A stretch of 64,000 nt of DNA, taken from positions 544,001-608,000 of the forward strand of contig CBDCVK010000010.1 in NCBI GenBank assembly GCA_965223005.1, written 5' to 3'. Each line of letters begins with the position of its first letter. Position 1 is the first letter of the stretch. Below the pieces are notes generated by a model. The model searched no databases, was not told where the DNA came from, and saw nothing but the letters and a program-made list of their open reading frames with translations. Of this stretch, positions 1-64,000 are shown piece by piece. The position numbers and the translations under genes are program-made. The DNA comes from Terriglobia bacterium (GTDB lineage: Bacteria; Acidobacteriota; Terriglobia; JAJPHL01; JAPKYU01).

Positions 1-67
1 TGCTCAAGGCGGAGGTGTTCCGCAGCTGAGCGTTCTACGGCATTTTGGCTTGCGAGCGTAGCGCCGG

Positions 68-1402
68 TCAGAATTTTGTGACTTCGGTGAAGTGGAAGTC
101 GCGGACCTTCATCGGGGGCACCACCATCTCGAAAGACTCTTCGCCGGCGGCGCGCTCGGCAACTCCAAGCACTTCCACATTGTTGAGCATCTCCACTAGG
201 CTTTGGTTGAAACGGAAGTTGAAGATACCACGGCGCACCTTCCCTTCTTCCACCAGGAAAGTGCCGTCCCGGGTCATTCCGGTCAGAATCTTCTGGTACG
301 GGTCCACTTCACGAATGTACCAGAGGCGGGTGACCAGAATACCGCGCTCGGTCGAGGCGATCATGCTGTCCAGCGAGGCGCTGCCGCCGGCGAACACGAT
401 GTTCATGGGAGCCTCGCCGACCTCGTTGGGAAGGGGAAACCCGTGCCCGGTGGGCTGAGTCTTCATGAGGTGGGCGGTCTGCCGGGAATAGACCAGGTTG
501 GCGGCCACGCCACGTTCCACCAGCACCACCGGCTTGCGGCATGTCCCTTCGCCATCAAACGGGGCGCCGGATTGCAGCGGGTGGTAGGCATCATCCACTA
601 CGGTGATGTTCTCGCCAAACAGCTTGGTTCCCAGGCGGCCAGTCAGGAAGCTGCGCTTGTCATACACCGAGCGTCCCGAAAAATCGTAGAACAGGAAGCC
701 GACCAGGTCCAGCACGGCGGAAGGCTCCAGCAAGACAGTGTAACGGCCGGAAGGAATCTCTGCCGGATCAGCACTGAGCGCGGCCTTGGTGGAGGCGCGC
801 AGAGCCAGTTCCTCGACCGGGATGCCCCGCACGTCCGGTGCATTGGCTTTGGCCCAGCCCGAGCTGTTTTCCGCCAGCATGGTCACGGAGAACTCCGCGT
901 CGGTTTCCCTGTGGTAGGCGAACAGGCCGCGGGAATTCAGCATGGCCAGCATATCGGTGCCGCTGGAGAGGATTCCGGCCGCGGTCTGGCCGTGCTGCTG
1001 GGCCACCTGGACCACCTGGCGGACGCCGGTGGCGCGCGCCTCCGGCGTCATGGCGGCAGTGGCTTCAAAATAGCGCTCCACACCGGGACAGTTCTCCGGG
1101 CCGGGCAGGGACGGCAGCTCGGGGTCGGGTTGCTGTTGACGGGCAACGGAAGCCGAAGCGGTCACCACCCGGTGAATGGAATCGTCGTCGAACTTGTTGG
1201 TGGTGGCGCGCGCCGTCCGGCCGCCATAGACGGTGCGCACCGAAAGCACGTAGCCCTCTTCCGCTACATTCTGGTGAATGCTGTTATTGGCAAAGCGGGT
1301 CAGTTCGTGAACGCCGCCCTCGATCAGCGCTTCGGTTTCGTCGGCATCGCTGAACTTTCGGACCTTCTCGAAAATTTCCTGGCAGCGTTCAGGTTCTAGC
1401 AC
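68..1402 (-). CDS. tldE: TldE/PmbA family metalloprotease subunit
   Basis: 444 aa; N-terminal TRFANNSIHQN, FDGEG, TGHG and LTGMTRDGTF motifs; lacks the HExxxH of TldD; directly downstream of tldD. Confidence 0.85.
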   Translation of the reverse strand: MLEPERCQEIFEKVRKFSDADETEALIEGGVHELTRFANNSIHQNVAEEGYVLSVRTVYGGRTARATTNKFDDDSIHRVVTASASVARQQQPDPELPSLPGPENCPGVERYFEATAAMTPEARATGVRQVVQVAQQHGQTAAGILSSGTDMLAMLNSRGLFAYHRETDAEFSVTMLAENSSGWAKANAPDVRGIPVEELALRASTKAALSADPAEIPSGRYTVLLEPSAVLDLVGFLFYDFSGRSVYDKRSFLTGRLGTKLFGENITVVDDAYHPLQSGAPFDGEGTCRKPVVLVERGVAANLVYSRQTAHLMKTQPTGHGFPLPNEVGEAPMNIVFAGGSASLDSMIASTERGILVTRLWYIREVDPYQKILTGMTRDGTFLVEEGKVRRGIFNFRFNQSLVEMLNNVEVLGVAERAAGEESFEMVVPPMKVRDFHFTEVTKF

Positions 1403-1451
1403 GAGCTTGGTCCTAATCTTCCGGAGTCAGAAAAACTAAATCGAAAAAAAC

Positions 1452-1562
1452 ATCCGCAGATTACGCAGATTTCGCAGAACTAAGATCTTTCCATTCCGTG
1501 AAAACTCAGTGGAGCCGCGAAACTTTGTGGATACGTTCGAAATGCGGAATCCCGAAATCCGC
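1452..1562. repeat. Intergenic short-unit repeats: 9-mer (nCGCAGAtt)x3 with degenerate inverted partner, plus 7-mer CGAAATC-like units
   Basis: ccgcagatt-acgcagatt-tcgcagaac at 1454-1480; ctttgtggat at ~1523-1532; cgaaatg-cggaatc-c-cgaaatc at ~1538-1559. Confidence 0.5.
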
Positions 1563-1564
1563 AC

Positions 1565-3022
1565 TCAGCCAGAATAGGCTACGCCCACCTTCACGCCACG
1601 GAAGCGGGCCGGGGATGCGCCGTGGCCTGTCCCCATCGCCTGCGACGGCTGGCCCTTACCGCAGTTGGGGGTGCCCCACAACACCCAGTGGTCGCGGTTG
1701 GCAATGGCGTCACAAGAGTTCCAGAACTCGGTGGTGATCCCGCTGTAGCTGGGGTTCTTCACCATCCGGGTCTTCTTGCCGTTCTTGATTTCCCAGCCCA
1801 CCTCGCAACCGAATTGGAAGTGGTAGCGCTTGTCATCAATGGACCAACTCCGGTTGGTTTCCATGTAGATGCCGTTGTCGGTGGAGGCCACGAGGTCTTC
1901 CTGGCTACGGTCTCCGGGCAGCAGGCTGACGTTGGTCATGCGGATCAGCGGGATGCGGTTCCAGCTCTCCGCCCGCATGGTTCCGTTGGAACGCGGCAAG
2001 CCGAGGGCCGGAGCCGTCTCCCGAGAGGTGAGGTAGCCTGTGAACTGCCCATTGCGAACGATGTCGGTCGATTGCGCGGGGACCCCCTCGTCGTCGAACG
2101 CAAACGTGCCCAGCCCGGGGCCATGTTCCGGGCGGGCGTCGGCAACCACGTTGACGATTTCCGAGCCATACTGCAGGCGGCCAAGTTGGTCCAGCGTGAG
2201 GAAGCTGCCGCCGGCGAAATTCGCTTCGGTCCCCAGCACCCGGTCCAATTCGATGGGATGGCCGATGGATTCGTGGATTTGCAACGCCAGTTGTGAGCTA
2301 TCCAGGACCAGGTCTCGCACGCCTTCCGGGCACTGGTGGGCGTGATGCAAAGCCACCGCTTCCTCGGCGATTCGTGGCGCATTCTCCACCAGCCGCAGTT
2401 CTTCAATGAGGTCGTAGCCCCGGAGCTGGTACTGCCCGCCGAAGGAGCTGGGATAGGAGCGCTTCTGGATCTCATTTCCGGAAAAGGCAAAGGCGGCGAA
2501 TCCGCCGCCGGTCACATAGCGAGTCTGGTGAATCACCGAACCCAGCGTGCTCAGGAAGAGCTGCTCCTGGCGCCGGAAATCCAGCGCAGCTTCTGCCAGC
2601 GTGACCCCGGTCACGCGGCGCAGTTCCCTGTCCACTTCGAGCAACAGGGCGATGTTCTCATCAATGCCGGTGGCAAATGGATCCTTACCGACAGGGGACT
2701 CCCAGGCGGCCTCAATCTTTTCTTCGGGGGCCAACACCACATCGCGCTGCTTGACCAGGGCGGAAGCGTGTGCAATGGCCACGGCTTTCGAGGCGGTCTC
2801 TTCGACCCTCGCGCGCGTGAGCGTGTCGGTGGAAGCAAACCCCCAGGCGCCTCCGGCTAGCACCCGGACGCCCAGCCCCAGCGTTTCGCTGACAGCGGCC
2901 TGGCCTACCTTGCCGTTCTTGGTGGAAACAAAGCGCTCCCGCGTCTCTACGACCCGGACGTCCGCATAGCTGGCGCCCAACACTTCGGCGCGATTGAGCG
3001 CCCAAGAGCCCACGTCCCGCAT
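1565..3022 (-). CDS. tldD: TldD family metalloprotease
   Basis: 485 aa; HESIGH zinc motif, FDDEG, IRMTN and C-terminal CGKGQP motif. Confidence 0.92.
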   Translation of the reverse strand: MRDVGSWALNRAEVLGASYADVRVVETRERFVSTKNGKVGQAAVSETLGLGVRVLAGGAWGFASTDTLTRARVEETASKAVAIAHASALVKQRDVVLAPEEKIEAAWESPVGKDPFATGIDENIALLLEVDRELRRVTGVTLAEAALDFRRQEQLFLSTLGSVIHQTRYVTGGGFAAFAFSGNEIQKRSYPSSFGGQYQLRGYDLIEELRLVENAPRIAEEAVALHHAHQCPEGVRDLVLDSSQLALQIHESIGHPIELDRVLGTEANFAGGSFLTLDQLGRLQYGSEIVNVVADARPEHGPGLGTFAFDDEGVPAQSTDIVRNGQFTGYLTSRETAPALGLPRSNGTMRAESWNRIPLIRMTNVSLLPGDRSQEDLVASTDNGIYMETNRSWSIDDKRYHFQFGCEVGWEIKNGKKTRMVKNPSYSGITTEFWNSCDAIANRDHWVLWGTPNCGKGQPSQAMGTGHGASPARFRGVKVGVAYSG

Positions 3023-3034
3023 TTCTATTTAGGA

Positions 3035-4309
3035 TCAGGTCCCTTCTGACCAGGAAGCCAGATAGGCCTCCTGTTCTGGAGTTAAGCGGTCAATTTTCAA
3101 GCCCATGGAATCCAGCTTCAGCCGGGCCACGTTCTTGTCAATTGCCTCGGGCGCCGGGTACACCTTGTTCTCCAGTTGCCCGGCGCTCTTCACCAAGTAT
3201 TCGACCGACAAGGCCTGATTGGCAAAGCTCATGTCCATCACCGCTGCCGGATGGCCCTCGGCGGCGGACAGGTTAATCAGGCGGCCCTCGGCCAGTAGGT
3301 AGATCTTCCGGCCGTCTCGCATGGAATATTCGTCCACAAACTCGCGGGCGGGACGCTTGCCAGAGGCCATCTTTTCCAGCGCGGGAATGTCAATCTCGAC
3401 GTTAAAGTGGCCGGAGTTGGCCAGCACCGCCCCGTTCTTCATATGTTCAAAGTGTTCGCGGCCAATGACGTTCTTATTGCCGGTCACAGTGACGAAAATG
3501 TCGCCAAGGCGGGCAGCTTCAGCCATGGACATGACGCGGTAGCCATCCATGACGGCTTCGAGGGCACGGGTGGGATCGACCTCGGTGACAATAACCTCGG
3601 CGCCCAAGCCGCGTGCGCGCGAGGCCAGCCCGCGACCGCACCAACCGTACCCGCCCACCACGACCTTGAGACCGGCCAGCAACAGGTTGGTCGCGCGCAG
3701 GATGCCGTCAATGGTGGACTGGCCGGTTCCGTAGCGGTTGTCGAACAGGTGCTTGGTGTAGGCATCGTTCACCGAGATCACCGGGTAGGGCAGTACGCCC
3801 TCGCGGGCCATTGCGCGCAGGCGAATGACGCCGGTGGTGGTTTCCTCGGTCCCCCCGATGGTCTCGGCCAGCGCCTCGCGGCGCTTCGTCACACCGGTGG
3901 TGATCAGGTCGGCCCCGTCGTCTACGGTGACCTGCGGCCGATGGTCCAGGGCCGCATCGACATGCGAGTAGTAGGTTTTGTCGTCCTCACCCTTGATGGC
4001 GAATACCGGGATGCTGTAGTCGCGCACCAGCGCGGCCGCCACGTCGTCCTGGGTGCTGAGCGGGTTGGAGGCGCACAAGACCACCTGGGCACCGCCGTCC
4101 CGCAGGGTAATCGCCAGATTGGCCGTCTCGGTGGTGATGTGGAGGCAGCCGGAAATCCGAATGCCCTTTAAAGGCTGGGCTTTGATGAACTGCTTGCGGA
4201 TCAACTGGAGCGCGGGCATGGACTGATTGGCCCAATCGATGCGCCGCTTGCCTGACTCGGCCAGGCCGGGATCCTGAATATCACACGTCATCTTGGGAAC
4301 AGTGGACAT
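3035..4309 (-). CDS. ahcY: Adenosylhomocysteinase
   Basis: [44 protein letters not shown] motifs. Confidence 0.97.
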
Positions 4310-4327
4310 AGTGGGTCTCGAGTTTCC

Positions 4328-5503
4328 TCAGTGGGCTTGGGCTGTCGCGGGAACCCCAGCGGCGCTGCGCAAGACCGCCGCCTTGTCGGTGCGCTCCCAG
4401 GTGAACTCCGGCTCGGTACGGCCGAAGTGCCCGTAGGCCGCGGTCTTCCGGTAAATCGGGCGCCGGAGCTGCAAGTGGTCAATAATTCGCAGGGGGGTCA
4501 GAGAGAAAGTGTCGCGGACCAGTTCGACCAGCCGGTCCTCAGGCATGGCTCCCGTCTCGAACGTGTTCACCATCACTGAGACCGGCTCAGCCACTCCAAT
4601 GGCATACGCCAGCTGAACCTCCGCCCGGCGGGCAAGTTCGGCTGCCACCAGATTCTTGGCAATGTATCGGGCCATATAGGTGGCGGACCGATCCACCTTG
4701 GAGGGGTCCTTGCCGGAAAACGCCCCGCCGCCGTGGCGGCCAACACCTCCATAGGTATCAACGATGATCTTTCGTCCGGTCAGGCCGGTGTCGCCGTGCG
4801 GGCCGCCGCACACGAAGCGCCCGGTCGGGTTGACGTGGAACTTGACTCTACGGTCGCTCAAGTGGGAGGGGAGAACTGGCTTGATGACCTGTTCCAGGAT
4901 GTCCTGGCGGAGTTGTTCCATCGGAACCTGTTCGGCGTGCTGCGCCGAGATCACGACCGTATCCACCCGCACCGGCTGGTCCCCTTCATACTCGACCGTT
5001 ACCTGTGACTTGCCATCCGGGCGCAGGTACTCCAGGAGGCCTTCCTTGCGGCACTGGGTCAGACGACGGGTGAGCTTGTGCGCCAGCAAGATGGGCAGCG
5101 GCATCAACTCCTCGCTCTCGTCCGAGGCGTAGCCAATCATCATCCCCTGGTCGCCCGCTCCCCCTGGATCTACACCCATGGCAATGTCGGGAGACTGCTC
5201 GTGAATGGCGGTTAGCACGGAGCAGCTTTCATAATCCAGCCCGTACCGGGCATCCGTATAGCCCAGCTCCTTGATCGTGTTGCGAACGACCGTGGGATAG
5301 TCCACGACCGCCCTGGTGGTGATTTCCCCTGCAACCAAGGCCAGCCCGGTGGTCAGCAGGCATTCGCAGGCCACCCGTCCGGTGGGATCTTTGGCCAGGA
5401 CCGCATCCAGGACGGCATCGGAAACCTGGTCGGCGATCTTGTCCGGGTGCCCCTCGGTAACCGACTCGGAAGTAACCAGATAGTGAAGACGCGACTTGGC
5501 CAA
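4328..5503 (-). CDS. metK: S-adenosylmethionine synthetase
   Basis: [36 protein letters not shown]; TTG start after an AGGAGG RBS. Confidence 0.98.
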
Positions 5504-5610
5504 TGAAGATGCCTCCTTTGCTCAACCTTACATTCTAAACCAGCAGGGGAGAATCACGACAGGCACCTAGCCTTGCCGGTGGCCAGGCGCCGGTGGCCAG
5601 GCAAGGCGTC

Positions 5611-5640
5611 AACCTAGCAGAGCTTTCGCGGAACTGTCAA
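5611..5640 (-). promoter_or_regulatory. Putative sigma70 promoter of the metK operon
   Basis: Minus strand TTGACA-18 nt-TAGGTT with TG extension. Confidence 0.45.
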
Positions 5641-5689
5641 ACAATTTTCCCCCGGCGGCTCGCGCGCTTCGCTTCAACTGCTTGTCATT

Positions 5690-5795
5690 GCTTCACCGAA
5701 GGCCATTTGCTGGCTTCACTGAAGGCCGCTTGCGGATGTCCGTAGCCTTGTAGTTTGAAAAGCTTACCGAGCGTAATTTGAAAAGCCTACCGAGC
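5690..5795. repeat. Two adjacent pairs of 23-bp-period direct repeats
   Basis: gcttcaccgaaggccatttgc (5690) / gcttcactgaaggccgcttgc (5713); gtagtttgaaaagcttaccgagc (5750) / gtaatttgaaaagcctaccgagc (5773). Confidence 0.8.
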
Positions 5796-5923
5796 TGCCA
5801 TCGTCATGGAGCATTCAAGCCAGAGGTCTTCCCAGCCACCTGCCACAAGCAGAACTGCACGCAACTATTGGTGACCTCGGCCCGTCTAACGTGGGCAGGA
5901 CACTTTCAAGGGAGGGTAGCATC

Positions 5924-6184
5924 ATGGCGACTGCTCTTAAGGCGTTGAAAGAGAAGCTGATACGGACGAAGGTCTATTGCACTCTATGCACCCGAACCGT
6001 GGAGGCCCGTGTTGGTTTGACTACCAGCGTGGTGGGCAGGCGGCGTCTGGCTGTGTCTCCCGGGCAGAAGTGCCCACGGTGTGAGGCTCCGCTGGATGCG
6101 GCGTTCGTCCTCAACAAACTCCCATTCGTTGCGGCAGTCTGGTCCTCCCAACCCACCTTGGCCAGCAGTTCGCCGCGCCCGTAG
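5924..6184 (+). CDS. Small zinc-ribbon-like protein (CxxC...CxxC), 86 aa
   Basis: GGAGG RBS before ATG 5924; CTLC and CPRC pairs. Confidence 0.65.
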   Translation: MATALKALKEKLIRTKVYCTLCTRTVEARVGLTTSVVGRRRLAVSPGQKCPRCEAPLDAAFVLNKLPFVAAVWSSQPTLASSSPRP

Positions 6185-6296
6185 CGCAGCCTGACCGCTG
6201 CAGCCACGGGCCTGGAATCTCCAGACCCTTGCTGAACTTGCAGGTGCAGGACCACCCGCTCAATCATTTAGAACTTCGACAGTACAAATTTCGATT

Positions 6297-6908
6297 TTAT
6301 TGTTTGTTGCAAGATTCCAAGTGTATTCGTAACTCTTGCCATTCCGGCACATCGCGCAAGGGAACTGCCAGTTCCAGCGGCGCCTGTACCTCGCGAAAGG
6401 CGTGGGGAGCCAGCGTGCCGCGCAGTTCAAACAAGAAGGAGGCCAGCGCCGTGCGATCCCGGCTTCCAGCCTGCCGCAGATCCACCCGACAAGAAAGATT
6501 CTCCAGTACCTCTCTGCTATGGTTGGTGACCAGGGCCATGACGCGGGCGCGTGCGGCCCGGTCGGTGTAAATCCGCACACCGGAAACCTCCACGGTCCCG
6601 CGAAGCGGCTCAGCGCGCTCCGGGGGTAACAGCACTAGCTGGGGCGTGGTGGGCGCTGCTGCGGGCACCGGGCGCGCACGCAATTGCCTCAAGGAAGCCA
6701 GCACCGAAGGCAGAGCCAGGTAGACGATAACGGCCAACAGCGCCAGGATTCCACCCATCACCGTCCAGCGCCGCGTCCCGGTCACGCGCACCCGAACACG
6801 CCTGCCGCCGGGCAAAGGTTGCTGACTGGGACGCCCGGCGCACTGCGGACACTCCGATACGGATACGTCCAAGACACGACCACAGCTGTTACAAATCCAC
6901 TGAAACAT
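6297..6908 (-). CDS. Zinc-ribbon + single transmembrane + extracytoplasmic beta-domain hypothetical protein
   Basis: N-terminal CNSC/CPQC, hydrophobic segment WTVMGGILALLAVIVYLAL, Pro/Ala linker; ATG 6908 with GAGG RBS. Confidence 0.65.
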   Translation of the reverse strand: MFQWICNSCGRVLDVSVSECPQCAGRPSQQPLPGGRRVRVRVTGTRRWTVMGGILALLAVIVYLALPSVLASLRQLRARPVPAAAPTTPQLVLLPPERAEPLRGTVEVSGVRIYTDRAARARVMALVTNHSREVLENLSCRVDLRQAGSRDRTALASFLFELRGTLAPHAFREVQAPLELAVPLRDVPEWQELRIHLESCNKQ

Positions 6909-6989
6909 GATTGCCTCTTCCGCGACCACGCTGGCGCTAGGGCATCCAGCATTTTACCGCCGCTCGCCAGCAAACGCGCCCCTTTCACC

Positions 6990-7019
6990 TTGACACCAAC
7001 TTGATATCGGAGCTATTCT
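6990..7019 (+). promoter_or_regulatory. Putative sigma70 promoter
   Basis: TTGACA(6990)-18 nt-TATTCT(7014) upstream of the receiver-domain gene. Confidence 0.45.
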
Positions 7020-7108
7020 GCAGTTGGCTGATTTGCGCCGCCGACCTCCCTCGGAACGGAGCAGTGGGCACCCTTTTCCGGGTGGCCAGCGGGGCCTGAG
7101 GAGGAGCC

Positions 7109-7459
7109 ATGGCCTCGACATCCTGTATCCTCGCTGTAGTCAGTGAACCCTCAGATTTCGCCACCCTTTCGGCACACTTACAACCCACTGGGCTTACACT
7201 GCACCGCGCGGATGGCCTGCTGGACGCCATCCTGCGCCAGGCTGATTCCCCAGCCAGCGTAATCCTCTGCGATGCCGACGGCCTGGATTGGAAGGAAGCG
7301 GTGAATCTGTTCCGGCGCATGAAAACACCCGGCGTGGAGACGCTGGACGCCGGCGCCTTTGACCTGTTGGAGAAACCCTACCGGCCCGAAGCCCTGTGCT
7401 GGGTGGTGTCTACTGCACTGAAGCGCCGCACGGCACAAGCCGCCAGCAGCGCGGCATAA
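7109..7459 (+). CDS. Atypical stand-alone response-regulator receiver domain (apparent internal deletion)
   Basis: GAGGAG RBS; VILCD acidic site and LDAGAFDLLEKPY C-terminal receiver motif; beta4 region apparently missing. Confidence 0.6.
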   Translation: MASTSCILAVVSEPSDFATLSAHLQPTGLTLHRADGLLDAILRQADSPASVILCDADGLDWKEAVNLFRRMKTPGVETLDAGAFDLLEKPYRPEALCWVVSTALKRRTAQAASSAA

Positions 7460-7531
7460 GAGTTCCCTCGGATTGCTCAGGCAACTACGCGGAGGCATCC
7501 CACTCAGGGGGGATGCTCTGCGCGACTGCCT

Positions 7532-7663
7532 CTACCGCGCCCGCCGCTTGTTCCTCACCTGGCTGGCCCGCAGCTTGGCTTTCTTGCGTTTCGGCTTGGA
7601 AATCAGAAAGGTGCCGCTGCCCATGTTCTTCGCCTGCCAGGTCTTTTTGGGTTCCTGAGCCAT
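7532..7663 (-). CDS. Small basic protein, 43 aa (MAQEPKKTWQAKNMGSGTFLISKPKRKKAKLRASQVRNKRRAR), not in the ORF track
   Basis: Hand translation; AGAGGA RBS; downstream hairpin gcatccc/gggatgc at ~7495-7516. Confidence 0.65.
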   Translation of the reverse strand: MAQEPKKTWQAKNMGSGTFLISKPKRKKAKLRASQVRNKRRAR

Positions 7664-7754
7664 TCAATGTCCTCTTCTTCAGGCGAGCTACAGGGCTCGC
7701 TTCGGGATTTTAATCTTACACTCTCTCACCCGACGCGTCCAGCGGGCGGTAGCC

Positions 7755-9032
7755 TCAATCGGGTACTCGGTAGATCGTTAGGCCGGAGAGAAGCTTCGGG
7801 TAGAAGTCGGTGGATTTCTGCGGGAGCACACCTCCACTGAAGGCGATCTCCCGCATTTGTTCAATCCGCACGGGATTGAGGAAGAAGCAGGCAGCCGCCC
7901 CGTCGGCCACTGCCTTGAGACCCACCTCAAATTCCCGTACGTACTCCAGGAACTTTTGCTCGCGGACGGCCCGCTCGTTGATCCCCAGGCAGCGGGCCAA
8001 GAGCAGACTGTGCAGCACCACCACGTCCAGGCCGCGCTGGGCGGGAGATAATTCAGCCAGCAAGATGGCCAGATCGGTCTCCGAGCGCAAGCGGAGCAGG
8101 AAAAAATCGGGGCCGCCCACGCCGGTAAGCGCGAGGCCGAGAGCCTGGCCGGCGCCATACGTAGCCAACCGCCGCCGACCTTCCTCCGGGCTCATCGGCA
8201 GAGATTCAAAATAACGCCCCACGGACTCCAGCAAAGCGGCTCGGTCCAAGCCCGGCAGCCGCGCCAGCAGGCGGTGGGTGGGCAGGATGGTCAGCCCCGG
8301 TGCCTCCATGTTCACCAAGGTCATCATTACCGCCTCGCACCTGCCACCGGAACGGTGTTCGGGCGAGCGCCGGCATTCCTCCCGAAAGGCCAGCGCTGTC
8401 TCGTAGCGGTGGTGGCCGTCAGCGATTAGCAGCTTCTTGTCGGCCATGGCCCGCTGGATGGCTTCAATGGCCGCAGGCCGTTCCTCACGCCACACTATGT
8501 GCTCGCCGCCATACTCGTCGCTCAGCCGAGTGAGCGGTTCGGCGGCCGTGGCTGTGTCCAGCAGGCGCTCCACTTCCCCAGCCGGGTCGGAATAGAGCAT
8601 AAAAAGCTGGCCGAAGTGAGCGCGAGTGGATCGCAGCAAATCCAGGCGATCCTGCTTGGGACCCGATAGCGTCTGCTCGTGACGGTACACTACGCCGGCC
8701 CGATACTCTTCCAGCCGGCCGGCGGCAACAAACCCCTTGCGAGTGAGCACCTGATCCGAACCGGGCACAGAGTACCTCTGAAAGTAAGGATAGATGGCAG
8801 GGGCGGGATCGGGTCGCAGCGCGCCCTCCGCCAGCCAGCTCTTCAGGCGTGCCCCCGCTCCGGCGTAGTCTGCGGTTTTGAGGACGTGCGCCAGGTTGTA
8901 CGGGCTCAGCCGCTGGTAGCGCGCCAACATCTCCGGAGTGATCTTGTCGTAAGGCTGGGTGATGACGCTCTCCAGGGGGCCTACCTTTTCTGTTACGTAA
9001 CGCAGAGCCGCGAAGGGGAAGACTTGGGCCAA
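7755..9032 (-). CDS. DUF1015 family protein
   Basis: PFAALRY, QPYDKI, HEQT, IADGHHRYETA, PQKSTDFYPKL; TTG start after GGAGG. Confidence 0.9.
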   Translation of the reverse strand: MAQVFPFAALRYVTEKVGPLESVITQPYDKITPEMLARYQRLSPYNLAHVLKTADYAGAGARLKSWLAEGALRPDPAPAIYPYFQRYSVPGSDQVLTRKGFVAAGRLEEYRAGVVYRHEQTLSGPKQDRLDLLRSTRAHFGQLFMLYSDPAGEVERLLDTATAAEPLTRLSDEYGGEHIVWREERPAAIEAIQRAMADKKLLIADGHHRYETALAFREECRRSPEHRSGGRCEAVMMTLVNMEAPGLTILPTHRLLARLPGLDRAALLESVGRYFESLPMSPEEGRRRLATYGAGQALGLALTGVGGPDFFLLRLRSETDLAILLAELSPAQRGLDVVVLHSLLLARCLGINERAVREQKFLEYVREFEVGLKAVADGAAACFFLNPVRIEQMREIAFSGGVLPQKSTDFYPKLLSGLTIYRVPD

Positions 9033-9070
9033 GGGTGCTCCTCCGTCAGGATGATACAATAGTCCGAGCG

Positions 9071-9778
9071 ATGCAGATTCGCCTGCTGATTTTCGATCTG
9101 GACGGCACGCTGATTGACTCGAAGCTCGACCTGGCGGTAGCGGTCAACGCCACCCGCGCTTCCGTGCATCTGCCTCCCATGGACGAGGAACGAATCTATT
9201 CCTACGTCGGCGAGGGCGCGCCCAAGCTGATCCGGCGGGCGATTGGGCCGAAGTTCACCGAGGAGGAGCTGTCGCGAGCGGTCGAGTTCTTCCTGGCCTA
9301 TTACCGCGACCACAAGCTGGATCACACGCGTTTGTATCCCGGCGTGCCCGAATCTCTGGAGGCGCTCAGCAACCGCATTCTGGCGGTGCTCACCAACAAG
9401 CCGGTGCGCATCAGCCGGGAAATTCTGGAAGAGCTGGGAGTTGCCAGCCGCTTCCGCCACGTCTTCGGGGGGAACAGTTTTACTACCAAGAAACCTCACC
9501 CGGAGGGTGTGTTCACCATCCTTCAAGACACCGGAGTTCCGCCCGAGCAGGCGATGATGGTGGGCGATTCCGGTGTGGATGTGCTCACCGGGCGCAACGC
9601 AGGCATCCAGACCTGTGGGGTCAGCTACGGCTTCGCGCCGGAAACCTTCGAGCAGCACCCACCTGACTTGATGGTGGACAGCCTCTCTGAGCTGGCAGCG
9701 CTGCTGAACTCAGCCCCATCGGAATCCGGTCCAACCTTGGCTGTTCCACTGATCCAGGAGAGCAAGCCCCTTCCTTAG
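9071..9778 (+). CDS. HAD-family hydrolase, phosphoglycolate phosphatase-like
   Basis: FDLDGTLIDS, TNK, KKPHP, MVGDS motifs. Confidence 0.88.
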   Translation: MQIRLLIFDLDGTLIDSKLDLAVAVNATRASVHLPPMDEERIYSYVGEGAPKLIRRAIGPKFTEEELSRAVEFFLAYYRDHKLDHTRLYPGVPESLEALSNRILAVLTNKPVRISREILEELGVASRFRHVFGGNSFTTKKPHPEGVFTILQDTGVPPEQAMMVGDSGVDVLTGRNAGIQTCGVSYGFAPETFEQHPPDLMVDSLSELAALLNSAPSESGPTLAVPLIQESKPLP

Positions 9779-9844
9779 AAGTTCCCGTTTCCGACAATCC
9801 ATCCTTAGGTGGGCCATCCTTAAGTGAGCCGGCCGGTCGCGGGA

Positions 9845-10159
9845 CTAGCGCGCGACGCGCTTCACGTGGGCCAATTCCCGGTGCTGCTCAGGCGAGATGA
9901 GCCCCAGTTCCAGCGCTTCATCCAGGATGTAGAGGACTTGGGGCGAGGTGGCAGCGGTGTGGGCGTAGAGGTTCCAATAGCGTTTGGAGCGCATCTGGTG
10001 CTGGTGGATCGCTTCGTCCACCGCAAACACAGTCCCCTCGCCCTCGCGCCAGCGCTGGATCGTCTCCTCCACCGGGGCCAGTGATCCCGCCAGCCGACGC
10101 TCGTGCACCTGCGCAATCACGGCGCGGATGCGCCTCTCCAGGCTTTTGGGAAGCGCCAT
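9845..10159 (-). CDS. Hypothetical helical protein, 104 aa
   Basis: ATG immediately after the gpmI stop; good GC3 codon bias. Confidence 0.65.
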   Translation of the reverse strand: MALPKSLERRIRAVIAQVHERRLAGSLAPVEETIQRWREGEGTVFAVDEAIHQHQMRSKRYWNLYAHTAATSPQVLYILDEALELGLISPEQHRELAHVKRVAR

Positions 10160-10160
10160 C

Positions 10161-11708
10161 TCAGGCGGAACCTGGCAACAGGCGCAGGTCGCTACCACTC
10201 ATCTCTTTCGGCTGTGGCAGGCCGAGCATGCTCAGGACCGTGGGAGCGATGTCGCGCAACGAGCCGTCGGCGCGCAGCTTCCAGGCGGAGGCGCCTTCGG
10301 CGGCGATCAGCAGCGGCACCGGGTTGGTGGTGTGGAAGGTGTGGGGACCACCGCTGGCTGGGTCCACCATGACCTCGGCATTGCCGTGGTCGGCGGTGAC
10401 GATCAGCGCGCCGCCTCTTTGTCGCAGCGCACGGTGAACCCGGCCCAGGCAGGCATCCACCGCTTCGACGGCCCGCGTCGTCGGCTCCAGTTTCCCGGAG
10501 TGGCCCACCATGTCGGCGTTGGCAAAATTGACCACCAGCAAGTCAAAGGAGCCGGCGGCCACCGCCTTCTCCACCGCCTCGGCGATCCCCTCCGCGCTCA
10601 TCTGCGGCATCAGGTCGTAGGTGGCCACCTTGGGGGACGGCACCAGCATGCGCTCCTCCCCGGCATAGGGTTTCTCCACGCCTCCGTTAAAAAAGTAAGT
10701 GACGTGCGCGTATTTTTCCGTCTCGGCCACGCGCAGATTCTTCAAACCCTCAGCGGCCAGGATCTGGGCCAGGATCTTGTCGGAGGATTGGGGCTGGAGC
10801 AGGAAGGGCACGTCCAGGGTCTTGTCGTAGCGGGTCATGCCCACGAAGAACAGGTCGCGGGGCACGGTCGAGCGCGGGGGCTGCTCCAGTTCGGGATCGG
10901 TGAGGGCGCGCGTCATCTGGCGGGCGCGGTCGGCGCGGTAATTGAAGAAGATGACCGCGTCGCCCTCGCGGATGCGAGCCAGCGGCTCGCCGCGTTCGTC
11001 GGTCAGCACGAGCGGTTCGATGAATTCGTCGGTGACGTCGTGCTCGTAACTGGCCCGGACCGCGGCCAGCGGATCGCGGGCGCGGAGGCCTTCGCCCAGC
11101 ACCATGGCGTTGTAGGCGCGCTCGATGCGCGGCCAGCGCTTGTCGCGATCCATGGCGTAGTAGCGCCCGTTGACGGTGGCGAGCTGCCCGACGCCGTAAG
11201 TGCGCATCCGTTGCTGGAGCTGCTCAAGGAACCCGGCGCCGCTGTGAGGCGGCGTATCGCGGCCGTCCATGAAGGCATGGACGAAGGTGCGCTCCACCTT
11301 GTTCTCGGCGGCCATGCGCAGCAGCGCATAGAGGTGCGTCAAGTGAGAGTGAACCCCGCCGTCGCTGACCAGACCCATCAGGTGCAACTGGCGCGGCCGG
11401 GCGCGCTCCATGGCCTGGAGCAGCAGCGGCTGACGAGACAACTCGCCGTTCTCAATCATCAGGTCCAGCCGGGTCACGTCCATGTTGATCACCCGGCCCG
11501 CGCCCATGTTGAGGTGGCCCACTTCGCTGTTGCCCATCTGCCCGTCGGGCAGGCCGACGGCCCGTCCCGAGGTATGGATCAGGGTGTGGGGGAAAGACGA
11601 GGTCAGCTCTTCCCAGGTGGGTTTGCGGGCCAGGGAGATCGCGTTGTTCTCCGCCTTGGGGCTGTGCCCCCACCCATCCAAGATCACCAACACCAGCGGC
11701 CGCGCCAT
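10161..11708 (-). CDS. gpmI: 2,3-bisphosphoglycerate-independent phosphoglycerate mutase
   Basis: [44 protein letters not shown]. Confidence 0.97.
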
Positions 11709-11718
11709 TGTTTTCTCG

Positions 11719-13080
<1,362 letters not shown>

Positions 13081-14334
13081 TCACTCGACGACGAACGCAA
13101 GTTCTTCCCCGAACTCCCGCGAGGCAGCCTCCCGCGGCACCACCACAATCCCCGAGTCGGTGACATGATAGCCGCGGGCCTGGTCCTGCTCCAAGTTAAA
13201 CCCGATCTCACTGTTCTCCGGAATCTGCACGTCGCGGTCAATGATCGCCCGGCGGATACGGCTGTAGCGTCCAACGTTCACCCCGGAGAACAGGATCGAG
13301 CTGTCGACCTCGGAGTAGCTGTTGATGCGCACCGAGTGCGACAGCACGCTGCTGATCACGCGGCCACCACTGACAATGCAACCCGAGCCGACGATGGAAT
13401 TCATGGCAACACCCACGCGGTGGCCTTCGTCGGCAAACACGAACTTGGCGGGAGGCGATTGCGGCTGGTAAGTCCGGATGGGCCAATGCTCATCGTAAAG
13501 GTTGAACACCGGGCTCACCGCCACCAGGTCCATGTTGGCTTCGTAGTAAGCGTCGAGGGTCCCCACGTCGCGCCAGTAAAGCTCTTTCTTGTTCTCATCA
13601 ATGAAGTCGAAGGCATGGACGCGGTACTGCCCAATGGCTCGCGGCAGGATATCATGGCCGAAATCGTGCGCGGAGGTGGCATCCTCGGCGTCCTGGCGCA
13701 GCGCTTCGACGAGCACCTGAGTATTGAAGACGTAGATGCCCATGGAGGCGCTGATCATCTCCGGATTATACGGGGAGCGCGACTGCGGAACCGCCGGCTT
13801 CTCCTCGAACCCGTTCACGCGCCCGTCGCCGTCCACCTCGACCACCCCGAAGCGGTAGGCCTGCTCGGCCTTTTCCTGAATCGTGCCCACCGTAATCTCG
13901 GCTCCGGACCGCACGTGCTGGGCCACCATCCTGGCATAATTCATCTTGTAGATGTGGTCGGCGGCCAGAACCAGTGCGTAGCGCGGCTCTTCCTGTCCTA
14001 CGATGCTGTACAGGTTTTGATAGACGGCGTCGGCGGTCCCCAGATACCAATCTTCACTGATCCGCTTCGTGGGCGGCAGGACCTCGATGAACTCGCCCAA
14101 CTGCGGCGCCAAGATGCTCCAACCCTCGCGGAGGTGGCGATTGAGCGACAGCGCCTTGTACTGAGTCAAGATGAAGATGCGGCGCAGTCCGGAATTAATG
14201 CAATTGCTGAGGGTAATATCAATGATGCGGTAGCTGCCCCCAAAAGTGACGGCTGGCTTGGCGCGGTCACGGGTCAGCGGGTATAGCCGCTCGCCGGCGC
14301 CTCCCGCCAGCAGAAGAGTCAACACCTGATTCAT
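13081..14334 (-). CDS. glgC: Glucose-1-phosphate adenylyltransferase
   Basis: LAGGAGERLYPLT..RAKPAV, GTADAV, FEEKP, DFGHD, YWRDVGT; start moved to ATG 14334. Confidence 0.96.
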   Translation of the reverse strand: MNQVLTLLLAGGAGERLYPLTRDRAKPAVTFGGSYRIIDITLSNCINSGLRRIFILTQYKALSLNRHLREGWSILAPQLGEFIEVLPPTKRISEDWYLGTADAVYQNLYSIVGQEEPRYALVLAADHIYKMNYARMVAQHVRSGAEITVGTIQEKAEQAYRFGVVEVDGDGRVNGFEEKPAVPQSRSPYNPEMISASMGIYVFNTQVLVEALRQDAEDATSAHDFGHDILPRAIGQYRVHAFDFIDENKKELYWRDVGTLDAYYEANMDLVAVSPVFNLYDEHWPIRTYQPQSPPAKFVFADEGHRVGVAMNSIVGSGCIVSGGRVISSVLSHSVRINSYSEVDSSILFSGVNVGRYSRIRRAIIDRDVQIPENSEIGFNLEQDQARGYHVTDSGIVVVPREAASREFGEELAFVVE

Positions 14335-14576
14335 GTCGTTTCCGGCCAGAGGACCTTCTTGCCCAGGCTGGTTCGGGCAGCGTTCACCGCAACTCCCTCC
14401 GGCGGCCTGGGCCGACAGGGTGCGCCAAGCGGAAAATCCCCTCGCTAGCTTACCGCACAACATGGTTTCAAAGCCACGCCCAGCAACCCGAAACCCGTCC
14501 ACAACTCCAGCGGGTTTCGCCTGCTGCTATTCGATTTCAGATCTGTCACTTACAAACAAGACGGCGCAGAATTCCC

Positions 14577-14604
14577 TTGACTTCAGTCGGTAAACGCCTA
14601 TGAT
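14577..14604 (+). promoter_or_regulatory. Putative sigma70 promoter of rpsU
   Basis: TTGACT-16 nt-TATGAT. Confidence 0.55.
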
Positions 14605-14649
14605 TAGCTACCGAAGCTAACTCTACAGTAGCGAGGAGGTGTTTTCCGA

Positions 14650-14847
14650 GTGGCCGAAATCAGGGTGCAAGAGGGAGAATCCCTTGAGAACGCCCTGCGC
14701 CGGTTCAAAAGGAAGGTGCAGCAGGAAGATATTATTAAGGAAGTCAGGCGGCATTCCTTCTATTTGAAACCCGGCGAAAAGCGTCGAACGAAGCAAGCCT
14801 TGGCCAGGAAGCGAAACCGCAAGAAGATGCGGCGCGAACAAGAGTAG
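14650..14847 (+). CDS. rpsU: 30S ribosomal protein bS21
   Basis: GESLENALRRFKRKV...FYLKPGEKRR; GAGGAGG RBS, GTG start. Confidence 0.96.
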   Translation: MAEIRVQEGESLENALRRFKRKVQQEDIIKEVRRHSFYLKPGEKRRTKQALARKRNRKKMRREQE

Positions 14848-15146
14848 CGTCGCCAAGTATGGGTTCTCCGTTCTCTGTGCTGTTGTTTGAACTGGCTAAC
14901 AACCCAGGTCGCCGTGGGCAGCGTGCTGCGCCCCTGGGGTAAGTGAATGCTTCCGGGAGTTGCATATTCTTCAAGCTGTTTACAGGTTTCCCGCGGGCGG
15001 GAAAAAGGCAACCCAAAGGCTGGCAGCACCTTGCGGGGGGATTTTTGTCCCGATTCGGCTCCCTTCTCAAAGCAGAGCTGGGCGCCGAACAGGTCGGAGC
15101 TGCTGGCCGATGACTCGAAACATGGGCTAGAGGGGGCGTGTGTCCA

Positions 15147-15449
15147 ATGGTCGAATACGCGGACAGGATCTTGAACTGCGTGGATTGCGGTGCGGAGTTC
15201 GTCTTCACCGCCGGGGAACAACTGTTTTTCGCCGACAAAAACTTTAAGAACGAACCAAAACGCTGCAAGGCGTGCAAGGGCAAACGAAATACCGCCTTGG
15301 GGGGTGCCGGCCACGTCCGGGTGGAAACCACCACAAAGTGTCATAATTGTGGGAGAGAAACCACCGTTCCTTTCAAGCCCACTCAGGGGCGTCCGGTCTA
15401 CTGCCGGGAGTGCTACCAGCAACGTCGCACGGCCTCGGCGGCAGTCTGA
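15147..15449 (+). CDS. Zinc-ribbon protein (zf-trcl-like + CxxC-x17-CxxC domain)
   Basis: DRILNCVDCGAEFVFTAGEQ..FKNEPKRCKAC and CHNC..VPFKPTQGRPVYCREC. Confidence 0.88.
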   Translation: MVEYADRILNCVDCGAEFVFTAGEQLFFADKNFKNEPKRCKACKGKRNTALGGAGHVRVETTTKCHNCGRETTVPFKPTQGRPVYCRECYQQRRTASAAV

Positions 15450-15544
15450 AGTCGTACCCTGGCTAATTCAAGGTTGCCGACAACCTCTTAAGGTGACTGC
15501 TCTGTTGACGGTCGCTGGGGCTCATCCCATCTAGAATCAAAAAC

Positions 15545-16918
15545 ATGCCCAGCTTTTTCGTGCAAAACTTTGGCTGCCGAGCTACCCAGGCCGATGGCGC
15601 GGCCCTGGAGCACGAACTGGCGACTCGCGGCTTGGCCCGCGCCGCCGAGGCCCGTACGGCGGACTTGGTGGTGCTAAATACCTGCACGGTGACTGCCTCG
15701 GCCGACGAGGATGCCCGCCAGGCCATCCGACGCCAGTTCCGCAACAATCCCGGTTGCCGCATCCTGGTCACTGGCTGCTATGCCCAGCGCGCGCCGAACG
15801 AGCTGGCTGCGCTTCCCGGAGTGACCTGGGTGGTCGGGAATTCGCACAAGACCCGGATCGGGGAGATTGTGGCGGGCAGCGAAACTCAGGTGCCTTTGTC
15901 GGCGCTCGGCAGGGCGCCAGCCCCGACAGCTTCGCCAGATCCGGAAGCTCCGCCAGATCCGGAAACTCCGCAGGTCATCACCGGGGACATCTTCGCCCAC
16001 ACCCAGCTGCTGGCAGCGCCCGTTTTTGGCGCCGGGGCCGAGCGCACCCGGCCGAACGTGAAAATTCAGGACGGGTGCAACAACCGCTGCTCGTTCTGCA
16101 TCATCCCCGCAGTGCGCGGGCGCAGTCGAAGCCTGCGGCCGGAGGCCGTCCTCGCGCAGGTGCGCGCGCTGGAGCGCGCCGGCTACCGCGAGATTGTCCT
16201 CACCGGCATCAACCTGGGCCGCTACGGCCGCGACCTGGAGCCCCGCCTTAGTTTCCTGGCCATGATGCGCGCCATCCTGAGCGAGACGGTAATCGAGCGC
16301 ATCCGACTCAGCTCGGTCGAGCCGCTGGACTTTACCAACGAGCTTCTGGAGCTGATGGCCAGCTCCTCCCGGATCGCCCGGCACGTGCACGCACCGCTGC
16401 AAAGCGGCTCGGACCGCGTACTGCGCCGCATGCGCCGCCGCTACCGCACCGCGCACTATGAGCAACGCCTGTGGCGTGCGCACCAACTGCTGCCCGAGGC
16501 AGCCTTCGGTGCCGACGTAATGGTCGGCTTCCCCGGAGAAACCGACGAGGACTTTGAGCAGACCCGGGCGTTAGTAGAGCGCCTGCCCTTCACCTACCTG
16601 CACGTGTTCACCTACTCGCGCCGAGAGGGGACTCCGGCCGCTGCGATGGCGGATCAGGTGCCCGCCCGCGTGGCCCGGGAGCGCAACCGCCTCTTGCGCG
16701 AGCTGGCCGCGCGGAAGAATCTGGAATTTCGCCGTCGCCAGGTGGGGCGCCTCCTGGCGGTCATCACGCTTGAGGGCAGCTCGCTTGGGGGCAACCCGGC
16801 TCTCAGCGACAACTACCTGAAGGTTCGCCTGCGCGGATCGCGGCTCGGGCCCAACCGCCTCGTGGAGGCACTGATCACTGACGTCGAAGAACCAGGCCTG
16901 GCGGGCGTGGTCTTCTAG
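15545..16918 (+). CDS. mtaB: tRNA t6A37 methylthiotransferase (radical SAM)
   Basis: NFGCR, NTCTVT, VTGCYAQ, KIQDGCNNRCSFC (CxxxCxxC), VGFPGET. Confidence 0.88.
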   Translation: MPSFFVQNFGCRATQADGAALEHELATRGLARAAEARTADLVVLNTCTVTASADEDARQAIRRQFRNNPGCRILVTGCYAQRAPNELAALPGVTWVVGNSHKTRIGEIVAGSETQVPLSALGRAPAPTASPDPEAPPDPETPQVITGDIFAHTQLLAAPVFGAGAERTRPNVKIQDGCNNRCSFCIIPAVRGRSRSLRPEAVLAQVRALERAGYREIVLTGINLGRYGRDLEPRLSFLAMMRAILSETVIERIRLSSVEPLDFTNELLELMASSSRIARHVHAPLQSGSDRVLRRMRRRYRTAHYEQRLWRAHQLLPEAAFGADVMVGFPGETDEDFEQTRALVERLPFTYLHVFTYSRREGTPAAAMADQVPARVARERNRLLRELAARKNLEFRRRQVGRLLAVITLEGSSLGGNPALSDNYLKVRLRGSRLGPNRLVEALITDVEEPGLAGVVF

Positions 16919-16948
16919 GCCAACCAAGACAAGTAAGGTCCCGAGCCT

Positions 16949-17326
16949 TCAATCTTCCAGGATCACCTGGGCCACGGCCTGCGTCTGGGTGTGGGTGAGC
17001 GATAAGGCGACGTTGCGCACCTTGTGCTTCTGGGCGATGCGCGCGGCCACTCCCGAAAGCCGCAGTTCCGGTTTCCCCCCGCGCTGGTTCACCACCTCCA
17101 GGTCACGCCACCGCACGCCGCCCCGCCAGCCGACCCCCAGGGCTTTCATGCCAGCCTCCTTGGCCGCAAAGCGGGCGGCGTAACGCTCGAAGCGATTCTT
17201 GTGGCGCTCGCAGTATTCGATCTCGCGCGCGGTGAAGACGCGCTCCAGAAAGCGCTGGCCGTGCCGGGTCACAGCCTGTTCCAGGCGCGCAACCTCGGCC
17301 ACGTCAATGCCGGTGCCGACGATCAT
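16949..17326 (-). CDS. acpS: Holo-[acyl-carrier-protein] synthase
   Basis: GTGIDVAE, ARFAAKEAGMKALG, LSLTH. Confidence 0.93.
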   Translation of the reverse strand: MIVGTGIDVAEVARLEQAVTRHGQRFLERVFTAREIEYCERHKNRFERYAARFAAKEAGMKALGVGWRGGVRWRDLEVVNQRGGKPELRLSGVAARIAQKHKVRNVALSLTHTQTQAVAQVILED

Positions 17327-17418
17327 TTTGTTCCCAAGAACTTCACCCCAAGCACTTCATGAGGCTGCGAGCTATTATAACGAGCAGGATGGCCAGCGGC
17401 GACTGCGCGCCGCCAGTG

Positions 17419-18422
17419 ATGGGACAACCTTCGAGCTTTAAGATCACAAAGACGCTGCTGGTTGCCCGCTCTTGGCAGCGGCTACCGGCGGTTGTGCACG
17501 GCTTCAGCACGCGCCACAGCTCGCGCCGGGATTTCTTTGCTCGCGTGGCCTCAGACCGAAACCGAGAAAGAGCTACGGCCGGTTGAATTGCGCCAGATCC
17601 ACTCGGCGACGGTACGGACCATCGATGTTGTGCCGGAGTGCGCCTCCCGGTGGGCGACGCCCTGGCAGGAGAAGTTCTTCCCAATTCTTTGCTCGCGTGG
17701 CCTCAGGGGAGAAAGGCGCTCTGCTCCTGTTCGCCGTAGACCGGGAGCTACGGCCGGTTGAATTGCGCCAGATTCACTCGGCGACGGTACGGACCATCGA
17801 TGTTGTGCCGGAGCGCCTCCCGGTGGGCGACGCCCAGGTGGGAGACGCCATGGTCACTGCCACGGCCGGTCTGGCGCTGGCGGTGAAGACGGCGGACTGC
17901 CCTCCCATCCTGCTGCTGGATCCGGTGGCGAGAGCCGTGGGCATCGTGCATGCCGGCTGGCGCGGCACGGTGCGCCGCATCACCGAAAAAACTGTCGGCA
18001 CGATGCGCGCTCACTACCGCGCCGTCCCTTCGCGGATGCGCGCAGTCATCGGACCGGGAATCCGGGTCTGCTGCTATCAGGTGGGCGAGGAAGTGCTGGA
18101 GCAGTTCCGTTCTCAGTTCCCTTACGCTGAGGAACTGTTCTCGGGTCTGGAGCCGGAAAACCCCGCCGATACCCTGCTGCCACGGCAGATCATGAGAGAT
18201 CGCATCTCGATCATGCGCACACTCAACCCCGCCACCGCCTACCTTGACCTGGAGGAGGCCAACCGCAGGCAGTTGCTGGCGTCGGGGCTGAGGCCGAAGA
18301 ACATCGTCACCGGGGCGCCTTGCACCGCTTGTCGCACCGACCTTCTCTACTCTTACCGCCGTGAAGGGACTGCCGCCGGCCGGCTCTACGCTATGATCGC
18401 CCTCCGCCCGGGTAGGAAATAG
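17419..18422 (+). pseudogene. pgeF: PgeF/YfiH (polyphenol-oxidase-like / purine nucleoside phosphorylase) family gene, frameshifted by an imperfect internal duplication (possibly an assembly artefact)
   Basis: HGFSTR in one frame (17419-17586); LRQIHS, TADC.PILL, HAGWRG, IGPGI, CTAC, YSYRR in another frame; duplicated block 17533-17662 / 17685-17835. Confidence 0.75.
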
Positions 18423-18454
18423 TCGCTCGGTCCCGCGTGCTATACTCGCGGCCG

Positions 18455-19756
18455 ATGGCGCTGCGCGGTGACATTGTGCCGCGGCTGGGTGAGTTGGTTG
18501 GTCCGGAACACGTGGCTGGTGACACCGTTTTCCCCGGCACCGCTGAGGAAGTCGCCGCCGTGCTCTCGCTGGCCAACACCGAGCACCTCCGCGTCATCCC
18601 GGCGGGAGGCTCCTCGCAGCAGGAGCTGGGCGCAGCGCTCACCGGCACCGACCTGACCGTGTGCCTGCGGCGCCTGAACCACCTCAAGCAGTACGAACCG
18701 GCGGACCTGACCGCCAGCATGGAAGCAGGTCTGACGGTGGCTGAGCTTTCCGCCGCTCTGGCCCCGCACCGGCAGTGGCTCCCGCTGGGGGTCACCCGCC
18801 CCGAACGTGCCACCATCGGTGGCGCGCTCGCGACCAACTCCAGCGGCCCATTCCGCCTCTTCTACGGCACCGCGCGCGACATGGTGATCGGGATGCACTT
18901 CGCCACCGTCGAAGGGAAGCTGGTGAAGAGCGGCGGCATGGTGGTGAAAAACGTCGCGGGCTACGACATGGCCAAGCTCATGATCGGTTCGCTGGGGACG
19001 CTGGCCGTCATCACTGACGTGACTCTTAAGCTGTTCCCACGCCCCGCTACCGAAACCAGCGTGCTGGTGTTCGGCTCGCTGGCCCATGCGCTGGAGGCGC
19101 GAGGCGCGATCCTGAGGTCGGTGTTCTCGCCACTGGCCCTGGACCTGCTGGACAGCGCAGCCGCCTCGCTGGTGAGCCAAGCCGCTGGCCGGCAGTTACC
19201 GCGCGGCAAGTTTCTGCTGGCGGTGGCCTACGGCGGCGTAGAACGCGTGATCGAGCGCAGCCGCCGCGAGGTAGCCGCACTGGGCCGGGACGCCGGCGCC
19301 ATCGACTCCGACACCCTGGCCGGCGAGCAGGAGTATCACCTGTGGCAGGCCGTTTGCGACCTGCCGGCGACCTTCTCTGCCGCCCATCCACACAGCGCCC
19401 GCCTTAAGCTCTCCTCGACACTGGTAGGGATGCAACCCCTGCTGGAGACCGCCTTAGGCGACCTGCGCCGGCAAGGGGCGGAAACGGCGCTGGTCGCGCG
19501 CGCAGGTTCCGGCGTATCCTACCTGTACGTCTTTGGCTTGTCCGTCAGTGGGACGGACCTGCTCGGGTTTTGCCGAAACACTCAGCAGGTGGCTCTCTCG
19601 CTCGGTGCGCACGTCGTGATTGAATTTGGCCCCCCGCCGATTCAGGCCCAACTGGACGTTTGGGGTCCCCCTCGGGACGACTACGTCATCATGCAGAAAC
19701 TCAAACAGGCCTTCGACCCCAACGGCATCCTCAACCCAGGCCGGTTTGTATGCTGA
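18455..19756 (+). CDS. glcE: FAD-binding oxidoreductase, glycolate oxidase GlcE-like
   Basis: ATIGG, GGMVVKNVAGYDMAKLMIGSLGTL, AFDPNGILNPGR; overlaps glcF. Confidence 0.8.
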   Translation: MALRGDIVPRLGELVGPEHVAGDTVFPGTAEEVAAVLSLANTEHLRVIPAGGSSQQELGAALTGTDLTVCLRRLNHLKQYEPADLTASMEAGLTVAELSAALAPHRQWLPLGVTRPERATIGGALATNSSGPFRLFYGTARDMVIGMHFATVEGKLVKSGGMVVKNVAGYDMAKLMIGSLGTLAVITDVTLKLFPRPATETSVLVFGSLAHALEARGAILRSVFSPLALDLLDSAAASLVSQAAGRQLPRGKFLLAVAYGGVERVIERSRREVAALGRDAGAIDSDTLAGEQEYHLWQAVCDLPATFSAAHPHSARLKLSSTLVGMQPLLETALGDLRRQGAETALVARAGSGVSYLYVFGLSVSGTDLLGFCRNTQQVALSLGAHVVIEFGPPPIQAQLDVWGPPRDDYVIMQKLKQAFDPNGILNPGRFVC

Positions 19757-21132
19757 CCCCTGCAGAGGAAACCACGGTCGGCATCTCTGGCGGCACCTCT
19801 GGCTTCCGGGGTCCCGATCGGCCGCTGTGGGAGGACTACTCCAAATGCATTCATTGCGGGCTGTGCCTGAACCATTGCCCCACCTACCGCGAGCTGGGTG
19901 TGGAAATGGATTCGCCGCGCGGCCGCATCTACCAGATGATCCAGGTGGACCAAGGGCGCCTGCCGCTGGGCGACAACTTCGTAAAGCACATTGACCTGTG
20001 CCTGGATTGTCGCGCCTGCGAAACGGCCTGCCCTTCCGGTGTGCAGTACGGAAGGCTGGTTGAGGCGGCCCGGGCGCAGATCGAACAACGCTACCAGCGG
20101 CCGCTGCTCCAGCGCGCTGTGCGACGTTTCGTCTTCCGGCACCTGCTGAACAGCCCGGCTCTGCTGCAACTGGCTGGCTGGGGCTTGTGGTTCTACCAGG
20201 CTTCCGGCCTACAGAAGATGGTGCGGCGCGCCGACCTGCTGGAACACCTTGGGTTGGCCAGCATCGAGGAATTGTCGCCCCCCGCCGAGCCGCCCTTCTT
20301 TTTCCGCCAGCTCGGCAGGACGTACCCGGCGCAAGGACGGCGTCGCTACCGGGTGGCTCTGTTCGCCGGCTGCATCGCCAACGTCAGCTTCGCCCGGCTG
20401 AACGAAGCCACGGTGCGGGTGCTCACCGCCAACGGGTGCGAGGTCGTCATTCCTCGCGAACAGCTCTGCTGTGGTGCCCTGCACGTCCACGCTGGAGTGC
20501 GCGACGAGGCCCAGCGACTGGCCCGGCGAAACATTAAAGCCTTCCTCGCCGAGCCGTTTGACGCGTTGCTTACCAATGCCGCCGGATGCGGCTCGACGCT
20601 GAAGGAGTACCACGAGCTGCTGGCCGGCGATGAGGAATACGGCGAACGCGCCGCAATTTTTGCGGAGAAGGCGAAGGACGTGACCGAGTTCCTGGCCGAA
20701 GCCGGCTTGGTGCAACCACTGGGAGAAGTGGCTGTACGAGTCACCTACCAGGACCCCTGCCACCTGATGCACGGGCAGCGCGTCCGCTCGGCGCCCCGCG
20801 ACCTGATCCGGCGCGTGCCCGGTCTGGAGTTCCGCGAACTGCCCCTGGCTGAGATTTGCTGCGGCAGCGCCGGCATCTACAATATCGCGCACAACGACCT
20901 GTCCATGGAGCTGCTAGAGAAAAAAATCCAGGCCGTCAACGCCACCGGGGCCGGGCTGGTGCTGACGGCCAACCCGGGCTGCCTGCTGCAGCTTCGCGCT
21001 GGTGTCGCCCGCTGGGGCCACGGCCAGCGCGTGGGGCACGTGGTGGAATTGCTGGATCAGGCGGCTGGCGCTGCCGCAGGGCGGCTGGCAGTCCGCGAGC
21101 GTGTCCCGGCAGCCGGGTCCGGATGGAAATAA
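19750..21132 (+). CDS. glcF: Glycolate oxidase Fe-S subunit
   Basis: CIHCGLCLNHCPTY, CLDCRACETACPSGV, two CCG domains. Confidence 0.88.
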   Translation: MLTPAEETTVGISGGTSGFRGPDRPLWEDYSKCIHCGLCLNHCPTYRELGVEMDSPRGRIYQMIQVDQGRLPLGDNFVKHIDLCLDCRACETACPSGVQYGRLVEAARAQIEQRYQRPLLQRAVRRFVFRHLLNSPALLQLAGWGLWFYQASGLQKMVRRADLLEHLGLASIEELSPPAEPPFFFRQLGRTYPAQGRRRYRVALFAGCIANVSFARLNEATVRVLTANGCEVVIPREQLCCGALHVHAGVRDEAQRLARRNIKAFLAEPFDALLTNAAGCGSTLKEYHELLAGDEEYGERAAIFAEKAKDVTEFLAEAGLVQPLGEVAVRVTYQDPCHLMHGQRVRSAPRDLIRRVPGLEFRELPLAEICCGSAGIYNIAHNDLSMELLEKKIQAVNATGAGLVLTANPGCLLQLRAGVARWGHGQRVGHVVELLDQAAGAAAGRLAVRERVPAAGSGWK

Positions 21133-21134
21133 AG

Positions 21135-21383
21135 ATGAAAGCCAAAGTCTTCGTCACACTCAAGAGTACGGTACTCGATCCCCAGGGTCAGACCATCCTG
21201 GGGGCGCTTCGTGAGCTCGGGTTTTCCGAGGTCGCCGACGTGCGTCAGGGAAAGTATTTTGAAATTGCGCTTTCTGACGGCCTCAGCGAGGACCAAGCCC
21301 GTGAGCAGATCGAACGCATCGCGCGCGACGTGCTGACCAATCCCGTGATCGAACAGTTCTCCTACCAGCTGAACACAGGCTAG
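21135..21383 (+). CDS. purS: Phosphoribosylformylglycinamidine synthase subunit PurS
   Basis: VLDPQG, VRQGKYFEI, LTNPVIE. Confidence 0.95.
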   Translation: MKAKVFVTLKSTVLDPQGQTILGALRELGFSEVADVRQGKYFEIALSDGLSEDQAREQIERIARDVLTNPVIEQFSYQLNTG

Positions 21384-21634
21384 CTGGTCTGCGAAGACAC
21401 CTCCGGGCTGCGAGGGAACGGTTCTTCAGCCGGTCAGGGCACTGGAGCCGACGCGCTCCCAGGGTGCAATTTCGCTATTCCAGGGATTAAATCTTGTTAT
21501 AAGAGGCGGGGGGACGGAAGGCGCCCTTTGTCTTGTATAATGAGGGATTGGCCGGGATGAAAACACCCCGGCTGCCAGCAATCCTCCTAGCCGGACGATT
21601 TAGGAAGGCTCAGGAATTTGGAGAGTTTGGAAAC

Positions 21635-23485
21635 ATGTGTGGGATTGTGGGGTACGTGGGCAAGAAGCCGGCGCTGCCCGTCATCATCGAAGGACTGAAG
21701 CGGTTGGAGTACCGCGGCTATGACTCGGCAGGCGTAGCTGTTGTCAACCACAACGGCATGCAGATGCGCCGTGCGCAGGGCAAGCTGCGGAACTTGGAGG
21801 AAGCCCTCCGGCTGAATCCGATCCACGGCAGCTACGGCATTGGACATACCCGCTGGGCCACACACGGCCGGCCCAGCGAAATCAACTCCCACCCGCATCG
21901 CGACTGCACTGGCGACATCGTTGTGGTGCACAACGGCATTATCGAAAACTACCTGGCTTTGAAAAAGCAACTGAGCGCCGAAGGCCACGTCTTTGCCAGC
22001 GAAACCGACACCGAGATTGCAGCCCACCTGATCGAGAAGTACCTGAAAGGGAACCTGGAGGAAGCGGTGGGCCGCGCCGTACAGGACATTCACGGTGTCT
22101 TTGCCCTGGGGGTGATTTCCACCCGCGACCCCGAGAAAATCGTGGCCGCGCGCCTGGGACCTCCCGCGGTCGTAGGGTTGGGCAAGAATGAGTACTTCGT
22201 GGCCTCCGACATCCCGGCTATCCTCCACCACACACGCGATGTGTTCTTTCTCGCTGACGGCGACCTAGCCGTGATCAGCCCCAACGGCGTGAAGCTGACC
22301 GACTTTCAGGGAAACCCGATTCACCGCGAACTGCACCATATCACCTGGGACCCAATCATGGCTGAGAAGGCCGGCTACCCGCACTTCATGCTGAAGGAAA
22401 TCTTCGAGCAGCCCCGGGGCGTGCGCGACACCGTTCTGGGCCGAGTCAGCCCCGACAAGACTCGTGTGGTTCTGGAGGAAATGCAGATTACCGAGGAGCA
22501 GTTCCGGAACTTCACTGAGATGAAAATTATTGCCTGCGGGACCAGCCTGCACGCCGGCATGACTGGCAAATACATCATCGAGAAGCTGGCTCGCCTGCCG
22601 GTTGAAGTGGATTACGGCAGTGAGTTCCGCTATCGAACTCCGATCATGGGCCCGCACACGCTGACGGTGCCGATCTCCCAGTCCGGCGAGACGGCCGACA
22701 CGCTGGCGGCCCAGCGCGAAGCCAAGGCCAAGGGATCACCCACGCTGGCCATTGCCAATGTGGTCGGTAGCATGGTGACCCGTGAAGCGGCCGGCACCAT
22801 CTATACGCACGCCGGACCGGAAATTGGCGTGGCTTCCACCAAGGCCTTCACCTCGCAACTGACCGCCCTCTACTTGCTCGCCGTGCACCTGGCGACTCTC
22901 CGCGGAACCATCAGCGACGAGCAAGCTCGCTGCTACCTGCAGGAGCTGATGCTGATTCCCGACAAGCTGGAATGGGTGCTGAAGAACGACGACCTGTATC
23001 AGGATCTGTCGCGCCGCTTCTACCGCGCCACAGACTTTCTGTTCCTCGGCCGCAGCATCCATTTTCCGATTGCCCTGGAGGGCGCGCTGAAGCTGAAGGA
23101 AATCTCCTATATCCATGCCGAAGGTTACCCGGCCGGCGAGATGAAGCACGGGCCCAACGCCCTGATTGACGAGAGTCTGCCTGTGGTGGTGCTGAACACT
23201 CGCGAGGACGGGAATCCGGAAAGCGAGCTGCGCTACGAGAAGACGCTTTCCAACATCAAGGAAGTAAAGGCGCGCGATGGCATTGTGATTGCCGTTGTGA
23301 CCGAAGGCGACACGGAGGCCCAGGAGGGCGCGGACCATCTGATTCCGATTCCGCGCTCGGCCGATCTATTCTCGCCGCTGCTGGCAATCGTACCGCTGCA
23401 ATTGCTGGCTTACCACATTGCCGTGCGCCGCGGCTGCGACGTGGACCAGCCCCGCAACCTGGCCAAGTCGGTAACCGTGGAATAG
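21635..23485 (+). CDS. glmS: Glutamine--fructose-6-phosphate transaminase
   Basis: MCGIVG start, [39 protein letters not shown]. Confidence 0.98.
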
Positions 23486-23625
23486 ACGGGCGCAACTTCC
23501 GAGGCGGGGACCAACTGGCGACGCCTCTTCAAACGAACCCACCTGGGAAATCTAGAGTTGCATGACAGCCACCAGGCTGCTAGCTTCTGGCCAGACCCAA
23601 TCACGGATTCAACATCCCTACGGAT

Positions 23626-24825
23626 TCAACCCTGCGAAGCCCGGTCTCCTGCGTCTCTCCTGATTTCGAGCGCAAAGGGAAGCAGGATGCAGAACAGCCA
23701 ACTGAACTGTCCACCGCCGAAGAACACCAGATAAAGCTGTGCGAGAGGCAGCAGCACGACCAGCGCCACAGCCGCAAGCCTGGACTTGTCTTGACGGTGC
23801 CTTACAGAGCAGCGGCTGAACAACAGGACGGCGGGCAGTACCAACAGGCTGAGGTCATGGATAAGCGCGTGGTAGCTAACCAGCACGGTGATCACCAGGC
23901 TTGAGGCAAACTGTAAGTCGAGTGTCCGCTCCGGCCTCGCCCAAGTGCTCGTGTCCCACTTTTTCATCGACCAGAACAGAAGGGCCGCGGACCCGATCAA
24001 GACGACCAGTTGCAGATAAGAAGCCGGAAGCCATGCGGCGAACAACGTGTGGGCGAAGCCGCGAAGGTTAGGCATCGTTGCCGGTAAGATGTGGAAGCTT
24101 TGACTTCCTGCTACCGACCTCATTTCCCAGAGCAGGCGCGGGTAGCTGAGCAACCCGTGCCAGCCCATGAGCAGCCAGGAGACCAGCGCGAGCCATGCGC
24201 CAACGACGGCAAACCCCCAAAAGACTCTGGCTTTCTTTCTTGCGCACAATGCGATCAGGAAGGGCAGGACCAGCTGGAACCTGAAAAGACCGGCGGCTAG
24301 GAAACACCCTGCCGCAAACTGCCGGTTGCTTTTCAGACTGAGATACACCAGCGTGTAGACCAGCAACAGCAAGATGGAGTCCTGCCCCTGAAGGAGCGCA
24401 GCCAGCAAAGGCAAAATCGAGATCGCGACCACGAGAAGCCGATCCCCGGTGCCGAAATGGATTGCGTGAGGTTCCAGCAAAAAGGCCACCAGACCCAGAA
24501 CGTACAAGTTGGCAAGGACCCACAGCAGATAGGCCGTCGAGTAGGAGAAATAGGTGAACGGGACGAAGAGGACGGCCTCAAACGGCGGATGGTTGAAATG
24601 GAGGGAGTCGCGGTGAACGGTGTACTCCCGCTGAACTCTTGCTTGCGTCTCGTAGTCGTAGAGATCGCTTGCTGAACCTTGCCGGACAATCTTGCCGGCG
24701 GCGTACAAGTGACTAAAGTCGGCGGAGATGTCGCTCCTAGACGTCTTCAGTGGCCAGAGGAGCAAGAGGAACAGAACGGAGGGTGCAACCAAGACAAAGA
24801 AGACGAACTTCGCTCTTTGGCTCAT
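23626..24825 (-). CDS. Glycosyltransferase family 87 (DUF2029-like) membrane protein
   Basis: DFSHLYAAG, FNHPPFEAVLF, GQDS, HDL motifs; multiple TM segments. Confidence 0.8.
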   Translation of the reverse strand: MSQRAKFVFFVLVAPSVLFLLLLWPLKTSRSDISADFSHLYAAGKIVRQGSASDLYDYETQARVQREYTVHRDSLHFNHPPFEAVLFVPFTYFSYSTAYLLWVLANLYVLGLVAFLLEPHAIHFGTGDRLLVVAISILPLLAALLQGQDSILLLLVYTLVYLSLKSNRQFAAGCFLAAGLFRFQLVLPFLIALCARKKARVFWGFAVVGAWLALVSWLLMGWHGLLSYPRLLWEMRSVAGSQSFHILPATMPNLRGFAHTLFAAWLPASYLQLVVLIGSAALLFWSMKKWDTSTWARPERTLDLQFASSLVITVLVSYHALIHDLSLLVLPAVLLFSRCSVRHRQDKSRLAAVALVVLLPLAQLYLVFFGGGQFSWLFCILLPFALEIRRDAGDRASQG

Positions 24826-24910
24826 GAAGTCTCTGCTGATTTGCAACTCACTATCGAGAGGCGGAGACAAGTCGCCACGTTTAGGCGGTTCCTGACTCGA
24901 CGGTTCCTCA

Positions 24911-25843
24911 TCAGAACTCGGAGGCGTGGTCCAGCCCTCGAACCAAGCCAATCCGCTTCACAGCCGTCACCACGAAAATGTACATGCAGAAATATTCCAC
25001 CGCAAACGGAGGAAACCCAAAATAACCAACCACTGGCATTTCAAAGATTTTTACGCTGGGCAAAATGGGAAAAACATAGATCCACTTTGCCGGCGCCCAG
25101 TAATTCCAGAATTCCCAAAAAACTCCGCACACTGCGCCGGAGACCAGCAGCGCGTAGAGCCGTCCCCGCTGGCCCTGCGCCAGCTCGTTCCCCAGCGAGG
25201 TGGCGCCTAGCCGGGCATTCAGCGGGTCGAGCAGGAAAAAGAAAGCCAGCCAAACCAGGCCGAACAGATACGCAGCAGCAGCGCGCGGCACCACCAGCGG
25301 GATCAGCAGCATCACCGCGCCGATCCCAGGGAACAGCCGGCGGAGGCTAGGGGGAACAGCCAGCGGCGCGTAGGTCTTCTGCCACAAGCCGGCGGCGCGC
25401 AACAGAAAGGCCGTCTCCAACATCGCCGGCCAGATGGTGGAGAAAGCCCAGGCGTAGCCGAAATAGCGCACCGCCAGGTTGAGCGGCAGGTAGGGATAGA
25501 CCCAGTTGTGCAGCCGCAGGTTGTAGGCCTCAAAGATGAGCCAGAAGGGGGCCGACACGATGACGGCGGCCAGGAACTCACGTCCCCGTCCATGGAGCAG
25601 CGATTCCCCGCGCAGTGAGTAAACCGCCGCGTCCACGGCCGCGATGTAGCCGGTCCAGGCAATGGGCGTGAAGAAGGTGGCTACCGGCTCGGTTCCCTGG
25701 AACATCAGCGCCTCGCCCAGCCCAATCACCGCGAGGCCCAGGTAGCCATAGCGTGGGTAGGGACGCAGGTGAGGGCGGCTCAGATACAGCCACACCAACC
25801 ATCCGGCCGTCAGCACCCACAGCGCGATGCCCACTGCCGTCAT
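24911..25843 (-). CDS. Multi-pass membrane hypothetical protein
   Basis: ~9 hydrophobic segments; WEFWNYWA..KWIY, FEMP..GYFGFPPFAVE conserved-looking motifs. Confidence 0.75.
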   Translation of the reverse strand: MTAVGIALWVLTAGWLVWLYLSRPHLRPYPRYGYLGLAVIGLGEALMFQGTEPVATFFTPIAWTGYIAAVDAAVYSLRGESLLHGRGREFLAAVIVSAPFWLIFEAYNLRLHNWVYPYLPLNLAVRYFGYAWAFSTIWPAMLETAFLLRAAGLWQKTYAPLAVPPSLRRLFPGIGAVMLLIPLVVPRAAAAYLFGLVWLAFFFLLDPLNARLGATSLGNELAQGQRGRLYALLVSGAVCGVFWEFWNYWAPAKWIYVFPILPSVKIFEMPVVGYFGFPPFAVEYFCMYIFVVTAVKRIGLVRGLDHASEF

Positions 25844-25927
25844 GCAGCTGCGACTTTACCACGTCAGCGACGGACAAGAACGCCTCTGCCGGCGTGTGGC
25901 CATCATGTAGTAAGCTTCGTCCGGCGC

Positions 25928-26680
25928 ATGAGCGACGTGGCCTCACGAGTTGTGGAAGCACCGGCACTGGTGGCGATTTCCGCTGACTGGTTCCTCATGG
26001 GTAGCCCAGAGGGACACGGCCGTGCCGAGGAACGGCCCGCGCACCGCGTCTGGGTGGACAGTTTTGAAATGGCCCGCTGCCAGGTCACCAACCGCGAGTA
26101 TGTGCGCTTCCTCGAGGCCACCGGACGTCGGCCGCCGCCGTTCTGGAATCAGCCTGAATTTTCCGCGCCAGATCAGCCTGTGGTCGGCACAAGCTGGTTC
26201 GACACCATGGCCTACTGTAACTGGCTGAGCCTGGAAACCGGCGAGTCCTACCGCCTGCCCACGGAAGCCGAATGGGAACGAGCGGCTCGGGGCGGCGCCG
26301 AAGGCTGCTTCTATCCCTGGGGCGACACCGATCCAGCCGGGCGGCCTGCCTACGCGCAGCGCTGGAAGCAGGGGCCCGAACCGGCGGCTACCGCACCGCC
26401 GAATGCCTACGGGCTGTTTGACATGTGCGAAAACGTGCACGAATGGTGCTTGGACTGGTACAATCCCGGTTTCTACGCCACTTCACCGGAACGTAACCCG
26501 GCGTGCGCCCAGCGGGTCACTTCCCCAGCTCGCCGCGCATCGCGTGGCGGTTCGTGGCGCCACCACATTAAGATTTCGCGTTGTGCGGCGCGCAGCAGCA
26601 TTCCTCCGGAGTTTCACTACGCCGACTACGGCTTCCGCGTCGTCCGCAGTGAACTTCGTTTTCCAGCACTCGCGGTTTAG
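25928..26680 (+). CDS. Formylglycine-generating-enzyme (SUMF1/FGE-sulfatase) domain protein
   Basis: FLMGS, VTNREY, RLPTEAEWERAARGG, NAYGLFDM, RGGSW, YGFRVV. Confidence 0.9.
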   Translation: MSDVASRVVEAPALVAISADWFLMGSPEGHGRAEERPAHRVWVDSFEMARCQVTNREYVRFLEATGRRPPPFWNQPEFSAPDQPVVGTSWFDTMAYCNWLSLETGESYRLPTEAEWERAARGGAEGCFYPWGDTDPAGRPAYAQRWKQGPEPAATAPPNAYGLFDMCENVHEWCLDWYNPGFYATSPERNPACAQRVTSPARRASRGGSWRHHIKISRCAARSSIPPEFHYADYGFRVVRSELRFPALAV

Positions 26681-26721
26681 CGCCACGTAGTGCGAAGGCT
26701 GGCGCTACAATAAAGGCTCTC

Positions 26722-27996
26722 ATGGTCTCTGCGAATGGCAATCGTCTGCGGCGCGTGGTGGTAACGGGCATCGGTGCCGTCAGCCCAAACGGAGTGGGCC
26801 GTGAGGCCTTCTGGCAGGCGACCTGCGAAGGACGCAGTGGCATTCGCCGCATCTCGCTGTTTGACCCTTCGTCGCTGGCCGTGCACATTGCCGGGGAAAT
26901 CCCCGACTTCGAGCCGGACCGCTATGTTACTCCCAAGGAACGCCAGCACGTATCACGCGCGGTGCCCGTGGCGCTGGCGGCCTCCGAGGAAGCGCTGGCC
27001 GACGCCGGCCTCGATCCGCACGCAATGGACCTGGAGGCCAAGCGCAACGTAGCGGTGGTGCTGGGCTCGGGCGGCGGCAGCCAGGAGTTCACCGAGGAGC
27101 AGTACCGGCTCTACTACGCCGGCGAGATCAAGAAGGTCAGCGTCTATACGATTCCCTCCTCCACCATCGGCACCCTGTCCAGCGAAATCTCCATGCGCTT
27201 TGGCTTCCGGGGCTTCAGCCACCTGGTCTCCACCGGCTGCACATCCTCGACCGACGCGCTGGGCTACGCGTTCCGCAACATCCAAACGGGAGTGATCGAT
27301 ACGGTGCTGGCCGGAGGCGTGGACGCCCCCATCGCCTACCTGATCGTCCGAGGCTTCCAACTGATGCGGATCCTGACCACCAGTTGGAACCACTCCCCGG
27401 AACGCGGCTCCCGGCCGTTTTCCGCCGACCGCGATGGGTTCGTGCTCGCCGAAGGCGGCTGGATGCTAGTGCTGGAGGAGCGTGAACGGGCCCTGCGCCG
27501 CGGCGCGCCGGTCTATGGCGAAATCGTCGGCTACGGCTCTTCCTGCGAAGCTTACCACCGGGTGCGTCTGGAAGAGTGCGGCGAAGAACCGGCACGCGCC
27601 ATGCACCTGGCCCTGGAAGAAGCCGGCCTGCGCCCCGAGCAGATTTCCTATGCGAACCTGCATGGCACCTCCACCGTGTTGAACGACCGTGTGGAAACGC
27701 GCGCGCTGAAGCTTTGCTTTCAGAGCCACGCCCCGCGCCTGGCGACTTCCGCGTTGAAATCCATGATTGGTCACCCACAGGGAGCCTGCGGAGCCGCCGG
27801 AGTGGCGGCCACGCTGCTGGCGATGCGAGACAGCCTGGTGCCTCCCACCATCAACCTGGATCAGCCGGACCCGGAATGTGACCTCGATTACTCGCCCCAG
27901 CCTGGACGCCGGATGGAAATTCCCTACGCCCTGTGCAACTGCATCGGCTTTGGCAGCAAGAATTCCGCGCTCGTGCTGAAAAACCCCAATGAGTGA
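26722..27996 (+). CDS. Beta-ketoacyl-ACP synthase II-like (FabF family) ketosynthase
   Basis: RVVVTGIG, STGCTSS (catalytic Cys), HGTST, KSMIGH, PPTINL, GFG. Confidence 0.9.
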   Translation: MVSANGNRLRRVVVTGIGAVSPNGVGREAFWQATCEGRSGIRRISLFDPSSLAVHIAGEIPDFEPDRYVTPKERQHVSRAVPVALAASEEALADAGLDPHAMDLEAKRNVAVVLGSGGGSQEFTEEQYRLYYAGEIKKVSVYTIPSSTIGTLSSEISMRFGFRGFSHLVSTGCTSSTDALGYAFRNIQTGVIDTVLAGGVDAPIAYLIVRGFQLMRILTTSWNHSPERGSRPFSADRDGFVLAEGGWMLVLEERERALRRGAPVYGEIVGYGSSCEAYHRVRLEECGEEPARAMHLALEEAGLRPEQISYANLHGTSTVLNDRVETRALKLCFQSHAPRLATSALKSMIGHPQGACGAAGVAATLLAMRDSLVPPTINLDQPDPECDLDYSPQPGRRMEIPYALCNCIGFGSKNSALVLKNPNE

Positions 27997-28034
27997 AGAA
28001 TGGGAGTACAGGCTTTCCTTCTTCACTCTTCACT
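27991..28034. repeat. Inverted GAGTGAA/TTCACTC heptamer element (copy 1)
   Basis: gagtgaagaa (27991) pairs with ttcttcactc (28019); similar element at 63103-63165. Confidence 0.6.
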
Positions 28035-28051
28035 TATAACTTTTGATTGCT

Positions 28052-28735
28052 ATGTTCGTGGCCGACCGGCGCATCCATGTCCAGGAAATGCTCGACGTCG
28101 GCGCGGGTAGTGACGCCGAGGTCGCCGAGAGTCTGGCTGATCTGCGGCGAATCAACCGATTCCTGGGCGGTCGCGGTGTGCTGCGGAAGCTGTTGCGCGA
28201 ACAGGTGCGGCGCACGGGTTTGCGGGCCTTTTCCCTGCTGGACGTAGCCACCGGATCCGGCGATCTGCCGGCAGCGGTGCGGCGCTGGTACCCTCAGGCG
28301 CACGTCACCGCTCTGGAGTTGCACCTGCGCCACCTGCGCCTGGCCCAGACGCCCGGCGTCGGGCTGGTTTGCGGCAACGCCTTCCACGCCCCGTTTGCGA
28401 CGCGCTCCTTCGATTTTGTGGCCGTTTCCCTGTTCCTCCACCATTGGCCCGACGTCGAGGTGCCACACCTGCTGCACGAGCTGGCGCGGCTGGCTCGCCG
28501 CGCTCTGCTAATCAATGACCTGGACCGCCACTGGGTGCCGTTCTACTTCCTCCGCTGGGCGGCGCCGCTGTTCGCGCGCAGTCCGATCACCCGTTTCGAC
28601 GGGCCGGCCTCGGTGCAGCGAGCCTTCGGGCCGGGCGAGCTGAAACAGGCAGCAGGAGAGGCCGGCTTCCGCCACTTCCGGACGCGCTGGCACGTGCCTT
28701 TCCGCAGGTCGTTGGTGGTGGAGCTGGATAACTGA
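28052..28735 (+). CDS. SAM-dependent methyltransferase (type commonly next to type III PKS genes)
   Basis: EMLD..SLADLRRINRFLGG, LLDVATGSGD, SLFLHH, INDL, DGPASV. Confidence 0.85.
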   Translation: MFVADRRIHVQEMLDVGAGSDAEVAESLADLRRINRFLGGRGVLRKLLREQVRRTGLRAFSLLDVATGSGDLPAAVRRWYPQAHVTALELHLRHLRLAQTPGVGLVCGNAFHAPFATRSFDFVAVSLFLHHWPDVEVPHLLHELARLARRALLINDLDRHWVPFYFLRWAAPLFARSPITRFDGPASVQRAFGPGELKQAAGEAGFRHFRTRWHVPFRRSLVVELDN

Positions 28736-28807
28736 TTGTCGATTTCGGATTGTCCATTGCCTGTAGCCGAGACCTGATGGCTGAAGGCTGACACCGGAGA
28801 GCCATTT

Positions 28808-29947
28808 ATGTGGGACGTAGCAGTTGTCGGTGCTGGACCGGCCGGATGCGCCGCGGCCATCGAACTGGCGCGGGCAGGCGCCAAGATCGGCCTGTTGGAG
28901 AAAGCGGCCTTCCCGCGCGACAAGCTGTGCGGCGAGTTTCTCTCGCCGGTGGGAGCACGCGTCGTGGAGGAACTGGGTTGTGGCCGGCAGTTTCACGCGG
29001 CGCAACCGGCCCCCATCGAGCGCGCAGTGGTGGTGACGGCCTCGGGCGCGCAATTGGAATTTTCCTTCCCTGCCCGCGCCTACGGCCTGTCGCGCCTGCG
29101 GTTTGATCACCTGCTGGCCCGAGCGGCACAGGCTGCCGGCGCGCAACTGATCGAGAAGGCTGAGATCGTCCGCCTGGAGAATGCTAGCCAGACCCTGTCG
29201 ACGCGTGACGGCCGGAAGTTTCAGTCGCGAATGGTGTTGCTGGCGTCCGGGCGACACTCGCTGCTACAGCCCCTGACTCCCGATTCATCGACCGGTCGCA
29301 CAGCACTCTGGTCTGCCCGGAGGGAAAAGCAGGCCAACCCTGCATATTTCGCTTTCAAAGCGCACTATCGGGGCGAATGCGCCGGCCGGGTGGAACTCTA
29401 CTTCTTCCCCGGTGGCTACTGCGGCCTGGCGCCGATTGAGGGCGGACGGGTGAACTTGTGCTGCTTGGTGGAGAAAGGCCTCCTCGCTACCGGCTCGGCC
29501 GAGCAGGTGCTGGCGCGCGTCCCCGCCCTGCGCGCGCGCCTGGCCGGATGGAGGCGTGAAGAACCCTTTCTGTTCACGGGGCCGGTGTCCATGGGCTGGC
29601 GCCACCCCCCATCCGACCTGCTGGCGGCCGGCGATGCAGCGCTGTTTCCGGATCCGTTTACCGGTCAAGGGATGTCGGTAGCGCTGGAAAATGGGCGCAT
29701 GGCGGCTCGGCATGCGATGTCCGGCAGCGAAGCTGTCTCTGAATCCATCGAAGCCTACTCCCGGGAATTGCAGAGGCGCTTCGGGGGACAACTGCGTGCG
29801 GCCCGCCTGCTTCGCGCAGTCACGACGCCCTGGCTGGAGCGTACACTGCTGCGCGTGTTCTGCTGCGTCCCGCTCCGCCAGGCCGCATGTTGTGCAATCC
29901 GCCATCACAGCAGACTTGCCGTAGCCCGACCAGGTGCGGGACAATAA
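28808..29947 (+). CDS. FAD-dependent oxidoreductase (geranylgeranyl-reductase/monooxygenase-like)
   Basis: VVGAGPAG, FPRDKLCGEFLS, R..FD, GDAA..PDPFTGQGM. Confidence 0.85.
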   Translation: MWDVAVVGAGPAGCAAAIELARAGAKIGLLEKAAFPRDKLCGEFLSPVGARVVEELGCGRQFHAAQPAPIERAVVVTASGAQLEFSFPARAYGLSRLRFDHLLARAAQAAGAQLIEKAEIVRLENASQTLSTRDGRKFQSRMVLLASGRHSLLQPLTPDSSTGRTALWSARREKQANPAYFAFKAHYRGECAGRVELYFFPGGYCGLAPIEGGRVNLCCLVEKGLLATGSAEQVLARVPALRARLAGWRREEPFLFTGPVSMGWRHPPSDLLAAGDAALFPDPFTGQGMSVALENGRMAARHAMSGSEAVSESIEAYSRELQRRFGGQLRAARLLRAVTTPWLERTLLRVFCCVPLRQAACCAIRHHSRLAVARPGAGQ

Positions 29948-29956
29948 TCAGAGGAC

Positions 29957-30030
29957 TGCCTGGTCGTTCAATGGTAGGACGCAGGACTTTGGATCCTGTT
30001 ATGGAGGTTCGAATCCTCCCCAGGCAGCCA
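29957..30030 (+). tRNA. tRNA-Gln (TTG)
   Basis: Cloverleaf: acceptor tgcctgg/ccaggca, anticodon arm cagga-ctTTGga-tcctg, GGTTCGAATCC T-arm, encoded CCA. Confidence 0.95.
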
Positions 30031-30100
30031 AGCAGGCCCAGGCAGCCAAGCAGGCCCAGGCGGCCAAAGCGGGCCCAAGCAGCCGAACAGCTAAGCAGCC
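30019..30100 (+). repeat. tRNA-linked tandem repeats (18-19 nt) of the tRNA 3' end
   Basis: cccaggcagccaagcagg x2 exact (30019, 30037), then degenerate copies at 30055, 30074 and ~30091. Confidence 0.85.
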
Positions 30101-30213
30101 TTGGCCTCCACCCGGAGCCGAGAGCATCACCCAGGAAGCGTCAAAGAGTCCGAGGACGTTTGTTTGCCTGCTGAAAGGAAGCCTTTCGTTTTTCTTTGAC
30201 CAGCCCGCCCCTG

Positions 30214-30597
30214 TTAGGCAGAGCTGGCGGCACGGGTGGTTCGAACGTTTGAGTCCTGGAGAACCCCCTGGTCGGACTTGTCTCGAAGGCGCATGAATTC
30301 GTGCCGTTCGATCTTCACGGCGACGCCCATCCGGTTCCGGCGACCGCGGTCCACCCGCACCACACGGCCCACGCAGCGCAACCGCACAGGGGTGGCTTGG
30401 GTGATGAATTCCGGCAGGGTCACTACCAGTTCCATCGTCATCCCCGGATGTACTTCCTCGTCGCAGTGCAGCAAAACGCCAGCGGAGCTGATGTCGCTGG
30501 TATGGACCGTCCGGGGCGACTCCTCCGGATCCTCCGCCATGAGAATCACCGGCAAGGCCAACTCAAAACGGCGAGCGCTACGTTTTTCTTTCCTCAT
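30214..30597 (-). CDS. PilZ domain protein
   Basis: KRSARRF (RxxxR) and DISSAG (DxSxxG) c-di-GMP motifs; GRVVRV. Confidence 0.85.
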
Positions 30598-30780
30598 GAT
30601 GCGCGTGTACCTCGATCAAGAATGGAGGGCATTGTAGGGAGCCGGTGCCCGGCCTTCAATAGACCGGAAGGCACATTTTTGACGCAGTACGAACTTCCCA
30701 TCTCAGAACCCGGGACTACTAGTACTAGGGGCCAGGGCGATTCCGGAACGGTGATAAAATGTTTGAAGAGAGAATCTTCC

Positions 30781-31986
30781 GTGGAGCAAGCCGTCCTTCT
30801 AAGCGCGGTCCGCACGCCGGTGGGCAAATTTCAGGGAGGCCTGGCTCCGATGCCTGCGACGCTGCTGGGAGCAACCGTCGTGCGTGAGGCGGTTCGCAGG
30901 GCAGGCATCGAGCCGGAGCAGGTGGACGAGGTCATTCTGGGAAACGTGTTGAGCGCCGGATTGGGGCAAAACCCGGCACGGCAAGCGGCGCTCCGCGGCG
31001 GCCTCGCCCACCGAGTTTCCGCCATGACCATCAACAAGGTTTGTGGTTCTGGCCTGAAGGCCGTCGGCCTGGCGGTGCAGGCGATTCAAACCGGCAACGC
31101 GGAAGTGGTGGTGGCCGGCGGTATGGAGTCGATGTCCAACGCGCCCTACCTGATTCCCAAGGCGCGTTCCGGGCTGCGCCTGGGACACGGCGAACTAGTG
31201 GACTCGATGATCCTGGATGGCCTTTGGGATGTCTACGAAGATTGCCACATGGGCATAACGGCTGAAGTGGTGGCGGCGAAGTATGGCATCTGTCGAGAAG
31301 AACAGGATGAGTTTGCGGTTCAGAGTCACCGCAAGGCGGTGGCCGCCACGAGGGCCTGCCGCTTTGAGTCGCAGATGGTCCCTGTGGAGGTGCCGCAGAG
31401 TAAGAGCCGAACGGTTCGGATCGAGAAGGATGAATCGCCGCGCGAGGACAGCTCGCTCGAGGCGCTGGCTCGGCTGAAGCCTGTTTTCCAAAAGGACGGT
31501 ACTGTGACCCCAGGCAATGCTCCGGGAATGAACGACGGGGCGGCGGCTGTGGTCGTGGCCTCCGAATCGGTGGCGAGCCGACTGGGACGCGCCCCCCTGG
31601 CCCGCGTGGTGGGCCAGTCCACCAGTGGCATCGCTCCCCGCATGGTGATGATGGCTCCGGTGGAAGCCGTGAATCAATTGCTGGCCAAGGTCGGTTGGGA
31701 CCGTGGCGGGGTGGACCTCTACGAATTGAACGAAGCCTTCGCCGTGCAGGCCCTGGCGGTGATCCGCGAACTGCGACTGGGCCCCGCCAGGGTCAACGTC
31801 AACGGCGGCGCCGTGGCATTAGGCCACCCCATTGGGGCCAGCGGCGCACGAATCCTGGTGACGCTGCTGCACGAGATGATCGCCCGCAACGTTCGCCGGG
31901 GCGTGGCTGCGCTCTGCCTGGGTGGGGGTAACGCAGTTGCGCTGGCTGTGGAACGAAGCGAATCAAGACTGAAGAGTGCCGCCTGA
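30781..31986 (+). CDS. Acetyl-CoA C-acetyltransferase (thiolase)
   Basis: [30 protein letters not shown]; GTG start. Confidence 0.95.
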
Positions 31987-32051
31987 TCAGGAATCAGGAC
32001 GACAGGGAGATATGGAAGAAGGTTTGGTTTGCGTTCTTACCTGTTCTCTGT

Positions 32052-33122
32052 TCAAGGAGTCTCCTCGCCGGTGGCGTAGTAGCCCTTGCGGGTCTGGACG
32101 CGGAGATCTTTGCTGCGGGTCTTGATGCGGAGCTTCCGGAATGTCCCGTCGCGACGCGAATTGGATGAGGTGTAGCCCAGGCTGTACTGACTGCGGAGCT
32201 CCCGGGAGATTTCCTCAAACGCCTCCGGCAGGTTTCTGCTGCGCTCCACCCGAATCATGCGCCCGCCGGCCTGCTCCGACATCTTCCTAAGAGCGCGGTC
32301 GCCCGAGTAGCCTCCACGACTGTAGCGGCCGTAGAAGCGGGGGTCGAGGAACAGGATTCCGTAGAGAATGACGTCGGCCTTCTGCGCGGCCTCGATCGCT
32401 TCCCTCCGCTTCACCTTGCTGCCCTGGTCCTCTCCATCACTGATGACCACAATGGCCTTGCGTCCCACCTCGCGAGCCAGCTTTTCGCGGGCGGCCAGAA
32501 AGACCGCGTCGTAAAGGTGAGTGCCTCCCGCGCGCAGATTGGGAAAGGGCCCTCCGGAGGTGGGCACCGGCGCCGGTGCGGGAGCGTTCACCCGTAACCG
32601 CTCGAGCGCCCGGCGCAGCAAAACATGGCTGCCCGTCAGATCCTGCAGCAGGTCCACGTGCATGTCGAAGCTAATCAGGAACGCTAGGTCCTTCGATCCG
32701 ATCACGCGGCGAAAGAAGACCTCCCCCGCTTCCTGTTCGGCAGGAACCAGTCGCCACTGGCTGACGCTGGTATCCACCAGCAACCCCACGGTCAGCGGCA
32801 GGTTGGTCTCGCGCGAGAAGTAGCGGATCTGCTGTCGCCGCCCGTCCTCGAAAATCTTGAAGTCCTCTTTGGTGAGGGTGTTGACGAGTTTTCCCTTGCG
32901 GTCTTTCACCGTGCACAAGACGTTGACCACGTCCACGTCCACGCGGATCGTGGGCAGCGTCGGCTCACGCGCCGCCGCGTCCACCGCAACGCGACTCGGA
33001 TTGCGCTCTGTGGAGCGTTCCGGCGTGGGAGCGAACAGCATGCCGGGCAGGCAGCAGAGGCAACTCAGAACACACGCGACTCGCCCAGCAAGACTCATTG
33101 GTTTCATTGTAGGGGGTTTCAT
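32052..33122 (-). CDS. Acidobacterial-type VWA domain protein (secreted; start uncertain)
   Basis: IRVDVDVVNV, DTSVS MIDAS motif, GTHLYDAV, ISDGED, ELRSQYSLGY, RKGYY. Confidence 0.88.
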   Translation of the reverse strand: MKPPTMKPMSLAGRVACVLSCLCCLPGMLFAPTPERSTERNPSRVAVDAAAREPTLPTIRVDVDVVNVLCTVKDRKGKLVNTLTKEDFKIFEDGRRQQIRYFSRETNLPLTVGLLVDTSVSQWRLVPAEQEAGEVFFRRVIGSKDLAFLISFDMHVDLLQDLTGSHVLLRRALERLRVNAPAPAPVPTSGGPFPNLRAGGTHLYDAVFLAAREKLAREVGRKAIVVISDGEDQGSKVKRREAIEAAQKADVILYGILFLDPRFYGRYSRGGYSGDRALRKMSEQAGGRMIRVERSRNLPEAFEEISRELRSQYSLGYTSSNSRRDGTFRKLRIKTRSKDLRVQTRKGYYATGEETP

Positions 33123-33342
33123 TGTAGGCCACCAGAGGCACTTTGAGAAATCCGATCGTTTCGCAGCTGCTGGCCTGTCAAAGCTGCAGATTGCTTCTCC
33201 TACAATGCAGCGCTGCGCGCGATCACTCTTCTCGCTCGATTCCCACTTAAACTGGACGCAAGTAGCGAACTCCGAGTTTCAATCGTCGTTCATCGGCGAA
33301 AGTTTCCGATTGGATGGTTGTATTCCTCGACTCACTTTTCTC

Positions 33343-33371
33343 TTGACATCAACGCAGTCAACCTCTATACA
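33343..33371 (+). promoter_or_regulatory. Putative sigma70 promoter for the Lys-rich microprotein
   Basis: TTGACA(33343)-17 nt-TATACA(33366). Confidence 0.6.
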
Positions 33372-33424
33372 TGGAACATCATCACGATGCAGAATGCATT
33401 GCGATGAGAAGGGAGAAAAAGCTG

Positions 33425-33490
33425 ATGAAATGCGCAGCTAAGAAGAAAGCGGCGAAGAAGAAAGCAAAAGGCAAAAAGAAAAAGAAGTAG
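33425..33490 (+). CDS. 21-aa Lys/Ala-rich microprotein MKCAAKKKAAKKKAKGKKKKK (alternative start 33404, 28 aa)
   Basis: Hand translation; AAGGGAG RBS; own promoter and terminator. Confidence 0.6.
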   Translation: MKCAAKKKAAKKKAKGKKKKK

Positions 33491-33515
33491 CTTTCAACTT
33501 CGTCAAGATTCGACC

Positions 33516-33549
33516 GGGCCTCGCTAACAGCGAGGCCCATTTACTTTTT
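33516..33549 (+). terminator. Rho-independent terminator
   Basis: gggcctcgct-aac-agcgaggccc perfect 10-bp stem followed by atttacttttt. Confidence 0.8.
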
Positions 33550-33748
33550 GGGTCTCCGCGTCGTACGTCCACGCCCGGCAGCCTGCGTAGCGAGAGGTCG
33601 ACCTTCCGCAGAAACCACTGCGGGCCGCTGAAACGTCTTCCTTCAAACGATTCCAGCGAGACGCACAACGGAATGTCTGTATCGCACTGTTGGGTTTCTG
33701 GGCGGCTGTGCAGCCGTTCCTACCTGCGCCAGCTATTTCACCGGCACG

Positions 33749-34117
33749 CTAACTGATGTCGAGCGCCGACAGCAGCTCCTCGATGGTGGCGGCATCCACT
33801 ACGATGCTGGCGGCTTCCCGCTGAAGCTGCTCGCTCTGATCGAAGGCGCGGAACAGCCGCATCTTGGCGGCGGCGTATTGCTCGGTGGGAGACAGCGGGC
33901 GCCGGTGTACCTTGTCCCAGGATCGCACCGCGTCGTCATAGATGAACACCGGAACCGGAAAGTTGGTCTTGCGGTCCACGGAGACGTCGAACAGGTACTC
34001 GGTGCCGGAGCGCCACCACCCGCGCCTTGCCCGCCGCTGGCTGACAAACACGTACTGGTAGACAACTCCGGTCTCCCCGGAATAGCTCTTAACGCGGCGT
34101 AGGGGGCGGCTGCCCAC
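33749..34117 (-). CDS. Conserved hypothetical protein
   Basis: RRVKSYSGETGVVYQY...EQYAAAKMRLFRAFD; GC3-biased codons. Confidence 0.7.
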   Translation of the reverse strand: MGSRPLRRVKSYSGETGVVYQYVFVSQRRARRGWWRSGTEYLFDVSVDRKTNFPVPVFIYDDAVRSWDKVHRRPLSPTEQYAAAKMRLFRAFDQSEQLQREAASIVVDAATIEELLSALDIS

Positions 34118-34325
34118 CTGAACAGTTTACTCAACGAGGGAAAAATGGGAAGAAACGCAACATCCCACCCTGTTTCGGTAACCGCCTCGCACCTTCACCC
34201 GTTTCGGAATCTGTTGTAGGCCCGGGCCTTATCCGGCAACCGCACACTTGGCCGCCAGCGTGCAACTCCTTCGTATGTAGTTTGGTACTCGCGGCGTTTG
34301 GTCCCGCCTGGGGGCCGGTTGCGGC

Positions 34326-34354
34326 TTTACAAGGGCAAGTCCGGAGAGTAGACT
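34326..34354 (+). promoter_or_regulatory. Putative sigma70 promoter of the pilin cluster
   Basis: TTTACA-17 nt-TAGACT. Confidence 0.45.
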
Positions 34355-34421
34355 TTTGTAGTTGGGTTGCTGAGGTAACCCGAAAAGCTCATCCCCCGCT
34401 GGCAGTGAGAAGGATTTTCTC

Positions 34422-35021
34422 ATGCGGCATCCAATGATCGACGAAACAGAGGGCACGCGCAGTTCCAAAAGCGGCTTTAGCATCATCGAACTGATTATCG
34501 TCGTGGTCATCATTATGGTGCTGGCCGGCATGGCGGCTAAGTGGATGTCGCCGGCCATCCGTAGCTACCGGCTCAGCGGCACCGCGTTCGAGATTGCCGC
34601 CATGGCGAGGTTGGCCCGGATCAAGGCCACAACCGCGGACGCCCGCTACCGGGCGCTGGTGAACACGTCGGCGCGCACCTACCAAGTGCAGCGTTACCCC
34701 CGGGGAGGCACTTCCTGGTTGACTTTCGATGTTGGGGCGTCCTCGCAGCAAGTTCCGTGGCCCTCTAACCTCCTGGCTACGGGCGTCAACTTCAGCACCA
34801 CCGGAATCACCGCGGCTCCGCCGGGACAGAGCACGACCCAGGCCACCGAGATGGTCTTTAACACGCGCGGTCTGCTGATCAATCCCAGCACCGGAGTTCC
34901 GGTCAATGGTCGTTGCTTCTACTTGCAGGGCAACACCGATCGGCCGCTTGCCGTATGCGCGAACCTGGCGGGAAAGGTAACGGTGTACCGGCGCTTCGGC
35001 AGCGTCTGGGAGGTGCAGTAG
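34422..35021 (+). CDS. Type IV minor pilin, FimT/GspH-like
   Basis: Class III signal G|FSIIE followed by a hydrophobic helix; FNTRG motif. Confidence 0.85.
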   Translation: MRHPMIDETEGTRSSKSGFSIIELIIVVVIIMVLAGMAAKWMSPAIRSYRLSGTAFEIAAMARLARIKATTADARYRALVNTSARTYQVQRYPRGGTSWLTFDVGASSQQVPWPSNLLATGVNFSTTGITAAPPGQSTTQATEMVFNTRGLLINPSTGVPVNGRCFYLQGNTDRPLAVCANLAGKVTVYRRFGSVWEVQ

Positions 35022-35033
35022 CACGGAGGGTTC

Positions 35034-35507
35034 ATGCAGAAACGAGCTTCTAACTCGCAAAGCGGGACCACGCTGATCGAAACGATGATCGCCGTCGCCA
35101 TCTGCACGATCGTGGTGTTCAGTCTGGCGGGACTGGTGAGCCTGGCCACCCGGCAGAGCAAGGACATGGGCACCACTGCGGCTCAGGCTGCTGCGCTAGC
35201 CGCTGAGCAAATGGACATCTTCATGGCACTCCAGTTTGCCGACACCCAACTCGCTGCCGGAGGCAGCTTGACCACGAATACCTCTGGCTACGTGGACTAC
35301 CTGAAAGTTGATGGGACCTCCACCACCAGCAGCGCGGCCGACCTCTTTTTCACACGGCGCTGGAAGGTGACCACCAGCGGCTTTCCGACCGGCCTCAAGC
35401 TGATTCAGGTGCGGGTCCAGGGCAGGTCGATCGGACAGGGGGTGAGCCCTGCGGCCACTGTGGGCGCTTACAAGAGCAATGAGCAGTCACCCACGCCCAC
35501 ACCGTGA
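35034..35507 (+). CDS. Type IV minor pilin, PilV-like
   Basis: G|TTLIETMIAVAI prepilin motif; RRWKV. Confidence 0.85.
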   Translation: MQKRASNSQSGTTLIETMIAVAICTIVVFSLAGLVSLATRQSKDMGTTAAQAAALAAEQMDIFMALQFADTQLAAGGSLTTNTSGYVDYLKVDGTSTTSSAADLFFTRRWKVTTSGFPTGLKLIQVRVQGRSIGQGVSPAATVGAYKSNEQSPTPTP

Positions 35508-35556
35508 ACGAAATGTGCTTCCGGCGCCGTGGCCCGTGGATTCATGGATTGGCGCG

Positions 35557-36687
35557 ATGACAGACATGACGATTTTCCCAGTTCGCTCGCATAAGCCAGT
35601 TCGCTTGCATAAGGGAGCTGGACGGATCATCCCTGCCGCCAGCTGGCCTGCCGGCAGCCGTGGTTTCTCCCTGGTGGAGTTGTTGGTTAGCATCGTAGTG
35701 CTGAGCATCATCCTGGGGGCGCTGATGCAGTTCATGAGTATGCTCCAGCGACGCTACACCCAGGCCCAGCGCACCAGCGGGATCGGGCAGACGGGCAAAT
35801 CGACCACGGACCTACTGGCCATGGACATCGGCCAGGCGGGTTTTTATAGGGGAAGGAGCACCACAAATTCGGCGGCCATCGCCATCGGCACCCAGACCGT
35901 CACGCTGGCCGATAGCACTGGTATTTTTCCGGGCAGCGTCATCATTGTGGACACCGGCATGGATCAGGAACCTGTACCGCTGTCAGCTGTGACTCATAGC
36001 AGCAACCAGGTCACCGGGCTTTTCCGGGTGGATCATGCCATCACGCGTCCAGTACGGCTCAGCGATGTGCCCTACCCTGAGGGAATCCTGGCCCCGGTGA
36101 CGAGAGATGCCACTGGCACTCTTATTGCCAACACCGCAGGCTCCAACGCGACTACTTTGAAACTCATGGGGGACTTCCGCGACGACGGCACGCTGCGCTA
36201 CGTTGAATACCGCTACAGCTCCGCCACCAGCAGCACGACGGCTTGCACCACGCCGCCTTGCGCTCTGTGGCGGTCCGACTCTTGCGTGCCTGGCACCGAG
36301 ACCGGTTGCACCATCACCACGCAGAATGCAGCAGTCATGGTAGCCGACAACCTGATGAACACGCCGACAGCGGGTGTGTTCAACTATTTCCTGCTGTGCC
36401 GTACCGGCACGCTTCCCACGCTCGCTTATGTCACGTATCTGAACACCTCGTACGCTACAGCGGTGACCCCTTGTGCTTCTGTGGCCCACTTTTACGTGCT
36501 AGGGGTCGAAGTGAACCTGCAACTGCGCACGCAAGCCTCGGTGGAGCGCGGAGCCGGCGGGACCACCACCATCGAAGTGCGGCAAACCTTTGCGCCGCGC
36601 AACATCCGGCACGCTCTGGAGGTCAGCCTGGACGGGCTGCAACGTTGGGTGCCTGACAAGCCCCCGGCTGTTCCGCTGGCGCCATAG
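35557..36687 (+). CDS. Type IV minor pilin, PilW-like (start uncertain)
   Basis: G|FSLVELLVSIVVL; DIGQAG; Cys/Thr-rich C-terminal part. Confidence 0.82.
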   Translation: MTDMTIFPVRSHKPVRLHKGAGRIIPAASWPAGSRGFSLVELLVSIVVLSIILGALMQFMSMLQRRYTQAQRTSGIGQTGKSTTDLLAMDIGQAGFYRGRSTTNSAAIAIGTQTVTLADSTGIFPGSVIIVDTGMDQEPVPLSAVTHSSNQVTGLFRVDHAITRPVRLSDVPYPEGILAPVTRDATGTLIANTAGSNATTLKLMGDFRDDGTLRYVEYRYSSATSSTTACTTPPCALWRSDSCVPGTETGCTITTQNAAVMVADNLMNTPTAGVFNYFLLCRTGTLPTLAYVTYLNTSYATAVTPCASVAHFYVLGVEVNLQLRTQASVERGAGGTTTIEVRQTFAPRNIRHALEVSLDGLQRWVPDKPPAVPLAP

Positions 36688-36700
36688 GAGGGGGGAGAAA

Positions 36701-38442
36701 ATGCACCGAACGCCGAACCCACAACCTGGCATAGCTGGCCCAGCTCAGAAGAGAAAAGACGAGCGCGGCATGGCCCTGGTCTTCGCCCTGATGGGCATCC
36801 TCATACTGTCAATGCTGGCGGCCGCCCTGCTGGTTGTGACCAACGCGGACACCCTTGCCAGCTTCAACTACAAGAACCAAATCCAGGGCAGCTATGTTGC
36901 CCTGGCCGGTGTGCATCGGACGGTGGACTGGTTCCGCGTTACTTACAGCCCGTGGCTCAACTCCGTGACGGGAAGTCCGCTCAGGGCGACCAACCCGCCG
37001 ATCCTCGCCACCACCTACGGGGGCACCTCGAACTCACCCACCCTCAGCAGCAACCCTGTCGTGCTGGGCGACAGCGCTAACTTCCCCACCGTCTCTTCCA
37101 ATACCATTGCGAACAGTTTCAGCAGCATGCGCAGCACCCTGAACACGATCGCGCTTGAAAACGCGACCGGCGACTTCACCATCAAGGACGCCACGCTGCT
37201 CTCTCATGACCGCTACAAGGCCTTCGATGGCGTGACGGACCGCATCGTCGAGCGCTGGCGGCTGCGCGTGCAGGGCAGGATAAGAGACGGGGCGGGCAGA
37301 GAGCTGGCTGTGGTAGAGGAGACCGCTGTCTTCCAGACGGCGCCACTTCCCATCTTCGGCAATGCGCTCCAGGGCCAGTGTTCACTGACAATGGTTGGCT
37401 CCCTCACCGTCGATTCCTTTGACTCGAGCAACGAACCTTACGGGGGCTCGAACCTGTTCACAGGGCCGGACGCGGGCGCCAACGTCGCCTCCAACTCTTT
37501 CACCGGCTCCTCGGGAAGCTCCGGCGTAATCAATGGAGACGTTTACTACGGCGCCACCCCGGACACCGCCGGGGGGTGCAGCAGCTCAGGCGAAAGCGTG
37601 ACCCACAGTATCGTACAAGGAGACGTCGAAGAGTACCCGTCGATGCCATACCCGCCGATTGTTCCGACGTTTACTACGGCGCCACCCCGGACACCGCCGG
37701 GGGGTGCAGCAGCTCAGGCGAAAGCGTGACCCACAGTATCGTACAAGGAGACGTCGAAGAGTACCCGTCGATGCCATACCCGCCGATTGTTCCGACGTTT
37801 ACTACCGCCACCATGAGCAAAGATTGTGCCGCCAAAAGCAGCTTCCACGTCAGTGGGGACTACTTCAGGTATACTCCAAATACTACCAGCACCAACAACA
37901 TGTCTACATGCGGCCTTACCGGTAACCAAGAGTTGCTGCTTACCGTTCCCGTCGTAGATGAGAGTGGTGGACCCGTCGCGCCAAACACGTTCTTCGTGGA
38001 AGGCATCAGCGTAGGTTCGGCGAATAATGTGGTGCGTGTTACCAAGTCAGGAAGCGGCGAACCCGGCACTTTGTGTTCGAGTGCCGACCCGAACACTGCT
38101 CGCTGCCCGAGAACGTCTCTTTATGTAAGTACCCTTTTGAATTTGGGTGGCGGTGGCTTACTTTCGGCATCGGGGGGCAATTGTGATCCCACCCGCTTTG
38201 CCGTTTACTACACCGGTACGGCCGACGCCACGTTAGGTGGGACCAGCGGATTCTGCGGCACCATCTACGCCCCCAATGCGAGGGTGACTATTCAGGGCAA
38301 CACAGTCGTCCATGGGGCCATCACAGCCAAGGAGGTAGTCACCGGAGGCGGCGTACAAATCCACTATGACCTGGCACTGGCGCGGATGAAAGTCATGGTC
38401 GCTCCGTTCCGAATCATCAATCAGAGCCGCGACGTATTCTGA
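36701..38442 (+). pseudogene. PilX-like minor pilin with a large C-terminal domain, frameshifted by a 128-bp tandem duplication
   Basis: G|MALVF motif (no Glu5, typical of PilX/GspK); removing one 128-bp copy gives an open 537-aa frame ending GTIYAPNA..IHYD. Confidence 0.8.
37538..37805 (+). repeat. Exact 128-bp tandem duplication bounded by 12-bp GACGTTTACTAC
   Basis: 12-mer at 37538, 37666 and 37794; intervening 128-bp units read identical. Confidence 0.92.
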
Positions 38443-38458
38443 TTTCTCGGGGTATCTT

Positions 38459-39019
38459 ATGAAACAGGTTTGGATGACACTGGTTGTGGGCGTGATTCTG
38501 GCGCTGGGAGCCGGCCAGACCGAGGCCCAACAGGCGCCCCCGGCGAAAAAAACGACGGCCAAGAAGCGGCCCCGGAAGGCAAGAAAAGTTTGGACCAACG
38601 ACGATTTCCCGGAACGCCCGGCGCCGAAGGCAGAGAAGAAGACGAAACATGTGACCGAGGAAGAGAAAAAGGCCGCGGTGAATGAGAAGCTCGAGGAACT
38701 TGACTCGCAGCAAGCAAGAACTCAGGGCGAGGTGGACTGGCAGCAGTCACGACGCGGGGAGTTGCTGGTGGAAATCCGAGCCTTGGAAAAACGGATCAGC
38801 GCGACCTCCTCTCAACTGGAGCAGCTGGCCATCAACGCGGAACTCCAAGAAAAGCGGAAGGAACTGTTGAAGGTGGACGACCAGGTAGGGAAGGACCGCT
38901 TCAAGGTGCAGCAAATCAAGTACGACAAACAAGAACTGCTGGCGCCGTACGAAACCGGCGATTACGGGGTTCCTCTGACGCCCAAGGAAAAAGCAGAACA
39001 GAAGAAACAAGGGCCCTAA
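38459..39019 (+). CDS. Secreted coiled-coil hypothetical protein
   Basis: Signal peptide, KVWTNDD motif, Lys/Glu-rich coiled coil. Confidence 0.75.
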   Translation: MKQVWMTLVVGVILALGAGQTEAQQAPPAKKTTAKKRPRKARKVWTNDDFPERPAPKAEKKTKHVTEEEKKAAVNEKLEELDSQQARTQGEVDWQQSRRGELLVEIRALEKRISATSSQLEQLAINAELQEKRKELLKVDDQVGKDRFKVQQIKYDKQELLAPYETGDYGVPLTPKEKAEQKKQGP

Positions 39020-39089
39020 CTGACTCCCCCGAAGCCCTAGCTATTTCCCCACCCGGACACCTAAGACACATCAGCGCGCCACGAGAAGT

Positions 39090-39407
39090 TCAGGGACTAA
39101 AGGAAGCGCCGCATCCACAACTCTTCTGGGCGTTGGGATTCTCGAGCTGGAAGCATTGTTCCATCAACGTTTCCTTCCAGTCCAGCGTCAACCCTTTCAG
39201 GTAGAGCAAGCTCTTGGGGTCCATGAAGACCTTGGCTCCATCAAATTCAAAGGTGCGGTCCTTGGGGCCAGGCGCGTTCTCAAACCGGATAACGTAGGTG
39301 AGCCCCGAACATCCTCCGCCCCGAACGCCCAGGCGCAAGCCGGCCAGGTGCTCCTGCTCCATCATCGTCCGCACCTTGCGGATGGCGCTTTCGGTCAACT
39401 GAATCAT
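39090..39407 (-). CDS. iscA: A-type Fe-S carrier (IscA/SufA/HesB)
   Basis: GGGCSG, NPNA..SCGCG.SF. Confidence 0.9.
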   Translation of the reverse strand: MIQLTESAIRKVRTMMEQEHLAGLRLGVRGGGCSGLTYVIRFENAPGPKDRTFEFDGAKVFMDPKSLLYLKGLTLDWKETLMEQCFQLENPNAQKSCGCGASFSP

Positions 39408-39458
39408 ATCCGTTCCTTCATCGCGCAGGACCAGGCCCCTTCACGCGGTCTGGCTGCC

Positions 39459-40712
39459 TTAGGAGGCTTTGGAGGAACCCAGCCGCTCAGCTTCGTACAG
39501 CGGCGAGAGTTCGCGCAACTGGTGGACGACACTGGCAACGCGCTCCACCACGTAGTCCACCTCCTCCTCGGTGTTGAAGCGGCCGAGGCCGAAGCGAAGG
39601 GAAGCCTGGGTCAGATCTTCATCCACCCCCAGGGCCCGCAGCACGTAGGAGGGCTCCTGGGAGGCCGAAGTGCAAGCCGAGCCACTGGAGACCGCCACGT
39701 CGTTTAGCCCCATCAGCAGCGACTCGCCTTCCACGTAAGCGAAGCTCAAGTTGAGGTTGCCTGGCAGCCGACCCCTCGGGTGTCCGTTCAGATGGACTTC
39801 GTCCAGCCGGGCCAGGATTCCCTCTTGCAGCCGGTCGCGCAGGCCCGCCAGACGTCGGGCCTCCTCGGGCATCTCCCGCTGGGCCAACTCGCACGCCTTG
39901 CCGAAGCCCACAATGCTGGGCACCGGCAGGGTGCCGGAGCGCAGTCCACGCTCGTGCCCGCCGCCATCCAGCATGGGGGCCAACTCCACACGCCGATCGC
40001 GCCGTCGGACGTAGAGGGCGCCCACGCCTTTGGGCCCGTACATCTTGTGAGCCGAGAGTGAGGCCAGGTCCACCTGCACTTCCTCGACGTCAAATGGTAC
40101 CTTGCCCGCCGCCTGAGTGGCGTCGCAGTGGAACAGCACTTCTCTGTGCCTGTCGTGCCTGTCGTGCCTGTCGTGCCTGTCGTGCCTGTCGTGCCTGTCG
40201 TGACAGATGCGTCCAACCTCGGCTAGCGGGTGCAGCACGCCGATCTCGTTGTTGGCGGCCATCAGGGTCACCAGAATGGTTTCGTCCCCGATGGCTCGAC
40301 GCACATCGTCGGGGTCCACCTGGCCTGATTCGTTTACCGGCAGGTAGCTCACCCGGAAACCTTCCTGCTCCAGGCGCCGGCAGGTATCCAGCACTGCCCG
40401 GTGCTCCGTTACACAGGTGACGATATGATTACCGCGTTCGCGGTGCCGCCACGCCACACCCTTGATGGCCAAGTTGTCGCTTTCGGTGGCCCCGGAGGTG
40501 AAGATGATTTCCTTGGAGCTGGCGTGAATGAGCGCGGCCACCTGCTTACGGGCCTCCTCCACCGCCTGCTCGGCTTCCCAGCCGAAGACGTGGTTGCGGC
40601 TGGCCGCATTGCCGAACTTCTCCAGGAAGAAGGGTGCCATTGCCTCAAACACGCGCGGGTCCACCGGGGTGGTGGCGTGATGGTCCATGTAGATCGGCAG
40701 CTTCACTGTCAT
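39459..40712 (-). CDS. iscS: Cysteine desulfurase, group I, with (HDR)6 insertion
   Basis: [33 protein letters not shown]. Confidence 0.93.
40146..40202. repeat. 9-bp tandem repeat (GTGCCTGTC)x6 inside iscS
   Basis: Six perfect units at 40146-40199 plus a partial unit; in frame. Confidence 0.95.
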
Positions 40713-40763
40713 TCTCGCAAGCCCCCGGCCTCCTGCCTCAAGTCTGCAGCCTCACGCACGCGC

Positions 40764-41270
40764 TTACATTCCTTTGCCGGAGACAACGGGAACGCGCCGA
40801 TCGTCCATGACCCCGGACACCTCGACCAGACCCTTGACCCAGGCGCTCATCGCTTGTTCGTTGCACAGCAGGTCCCTCAGCGTGGTCCTGCTCAACACCT
40901 GGTCCAGTACCAATTGCACCGCGCGCCACAGCGAGCGGATGGAGCAATCCACTGAGTGCGTGCAGGCTTGCTCGGTTCCTGAGTGCCGTTCGCAAAACTC
41001 TGGTTCAAACAACCGATCCCCGAGCACTGCCATCGCCTGCCCCACGCTGATCTCTCCGGGTGCGCGCGCCAGGGTATAGCCTCCTGTCTGCCCGCGCACG
41101 CTCTTCACCAGTCCGCCCCGGCGCAGGACCCCCATGAGCTTGCCCACATAGTGGCTGGAGATTCCTTCGGCCCTGCTGATCTCGGGAATCGTCAGGCTCC
41201 CGCCCTCCCCCAGACCTCCGATCTGGAGCAGGCAGCGCAACCCGTATTCTTCTTGAGCACTCAATTTCAT
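40764..41270 (-). CDS. Rrf2 family Fe-S-sensing transcriptional regulator
   Basis: EEYGLR, SVRGQTGGYTLAR, three Cys (FC..AC..DC). Confidence 0.9.
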   Translation of the reverse strand: MKLSAQEEYGLRCLLQIGGLGEGGSLTIPEISRAEGISSHYVGKLMGVLRRGGLVKSVRGQTGGYTLARAPGEISVGQAMAVLGDRLFEPEFCERHSGTEQACTHSVDCSIRSLWRAVQLVLDQVLSRTTLRDLLCNEQAMSAWVKGLVEVSGVMDDRRVPVVSGKGM

Positions 41271-41312
41271 CGTCAAATCCTCCTACCGGACCGGATCGAA
41301 CACGAAGCCCCT

Positions 41313-41633
41313 TCACATAAAGCCGAGGTTGAGCTTGGCGCGTTCCGACATCTTGCTCTGGTCCCAGGGCGGGTCCCAAACCACCTCCACTTTGGCCCCG
41401 GTGACGCCGGGAATGGACTTCAGCTTGTTTTCCACCTCCGGGGGCAGCGAGCCTGCCACCGGACAGGCGGGTGAGGTGAGGGTCATCTTGACGTTCACTT
41501 GGCCGGGAGGCTCGACTTTCACCTCATAGATCAATCCCAACTCATAAATGTCGACTGGAATCTCCGGATCGTAGCAGCTTTTTAACTGCTCGATCGCTTT
41601 CTCTTCGATGGCAATCAGTTCGTGAAATCCCAT
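41313..41633 (-). CDS. sufT: SufT / DUF59 Fe-S assembly protein
   Basis: DPEIPVDIYELGLIY, MTLTSPACP, WDPPW. Confidence 0.88.
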   Translation of the reverse strand: MGFHELIAIEEKAIEQLKSCYDPEIPVDIYELGLIYEVKVEPPGQVNVKMTLTSPACPVAGSLPPEVENKLKSIPGVTGAKVEVVWDPPWDQSKMSERAKLNLGFM

Positions 41634-41638
41634 TGGAA

Positions 41639-42106
41639 TCACTCCGTGGAGGTGATTTCGCCGCTTCCCCGCATGGCGGCGCGCAGGGTGTGCCAGGCCA
41701 GCGTGGCGCACTTGACCCGCACCGGATACTTCGAGACGCCGGAGAACACCGCCAGCTTGCCCAGTTCGGCCGCGGGAACGCCGCTGCGGTCCCCTTCGGT
41801 AACCAACTGATGAAACTTCTCAAACAGGGTTTCCGCCTCCGACCGGCTCTTGCCTTTCAGGCTCTCGGTCAGGATGGAGGCCGAAGCGGTGGAGATGGCA
41901 CAGCCGGAGCCCTCAAAGCTGATGTCGCGCACCCGGTCATCCTCCAGCTTCACGTAAATCCGAACCCGGTCGCCACACAGCGGGTTATACCCTTCCGCGT
42001 CGCCGGTCGCCCCTTCCAGCCCCTTGAAGTTGCGGGGCCTCCGGCTGTGGTCGACGATGACCTCCTGGTAGAGGTCGTGCAGGTCCGTCAGCATCTCCTC
42101 GGGCAT
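41639..42106 (-). CDS. sufU: SufU Fe-S assembly protein
   Basis: LYQEVIVDH, NPLCGD, GCAIS, RVKCATL; TGATG overlap with sufS. Confidence 0.92.
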   Translation of the reverse strand: MPEEMLTDLHDLYQEVIVDHSRRPRNFKGLEGATGDAEGYNPLCGDRVRIYVKLEDDRVRDISFEGSGCAISTASASILTESLKGKSRSEAETLFEKFHQLVTEGDRSGVPAAELGKLAVFSGVSKYPVRVKCATLAWHTLRAAMRGSGEITSTE

Positions 42107-43371
42107 CAGTGAAACATCTCCTGCACCTTGCGGATGCCGGCCGCTAGCGCGTCCAGCTCTTCCCGGGTGTTGTAGAAGGCCAGCGAGGCGCGCGTAGTGG
42201 CTGCAACGCCGAAGCGCTGCATCACCGGCTGGGCGCAATGATGGCCGGTGCGAACGGCAATGCCTTCGCAGTCCAGCACGGTTCCCGCGTCGTGGGGGTG
42301 AATCCCGTCAATGACGAACGATAGCACGCTGGCCTTCTCCCGCGCAGTACCGATCAGCCGTACGCCCGGAATCTGCCGGAGCGCCTCGGTGCCGTAGCCG
42401 AGCAGCTCGTGCTCGTAGGCTCCCACGTTGTCCAGTCCCACCTGGGTCAGATAGTCAATGGCCGCGCCCAGCCCGATGGTAGCGGCGATGTTGGGCGTGC
42501 CGGCCTCAAATTTGTAGGGCAGCGTATTGTAGATAGTTTTCTCGAAGGTGACGGAGCTGATCATGTCGCCCCCCCCCTGGTAGGGGGGCATCTCTTCCAG
42601 CCACCGCGCCTTGCCGTAGAGCACACCGATGCCGGTGGGGCCAAACATCTTGTGCCCGGAGAATGTGTAGAAGTCGCAGTCCAGCGCCTGTACGTCCACC
42701 TTCAGGTGCGGCGCCGCCTGCGCTCCATCCACCAGCACCGGCACATTCCGGCGGCGTGCCATCTCGATGATCTTCCGGATCGGGTTGATGGTTCCCAGGG
42801 CATTGGAGACGTGGGCCACCGCCACCAGCCGAGTGCGCTCGTTCAGTAGCTTCTCGAACTCCTCCAGCAGCAGTTCCCCGTGGTCGTTGATGGGCGCTAC
42901 CCGCAGCATGGCCCCTTTCTCCTCGCACAGGATCTGCCAGGGAACGATGTTGGAGTGGTGCTCCATGGCCGAGATGAGCACTTCGTCGCCCCGCTCGACT
43001 CGGGTGCGGCCGAAGCTGTGCGCTACCAGGTTGATGGCCTCGGTGGCGCCCCGCACAAAGATGATTTCCCGTAGGTCGGCGGCATTCAAGAACTCCTTGA
43101 CCTTGCGACGGGTGCCCTCGAAGGCTTCCGTAGCCCGTTCACTAAGCTGGTGAACGCCGCGGTGGACGTTAGAACACTCCCGCAGGTAGAAGCGTAGCTC
43201 GGCGTCAATCACAACCTGCGGCTTCTGGCTAGTGGCCGCATTGTCCAGGTAGACCAGGGGCTTGCCGCGCACGGTTTGCTTGAGGATCGGGAAGTCCTCC
43301 CGAATCTTTTGCACGTCAAGGATTGCCTCTCGCGCCGGGGAACTCAACGTGGGACTGCCGCTGGTTGGCAT
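42106..43371 (-). CDS. sufS: Cysteine desulfurase, group II
   Basis: YLDNAATSQKP, SGHKMFGPTG, RTGHHCAQP. Confidence 0.95.
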   Translation of the reverse strand: MPTSGSPTLSSPAREAILDVQKIREDFPILKQTVRGKPLVYLDNAATSQKPQVVIDAELRFYLRECSNVHRGVHQLSERATEAFEGTRRKVKEFLNAADLREIIFVRGATEAINLVAHSFGRTRVERGDEVLISAMEHHSNIVPWQILCEEKGAMLRVAPINDHGELLLEEFEKLLNERTRLVAVAHVSNALGTINPIRKIIEMARRRNVPVLVDGAQAAPHLKVDVQALDCDFYTFSGHKMFGPTGIGVLYGKARWLEEMPPYQGGGDMISSVTFEKTIYNTLPYKFEAGTPNIAATIGLGAAIDYLTQVGLDNVGAYEHELLGYGTEALRQIPGVRLIGTAREKASVLSFVIDGIHPHDAGTVLDCEGIAVRTGHHCAQPVMQRFGVAATTRASLAFYNTREELDALAAGIRKVQEMFH

Positions 43372-43391
43372 CGCTTCAACTCCTCCGGGCT

Positions 43392-44750
43392 TCAACTCCT
43401 TCGGCCCTCGGCCAGCTGCGCGAACAACTCCCCCTCCACCCAGCGGCGCACGGCCTGCACCTTCATCTGACCCAACGGCTCACTGGCGAAGGCGTAGGTG
43501 AGCATGTCGCGGGCCGCCTGAAGGTCCATGCCGCGGGTGCGCAGATAGAACAGGGCCTCCTGGTCAATTTGCCCGACGGTCGCCCCGTGGGTGCAGCGCA
43601 CGTCGTCGGCCCAGATCTCGAGCTGCGGCTTGGTATTGATCACCGCATCCTGCGACAGCAGCAGGTTCCTGTTGCTCTGCTTGGCGTTGGTCTTCTGCGC
43701 GTCCTGCCGCACAATGATTCCACCGTTGAACACCCCGCTGGCTTTTCCATCCAGGATGCCCCTGTAGATCTCGTGGCTGCTACAGTGGGGCCGGGCATGG
43801 TCCAGCGTGGTGTGGTTGTCCACGTGCTGGCGGCCCGTGCCCAGGTACAGGCCGTTCAGTGTGCACTCGGCGCCTTCCCCGTCCAGTACAGCCGTCAGGT
43901 CGTTGCGCACCAGGGCGCCGCCCAACGAAACGTTTTGATTGCTAAAGACGCTGCTGCGCTCCAGATGGACCTGCACCGTCGCCACGTGGAAAGCGCGCTG
44001 GCTTTCCTGCTGCAGCTTATAGTGTTCAACGACCGCGCTCTCGCCCACCGCGATCTCGGTGACCGCATTGGTAAAATAGGCGGCCTCGCCCAGCCCAACA
44101 TAGCTCTCAATCAAGGCCACCTGGCTCTCCCGGTCCGCCAGAATCAGGCTCCGGGGATGTGACACCCGGGGGACTTCATCGCCGGTGGAAACAAACAGCA
44201 GATGGATGGGCTGCTCGAGAACCAGGCCCGGGGGAATCCGGAGGAAGGCTCCCTGCTCCAGGAACGCGGTGTTGAGGGCCACAAACGGCTGCCGGTCGTA
44301 AGCGGCATAACGCGCCAGATGCTGCTCCAGCTCGCCGCTACGGCCGGCCTCGCCCGCCAGGGCCTCAGCCAGGCTGGCGAGCTGAACACCTTCCGGCAGC
44401 CCGGCGGTGGAAGAGAACTCGTGAGAGTAGACGCCGTTGACGAACACCAGCCGCGCGAGGCTCAGTGCGGCCAGCGGTGAGAGCGCCAGCGCTTCAGCGC
44501 TCAGCCCGTTTGCCTGCTCGGTGGCGGGCTGAAACGGAATCCGGACGAGCGGGGCAACGTTGGTGTACTTCCACTCCTCCTGATGCGTGGTGGGAAAACC
44601 CAACTCGCCGAAGCGACCAACGGCCTGGCGGCGAAGCTGGTGGACCCAGGAAGGCGCATCTGTGCCCAGCCGCTTCTCCAGTTGGGCGAAGCTCGCGAAG
44701 TAGGTCTCCTGATTTTCCTTGATTGTTTCGGCGCCAGTGCTTGGGAACAC
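43392..44750 (-). CDS. sufD: Fe-S assembly protein SufD
   Basis: EEWKYT, TKPQLEIWADDVRCTHGAT, LFYLRTRG. Confidence 0.95.
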   Translation of the reverse strand: MFPSTGAETIKENQETYFASFAQLEKRLGTDAPSWVHQLRRQAVGRFGELGFPTTHQEEWKYTNVAPLVRIPFQPATEQANGLSAEALALSPLAALSLARLVFVNGVYSHEFSSTAGLPEGVQLASLAEALAGEAGRSGELEQHLARYAAYDRQPFVALNTAFLEQGAFLRIPPGLVLEQPIHLLFVSTGDEVPRVSHPRSLILADRESQVALIESYVGLGEAAYFTNAVTEIAVGESAVVEHYKLQQESQRAFHVATVQVHLERSSVFSNQNVSLGGALVRNDLTAVLDGEGAECTLNGLYLGTGRQHVDNHTTLDHARPHCSSHEIYRGILDGKASGVFNGGIIVRQDAQKTNAKQSNRNLLLSQDAVINTKPQLEIWADDVRCTHGATVGQIDQEALFYLRTRGMDLQAARDMLTYAFASEPLGQMKVQAVRRWVEGELFAQLAEGRRS

Positions 44751-44758
44751 GTTTCCCC

Positions 44759-45529
44759 CTAGCCAGGAATCGGCTGCACGCTCTCGCTGGTGCCCTCCAG
44801 CCAGGCGTAGCCGTGATCCTCCAACTCCAGTGCCAGATTCTTGTCGCCCGAGCGGACAATGCGGCCGTTGTACAGGACGTGCACGAAGTCGGGGGTGATG
44901 TAGTTCAACAACCTCTGGTAATGGGTCACCACAAGAATGGCACGCTCGGGGCTTCGCATGGCGTTGACTCCGGTGGCCACAATCCTCAGGGCATCAATGT
45001 CCAGACCCGAATCGGTTTCGTCCAGGATGGCCAGGCGGGGTTCCAGAATCGTCATCTGGAAGATTTCGTTGCGCTTCTTCTCTCCGCCCGAGAATCCCTC
45101 GTTGACCGAGCGGGTCATCAGGCTCTCATCCAGCCCCAGCGCCTTCACCTTCTCCCGCACCAGCGCCAGGAAGTCCATAGCGTCCAACTCGGGCAGGCCT
45201 TGGTGCTTGCGAATGGCGTTGAGCGCCGCCTTGAGGAAGTAGGTGTTGCTCACCCCGGGAATCTCCACCGGATACTGGAAGGCCAGGAAGATCCCGTCGC
45301 CGGCGCGATCTTCGGGAGCCATGGCCAGAAGGTCCTGGCCGTTGTAGGTCACCTCGCCGGCGGTGACCTCATAGCAGTCGCGCCCGGCTAGGACCTGCGC
45401 CAGAGTGCTCTTACCCGACCCGTTGGGCCCCATGATGGCATGCACCTCGCCCAGGTTTACCTTGAGGTCCACACCGCGCAGGATTTCAATATCGCCAGTT
45501 CTGGCCTGCAGATTCTTGATTTCAAGCAT
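44759..45529 (-). CDS. sufC: Fe-S assembly ATPase SufC
   Basis: GPNGSGKST, FQYP, FSGGEKKR, LDETDSGLDID. Confidence 0.97.
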   Translation of the reverse strand: MLEIKNLQARTGDIEILRGVDLKVNLGEVHAIMGPNGSGKSTLAQVLAGRDCYEVTAGEVTYNGQDLLAMAPEDRAGDGIFLAFQYPVEIPGVSNTYFLKAALNAIRKHQGLPELDAMDFLALVREKVKALGLDESLMTRSVNEGFSGGEKKRNEIFQMTILEPRLAILDETDSGLDIDALRIVATGVNAMRSPERAILVVTHYQRLLNYITPDFVHVLYNGRIVRSGDKNLALELEDHGYAWLEGTSESVQPIPG

Positions 45530-45579
45530 GCTCGAAGGCTATCTCCTTAACAGGATGCTGAAAAACGCTCGCCAGCCTC

Positions 45580-45678
45580 TCATTCCGAGTGCCGATGCTG
45601 TCTGTCGGCTGAAAGAATTTGCTTCTCCGGCAAGCAATGGTGGTGGAAAGGCAGATTCCCCACTTCGCTCGGAACGAC
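45580..45678. repeat. Degenerate REP/REPIN-like inverted element between sufB and sufC
   Basis: ttccgagtg pairs with cgctcggaa, gaatttgc with gcagattc; resembles GTCATTCCGAGCGAAG..GAATC-type REP doublets. Confidence 0.55.
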
Positions 45679-45697
45679 ACCGGGGCCCCCTAGGGCA

Positions 45698-47146
45698 CTA
45701 GCCCACACTGCCTTCCAGACTCACACTCAGCAGCTTCTGGGCCTCGACGGCAAACTCCATCGGCAGCTCGCGGAACACCTGCTTGCAGAAGCCGTTGATG
45801 ATCATCGAGACGGCGTCTTCGCTGGAGAGGCCGCGCTGGCGGCAGTAAAAGATCTGGTCCTCGCCGACCTTGGAGGTGGAAGCCTCGTGCTCCACCTGTG
45901 CCGCCGGATTCTTGACTTCCAGGTAGGGGAAGGTATGGGCTCCGCACTGGTCGCCGATCAGCAGCGAGTCGCACTGCGAATAGTTCCGCGCGCCGGCGGC
46001 GCCCGGCAGCATCTTCACCATGCCACGATAGGTATTCTGCCCGTGGCCGGACGAAATCCCCTTGGAGACGATGGTGCTCCGGGTGTTCTTGCCGATGTGG
46101 AGCATCTTAGTGCCGGTGTCAGCTTGCTGGTAGTTGTTGGTGGTGGCCACCGAGTAAAACTCGCCCACCGAGTTGTCACCCAGCAGAATGCAGCTCGGGT
46201 ACTTCCAGGTGATCGCCGAGCCGGTCTCCACCTGCGTCCAGGAGATCTTGGAATTGACTCCCAGACACTTGCCGCGCTTGGTCACGAAATTGAAGATGCC
46301 GCCCCGGCCTTGCTTGTCGCCGGGATACCAGTTCTGGATGGTCGAGTATTTGATCTGCGCATTGTCCAGCGCGATCAGCTCCACCACGGCGGCATGCAAC
46401 TGGTTGGTGTCGCGCATCGGCGCCGTGCAGCCCTCCAAGTAGCTGACGTAGCTGCCTTCCTCGGCAATGATCAGGGTGCGCTCAAACTGGCCGGTGTTCT
46501 GGGCGTTGATGCGGAAGTAGGTGGATAGCTCCATCGGGCAGCGGACGCCCTTGGGGATGTAGCAGAACGAGCCGTCACTAAATACAGCCGCGTTCAGTCC
46601 TGCATAGAAGTTATCGGTGTAGGGAACCACCGAGCCCAGGTACTTGCGGACCAGCTCCGGGTGCTCCCGCACCGCCTCGGAAAACGAGCAGAAGATGATG
46701 CCCAGCTCGCCCAGCTTCTCCTTGAAAGTGGTGGCCACCGAGACGCTGTCGAACACGGCATCCACCGCCACTCCGGCCAGCATCTCTTGCTCCCGCAACG
46801 GGATGCCCAGCTTCTCGTAAGTCTTCAGCAGCTCCGGGTCCACCTCGTCCAGGCTCTTGGGCTGGTCCTCCTTCGATTTCGGCGCCGAGTAGTAAACAAT
46901 GCTCTGGTAGTCAATAGGCGGGTAGTGCACGTTGGCCCAGCTCGGCTCTTCCATCGTGAGCCAGTGCCGGTAGGCTTTCAGCCGCCCCTCCAGCATGAAC
47001 TCCGGCTCGTTCTTCTTGGCCGAAATCAACCGAATGACGTCCTCATTCAACCCAGGGGGTACCGTATCGGTCTCAACTTCCGTGAAAAAACCGTACTTGT
47101 ACTCCTTGTTGGTAAGCTCCTCGATGTTGTTGACCGGAGTGCTCAT
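45698..47146 (-). CDS. sufB: Fe-S assembly protein SufB
   Basis: [37 protein letters not shown]. Confidence 0.97.
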
Positions 47147-47265
47147 AGCTTGTCTTGTCTTGTCTTCTCCCTCTTAGAGGCATTGTGTAGAAACTCTCAG
47201 TGCTTCCAACCGAAGGTGACGCTTCACAAAAAGTGGGGAGCGCCAGCCAAGCGGCAGCGTATGTA

Positions 47266-47289
47266 AATCTATACAAATGAGTCAAGATT
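47266..47289. promoter_or_regulatory. Putative Rrf2 operator 1
   Basis: aatctatacaaatgagtcaagatt, 24-bp imperfect palindrome, near-copy of operator 2. Confidence 0.6.
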
Positions 47290-47338
47290 AATTTGCCTAG
47301 CTGCTACTTTGACTCACAAACCTCCCGTAGCAAGATCC

Positions 47339-47371
47339 AGGATAGCCAATCTAGACTAAAAAGTCAAGATT
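47339..47371 (-). promoter_or_regulatory. suf promoter overlapped by putative Rrf2 operator 2
   Basis: Minus strand TTGACT-17 nt-TATCCT; palindrome aatctagact-aaaa-agtcaagatt at 47348-47371. Confidence 0.65.
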
Positions 47372-47528
47372 GATCCGGGCCCATGTACTACCTGCTATCT
47401 ATTTTAAAACAAAGCAAATATCCTGACGCAAAGCTATGGTTACAAGATCATCCAAAGCGGGAAGTTTTCTTGAGTTGACAGGTTCTTGGCGCCGTCAGGC
47501 ATTCCCTAAACGCACTGCGTGATGTGGT

Positions 47529-48095
47529 TTAGCTGCGGCGCAACAGGCTCCAGGAAAGCACCCGAAGCCAGCGCCCCAGGTAAGCGAACAGGGCGTAACA
47601 GGCCAGAAGCAGGAAGACAAAGGGAAGCAGCACGAGACGGAAGGCCGTTCGGAGCAGTTCGGCACCCTCCACATCCACACGAGCACCCAGGAAGCGGCGA
47701 ATGGAGGCGCGGTTGGACCAGTCGAGCCAGAAGAAGTCCCCGTTTTCATTCACCACCAGCAGCTTGGAGGGCAGAAAGAACATGAGAAGGAGCTTCCAGC
47801 GAAGCAAAACGGATTCCCGCGTGAACAGCAGGCCTGCCACGGAGGCCTGCGAGCGCCGCATAGCGAGCAGCATCTTCCACTTGCTGGCTACATCGGGCGC
47901 CTCCGTCACTCTGTAGACACGCTCAAAGCCGCCGGGGGCCGGCACACCGGGAAAGCAGGTGCACAGCTCGAAACGGGCCCGGGAAAAGATCGGGCGCATC
48001 CGCGCGTAGGCTCTCTCCATTACCGAGCGCGAACCGCTCTCAACCAGCAGCACCATTCGGGGCTCGGGGATCCGACTGCGAAAAAAATAGCGCAC
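47529..48095 (-). CDS. Hypothetical membrane-associated protein
   Basis: LLVESGSR, VNENGDFFW motifs; C-terminal hydrophobic helix. Confidence 0.65.
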   Translation of the reverse strand: MRYFFRSRIPEPRMVLLVESGSRSVMERAYARMRPIFSRARFELCTCFPGVPAPGGFERVYRVTEAPDVASKWKMLLAMRRSQASVAGLLFTRESVLLRWKLLLMFFLPSKLLVVNENGDFFWLDWSNRASIRRFLGARVDVEGAELLRTAFRLVLLPFVFLLLACYALFAYLGRWLRVLSWSLLRRS

Positions 48096-48245
48096 TTGTC
48101 GAAAGTCTATTCGCGAACAGCCGGAGGTTCAATGGACAGAAGAGAGGAAATAGCTAGGTCACTTTCCGGCAGCTTGGCTCGGCCGGCAGACACCAACCGC
48201 CAGATTGGCCCGGCCAGCGTGGCCCCGAAGAGACTTTCCGGAGGC

Positions 48246-48854
48246 TTAGCGCTGAGACGAGGGCGATTTCCTTCCAGTCGTGGCACCCGGAGCGATAGCA
48301 GCGGAAGCGGCCAAGCTAGCGTTGTACAGTTTGATGATGTCTTCGGTCACATCCAGAGTCGTGCTAGCCCACGCAACAGGAGCTTGGGGCGAGCTGACGT
48401 CGATCACCAGGTGGTAGCCGTTCTCGCGCGCGTACTGATCCAGGATTTTTATCAGCTTCCGCCCGATCTCGTTGACCATCTGCCCCTGGGCCTGCTGGAA
48501 GTCGGCGCTGAGGTCCTCGTTGCTGCGATTGAAATCTCTGGTCTTGGTTTCAATCTGCCGCACCAGGTTCCTCCGGGCCTCATCACTAAGAACCCTTTCG
48601 CTTTCCTGAAGCTGCTTCCGCAACTTCTCGATTTCCTCTTGTTTGGCCCGCAATTCCTTGTCCTTGGGAGCAAACTCCGCTCGTAACTTCTCCTGCGCCT
48701 TCTTCCCCTCTTCCGATTCTACGATGGCCCGCTGAATGTTGATGATGCCGATCTTGGATCCCGGCGTGGGCGCTGGGTTTTGGGCCTGCACGTTACCCAA
48801 CAGAGTCACCACCAAAGCAACAGCCAGTGCCAAAGAAAAAGCCTGCTTTCTCAT
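48246..48854 (-). CDS. skp: OmpH/Skp periplasmic chaperone
   Basis: Signal peptide, KIGIINIQRAI..SEEGKKA, coiled coil, DVTEDII; downstream of bamA. Confidence 0.9.
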   Translation of the reverse strand: MRKQAFSLALAVALVVTLLGNVQAQNPAPTPGSKIGIINIQRAIVESEEGKKAQEKLRAEFAPKDKELRAKQEEIEKLRKQLQESERVLSDEARRNLVRQIETKTRDFNRSNEDLSADFQQAQGQMVNEIGRKLIKILDQYARENGYHLVIDVSSPQAPVAWASTTLDVTEDIIKLYNASLAASAAIAPGATTGRKSPSSQR

Positions 48855-49055
48855 CTAAACTCCTAACCGTGAAGTCGGGACCTTTGCCCCTTTCGCAAAG
48901 AGCCGGAGGTCTATCCTATCAAGCCATTATAGTTGTCTCCCCATCACTGGGTCAATCCGGCCCGACACTTTCGCTGACGTGCCAACTGCGCCCGCTGGGG
49001 CCACAGTCCCTTGTCCACCCTCTGCAGTATACAGTTCAGGGGACTCACTAGCGGC

Positions 49056-51857
49056 TCAGAAAGTCCGGCCGACGCTGAATCGGAAGGTCCGGCTCTTCTC
49101 CCGCCAGAACACGCGCGGGGTGGTCAGCACCGCCGCGTTGAATGTGGCTTGGTTGGGGAACTGGCTGCGGTTAATCAGGACCGGCGGGGCCAGAAGGGTC
49201 TCCAGCCGGTTCGGGTTGTAGGCCCAGTACACGCGGAACGGAGCATTGACGACTGGCAGCAGCACTTGGACCTCCAATCCGGTCGAGCTGCGAATCTGCC
49301 GGTTGGTTCCTGGCAACAATTGTACCCTCGAGGGAAACTCCTGGCCGGGGAACTTAGCCATCAGGTCCGACAACCGCGAGGGGTTCATCGTGAGCTGGCT
49401 CTGCCGCCAGACGGTATTGAGCCCGGCGTCGAAGAACGCCGCCAGGACTACCGGCCCGAAAATTGGGACGCGGTATTCGAAGTTGCCGATCGTCTGCAAG
49501 TCCCCGCCTGGGAAGATGATGCGGTTCACCGGGTAGGTGACAGTTTGGGGCACCAGCTGCACCTCTCCATCGACCACCACCGGGACAAAGCGCGGCGTGC
49601 CGTCTTGATTGACCACACCGATCGTGGCCTCGTCGGTGACGTAGGCCATCGGGCTGACGGCGCGGATGAAGAAGCCGCGAATGTCGGTCTCCCCACCAAT
49701 GTAAAAGCGCTGAAACGGTGGCGCCACCTTGCCCGCGTAACCACTCTGGACTGAGGTCAGGAAGCGGAAACCCACGATATGCCCACTCTTGTTCACCGGA
49801 ATGAACTTGGTGAACTCGAAGGTGGGCCGGAAGAGACGGACGTTTCCGCCCAGACCGGCCAACTCTAGGCTACCGAAGACTTTGGTGCCGCGGGTGGGTG
49901 TGATCGGGTGATCCACCGTGTTGTACAGGTAGGTGGGGATGACCCTGCTGGTCGTGATCCCTTCCAGCGCGTTGGGGCCGCTGGCGCCCCGGAAATTCAG
50001 GAACTCGAAGAATTGCTTGGAAGCCGAACTGAAGGTCCTGATGTCGGAGCGGTCGTAGCCAAAAGTGAGGCCCACGCGGGCGAAACTGCGCCGCAGCGGA
50101 TAGGTGGCAAAGACGGTGAACCCCTGGCTGGACTGGCGGAAATTCTGGATGTTGTCGGTGCCCAACGCGTCAAACAGCGGAATCAGGTTGCGCCCGCTCA
50201 GGATGGAGGCCTCGCGCGCCTGATTGAAGCTGAAGCGGCGGGCAAAGATGGTGAAACCCATCTGTAGCGGGCGGTCAAACGCGTAGGGCTCGGTGAAGCC
50301 AAACAGGATGTTGCGCTGGCGGTTCCCGAGCTCCACCGCAAAGGTCAGCGTCTCCCCCAGCCCCATGAAATTGTTGGTGGAGTAGTTCATCCCAATAAAA
50401 CTGCCAGCGATGCCGCTGGTCCCACCCGTCAACCCGATGGTGTTTTTCCCGCGTTCCTTGACGTTCAAATTGATGTCCACCTGGCCGGTCCGGTTGTTAG
50501 GCCGGATGTCGGCCTCCTCGGGCTTGAGTGCCTCGAAGAAGCCGAGCTGGTTCAGGCGCAGGATGCTGACCTCCCACAGCCGGCTGTTGAACATGTCTCC
50601 TTCGTCCAACAGCAACTCACGCCGGATGACCTTGTCGCGGGTGGTGGTGTTGCCCGCGAACTCGATACGCCGGACAAAGAACTGCTTGTCCTCTTCGATG
50701 TCGAGGGTCATGTTGATGACCTTGTTCTGCCGATCCACGTCGGCGTCCGGCGTAGGAACCATATTGATGAAGCCGAATTCCCCGTACAGCTTGCGCAGGT
50801 CCTCCAGCCCATCGCGGATCTTGGAAACATCGAAGATGTCGCCTTCCCTCATCTTGAACAACGGGTACATAATGGCGTCCGGCTGGCGGAAGAATTTGAC
50901 CCCGGTAAAAGCCAACTTCCCCACCCGGTACTGCTCGCCCTCCTGGATGGGGATTGTCAGGTCCACCCGCTTGCTGGGCCGGTTGGGATAGAACAGGGGA
51001 ATGCGGAACCACCCGCCGCCGGTGTCGCGACTGTTGATGTCCGGGTCCAGCACCAGCGCGGTGAAGTAGCCGCTGTCCTGGTGTTTGCCGCGCACCCGTT
51101 CCAGGTCGGCGGCCAGCTTGTTGTGGTCAAAGGTCTTGCTAAAGATGTTTTCCAGAATGATGGAGTGGGGAATCCCGATCGGTTTCAGGTGTTTCATTGC
51201 CCGGCGCAGATCCCGGCTGCTAAAAACAGTATTGCCGGTGAATTCGATCTTGCCGACCTTGACCTTGGGCCCTTCCTCAACGACGAAGTCCAGCATCACC
51301 GAGTTCGGCGGCACCCGTTTGGGCTCGGCCCGAACCTTCGCGTACTGGCGGCCGCGCTCAGCCAGCAACTCTGCCAGCACCACCTCGGCCCGCCGCACCC
51401 GGTTGGGCTCGTACTGGCTTTGCGGCGTTAAACTCACCCTGCGCTCCCGGAACCGATCCAAGATCTCCGAGACAGTGACCGATTTGATGCCCTTGTAATC
51501 CATCGCGCGGATGGTGGGCTTCTCCTCCACGTGGAAGAGAACGATCTTCCCCTTGTCGCCGTCCTCCACCTCGAGACGGATGTTCTCAAAGAACCCTGCG
51601 TTCCACAGGGACATGAAATCGCGGCGCAGGGCATCCGGGTTGTAGGGATCGCCGGGTTTGCTGAAGATCCGGGAGCGCAGGGTGGCCGCGGGCACGCGCC
51701 GGTTCCCCAGAAACCGAATGTGGTCAATGAGTTCCTGCGACTCGGCTTGCTGGGCGACCGACGCTGCTGCGGAGGCACTGGCGGGCAGGGCCCCCAACCA
51801 GCACAGGAACAGCAGGAAAAGCAATCTGGGCGGTGCCGACAGCTTCAAACGGAACAT
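49056..51857 (-). CDS. bamA: Outer membrane protein assembly factor BamA
   Basis: POTRA repeats (GNRRV, GNTTTRDKVIRRE), IRGF, C-terminal FSVGRTF. Confidence 0.95.
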   Translation of the reverse strand: MFRLKLSAPPRLLFLLFLCWLGALPASASAAASVAQQAESQELIDHIRFLGNRRVPAATLRSRIFSKPGDPYNPDALRRDFMSLWNAGFFENIRLEVEDGDKGKIVLFHVEEKPTIRAMDYKGIKSVTVSEILDRFRERRVSLTPQSQYEPNRVRRAEVVLAELLAERGRQYAKVRAEPKRVPPNSVMLDFVVEEGPKVKVGKIEFTGNTVFSSRDLRRAMKHLKPIGIPHSIILENIFSKTFDHNKLAADLERVRGKHQDSGYFTALVLDPDINSRDTGGGWFRIPLFYPNRPSKRVDLTIPIQEGEQYRVGKLAFTGVKFFRQPDAIMYPLFKMREGDIFDVSKIRDGLEDLRKLYGEFGFINMVPTPDADVDRQNKVINMTLDIEEDKQFFVRRIEFAGNTTTRDKVIRRELLLDEGDMFNSRLWEVSILRLNQLGFFEALKPEEADIRPNNRTGQVDINLNVKERGKNTIGLTGGTSGIAGSFIGMNYSTNNFMGLGETLTFAVELGNRQRNILFGFTEPYAFDRPLQMGFTIFARRFSFNQAREASILSGRNLIPLFDALGTDNIQNFRQSSQGFTVFATYPLRRSFARVGLTFGYDRSDIRTFSSASKQFFEFLNFRGASGPNALEGITTSRVIPTYLYNTVDHPITPTRGTKVFGSLELAGLGGNVRLFRPTFEFTKFIPVNKSGHIVGFRFLTSVQSGYAGKVAPPFQRFYIGGETDIRGFFIRAVSPMAYVTDEATIGVVNQDGTPRFVPVVVDGEVQLVPQTVTYPVNRIIFPGGDLQTIGNFEYRVPIFGPVVLAAFFDAGLNTVWRQSQLTMNPSRLSDLMAKFPGQEFPSRVQLLPGTNRQIRSSTGLEVQVLLPVVNAPFRVYWAYNPNRLETLLAPPVLINRSQFPNQATFNAAVLTTPRVFWREKSRTFRFSVGRTF

Positions 51858-52153
51858 CTCTCCCGACTCAGAGTTTTCATACGAGACGCCCTGCGTCGGG
51901 CGACCCATTCATTTTACAACGGCCGCAGGGCTTCCAGGCAAAGACTCTGTAAGCTTGCCGGTCCGAGGGGATAAACCCATTCCGACGCTAAAGGTAGCAG
52001 GAAAGTCACATGAAAGTTGGACGGGTTGCCGAGCGTCGGGAGACCGTCAGACGCAGCTTCGAGCGGTCGATCGGAGTCCCTGCGCTAGCAGGCCGCCAGC
52101 CCTTCGAAGCGAGCACGAGGAGCCAGCACGGGGAGTAGTCGGGCACGGCCGCC

Positions 52154-53584
52154 TCAGGCTCGCCGCCATTCTCCGACGCGCACTAGTTTCATCAGGTTCG
52201 TGCCGCCGGGCGCGGTGAAAGGACTGCCGGCCACGGCCGCCACAATATCGCCCCGGGCGACTAGCTTCTTTTGCAGCAAGATCTTTTCCGCCGAAGCGAT
52301 GGTGGTATCGGTGTCGGAAACCAGCGGCATGAGCCGCGGCTGCACGCCCCAGTAGAGAGCCACCCGTTGGCAGGTCCGCTGCTCCGGGCAGAAGGCGTAG
52401 ATGGGGGGCACAGGACGGTACTTGGAGATCAGCCGAGCTGTGGAACCACTGCGGGTGAAGACCACGACCGCCTTGACGTCCAGTTCTTCTGTCACGTGGG
52501 CCACGCTCTCGCTGACCGCCTCCGCGACATTGTGCTCGTGCATCGCCCGCCGCAGCCGGGGATGGATCTCGCTCATGTGCCTCTCGGCCTCTTCGGCAAT
52601 GCGCGCCATCATCGCCACGGCTTCGCGCGGGTATTTCCCGCTGGCAGTCTCGCCGGAAAGCATCACCGCGTCGGTGCCATCGAAAATGGCATTGGCGACG
52701 TCGCTGGCCTCGGCCCGGGTGGGGCGGGGATTCTCGGTCATCGACTCCAGCATCTGGGTAGCGGTAACTACCGGAACCTTGGCGGCGCGGGCCCTCTCGA
52801 TGATGCGCTTCTGCGCCATCGGGACCTTCTCCGGCGACATCTCTACGCCCAGGTCCCCCCGGGCAACCATGACCGCGTCGCTGATCTTCAGGATGTTTTC
52901 CAGGTCCTCGATGGCCTCCGGCTTTTCCAGCTTAGCGACGACAGGAGTCTGGCTCTTCGAGCGCGCGATCACCTCCTTGACGGCGGCCACGTCCCGGGCG
53001 GTCCTCACGAAAGAGACCGCCACATAGTCCACTCCTTGCTCCAGGCCGAATTTCAGGTGCCGTTCGTCCTCTTTGGTCATCGCCGGGATGCGCAGCTTGG
53101 CGCCGGGCAAATTGACGCCTTTGTGCTCACCCAACAGCCCGCCGTTCTGGACCCTACAGACCACGTCGTTGCCGTGGCAGCTCTTCACCTGCAGCTCGAT
53201 CAACCCGTCGGCCAGCAGGATCCGGTCACCGGGGCGCACGTCCCGGCCCAGCCGGGAATAGCTGACGGAAAAGCGGCGGGAGTTGCCGACAATTTCCTTG
53301 GGTGTCAACTGCAGCGTCTGGCCGGCCCGCAGCGTTACCGGACGGCCCTGCTCGAGACGACCGGTGCGAATCTTCGGTCCGGGCAGATCTTGCAGGATGG
53401 CCAGGTGGCGCTTCTCGGCCGCGGCCACTTCCCGCACCAGCCGGATGAGGCGTGCGTGCTGCTGGTGGGTCCCGTGAGAAAAGTTAAGCCGCACCACGTC
53501 TGCCCCGGCCCGCACCAGCGCTCGCACGCCTTCCCGGGTGTTCGTGGCCGGCCCTACTGTAGCTATGATCTTGGCTTTTCGCAT
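52154..53584 (-). CDS. pyk: Pyruvate kinase
   Basis: KIIATVGP, RLNFSHG, DLPGPKIRTG, MVARGDLG, ATQMLESM, MLSGET. Confidence 0.98.
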   Translation of the reverse strand: MRKAKIIATVGPATNTREGVRALVRAGADVVRLNFSHGTHQQHARLIRLVREVAAAEKRHLAILQDLPGPKIRTGRLEQGRPVTLRAGQTLQLTPKEIVGNSRRFSVSYSRLGRDVRPGDRILLADGLIELQVKSCHGNDVVCRVQNGGLLGEHKGVNLPGAKLRIPAMTKEDERHLKFGLEQGVDYVAVSFVRTARDVAAVKEVIARSKSQTPVVAKLEKPEAIEDLENILKISDAVMVARGDLGVEMSPEKVPMAQKRIIERARAAKVPVVTATQMLESMTENPRPTRAEASDVANAIFDGTDAVMLSGETASGKYPREAVAMMARIAEEAERHMSEIHPRLRRAMHEHNVAEAVSESVAHVTEELDVKAVVVFTRSGSTARLISKYRPVPPIYAFCPEQRTCQRVALYWGVQPRLMPLVSDTDTTIASAEKILLQKKLVARGDIVAAVAGSPFTAPGGTNLMKLVRVGEWRRA

Positions 53585-53771
53585 GGTCAGGTCCGACTGT
53601 TATACCCCACCGCCTGCCCTTTGCAAAGCAGTACGTTTGGCCCCACAGGCCGCCCGGCCCGGTGCCTGCCGGCAAGCGGTCAAGCCGGGCTTCACCGCGC
53701 CAGAAGCACAGTGTGGCATGCTATGCTGAACGCCCGGAGGAGACCCCGAAAGAACCCCTGGAGGAACAAGG

Positions 53772-54944
53772 ATGCGCTTCGCAGAGCGGATGAGTCGGCT
53801 AGGAACCGAGACGGCGTTTGAGGTGCTGGCGCGGGCTCGCAAGCTGGAGGCGGCCGGACGTGACATTGTCCACCTGGAAATCGGCGAGCCTGACTTCCCC
53901 ACCGAGCCTCACATTGTGGCTGCCGCTGAGGCCGCCTTGCAGCAAGGCTGGACTCATTACGGCCCTTCCCAAGGCTACCCGGAGCTGCGGGAAGCCATCG
54001 CCGAGCAAGTCTCCTCCAGCCGCGGCATCCGGGTCACGCCCGAGCAGGTAGTGGTGGTGCCAGGCGCCAAACCCATCTTGTTCTTCACTCTGCTGGCTCT
54101 GCTGGAACCGGGCGACGAGGTGCTCTACCCCAACCCCGGCTTCCCCATCTACGAGTCCATGATCCGCTACCTGGGGGCGCAGCCTAAGCCGCTCCGGCTG
54201 TCAGAGGAGCGCGGCTTTTCGCTGGACCTCAACTCGTTGGCGGAACAACTCAGCGACCGCACCAGGCTGCTGATTCTGAATTCGCCTCATAACCCCACCG
54301 GCGGCATCATTCCCAAAGAAGACCTCAGCGAGATCGCGCGCCTGTGTGCTGACCGCGACCTCGTGGTGCTCTCTGACGAGGTCTACAGCCAGATTCTTTA
54401 TGAAGACCAGCACTGCTCGATCGCCTCCTTCCCCGGCATGGGAGAGAAGACGATCATCCTGGACGGCTTCTCCAAGACCTATGCCATGACCGGCTGGCGC
54501 CTCGGCTATGGGGTGATGCCGGTGGAGTTGGCCCAGCACGTGGTCCGATTGCAGGTCAACTCCACCTCCTGCACGGCCAGCTTCACGCAGCGAGCGGGGA
54601 TCGAGGCCCTGCGAGGCCCCCAAGATGCTGTACGGAAAATGGTCGAGGAGTTTCACCGCCGCCGGGACCTGATGGTGGACGGGCTGAACCGCATCCCGGG
54701 CTTTCGCTGCACCCTGCCGCGCGGCGCCTTCTACGCGTTTCCAAACGTCTCAGCCACCGGCAAGCCCTCGCGGCAGATCGCCAACCTGCTGCTGGACTCG
54801 GCCGGGGTGGCCTGCCTTGCCGGGGAGGACTTTGGCCAATACGGGGAGGGTTACCTGCGCTTCTCCTACGCCAACTCTCAGGAAAATATTCAGAAGGCGA
54901 TCGAGCGCATTGGTTCCACCGTCGCCGAAGCCGTCCGCGCCTGA
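53772..54944 (+). CDS. PLP-dependent class I/II aminotransferase (aspartate aminotransferase-like)
   Basis: IGEPDF, NSPHNPTG, DEVY, FSKTYAMTGWRLG. Confidence 0.93.
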   Translation: MRFAERMSRLGTETAFEVLARARKLEAAGRDIVHLEIGEPDFPTEPHIVAAAEAALQQGWTHYGPSQGYPELREAIAEQVSSSRGIRVTPEQVVVVPGAKPILFFTLLALLEPGDEVLYPNPGFPIYESMIRYLGAQPKPLRLSEERGFSLDLNSLAEQLSDRTRLLILNSPHNPTGGIIPKEDLSEIARLCADRDLVVLSDEVYSQILYEDQHCSIASFPGMGEKTIILDGFSKTYAMTGWRLGYGVMPVELAQHVVRLQVNSTSCTASFTQRAGIEALRGPQDAVRKMVEEFHRRRDLMVDGLNRIPGFRCTLPRGAFYAFPNVSATGKPSRQIANLLLDSAGVACLAGEDFGQYGEGYLRFSYANSQENIQKAIERIGSTVAEAVRA

Positions 54945-55055
54945 CCTGCGAGTCCGGCGCTGTCAACCTGTGCCACCACTTCGCTAGTGGGTCAGTTTCA
55001 CCAATGCCGGATAGGTCCCCACAAACGGGCTACAATGCTGCGTCGTTCGCCAGAC

Positions 55056-55439
55056 TTATCCTGCCGGAGCCTCGTGCAGTGCGACTCGGTTGCCCTCACA
55101 ATCTTCAAAGTAGGCAATGAAGCCGTGCTGACCGATGCTAGTGCGTGGCATGAGCGTCTTGCCGCCAGCTTCTCCGATCCTGGCCAGTGCAGCGTCGATT
55201 TTGGAAACGCCGATGTAAACAAGTGAACCGTGATGAGAAGGCGTATAGCTGTCTGCTTGAATAAGCGTTCCGGCTGAACCAGCTGCACCCATTTCCATGG
55301 GGAACCACGCCATCTTGCTCGGTCCCATTTCAGTCTGCGTAAGCTCTCCGCCAAACGCAGACTCATAGAACGTTTTTGCTCTTGCAATGTTGCTGACGGG
55401 AATCTCGAACCAGACAACGGGATTGGGCTTGATAGACAT
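55056..55439 (-). CDS. VOC/glyoxalase-like family protein
   Basis: WFEIPV..RAKTFYE, D.EGNRVALH; GAGGAG RBS. Confidence 0.88.
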   Translation of the reverse strand: MSIKPNPVVWFEIPVSNIARAKTFYESAFGGELTQTEMGPSKMAWFPMEMGAAGSAGTLIQADSYTPSHHGSLVYIGVSKIDAALARIGEAGGKTLMPRTSIGQHGFIAYFEDCEGNRVALHEAPAG

Positions 55440-55494
55440 TTCCGTTTTCTCCTCGGTATGCGTTATCTGATGATCAAAGCTAGCCGCTGCCGGC

Positions 55495-56112
55495 TTACTT
55501 TGGAAACTTCGGGTCCGCCATGACCTCCTCGATTTGCTTGTTGTGCCGCTGGTTGTGCAATGCCGCGAAGCGAATCCAGTGTGCGGCGCTGAGTTGACCC
55601 AAAGGCGTACCGCTGTCGTCGACATGCGCCTTGTAGGCCTTCGAGCCGTTCTTGGCGCGTTCGATCATTCTCGATCTTGCGGCCGAGTACTTGTTGACGA
55701 TCTCGTCGCGGCTCATTTTGCCTTGGGGTACGAACTCAGGCGGCGCTTGAACGCGGTTGGTGCGGTCTGGAATGACCTGGGTCATGAGTTGGATCTTGCC
55801 CTCAGTCAGCTTCCCCCAATCGGGGTTGGGCTTGCCGGCCATCAGCCCGTCCACGCGTTTGTGGAATCCGGTCTCGGTCAAGTAAAGGTGCTCAACAACC
55901 TCACCGGCCGACCACCGGTCCGGGCCTGGCTTGAACTTCCACTGCTCGTCGGTGAGTGGGGCGATCTTGGTCAGAGTGCCGCCACGGCTTTCCTGCAGCA
56001 GAGCAACAACCTCGGCGCTTTCTTGCGCGGAAAAGCTGCCGTCCCCGCCGGGGGAACCCGCGAGCAGAAGGGCGGAAGCAATGAGCGAAACGACGAACTT
56101 CATGCGAGTCAT
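55495..56112 (-). CDS. DinB family protein with N-terminal signal peptide
   Basis: WSAGEVVEHL and HNQRH His triad; hydrophobic N-terminus. Confidence 0.85.
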   Translation of the reverse strand: MTRMKFVVSLIASALLLAGSPGGDGSFSAQESAEVVALLQESRGGTLTKIAPLTDEQWKFKPGPDRWSAGEVVEHLYLTETGFHKRVDGLMAGKPNPDWGKLTEGKIQLMTQVIPDRTNRVQAPPEFVPQGKMSRDEIVNKYSAARSRMIERAKNGSKAYKAHVDDSGTPLGQLSAAHWIRFAALHNQRHNKQIEEVMADPKFPK

Positions 56113-56147
56113 ATGGGTCTCCTTTCGACCCGCTACCCTATAGCAAG

Positions 56148-56168
56148 TCGCTTGCAGTATGCAAGTGA
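56148..56168. promoter_or_regulatory. Putative HxlR-family operator
   Basis: tcgcttgca-gta-tgcaagtga palindrome between divergent dinB-like and hxlR-like genes. Confidence 0.55.
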
Positions 56169-56285
56169 TATCTTCTCGCCGACCTGTTCGTTGCGAACGC
56201 AGCCGCAGTTCAGTTCACGTTTTTCGCCGCTCTCCGCCAACTTGCCCTCCGCCGGGCATGGAATCGGGAATAGAATAATGATCTG

Positions 56286-56741
56286 GTGTCTCGCCAAGGT
56301 GAGCCAAACAGGCGGTCGAGGTGTCCGGTGAACGTCTCTGTGGAGATCTTTGGCGATAGCTGGTCCTTGTTAGTGATTCGGGACCTTATGTTCAGGGGGG
56401 CGCACTCCTTCAAGGATCTAATGGGTGGAGGCGAAGGAATCTCCACCAACATCCTCACAGATCGCCTTGAGCAACTCGTGGCCCACGGGATTGTCGAGAA
56501 GGTCCAGCGGGCGGCGGACCGCCGTCAGAACATCTACCAGCTTACAGAGAAAGGCATCGACTTGGTGCCTGTACTATTGGAAATGGCCCTTTGGGGAGCC
56601 CGCTACGAAGAAACGGATGCTCCGACAGCTGTGATTCGAGAGATGGAATCGAACCGCGATGACTTCCTGGTGAAAGTTAGGAAAAAGTGGGAGGAGGACC
56701 GTAGGCGTCTCGATGCCGAGGCTTCGGATGATCAAAGATGA
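56286..56741 (+). CDS. HxlR/DUF24 family winged-helix regulator
   Basis: RSRCPV..GDSWSLLVIRDL, ISTNILTDRL, YQLTEKG. Confidence 0.9.
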   Translation: MSRQGEPNRRSRCPVNVSVEIFGDSWSLLVIRDLMFRGAHSFKDLMGGGEGISTNILTDRLEQLVAHGIVEKVQRAADRRQNIYQLTEKGIDLVPVLLEMALWGARYEETDAPTAVIREMESNRDDFLVKVRKKWEEDRRRLDAEASDDQR

Positions 56742-57050
56742 CTCACCAGCGATGCTGGATAGGTCACCACTAACGGGCTAGTGTTTACCAATCCCAGTTT
56801 CAGTTGGGCGAATCGTCGGCTTCCCGGAAACTGGCCCTCTGCCAGCCCTTCCAAGAACTTGCAATACGGTTCTCAAGCTGCTAAGCACCGGGCGAATGCA
56901 GCCACTGGGAAATGCGGCGGGTCGCGGAAACGCTGGCCCAGGCAACCACCTGCACCAGATGGGCCTCATCCGGCTGCCTCTCCCGGACCGCCTCGATTCG
57001 TTATTGACGCACCTCGTGCGCGGCCCATCTGCGTTCGACGAAAGGATAGG

Positions 57051-60014
57051 CTATGGCCCGTCGCTGGCTTGGTTGCCGGCCAGCGCAGAGAAGCGGCGGC
57101 GGGTCTCCTCGGACCAGCCGGGAATCACTTCGGCCACCGTTCCCCCCGCGTTGAGCAGAACCGACAGAGGCACGGAGAGTTCGTCGGAAGCATACAGCTG
57201 TTCGACGGCCGGAATCCCACCGATATAGATCGGATAGCGGACGCCGGTGTCGGCCACAAACCCGCGGACGTTGGCGTCGGCTTCGGTGTCCACATTGAGG
57301 CCGATCAAGTCGACCCCTCCGGCTGAAAGCTTGGGGCGGAGTTTTTCCAGCTCCGGCATCTCCAGGATGCAGGGCGCGCACCAAGTGGCCCAGACATTGA
57401 TCAGCGCCCGGCGGCCCGGGCGAAGCTGTTTGTAGAGGGAAGTTGCCTCTCCGTCCAATGTCTTCAGCGCCAGATCGGGCATGGGGCGGCCGACGCTGAT
57501 CTTCAGCTTGCGCGCAAAGGTTTCGGCGCGAGTGAGCGGATCGGGCAGTTGGGCGCGGCCGAGGGCAAGCGTTTCGGCGCGACCGGCGCCGGCACGCAGC
57601 AGCAGCGTCGAGCCGGCCCGGGCGTCGGCCTGGAAACGCTCGACTTCCCCATTGGGCCAGGTCACCTCGATCCATTCGGCGCGCTCCTCCGATCCCAGCC
57701 CGAACAGCAGGCGCGGGTCGTGCTGCGCAATGAAGCCTGAGCCGCCGCTTTTGACTTTGGTCACCGTGCCCGCCGAAGTGCGCAGTCGCACAACCGCGCC
57801 ATAGGCGTCGCGCCCCAGCGCGGGGCTGCCTTCCAGCACGATCCGCAGGAAATGGTTGGCCTGCCCGATATTGTTGCGAAACAGCAGGTGTGCTTCCCCC
57901 TGGATGGTGGTTAGAAACACGTCCAGATCGCCGTCGTTATCGAAATCGGCAAACACCGCCGCGCGGCCATCGCTAATCGAGTCAATTCCAGAGATTCCGG
58001 AGACGTCCAAATACTTGCCCGTGCCCAGGTTCAGGGAGAGCAGATCGCGTTCGTACCCGCTAAATGAGAATCCCTGTTGGGCGATCAGGCGCATTTGGTC
58101 GGCACGGAGCGCGCCCTGCCCCTGTTTCGGATTCTTGTCTTGCGCCACGACCTGACGCCAGAACTGACTTCAGGTGTCCTTCATGGAACTGCCGGAGAGG
58201 AACCCATTGGGGGTCAGCAGATCCTCCCAGCCATCGTTATCGAAGTCGAGGAACCCACCCCCCCAGGCCCATCCGCCGGAGAAGCCAGCGCTCTCGGCGG
58301 TCACGTCCCGGTAGTAGCCGTTGCCGGCGTTCCGATACAGGTTGTTGCCCGAGGCCAGCTTCCGGTACACGTTGTTCCCGGCGCCAGCGCCGGGAAACAG
58401 CCGCGACACGATGCGGTTGCCTGCGGTCGAGGACATGTTGGTGACGTGCAGATCGAGCTCTCCGTCGTTGTCGTAATCGCCGAAGGAGACGCCCATGCCG
58501 TTGCCGGGGTCCACGACGCCGCGCTCCCGTGCCTCGTTCACGAACTTGTCCCCGTGGTGGATGAACAGGGCGTTTTCACCAAAGTCGTTGGCCACATAGA
58601 GGTCCAGGCGCCCGTCTCTGTTGACGTCGGCGAAGGCGGCCGCGTAACTCCAGCGCCGCTCGTCCACGCCCCAGCGGGCCGCCTCCTCGCGAAAGGTGCC
58701 ATCGCCCTGATTGATGTACAGCAGGTTCGGCGTGCCGTTGGTGGCCCGGTACCAGGAATCTGGCGTTACCCGGCCGAAGTGGTTGTAGCAGGCAACGTAG
58801 ATGTCGGCATATCCGTCGCCGTTCACGTCTCCGGCCACGGCGCTGAACCCAATCGCCTGCCGGCCTACCCCGGCCTTCCAGGAAACATCGCGAAGTTCCA
58901 GTTTCCCGTCCGGCACCTGCCGGTTCTCCAAAAGCATCTGGTGCCCAACCGAGGAGAGGAACACGTCGGAATCGCCGTCATTGTCGTAATCGAGAACCAG
59001 GGGGGCCACCCCGCGGTCGAGCAGCTCCACGCCCGCTTCCAGGGAGGCGTCACGGAACCGGCCTTGTGCGTCGTTCAAATAAAGATAGTTGCGATCCGGC
59101 GAGGTCACGAACAGATCGATCCAGCCGTCAAGATTGAAATCCCCGGCCGCCGCCCCGTACCAGGCGAAGCTGGGTCCTCCCCGCTCCGCAAAAGCAGGCA
59201 GGCTGGCGGCCACGCCGGCCGGCACGGAGACTTCCGAGAACAGATCGGTAGTGGCCAGCATGGAATCCAGGCTCAGCAACTCGAACGATTCAAACTGCCA
59301 GCGCCCGCTGGCCGCCCGACGGACCGCGATCGCCGCCGCTCCCCGCGTCCATTCGCGCCGCCCGTTAGTGTCTCGGCCTACCAGGTAAAACTTCAGGCGC
59401 GCCGTTCCTTCGGAACCCACCTTGGCGGTGGGAACATTGGCCTCCATCTCAACATCAGCCGAATCAGCGAATTGGGCTCCCGCCACCTTGAAGCGCGCGT
59501 CTTCGATCGCCTCGAAGTGATCCAGGAAGGCGAATAACGCACCCAAGAACTCCTCCCCGGTCATGCTGTGTTTCACCTCGCGGGAGCGGTCGTTGCGTTG
59601 CGAGGAGTGGCGGGGACCCTGAGCATCCGCCGTCCATCCATGCCTGGCGACCCATCTCACTTCTTTCTGGACCGGCAGCGGAGTGGACCAGAAGGGGGTA
59701 GCCGACAACTGGGCGGGAACGTACTCGACCACTTGGTGCTGGTCCCGATCCCGCACGGCGAGTGACAGATCCAACATGTCGTTGGCCAACGATTCGGACA
59801 ACTCCTCTACCACTTCCAGCCGCGCCGCATCCGCCGTTGCATCCGTCGTTGGATCCGTGGTTCCGGCGCGCTTGGGAGCCGAGGCCGCGGGCGTTTCGCC
59901 CTGCGCCGAATCGGCCGGCGCCGCCGGGGGCTGCGCCGCTGGCTTCTGCGCAAACAAGATCGCTGCCAGGAGCAGGCAAATCAGGAAGATTGTTGATTGT
60001 CCCAGCTTGTTCAT
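57051..60014 (-). CDS. Predicted secreted selenoprotein: N-terminal domain + FG-GAP/CRTAC1 propeller + ASPIC/UnbV + TlpA-like thioredoxin (UGA at codon 615 read as Sec)
   Basis: ORFs 58170-60059 and 57051-58148 are in one frame, separated only by TGA; DxDxDG repeats on both sides; LLFGLG..IEVTWPNG ASPIC motif; WATWCAPC; SECIS-like hairpin after the UGA. Confidence 0.75.
58137..58169 (-). ncRNA. Bacterial SECIS-like hairpin
   Basis: UGA-AGUCAGUUCUG-GCGUCA-GGUCG-UGGCGC; 6-bp stem starts after an 11-nt spacer, loop begins GGU. Confidence 0.65.
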
Positions 60015-60208
60015 GCTGATTTCGTAATAATACTGCGCGCCGTCCAAGGCTGCTGCCAAGCCAGGCTTGAACGCCTCGGCATTGCTCCCACCAGAAGCTG
60101 CCAGCCCGAAGCCTGACGCTTCAGGCTCTTTTCTCAGTTTACTCTGGTTTCAGCACTTCCCGCGCGGCATTTCACGAGATGAAAACAAGAGTGACAAAAG
60201 ACTGCGGG

Positions 60209-61798
60209 CTAGGGAGATTTTCTTGCGGTCAATTCCTCCGGCTGTTGCTGGTCGGTTGCGTCGGGCGCGGTCACGGGGCTCTGGGCGGCGGGCGGCTGGG
60301 GTTTCCAACGCAGGATGGGCCGGCGCGCGGCCGCCACTTCGTCCAGGCGGCCTACCCGGGTGGCGTGCGGCGCGTTGCGCACCGTCTCGGGTTCTTCTTC
60401 CACCTCACGGGCGATCGCGCGCATCGCCTCAATGAAGCAATCCAGCTCCTGCTTGCTCTCGGTTTCCGTCGGCTCGATCATCAGCGCGCCCTGGACGATC
60501 AGCGGGAAGCTGACGGTGTAGGGGTGAAAGCCGTAATCAATCAGGCGCTTGGCGATGTCGCCGGTGCGCACGCCGTGGCGCGCCTGGAGCCGGTCGCTGA
60601 AGACGCACTCGTGGAGCGACGCCTGGCGGTACGTCAGCTCGTAGAGGTCTTCCAGGTGCCTGCGGATGTAGTTGGCGTTGAGCACGGCGTCCTCCGCTAC
60701 CGCCCTAAGGCCGTTGCCGCCGTGCGCCAGAACGTAGGCCAGGGCACGCACCAGCACGCCAAAGTTGCCCACGAAGGCACGCACCCGACCGATGGAGTTT
60801 GGCCGCTGGTGGTTCAGGCGCAGCCGGCCATGCGGCCCTTCTTCCAGGACCGGCACCGGCAAGTACGGCTCCAGGTGTTTCTTCACGCAGACGGGGCCGG
60901 CCCCGGGACCGCCGCCGCCGTGCGGGGTGGAAAAGGTCTTGTGAAGGTTCAGGTGCATCACGTCCACCCCGAAGTCGCCAGGACGGGTCTTGCCCAACAG
61001 AGCATTCATGTTGGCGCCGTCCATGTAGAGCTGGGCGCCCCGGGCATGCAGGAGATCCGCAATGGAGGCGATCTGCTGTTCAAAAATCCCCAGCGTGTTG
61101 GGGTTGGTGATCATCAGCGCCGCGACCTGTTCGGTGACAGCTTTCTGGAGCGCTTCCAGATCCACACGGCCGTCACCGTTGGAGCGGACGTTCTCGACCG
61201 TGTAACCAGCTATCGATGCGGTCGCCGGATTGGTTCCGTGAGCCGAATCCGGGATCAGGATTTTCTTTCGCGGGTTCCCCTGCGCTTCAAGATAGGCGCG
61301 TACCAGCAGGATGCCGGTCAGCTCGCCCTGGGCGCCGGCAGCCGGCTGCAACGTCACCGTATCCATGCCGGTGATGTCCAGCAGGTAAGTGGAGAGCTGC
61401 CGCAAGATCTTCAAACAGCCCTGGGCCAGATCATCGGGCTGATAGGGGTGCTGGTCAGCAAGCCCTTCCAGACGCGCCACCACTTCATTGACCTTCGGGT
61501 TGTACTTCATGGTGCAGGAACCCAGCGGGTAGAATCCCGTTTCCACCCCGTAGTTCCAGCTTGAGAGGCGAGTGAAGTGGCGCACCAACTCCACTTCGCT
61601 GACCTCGGGGAAGTCGGCAATTTCGGCCCGCACATTGGCCTGGCCCAGCGTCGCGACCGGATCCACCTCCGGCACCTCCAGCGCTGGCAACTGCCAGGCG
61701 TGCTTGCCCGGCGAGGAGCGCTCAAAGATCAGCCCTTCATTTTGGCTGATGTGGCGCCGACGGAGATGGTGGCTGACGTGGGAGGCGGCTTTCTTCAT
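60209..61798 (-). CDS. gcvPB: Glycine dehydrogenase subunit 2
   Basis: [37 protein letters not shown]. Confidence 0.96.
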
Positions 61799-63096
61799 GC
61801 GAGCACCTCGACCAGTTGGTCAAGCTGCTCCCTGGTGTGGACCTCGGTCACGCACAGCAACAGCGCCTCGCCCAGTTCCGGGTAGAACGGCCTCAGGTCC
61901 AGGCCGCCCAGAATCTTCTTCTCACGCAGTGCCTGAAGCTTCCTGTCGGCTTCGCCTGGCCTCAGGGTCACTACGAACTCGTTAAAGAAAGGCCCGGAGA
62001 ACTGTAGCTTCAGGCCGGAGGCAGCGCAGTGCGCCTTGGCCAGGTTGTGGCGGGCCAGCTCTCGCAAGCCTTCCTTGCCGTAGACGGTCATAAAGATGGT
62101 AGCCGCCAGAGCGCACAGAGCCTGGTTGGTGCAGATGTTGGACGTGGCCTTCTCGCGGCGAATATGCTGCTCTCGGGTGGCCAGCGTCAGGCAGAAGCCG
62201 GGGCGGCCCTCGACGTCGGTGGTCTGCCCGACGAGGCGCCCGGGGAGGCTGCGCACGTACTTCTCCCGCGTGGCGATCACCCCGGCGTAGGGACCGCCGT
62301 AACTGGCTGGAATACCCAGGCCCTGAATCTCCATGGCGACGATGTCGGCAGCGGCCGGGGGCCGCAGCACGCCCAGCGAGACCGGTTCTGCGATTGCCAC
62401 CACGAGCAGCGCCCCGGCAGCGTGTGCGATTTCCGCCGCCCGCTCCACGTCCTCCACTACGCCGAAGAAGTTCGGGGACTGTACCACGACCGCCGCCAGA
62501 TCCTCCGGCACCGAGAACGGTGCGAGCGTGCCGTCCCGGCGGTCGTACTCCAGCTCCCGCACCTCAATCCCTTGATGGCGTATGTAGGTGGCCAGAACCT
62601 GCCGGTATTCCGGGTGGACAGAGCGCGCCACCAGCACCCTCGAGCGCCGGGTTATCCGCGCCGCCATCAGTACCGCCTCGGCCAGCGCGCTAGAGCCGTC
62701 GTACATCGAGGCGTTGGCCACCTCGGTCCCGGTCAACTGGCAGATCATGGTCTGGAACTCAAAGATGGATTGCAGCGTGCCTTGGGAGATCTCGGCCTGG
62801 TAGGGCGTGTAGGCGGTGTAAAACTCGCTGCGCGAGATCAGCGCATCCACCGCCACCGGCCGAAAATGCGGGTACACTCCCGCGCCGAGGAACGATACAT
62901 AACCACTCGCATTCTCACGTGCCCACTCGCGGAAATACCGCACGAGTTCGAATTCAGAGATGCCATCGGGAATGTTCAGCCCCCTCTGCAAACGGACCTC
63001 GGCGGGAATCGAGGCAAATAGCTCCTCCACGTGCTTCAGTCCCAGCGACTCCAGCATCTGCTGCCGTTCCGACTCCGACTTGGGCAGATAGCGCAT
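61795..63096 (-). CDS. gcvPA: Glycine dehydrogenase subunit 1
   Basis: [36 protein letters not shown]. Confidence 0.96.
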
Positions 63097-63102
63097 GTTC
63101 TT

Positions 63103-63165
63103 GAGTGAAGAGTGCCGATGAAGAGTGAACGGGCTTTGATTCCTTCACTCTTCCTTCACTCTTCA
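63103..63165. repeat. Inverted GAGTGAA/TTCACTC heptamer element (copy 2)
   Basis: tgaagagtgaa (63119) pairs with ttcactcttca (63155); shares a ggcttt core with the 27991 element. Confidence 0.6.
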
Positions 63166-63176
63166 GGCACCGAGCT

Positions 63177-63572
63177 TCACTGTTCTTCCTCCTCCGCGAT
63201 ATAGCCTTCGTACTGCTCGGCACTGAGCAGATCTGCCAGCTCAGTGGGGTTCGTCAGGCGGACCTTGACCAGCCAGGCCTCCCCATGCGGATCCTGGTTG
63301 AGCAGCTCAGGGCTGCCGGTCAGCTTTGCATTGGCGTCCAGGACCTCGCAACTGACCGGGGCAAAAATTTCCGAGACCGCCTTGACCGACTCTACCGTGC
63401 CCAGGGGCTGCCCGGCCTGGAAGCGGTCGCCGACGCGAGGCAACTCCAGGTATACGATATCGCCCAACTGCTTCTGGGCGTGGTCCGTGATGCCGACAGT
63501 GCCGGTCTCACCTTCCACTCGAATCCACTCGTGCTCGCGCGTGTAGCCGTAATTGGGGGGATAGACCGCCAT
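63177..63572 (-). CDS. gcvH: Glycine cleavage system H protein
   Basis: HEWIR, GITDHAQ..LGDIV, ESVKA (lipoyl Lys). Confidence 0.96.
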   Translation of the reverse strand: MAVYPPNYGYTREHEWIRVEGETGTVGITDHAQKQLGDIVYLELPRVGDRFQAGQPLGTVESVKAVSEIFAPVSCEVLDANAKLTGSPELLNQDPHGEAWLVKVRLTNPTELADLLSAEQYEGYIAEEEEQ

Positions 63573-64000
63573 TTATTTGCTGCCTTCCGGCTTCGCCTCG
63601 CGTTTGTTTGACCCCGGCTTCGCCGGCCGCTTCCTCTTGTAAAAGGGCGTCTCGACAATGCGCGCCGCGACGCGCTGGTTGCGGACCCCAATCCGGATTT
63701 CCCCTCCCACCTGCGCCAGCTCCGACGGCAGGTAGGCCAGCCCGATATTCGTTCGCAGGAAAGGGGCGGGCGAGCCGCTGGTGACGTAGCCGACCTCGGT
63801 ATTCTCCAAATACACCGGATAGCCGTCTCGGGCGATCCCGCGTTCGGTCATTTGGAAGCCGACCAGGCGGCGGCGCACCCCGTGCTGCTTCTGGCGCATC
63901 AGGGTCTCCCGGCCCAGGAACTCGCCCTTGTCCAACTTGCAGATCCAGCCGAGGTCGGCTTCCAGCGGCGTGTGGGTTTCGTCAATTTCATGCCCGTAAA
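63573..64000 (-). CDS. gcvT: Glycine cleavage system T protein (3' part; truncated by window edge)
   Basis: KGEFLGRE, LVGF, IARDGY, VTSG.PAP, IGLAY, PFY; upstream of gcvH. Confidence 0.92.
   Translation of the reverse strand, partial: YGHEIDETHTPLEADLGWICKLDKGEFLGRETLMRQKQHGVRRRLVGFQMTERGIARDGYPVYLENTEVGYVTSGSPAPFLRTNIGLAYLPSELAQVGGEIRIGVRNQRVAARIVETPFYKRKRPAKPGSNKREAKPEGSK

What the first reader, a model, noticed from the sequence alone, without database searches (positions are those of the whole stretch)
57051..60014. In-frame UGA joins two 'genes' into one ~987-aa candidate selenoprotein (CRTAC1/ASPIC-UnbV family)
Seen: the ORF ending ...NGFLSGSSMKDT stops at TGA (58170-58172, minus strand), and the same frame continues SQFWRQVVAQDK...FSGYERD with no other stop for ~370 codons. 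The break falls inside the FG-GAP repeat region: DFDNDG repeats lie on both sides, and the downstream half has no signal peptide or convincing RBS. Established: bacteria recode UGA as selenocysteine when a SECIS follows immediately. Inference: this is one secreted protein with Sec at residue 615 (KDT-U-SQFW) that ordinary annotation would split. I do not know this family among the classical bacterial selenoprotein families, but I could not check whether it has been catalogued.
Basis: partly seen in the sequence, partly recalled or inferred. Interest (0 to 1): 0.9.

Follow-up and report, generated by a model that had tools for sequence, protein, structure and literature searches.

The report
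New selenoprotein: secreted CRTAC1-like propeller
The in-frame TGA is almost certainly a selenocysteine codon in one 987-residue secreted protein, which belongs to a widespread bacterial selenoprotein family that annotation cuts in two and that I could not find in published lists.

Summary
TGA at 58170-58172 (minus strand) interrupts a single 987-codon frame, 57054-60014. It encodes a signal peptide, an N-terminal domain, an FG-GAP propeller, an UnbV/ASPIC domain and a TlpA-like CxxC redoxin domain.

- All 43 related genes that were flagged with one TGA and that I fetched carry TGA at the same codon, never TAA or TAG.
- 17 of 80 loci from a separate scan also carry it, including Planctomycetota, Verrucomicrobiota and Gemmatimonadota.
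- A hairpin with a G-U loop starts 11-12 nt after the UGA. It is 84% paired, with six pair types at one position, in TGA forms. It is only 51% paired in non-TGA relatives that encode the same peptide.
- The genome has selA, selB, a Sec-type selD and tRNA-Sec.
- Three Cys forms exist. Most other relatives have variable residues at the site, which may explain why searches for Cys/Sec pairs missed the family.

In the predicted structure Sec615 is the first residue of a helix. Forms with U-x-C lack the redoxin domain, and all complete U-S/T forms have it. I infer a redox-active Sec that is recycled by the fused CxxC domain.

A 2026 inventory of 119 families, NCBIfam and the text searches do not list this family. 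No selenium incorporation has been shown.

The parts
57051..60014 (-). One gene: 987 codons plus a TAG stop (57051-57053), read through the TGA at codon 615.
   Evidence: terminal stop TAG. Homology is continuous across the TGA.
58170..58172 (-). UGA codon 615, proposed selenocysteine (context KDT-U-SQFWRQVV).
   Evidence: TGA stands at the same alignment column in 30 of 30 orthologue loci, in 13 of 13 diverged TGA-flagged loci and in 17 of 80 loci of the genome-contig scan.
58142..58158 (-). SECIS-like hairpin: stem GCGUCA / UGGCGC plus a closing G-C pair, with apical loop GGUCG. The stem starts 11-12 nt after the UGA and the loop 17 nt after it. It lies within codons W619-A624.
   Evidence: Pair counts are (columns 14-20 with 26-32 of A1) against the control. 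The genome's own selD has a comparable hairpin with a GGU loop.
59946..60014 (-). Probable signal peptide, residues 1-23 (MNKLGQSTIFLICLLLAAILFAQ).
   Evidence: Read from the sequence. The model shows helix 7-21 followed by a low-confidence linker 20-58. No signal-peptide predictor was available, so this is an inference.
59229..59840 (-). N-terminal alpha+beta domain, residues 59-262, with no Pfam match.
   Evidence: helix 59-88, then a beta sheet, pLDDT above 90; no family.
57870..59177 (-). FG-GAP beta-propeller, residues about 280-715, with Dx[DN]xDG loops. The Sec lies inside this domain.
   Evidence: FG-GAP_3, E 1.3e-41, 6 stretches; strands 288-714; best structural match murine CRTAC1 9etn, E 4.6e-29, TM 0.73 on the target.
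58074..58172 (-). Two-helix insert between propeller blades (helices 615-627 and 635-647). Sec615 is the first residue of the first helix.
   Evidence: DSSP on the model. This stretch is not aligned to mouse CRTAC1 by sequence (aligned parts are 368-535 and 682-798).
57624..57806 (-). UnbV_ASPIC domain, residues 737-797.
   Evidence: E 4.2e-14, 52.6 bits against a cut-off of 23.4.
57189..57494 (-). TlpA/ResA-like thioredoxin-fold (Redoxin) domain, residues 841-942. The fold continues to about residue 980.
   Evidence: Redoxin 60.1 bits, AhpC-TSA 53.6 bits; ResA and TlpA structures; ResA and TlpA NCBIfam models matched, below their cut-offs.
57369..57380 (-). WCAPC redox motif (C879, C882) of the redoxin domain, proposed to be the resolving and recycling thiols for Sec615.
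   Evidence: Cys positions. CxxC is present in 41 of 43 TGA forms.

Best explanation
The two annotated ORFs are one gene for a secreted 987-residue selenoprotein. During translation, SelB carrying Sec-tRNA(Sec) recognises a short hairpin that starts 11-12 nt after the UGA. The hairpin has a G-U-containing apical loop and lies within the codons for W-R-Q-V-V-A. Selenocysteine is inserted at position 615 and translation continues to the TAG at 57051-57053. This part rests on comparative evidence.

The protein has a signal peptide, an N-terminal alpha/beta domain, a CRTAC1-like FG-GAP propeller with an UnbV/ASPIC domain, and a C-terminal TlpA/ResA-like domain with a WCxPC motif. Sec615 caps the N-terminus of a helix in a two-helix insert of the propeller.

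The following is inferred, and I put it at about 45%. Sec615 is a redox-active nucleophile of an extracytoplasmic oxidoreductase, either a peroxide/sulfoxide-type reductase or a thiol-selenol exchanger, with an unknown substrate. After turnover its selenenic or selenylsulfide form is resolved by the fused CxxC domain, which is re-reduced from the membrane by a CcdA/DsbD-type protein. In the few relatives without the redoxin domain, a Cys two residues after Sec (U-x-C) would take the resolving role.
For: (1) Conservation. TGA is at the homologous codon in 30 of 30 orthologue loci (47-61% identity), in 13 of 13 diverged TGA-flagged loci (29-41% identity over the site region) and in 17 of 80 loci of an independent scan. 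That scan includes Planctomycetota, Phycisphaerae, Pirellulaceae, Roseibacillus, Akkermansiaceae, Verrucomicrobiales and Gemmatimonadetes records. No TAA or TAG was seen at the site. In addition, 67 of the 120 best protein clusters end exactly at ...DT.
(2) No code change. TGA also ends 16 of 42 of these same genes and closes 26 of 47 long open frames in the window.
(3) Hairpin. On 40 TGA forms, 84.1% of cells pair and 0 of 500 shuffles reach that value. Pair 18-28 shows CG 22, UA 5, GC 2, GU 2, AU 1 and UG 1. The same structure on 24 non-TGA relatives that encode the same xFWRxVV peptide pairs at only 51.2%, which 258 of 500 shuffles reach, and pair 18-28 is unpaired in 15 of 24. The median folding energy of the 33-nt window is -13.1 kcal/mol for 43 TGA forms against -9.3 for 25 non-TGA forms, Mann-Whitney p = 6e-6. 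Diverged forms (L064-L066, L105, L106, L126, L153) have different stems at the same place. The genome's own Sec-type selD has a 7-bp hairpin with a GGU loop 20 nt after its UGA.
(4) Machinery in this genome. selB scores 341 bits, selA 551 bits, selD 357 bits with one in-frame TGA, and tRNA-Sec 78.5 bits with anticodon TCA.
(5) Machinery across the phylum sample. Of the 61 genomes listed with a TGA-bearing match, 57 have selA. The other 4 have selB above its cut-off and tRNA-Sec at 68-76 bits.
(6) Cys forms exist: P0002, P0012 and P0015. P0002 is sister to a TGA form with 99% SH-aLRT support.
(7) Both halves are under coding constraint in one frame. By my reading of their positions, 31 of the 40 variant positions listed in public-run contigs fall on third codon positions of that frame, on both sides of the TGA.
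(8) Fold. The AF2 model has pLDDT 88.6 and pTM 0.87. The propeller continues through the break, and helix 615-627 begins at the Sec.
(9) Mechanism. CxxC is present in 41 of 43 TGA forms. The 2 without it (L064, L065; Pfam finds FG-GAP and UnbV only) and L153 (201 residues after the Sec, then a stop, with no CxxC) all read U-x-C. Apart from the CxxC pair the window protein has only C13 and C409, and the position of C409 holds other residues in several of the orthologue translations I read. One DsbD_TM/CcdA-type gene is present in the genome.
Against: There is no direct evidence that selenium is incorporated.
- Cys homologues are rare: 3 of the 53 listed clusters that do not end at the site, and 0 of 25 fetched non-TGA loci. 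The site is otherwise variable (E, N, S, A, G, D, R and others), so the residue is not essential to the fold or to all family members.
- Many non-Sec relatives also carry the redoxin domain (matches reaching query residue about 966), so that domain does not exist only to serve Sec.
- On the window sequence alone the fold is no better than shuffles (z = 0.09), and the minimum-energy structure prefers a different hairpin that includes the UGA.
- Some non-Sec relatives have equally stable hairpins at the same place (L075 -12.1, L080 -14.0, L084 -17.8 kcal/mol). The W-R-Q-V-V-A codons are inherently near-palindromic.
- selA was not found in 4 of the 61 genomes with TGA forms.
- I could not read the model's coordinates, so the distance between Sec615 and the CxxC is unknown.
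- Relatedness inflates shuffle statistics; the tool itself warns of this.
Confidence: 0.9

Rival explanations
1. This is a true two-gene arrangement. Translation ends at the TGA, giving a secreted 614-residue propeller fragment. A second protein starts a few codons downstream, for example at GTG 58146-58148, by coupling or re-initiation.
For: Standard ORF calling gives exactly this. A GTG lies 8 codons after the TGA, and GUG codons are conserved there. Public annotations truncate relatives at this point (names such as 'VCBS repeat-containing protein' on 572-582-residue products).
Against: Only TGA is ever used at the junction, in 60 of 60 TGA-form loci. There is no spacer or frame change in any relative. 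The conserved peptide S-x-F-W-R starts immediately after the stop, before any start codon. The downstream part has no signal peptide, yet it supplies the last propeller blade and the UnbV domain of one continuous fold. Full-length Cys, Ser and other forms are single polypeptides. The conserved GUG codons lie inside the covarying hairpin.
Confidence: 0.03
2. The UGA is read through, but not as selenocysteine. It might be decoded by a near-cognate tRNA (Trp or Cys) or by leaky termination at a site that tolerates any residue.
For: The site tolerates many residues in relatives. selA was not found in 4 of the 61 carrier genomes.
Against: A costly stop codon conserved across lineages at 29-61% identity needs positive selection for something that only UGA gives. 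A hairpin of SECIS geometry covaries only in TGA forms. Evidence of Sec machinery was found in every one of the 61 carrier genomes. No sampled form carries Trp (TGG) at the site.
Confidence: 0.04
3. The gene is a pseudogene, or the TGA is a sequencing or assembly error in this genome.
For: None beyond the stop codon itself.
Against: Two public runs from two studies cover the codon without any difference. Near-identical clusters from other assemblies end at the same residue. The same codon is found in 59 other loci. Variants fall mostly on third codon positions on both sides of the stop.
Confidence: 0.01
4. The protein is a selenoprotein, but the Sec has a different role. Sec615 would be a ligand or sensor, for example of a soft metal such as Cu, Hg or Zn, or a persulfide/selenide carrier, rather than a catalytic redox nucleophile. 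The TlpA-like domain would only keep it reduced, as TlpA does for the Cu-site cysteines of ScoI and CoxB. The structures 4txo and 4txv appear among the fold matches.
For: TlpA-substrate complexes are among the structural neighbours of the C-terminal domain. Several catalogued selenoproteins are metal-binding (Table 1 read). The site is dispensable in many relatives.
Against: There is no His/Cys/Met cluster conserved with the Sec: the only conserved Cys are the CxxC pair. The U-x-C motif in forms without the redoxin domain is also a classic redox pair. No tool here could test metal binding.
Confidence: 0.2

Closest known systems
Canonical bacterial selenoproteins (FdhF and SelD type recoding by SelA/SelB/tRNA-Sec with a SECIS hairpin inside the coding sequence)
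   Same: An in-frame UGA is followed at 11-12 nt by a short hairpin whose apical loop holds G-U. The genome's own Sec-type selD has the same layout. The full machinery is present.
   Different: Sec sits in a beta-propeller insert, not in a thioredoxin fold or at a metal centre. Cys homologues are rare and most relatives have unrelated residues at the site. The 16-37 nt UGA-to-loop rule and the fdhF loop details are recalled, not taken from a call.
CRTAC1 / ASPIC-UnbV family (murine CRTAC1, PDB 9etn)
   Same: FG-GAP propeller with Dx[DN]xDG loops followed by an UnbV_ASPIC domain. It is the best structural match, E 4.6e-29, and the best sequence match, E 5.2e-28.
   Different: The two-helix insert that carries Sec (615-647) is not aligned to CRTAC1 by sequence. 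The bacterial protein adds an N-terminal alpha/beta domain and a TlpA-like domain. No Sec or redox role is reported for CRTAC1 in anything I read.
TlpA / ResA / CcmG extracytoplasmic thiol:disulfide reductases
   Same: The C-terminal domain matches in fold and sequence (ResA 4nmu E 9.5e-17, TlpA 1jfu E 7.5e-16). The WCxPC motif is conserved.
   Different: Here it is a fused domain. NCBIfam ResA and TlpA models score far below their cut-offs (72 against 170 bits; 61 against 230).
Catalogued TlpA-type selenoproteins (UGC-containing TlpA family; ResA-like WAxxUGC, NF041054; redoxin UxxC)
   Same: They are extracytoplasmic, have a thioredoxin fold and contain Sec (Table 1 of PMC13188914, read).
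   Different: In those families Sec replaces a Cys of the redox motif. Here both motif residues are Cys and the Sec is about 265 residues upstream, in the propeller. NF041054 scores 38.6 bits against a cut-off of 300.
Neisseria PilB-type fusions (periplasmic MsrA/MsrB with a TlpA-like recycling domain fed by DsbD). This comparison is recalled, not tested.
   Same: The proposed working logic is the same: a secreted catalytic domain with a single nucleophile at a helix N-terminus, fused to a TlpA-like CxxC domain that regenerates it.
   Different: The catalytic fold is unrelated, and the substrate here is unknown. The resemblance of U-S-x-F-W to the MsrA G-C-F-W motif is only a lead.

Membership tests
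Bacterial selenoprotein (UGA = Sec) | An in-frame UGA inside a conserved ORF, with homology continuing in the same frame. | tested here: met
Bacterial selenoprotein (UGA = Sec) | UGA conserved at the same column in relatives, never TAA or TAG. | tested here: met
   43 of 43 fetched TGA-flagged loci, plus 17 loci from other records. No TAA or TAG at the site.
Bacterial selenoprotein (UGA = Sec) | Cys-containing homologues aligned with the UGA. | tested here: met
   P0002, P0012 and P0015. They are few: 3 of the 53 listed clusters that do not end at the site, and 0 of 25 fetched non-TGA loci.
Bacterial selenoprotein (UGA = Sec) | A SECIS hairpin just downstream of the UGA with G(U) in the apical loop. 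| tested here: met
   (84.1% paired, 6 pair types at pair 18-28) against (51.2%). Supporting calls: 37, 34, 71 and 56. Rfam holds no matching model (one search found only a tRNA).
Bacterial selenoprotein (UGA = Sec) | The genome encodes selA, selB, selC (tRNA-Sec) and selD. | tested here: met
   All are above the curated cut-offs.
Bacterial selenoprotein (UGA = Sec) | Selenium demonstrated in the polypeptide. | not testable with these tools
   This needs 75Se labelling or mass spectrometry.
CRTAC1 / ASPIC-UnbV family | FG-GAP repeats plus an UnbV_ASPIC domain above Pfam cut-offs. | tested here: met
   (FG-GAP_3 141.5 bits against 26.9; UnbV_ASPIC 52.6 against 23.4).
CRTAC1 / ASPIC-UnbV family | Fold like solved CRTAC1. 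| tested here: met
   9etn_A, E 4.6e-29, TM 0.73 normalised on the target.
TlpA/ResA-like thiol:disulfide oxidoreductase (C-terminal domain only) | A thioredoxin fold with a CxxC motif, and Pfam Redoxin/AhpC-TSA above their cut-offs. | tested here: met
   (C879, C882).
TlpA/ResA-like thiol:disulfide oxidoreductase (C-terminal domain only) | Equivalog-level match to ResA or TlpA (NCBIfam cut-off). | tested here: not met
   72.3 against 170 bits, and 61 against 230 bits.
Catalogued TlpA-type selenoproteins (WAxxUGC, NF041054) | Sec within the thioredoxin-fold redox motif, and a score above the cut-off. | tested here: not met
   38.6 against 300 bits. The motif here is WCAPC with two Cys.

The most novel reading that the evidence does not exclude
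Sec may be the ancestral catalytic residue of a so far unrecognised class of extracytoplasmic selenoenzymes built on a CRTAC1-like propeller. The class would be present in at least four phyla of mostly aerobic soil and marine bacteria, and the Sec would have been lost at least 9 times to non-Cys residues. The W-R-Q-V-V-A codons form a ready-made proto-SECIS, so this one site can hold or regain Sec unusually easily. In many of these genomes the protein could be a main reason why the Sec machinery is kept. If so, it would also give the first chemical clue (redox) to what ASPIC/UnbV/CRTAC1-type propellers do.
Probability: 0.35. Interest if true: 0.85.

Novelty: new member of a known kind. Interest (0 to 1): 0.72.

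Why it matters
If this reading is right, annotation pipelines routinely split or truncate a widespread selenoprotein. 67 of the 120 closest protein clusters end at the Sec codon.

It would add a new fold, a beta-propeller, to the selenoproteome. It would add a family to lineages where few selenoproteins are reported: in 2006, 3 families and 4 selenoproteins were counted for Acidobacteria (Table 2 of PMC1794560).

It also shows a blind spot of discovery methods that require Cys/Sec pairs. The deep-Sep paper states this limit itself (passage read).

Finally, it makes the function of bacterial ASPIC/UnbV/CRTAC1-like proteins testable through one residue and one fused redox domain.

Tried and rejected
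- Single-sequence folding of the 86 nt around the UGA gave z = 0.09. Its minimum-energy hairpin includes the UGA itself. Relatives do not conserve that hairpin, so I dropped it in favour of the downstream one.
- Rfam at gathering thresholds found only a tRNA at 29957-30027. That says nothing about a bacterial SECIS.
- Conserved neighbours: I clustered all open frames in the flanks of 43 loci (about 1.5 kb on each side for most). This produced only shadow frames of the gene itself, and no neighbour family recurred beyond about 5 loci. In the window the neighbours are a DinB_2 protein, an HxlR regulator and a glycine dehydrogenase subunit, with no evident link to the gene.
- Sequence alignment to mouse CRTAC1 does not cover the Sec region, so the equivalent residue in CRTAC1 could not be read.
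- A search for a CRTAC1 structure paper gave nothing useful on function (listing only).
- Coordinates of the AF2 model are not exposed, so no Sec-to-CxxC distance could be measured.
- RNA evidence: contigs from two metatranscriptome libraries (X18, X19) cover parts of the stretch, and X18 record 9 spans the TGA in a strain about 95% alike. The tool warns that DNA may be present in such libraries, so I do not count this as evidence of expression.
- In the first tree run, three rows were mislabelled by the longer alignment. L065 and L106 are TGA forms, and L071 is Asp. I recounted with L065 and L106 corrected.
40 of its 80 loci had no alignment spanning the site.
- Supplementary tables of BSepDB, deep-Sep and the Planctomycetes paper could not be opened. 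They may list candidates that I could not see.
Full report
**Observation.** On the minus strand, an ORF ending ...NGFLSGSSMKDT stops at TGA 58170-58172. The same frame runs on to a TAG at 57051-57053. Read with TGA=U, 57051-60014 gives 987 residues with a single recoded codon, U615. Pfam finds FG-GAP repeats on both sides of the break, UnbV_ASPIC at 737-797 and Redoxin/AhpC-TSA at 841-942. The codon is not an assembly slip. Contigs of two public runs from two studies cover it with no difference (X1 record 2 and X4 record 25), although one may be the source sample. Near-identical protein clusters from other assemblies also end at the same residue.

**Is it a stop or a sense codon?** Among the 120 best protein clusters, 67 end exactly at ...DT. 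That is the signature of a conserved stop codon which gene callers obey.

I searched 401 genomes of the window's phylum in six frames with stops read through. 130 have a relative at E <= 1e-30, and 61 genomes are listed with a match that holds one TGA. One of these, G049, is flagged as unpublished.

I fetched 43 of those matches: 30 orthologues at 47-61% identity and 13 diverged paralogues. All 43 have TGA at the homologous codon, followed at once by S/T-x-F/L-W-R-x-V-V. The 25 fetched relatives without a stop have E, N, S, A, G, D, Q, Y or L there and no Cys.

A separate pattern scan of named genome records gave 17 more TGA forms among 80 loci. They include Planctomycetota, Phycisphaerae, Pirellulaceae, Roseibacillus, Akkermansiaceae, Verrucomicrobiales and Gemmatimonadetes. 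TAA or TAG never occurs at the site.

TGA is still a normal stop in these organisms. It ends 16 of 42 of the same genes and closes 26 of 47 long open frames in the window.

Three clusters have Cys at the site: P0002, P0012 and P0015.

**SECIS.** A hairpin starts 11-12 nt after the UGA. In the window it reads GCGUCA-GGUCG-UGGCGC plus a closing G-C pair (58142-58158).

- On 40 TGA forms, the 7-pair helix is 84.1% paired and 0 of 500 shuffles reach that value. The pair formed by the Arg wobble base and the first base of the codon after V-V takes six forms: CG 22, UA 5, GC 2, GU 2, AU 1 and UG 1.
- The same helix on 24 non-TGA relatives that encode the same peptide is 51.2% paired, which 258 of 500 shuffles reach, and that pair is broken in 15 of 24.
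- Folding energies differ: median -13.1 against -9.3 kcal/mol, p = 6e-6.
- The most diverged TGA forms have unrelated stems at the same distance.
- The genome's own selD, itself with an in-frame TGA, has a 7-bp hairpin with a GGU loop 20 nt after its UGA.

There are caveats. The W-R-Q-V-V-A codons are near-palindromic by nature, and a few non-Sec genes keep a stable hairpin (L075, L080, L084). The window sequence alone folds no better than shuffles. Relatedness inflates shuffle tests.

**Machinery.** In this genome selB (341 bits), selA (551), selD (357) and tRNA-Sec (78.5 bits, anticodon TCA) are all above their cut-offs.

selA is common in the phylum sample, found in 301 of 401 genomes, so co-occurrence is a weak test. 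Of the 61 carriers, 57 have selA. The other four have selB above its cut-off and tRNA-Sec at 68-76 bits.

**The protein.** The AF2 model, built from 35 sequences, has pLDDT 88.6 and pTM 0.87. It contains, in order:

- an N-terminal helix (7-21), which I read as a signal peptide;
- a disordered linker;
- an alpha/beta domain (59-262);
- a propeller whose strands run from 288 to 714;
- the UnbV domain;
- a thioredoxin-fold domain.

The break at 615 lies inside the propeller region, in a two-helix insert (615-627 and 635-647), and Sec is the first residue of the first helix. The best structural matches are murine CRTAC1 (9etn, E 4.6e-29) for the propeller and ResA/TlpA for the C-terminus. The insert is not aligned to CRTAC1 by sequence.

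**Mechanism (inferred).** A selenol at a helix N-terminus is the usual setting of a redox nucleophile. This statement is recalled general knowledge.

Apart from the Sec and the CxxC pair (C879, C882), the window protein has only C13 and C409. The position of C409 holds other residues in several of the orthologue translations I read.

41 of 43 TGA forms have the CxxC domain. The two that lack it (Pfam finds FG-GAP and UnbV only), and a third from a Planctomycetaceae record, all read U-x-C. So where the redoxin domain is missing, a Cys appears two residues after the Sec.

I therefore propose that Sec615 is oxidised or thiolated in turnover and is resolved by the fused CxxC domain. That domain would be re-reduced by a CcdA/DsbD-type membrane protein, and one such gene is present.

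The substrate is unknown. A peroxide or sulfoxide is my guess, and the F-W after the Sec recalls the MsrA motif only loosely. A metal-ligand role is the main rival for function. Many non-Sec relatives keep the redoxin domain, so the domain has work beyond serving the Sec.

**Evolution.** I built a quick maximum-likelihood tree of 109 sequences over 350 columns, with the site masked. TGA forms (60) fall in nearly every major clade, on both sides of the midpoint. At least 11 Sec/non-Sec changes are needed, 9 of them forced by well-supported branches. The Cys form P0002 and three Ser forms are nested inside the window's own TGA clade. The tree is unrooted in effect, so loss against gain is not settled. 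Repeated loss seems more likely to me. However, the near-palindromic codons could also ease regain of Sec at this site.

**Is it known?** NCBIfam (June 2026 release) gives no family-level hit, only TlpA-type domain matches below their cut-offs, including the WAxxUGC selenoprotein model at 38.6 against 300 bits.

Full-text searches pairing selenoprotein or selenocysteine with FG-GAP, CRTAC1, ASPIC and VCBS repeat (all libraries), and with UnbV (bioRxiv, 2019 onward only), found nothing relevant.

I read Table 1 of a 2026 review, which lists 119 prokaryotic selenoprotein families. It has no such entry (PMC13188914, section 7 parts 1-2). Term searches in that review, in BSepDB (PMC13326102) and in deep-Sep (PMC12013277) found none of FG-GAP, ASPIC, CRTAC or VCBS; 'propeller' was searched in the first two only and was also absent. 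Supplements were closed.

The names that sources give to truncated relatives ('VCBS repeat-containing protein', 'FG-GAP repeat domain-containing protein') show that they are annotated as ending at the TGA.

**Verdict.** I put the probability of a real Sec codon at about 0.9. The family appears to be a new selenoprotein family that uses the ordinary recoding mechanism. It is unusual in three respects: the Sec sits in a propeller, Cys homologues are rare, and it is widespread in Acidobacteriota-like genomes and three other phyla. The redox-relay mechanism is an inference, at about 0.45.

Noticed in passing
G021:C1:1153788-1158321 and G175:C9:30909-38751 (handles): In two genomes of one genus, selA lies just downstream of the orthologue of this gene on the same strand: 458 nt away in G021 and about 3.8 kb away in G175. 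I did not see this in other genera.
   Followed up: no
L075 and L080 (G086 and G146, one genus); L084: These are non-Sec relatives with Glu or Asp at the site that keep a stable hairpin at the SECIS position. In L075 it is the same GCGCCA-GGUCG-UGGCGC hairpin as in TGA forms. It could be a relic of a recent Sec loss, or simply the near-palindromic WRQVVA codons.
   Followed up: partly
G000:C10:916629-917552 (locus L010): The genome's selD is itself a selenoprotein (...VKASG-U-ASKLSPK...). A GUCCAAA-GGU-UUUGGAC hairpin starts 13 nt after its UGA, with the GGU loop 20 nt after it.
   Followed up: yes
G000:C10:1379084-1380370: A formate-dehydrogenase-like molybdopterin enzyme has one in-frame TGA within the match (85.5 bits, below the TIGR01553 cut-off). 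It is probably another selenoprotein of this genome.
   Followed up: no
G230, G318, G081 (95-99% complete) and G255 (69% complete): These genomes carry the TGA form, tRNA-Sec and selB, but no selA match above 43 bits was found. The cause could be an assembly gap or a divergent Sec synthase.
   Followed up: partly
window 55495-56741: Immediately downstream of the gene lie a secreted-looking DinB_2 family protein (55495-56112, minus strand) and a divergently oriented HxlR-type regulator (56286-56741, plus strand). DinB-fold proteins are often thiol-dependent enzymes. No link to the selenoprotein was tested.
   Followed up: no
window 29957-30027 (+): This is the only Rfam match in the window, a tRNA at 64.7 bits. 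The genome's tRNA-Sec lies about 23.5 kb before the start of the window, at C10:520416-520506.
   Followed up: no
L054, L059-L062 and relatives (frames of 1100-1500 aa): Diverged TGA-form paralogues add a long C-terminal TPR region after the redoxin domain. Some genomes hold both this long form and the 930-990-residue form, for example G148, G088, G170, G200 and G260.
   Followed up: partly

Follow-up and report, generated by a model that had tools for sequence, protein, structure and literature searches.

A putative bacterial SECIS element downstream of an in-frame UGA codon in a family of CRTAC1-like propeller proteins

An in-frame UGA codon (58170..58172, minus strand) lies within a long reading frame in the 64,000-nucleotide stretch of DNA analysed here (hereafter, the window), and a hairpin follows it closely. 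The locus raises the question of whether this hairpin is a bacterial selenocysteine insertion sequence (SECIS) and the UGA a selenocysteine (Sec) codon. The original prediction had described the hairpin as a SelB-binding element with the geometry of the E. coli fdhF SECIS. In this study, we evaluated the hairpin, the UGA, and the encoded protein by comparison with homologues. Judging from the comparative sequence evidence, the hairpin is very probably a bacterial SECIS directing Sec at codon 615.

All features described below are on the minus strand. Read through the UGA, the open reading frame (57051..60014) encodes 987 aa and ends with TAG; in databases, it would appear as two genes, one of 614 aa and one of approximately 360 aa. 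A probable signal peptide (59949..60014), judged by eye from a charged N-terminus and a hydrophobic core, is followed by an N-terminal alpha/beta domain with no assigned family (59253..59840), an FG-GAP/VCBS beta-propeller of the CRTAC1-like type (57864..59246; Pfam FG-GAP_3), an ASPIC/UnbV domain (57579..57860; Pfam PF07593, 52.6 bits), and a TlpA/ResA-like thioredoxin domain (57081..57527) with a CxxC motif (57369-57380). FG-GAP repeats and ASPIC/UnbV exceeded the Pfam gathering scores in the window protein, and a Redoxin/AhpC-TSA domain was also assigned by Pfam. The N-terminal domain, which carries Lys176 (59487-59489), yielded only sub-threshold matches in Pfam at E ≤ 1, including SnoaL_4 (E 0.13) in one homologue, and only unnamed clusters in the Atlas. 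Its single-sequence fold was poor (pLDDT 44.7) and was not used. Among the matches listed, the nearest relatives of the window protein are from Acidobacteriota, and the host probably belongs to this phylum too.

Residues 50-987 were modelled with AlphaFold2 from a 142-row alignment (pLDDT 94.7, pTM 0.94). The best solved relative is CRTAC1 (PDB 9ETN); the propeller, model residues 208-668, superimposes on it with a Z of 43.8 and an rmsd of 2.3 over 451 aligned residues (25% identity). The UGA residue (model residue 566) is predicted to open a helix that belongs to a helical insertion in the propeller, ahead of the last blade. The last blade is encoded downstream of the UGA; hence, a product ending at the UGA would have an incomplete propeller. 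The predicted Sec is thus located inside the propeller, 264 residues upstream of the thioredoxin motif. A complex prediction for the thioredoxin domain and the rest of P0272, a homologue with Cys at the UGA column, scored 0.00, which is evidence neither way.

The hairpin element runs from 58158 to 58142, in RNA read from 58172 to 58137. The geometry originally proposed was correct, and the strand, which had been left unstated, is the minus strand. When the locus was re-read, the UGA was followed by 11 nt and then by GCGUCA / GGUCG / UGGCGC, a stem of 6 bp including one U-G pair. With the U of UGA numbered 1, the stem arms occupy nt 15-20 and 26-31 and the loop nt 21-25. The putative SECIS (58142..58158) therefore begins 11 nt beyond the UGA and comprises 17 nt, with an unbulged 6-bp stem and an N-G-U-N-G pentaloop. 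Loop G22-U23 (58150..58151), the predicted SelB contact and counterpart of fdhF G23-U24 (PMC8659212), at the same time opens a Val codon as its bases 1 and 2.

Taken singly, the window hairpin is only marginally more stable than expected by chance. The 36-mer has a minimum free energy (MFE) of -10.8 kcal/mol (z -1.60), and 11 of 200 shuffles fold equally well. The bare 17-mer is at -7.3 kcal/mol, and with upstream context (58100-58180) the MFE structure switches to a competing pairing. A strict descriptor, comprising UGA, 11 nt, the six pairs, and G-U at 22-23, had no match elsewhere in the window, where 1,667 further TGA triplets occur; in the fetched loci, 3 of 31,369 triplets matched. The Rfam gathering scan and ARAGORN returned only a tRNA-Gln for the window, with no SECIS family match and no tRNA-Sec; the promoter/terminator scan remained at chance level, and no other credible selenoprotein candidate was found within the window.

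Conservation of the UGA was evaluated by a DNA pattern scan of genome contigs, in which the pattern was derived from upstream codons only. At least 115 loci were recovered. Among the matches listed, the site codon was UGA in 97 of 115 and UAA or UAG in none; the pattern requires Asp-Thr before the site, so sense-codon relatives are under-sampled and 97/115 is not an estimate of prevalence. The remaining listed loci comprised one family member with CGG (L032) and 17 unrelated or distant matches. The carriers are MAGs of Acidobacteriota (Blastocatellia, Terriglobia, and others), Planctomycetota, Latescibacterota, Eisenbacteria, and Handelsmanbacteria. Two carriers are broken (L076 and L092), and two others lose the CxxC (L012 and L052). 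The UGA is conserved with reading-frame homology on both sides, as in selenoproteins, and the modelled fold spans the site. The gene is thus carried by at least 97 species-level genomes, while protein databases keep it as two fragments: all 120 of the nearest proteins to the N-terminal half, among the matches listed and with lengths up to 1,075 allowed, end one residue before the UGA, and the same holds for 33 of the best 150 representatives of 50% clusters.

The hairpin was then compared across 98 sequences, namely the 97 listed UGA loci and the window. All six pairs are complete in 89 of them, with five pairs in 4 and four pairs in 5. If the codons were exchanged for synonymous ones at the frequencies that each gene itself uses, 4.6 complete stems of 98 would be expected; the contrast is an effect size, not a p-value, as related sequences are not independent. 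In the 91 distinct rows, 97.4% of cells are paired, compared with 18-71% in slid registers, and none of 500 shuffles reached any of five pairing measures. RNAalifold independently recovered the inner four pairs. Position 17 is a G paired with 29 in 97/98. Loop G22-U23 (98/98) and a few stem bases are invariant. The original prediction had added a GUUCU/AGAC extension below the stem (3' arm, 58137..58141). In the window MFE structure, three pairs of it (UCU/AGA) do form below a G.A mismatch, but they are not conserved in the homologues: of the 98 sequences, 45 have pair 13-33, 26 have pair 12-34, and 36 have pair 11-35, and the extension was rejected as part of the element.

Covariation, one of the checks proposed with the original prediction, was found at pair 18-28. 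Its partners are the wobble base of an Arg codon and the opening base of codon +9, and they pair in 98/98 (C-G 60, U-A 31, G-U 4, U-G 2, G-C 1). Since this pair is always kept, the residue at +9 switches among Ala, Thr, and Ser with the Arg codon. With the hairpin codons excluded from tree building, either side of the pair changes 6 times, but the two jointly only 7 times. Five of these events are double changes, and the remaining two are wobble steps, including the U-G of the window itself. The loop-flanking positions 21 and 25 change independently (6 + 5 = 11). The second proposed check, reduced synonymous change in the WRQVVA codons, gave a concordant result, with 5-7 changes at stem third positions compared with 20-40 at upstream four-fold sites. 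Rather than being equally present in sense-codon homologues, the hairpin was absent at both true sense-codon sites whose DNA could be compared, a small control (L032 and a paralogue in L008; 4 and 3 of 6 pairs, -1.0 and -1.6 kcal/mol). The other 20 of the 22 'sense' sites returned came from misalignment of repeats or from a distant relative and did not serve as controls, and a plasmid tblastn search for further sense-codon DNA gave one distant match (31% identity), which was not used. These comparisons indicate that the hairpin is selected as RNA across the family.

Cys is aligned to the UGA, but in only 4 of 38 in-clade sense-codon relatives (P0272, P0284, P0285, and P0145); outside the clade, it occurs in P0203 and P0250. 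P0272 is the closest full-length relative among those listed and has the same architecture; the C in its record may be Cys or a deposited Sec. The other in-clade sense-codon relatives have S, R, E, A, D, and other residues at the column, and no conserved partner Cys was found near the UGA site. Such rarity of Cys is unlike most selenoproteins and would count against Sec.

The rarity of Cys favors a reading in which SelB takes no part: the hairpin would stall the ribosome, a near-cognate tRNA (Trp, Cys, or Arg) would read the UGA, and short and long isoforms would result. The base directly after the UGA is A in 92/98. An A following UGA makes a leaky context. Sec machinery was also not seen in the window. 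A tblastn search with E. coli SelA, SelB, SelD, and FdhF against the window and the at least 115 loci (1.27 Mb of flanks) found no match, although the positive control worked, and no tRNA-Sec was found in the window or the 60 loci scanned (window and flanks only). Against this reading, the spacing and the loop G-U fit the bacterial SECIS model, Trp occurs at the column in no listed sense-codon relative, and the short product is predicted to lack a propeller blade. Hairpins similar to that of the window also follow the UGA of two selenoprotein genes of known type on a carrier contig from Blastocatellia (L028), the one carrier contig for which the Sec trait is evidenced. On this contig, two genes come after the propeller gene, a DUF3179 gene with UxxC (Pfam, 240.7 bits) and a TIGR01926/AhpD-like gene with CxxU (95.7 bits, cut-off 81.8). 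Both have an unbulged stem of 6-7 bp after the UGA, with the loop G-U at 20-21 or 21-22. DUF3179 UxxC and AhpD-like CxxU proteins are catalogued kinds of selenoproteins (PMC13188914), full Sec gene sets have been reported for some planctomycetes (PMC4807772), and selenoprotein genes have been described in an acidobacterium (PMC12013277). In a survey of 70 loci, nothing recurs in the neighbourhood except further FG-GAP proteins, at 23 loci, and a nitrilase-like gene, at 11. Taking both sides together, we consider SelB-independent read-through improbable.

It is even harder to sustain that the UGA is a true stop and that the C-terminal half is a second gene, restarting at a conserved GUG at codon +8 with the hairpin regulating re-initiation. 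Codon +8 is indeed GTG in 91/98 and CTG or TTG in 6, and gene callers predict separate proteins for the C-terminal half. The T and G of this codon are explained by stem pairing, though, and no Shine-Dalgarno-like tetramer lies 4-16 nt ahead of it in any of the 98 sequences. Nor does the C-terminal half have a signal-peptide-like start. The Ser codon after the UGA is AGY in 92 and TCG in 5, and F/Y, W, and R are conserved as in the sense-codon relatives, which argues that this segment is translated; the seven codons between the UGA and the GUG are under selection for their amino acids. A true stop should also drift to UAA or UAG, as the terminal stops of the same frames do (TGA 28, TAG 21, and TAA 18 of 67 closed frames, one row being L032). 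Re-initiation at the GUG was rejected, and the two-gene reading is very unlikely.

The hairpin might instead be a by-product of the motif S-x-F-W-R-x-V-V in GC-rich DNA, with no RNA function and with recoding signalled otherwise. The modest single-sequence z (-1.6) is in line with this, as is the finding that all six pairs arise in 11% of cases when the codons of the window are recoded synonymously. Over the family, this reading is already largely refuted, and we give it almost no credence: 89 complete stems stand against 4.6 expected among the 98, the five double changes make the residue at +9 (Ala/Thr/Ser) track the Arg wobble base, the stem third positions are restrained relative to upstream four-fold sites, and the sense-codon sites with the same motif form just 4 and 3 of the 6 pairs. 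Genome-wide reassignment of UGA (to Trp or Gly), a sequencing error, or a pseudogene stop has nothing in its favor beyond the in-frame stop itself and is refuted by the census, as the same UGA occurs in 97 independent contigs among those listed, from several phyla, and many long reading frames in the window end in TGA.

Returning to the SECIS reading, the original prediction saw in the hairpin an independent support for recoding. This is borne out by the conserved UGA (97 of 115 listed loci), the covarying hairpin, the Cys counterparts, and the L028 neighbours; by comparison among homologues, conservation of the site as UGA only and protein-level selection across it point the same way. The likely events can be outlined as follows. 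SelB-GTP-Sec-tRNA(Sec) would bind the apical G-U loop, held 11 nt and one 6-bp helix from the UGA; counterpoints are that G22-U23 is also fixed by the conserved Val and that U17, essential in E. coli fdhF, is absent. Sec would then be delivered at codon 615 to give a single, presumably exported protein of approximately 105 kDa. Otherwise, RF2 would end translation, leaving the 614-aa product without the last propeller blade.

The retention of two distant features bears on the role of the residue. Of the 64 full-length UGA members, 62 retain the CxxC and 61 retain Lys176; the corresponding counts among 38 sense-codon relatives are 6 for CxxC and 3 for Lys176, one of the three being the Cys form P0272. 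In 8 independent pairs, CxxC followed the UGA in a mean of 5.1 and the opposite in a mean of 0.0 (median p 0.06, not significant at 0.05); for Lys176, the means were 6.7 and 0.0 (median p 0.016). Sense-codon forms were placed at several points inside UGA clades by FastTree, and a quick IQ-TREE analysis gave 12 changes, 9 of them forced by starred branches. With the outgroup used, repeated loss of the UGA is most simply read from these trees, the direction not being proven, and loss of Sec seems to go with loss of the thioredoxin domain and Lys176. Sec615 may thus be the nucleophile or reactive residue, with Lys176 in the same active site helping to stabilise Sec or the substrate. The fused TlpA-like CxxC domain could re-reduce the oxidised or substrate-linked selenol. 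That it recycles Sec615, making the protein an extracytoplasmic oxidoreductase, is in our judgement somewhat probable.

In the broadest form, the family would found a class of selenoenzymes built on a non-thioredoxin CRTAC1-like propeller, with a lone Sec at a helix N-terminus, a Lys contributed by another domain, and its own CxxC thioredoxin as reductant. Sec would be ancestral in a large clade whose members, Acidobacteriota, Planctomycetota, and candidate phyla, are aerobes of soil and sea. It would have given way repeatedly to inert residues, with the thioredoxin domain disappearing alongside. We regard this proposal as evenly balanced. If true, the catalysis of bacterial ASPIC/UnbV proteins would become approachable for the first time, and the SelB of these lineages would read an unbulged N-G-U-N-N SECIS dialect. 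The locus already suggests selenium use beyond formate dehydrogenase in abundant soil and marine Acidobacteriota and Planctomycetota. It provides a candidate active site (Sec615, Lys176, and CxxC) for a propeller family without known chemistry, and a natural SECIS series for studying how SelB reads an element without the U17 bulge.

The propeller selenoprotein family appears undescribed. Table 1 of PMC13188914 (119 families, 2026) has no FG-GAP, VCBS, CRTAC, or UnbV entry, and a term search turned up none of these names in deep-Sep, the BSepDB main text, or SelCysML. No NCBIfam 20.0 model scored above its cut-off for the window protein or 9 relatives. A search for literature linking selenoprotein or selenocysteine with ASPIC, CRTAC1, FG-GAP, UnbV, or VCBS found nothing relevant among the matches listed, with a prior supplementary mention possible; the review PMC13188914 notes that Deng et al. 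(2026) list unvalidated candidates. The protein is of approximately 1,000 residues, probably exported, with its Sec outside CxxU/UxxC. Screens based on Cys/Sec pairs would tend to miss the family because Cys homologues are rare.

With CRTAC1/ASPIC-UnbV propeller proteins (9ETN; NCBI 'CRTAC1 family protein'), the window protein shares an FG-GAP propeller followed by ASPIC/UnbV, and it differs from them in the extra N-terminal domain, the UGA-bearing helical insertion, and the C-terminal CxxC thioredoxin. With thioredoxin-fold selenoproteins (UGC-containing TlpA, NF041054 WAxxUGC, Redoxin UxxC, and Trx7/PDZ), it shares a TlpA/ResA-like domain and a predicted Sec; however, its thioredoxin motif is plain CxxC and its Sec is in the propeller. 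NF041054 scores 38.6 on the window protein, with a cut-off of 300.

The likeness to fdhF proved only partly meaningful. In E. coli NC_000913.3, the minimal fdhF SECIS likewise occupies nt 15-31 and shares the coding-region site, the 11-nt offset, the 17-nt length, the six pairs from base to loop, and the apical-loop G-U; offset, length, and loop G-U are conserved in the family. The one-base shift of CAGGUC was confirmed (starting at 20 in fdhF and 19 in the window), but its presence is incidental. It is found in under a third of the homologues, and it was rejected as a conserved motif, position 21 being mostly C (58/98, with G 28 and A 11). The family also has no conserved lower stem. The fdhF loop is GGUC with G-U at 23-24, whereas that of the family is the 5-nt N-G-U-N-G with G-U at 22-23. 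The bulged U17 of fdhF is absent, as originally noted. In E. coli fdhF, U17 is essential and loop G23-U24 plays a role; once the U17 bulge is discounted, G22-U23 and G23-U24 are the same distance of six pairs from the base of their stems (PMC8659212). The window element would work like the fdhF SECIS but, having no U17, does not belong to its type.

The consensus bacterial SECIS model describes a loop of 3-9 nt with G within its first two positions (then G/U), a stem of 4-16 bp, a spacing of 16-37 nt, and an MFE ≤ -7.5 kcal/mol (PMC13188914). With the limits coded by us from that source and the energy taken from the best sub-window, 97 of the 98 sequences agree on all four counts (stem 98/98, spacing 98/98, energy 97/98); the UGA-to-loop spacing in the window is 17 nt. 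There is no difference in kind from this model. The RNA element is a conventional signal of a known kind, unusually well supported; its register is fixed and its constraint tight, to the point that base pairing in the RNA decides which amino acid is used. What appears new is the family that it exposes.

The base directly 3' of the in-frame UGA (position 58169 in the window) is A in 92 of 98 sequences, the window and its homologues, because the serine codon that follows the UGA (Ser+1) is AGY. In contrast, the serine at codon -8 from the UGA uses AGY in only 9/77. Selection against a strong termination context may lie behind AGY at Ser+1, or the codon may simply have been inherited. The most divergent UGA carrier is a locus of Planctomycetota (L040, 4983-5027), in which the peptide downstream of the UGA differs (V-P-F-W-K-S-V-V-P); the apical stem is retained via different pairs, and the loop G-U is still at 22-23, counted from the U of UGA. 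In two homologous loci (L076 and L092), the frames are broken near the UGA and the hairpin is still present; these copies appear to be recent pseudogenes or assembly errors.

Other FG-GAP/ASPIC proteins were found in the flanks of 23 of the 70 loci surveyed (e.g., L059, 11260-14725), often directly downstream of the family gene, and many are 1,050-1,250 aa long. A nitrilase-like gene follows the family gene in 11 of the 70 loci. The window copy, located downstream of glycine cleavage genes, has neither neighbour in its flanks within the window. Elsewhere in the window are its sole tRNA, tRNA-Gln(TTG) (29957-30030), and a direct tandem duplication (37541-37760) at the 3' end of ORF 36515-37729; the duplication has a 128-bp period, no multiple of three, and is possibly an assembly artefact.

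In a Blastocatellia MAG (L028, JAYVZE010000190.1), two more in-frame-UGA genes (11220-13060, minus strand) directly adjoin the family gene; they encode a DUF3179 protein with UxxC and an AhpD-like protein with CxxU. Together, the three genes form a predicted selenoprotein cluster, and an unbulged hairpin with a G-U loop is present in all three. A DUF3179 gene in Cys form also lies close to another family-gene copy (L049).
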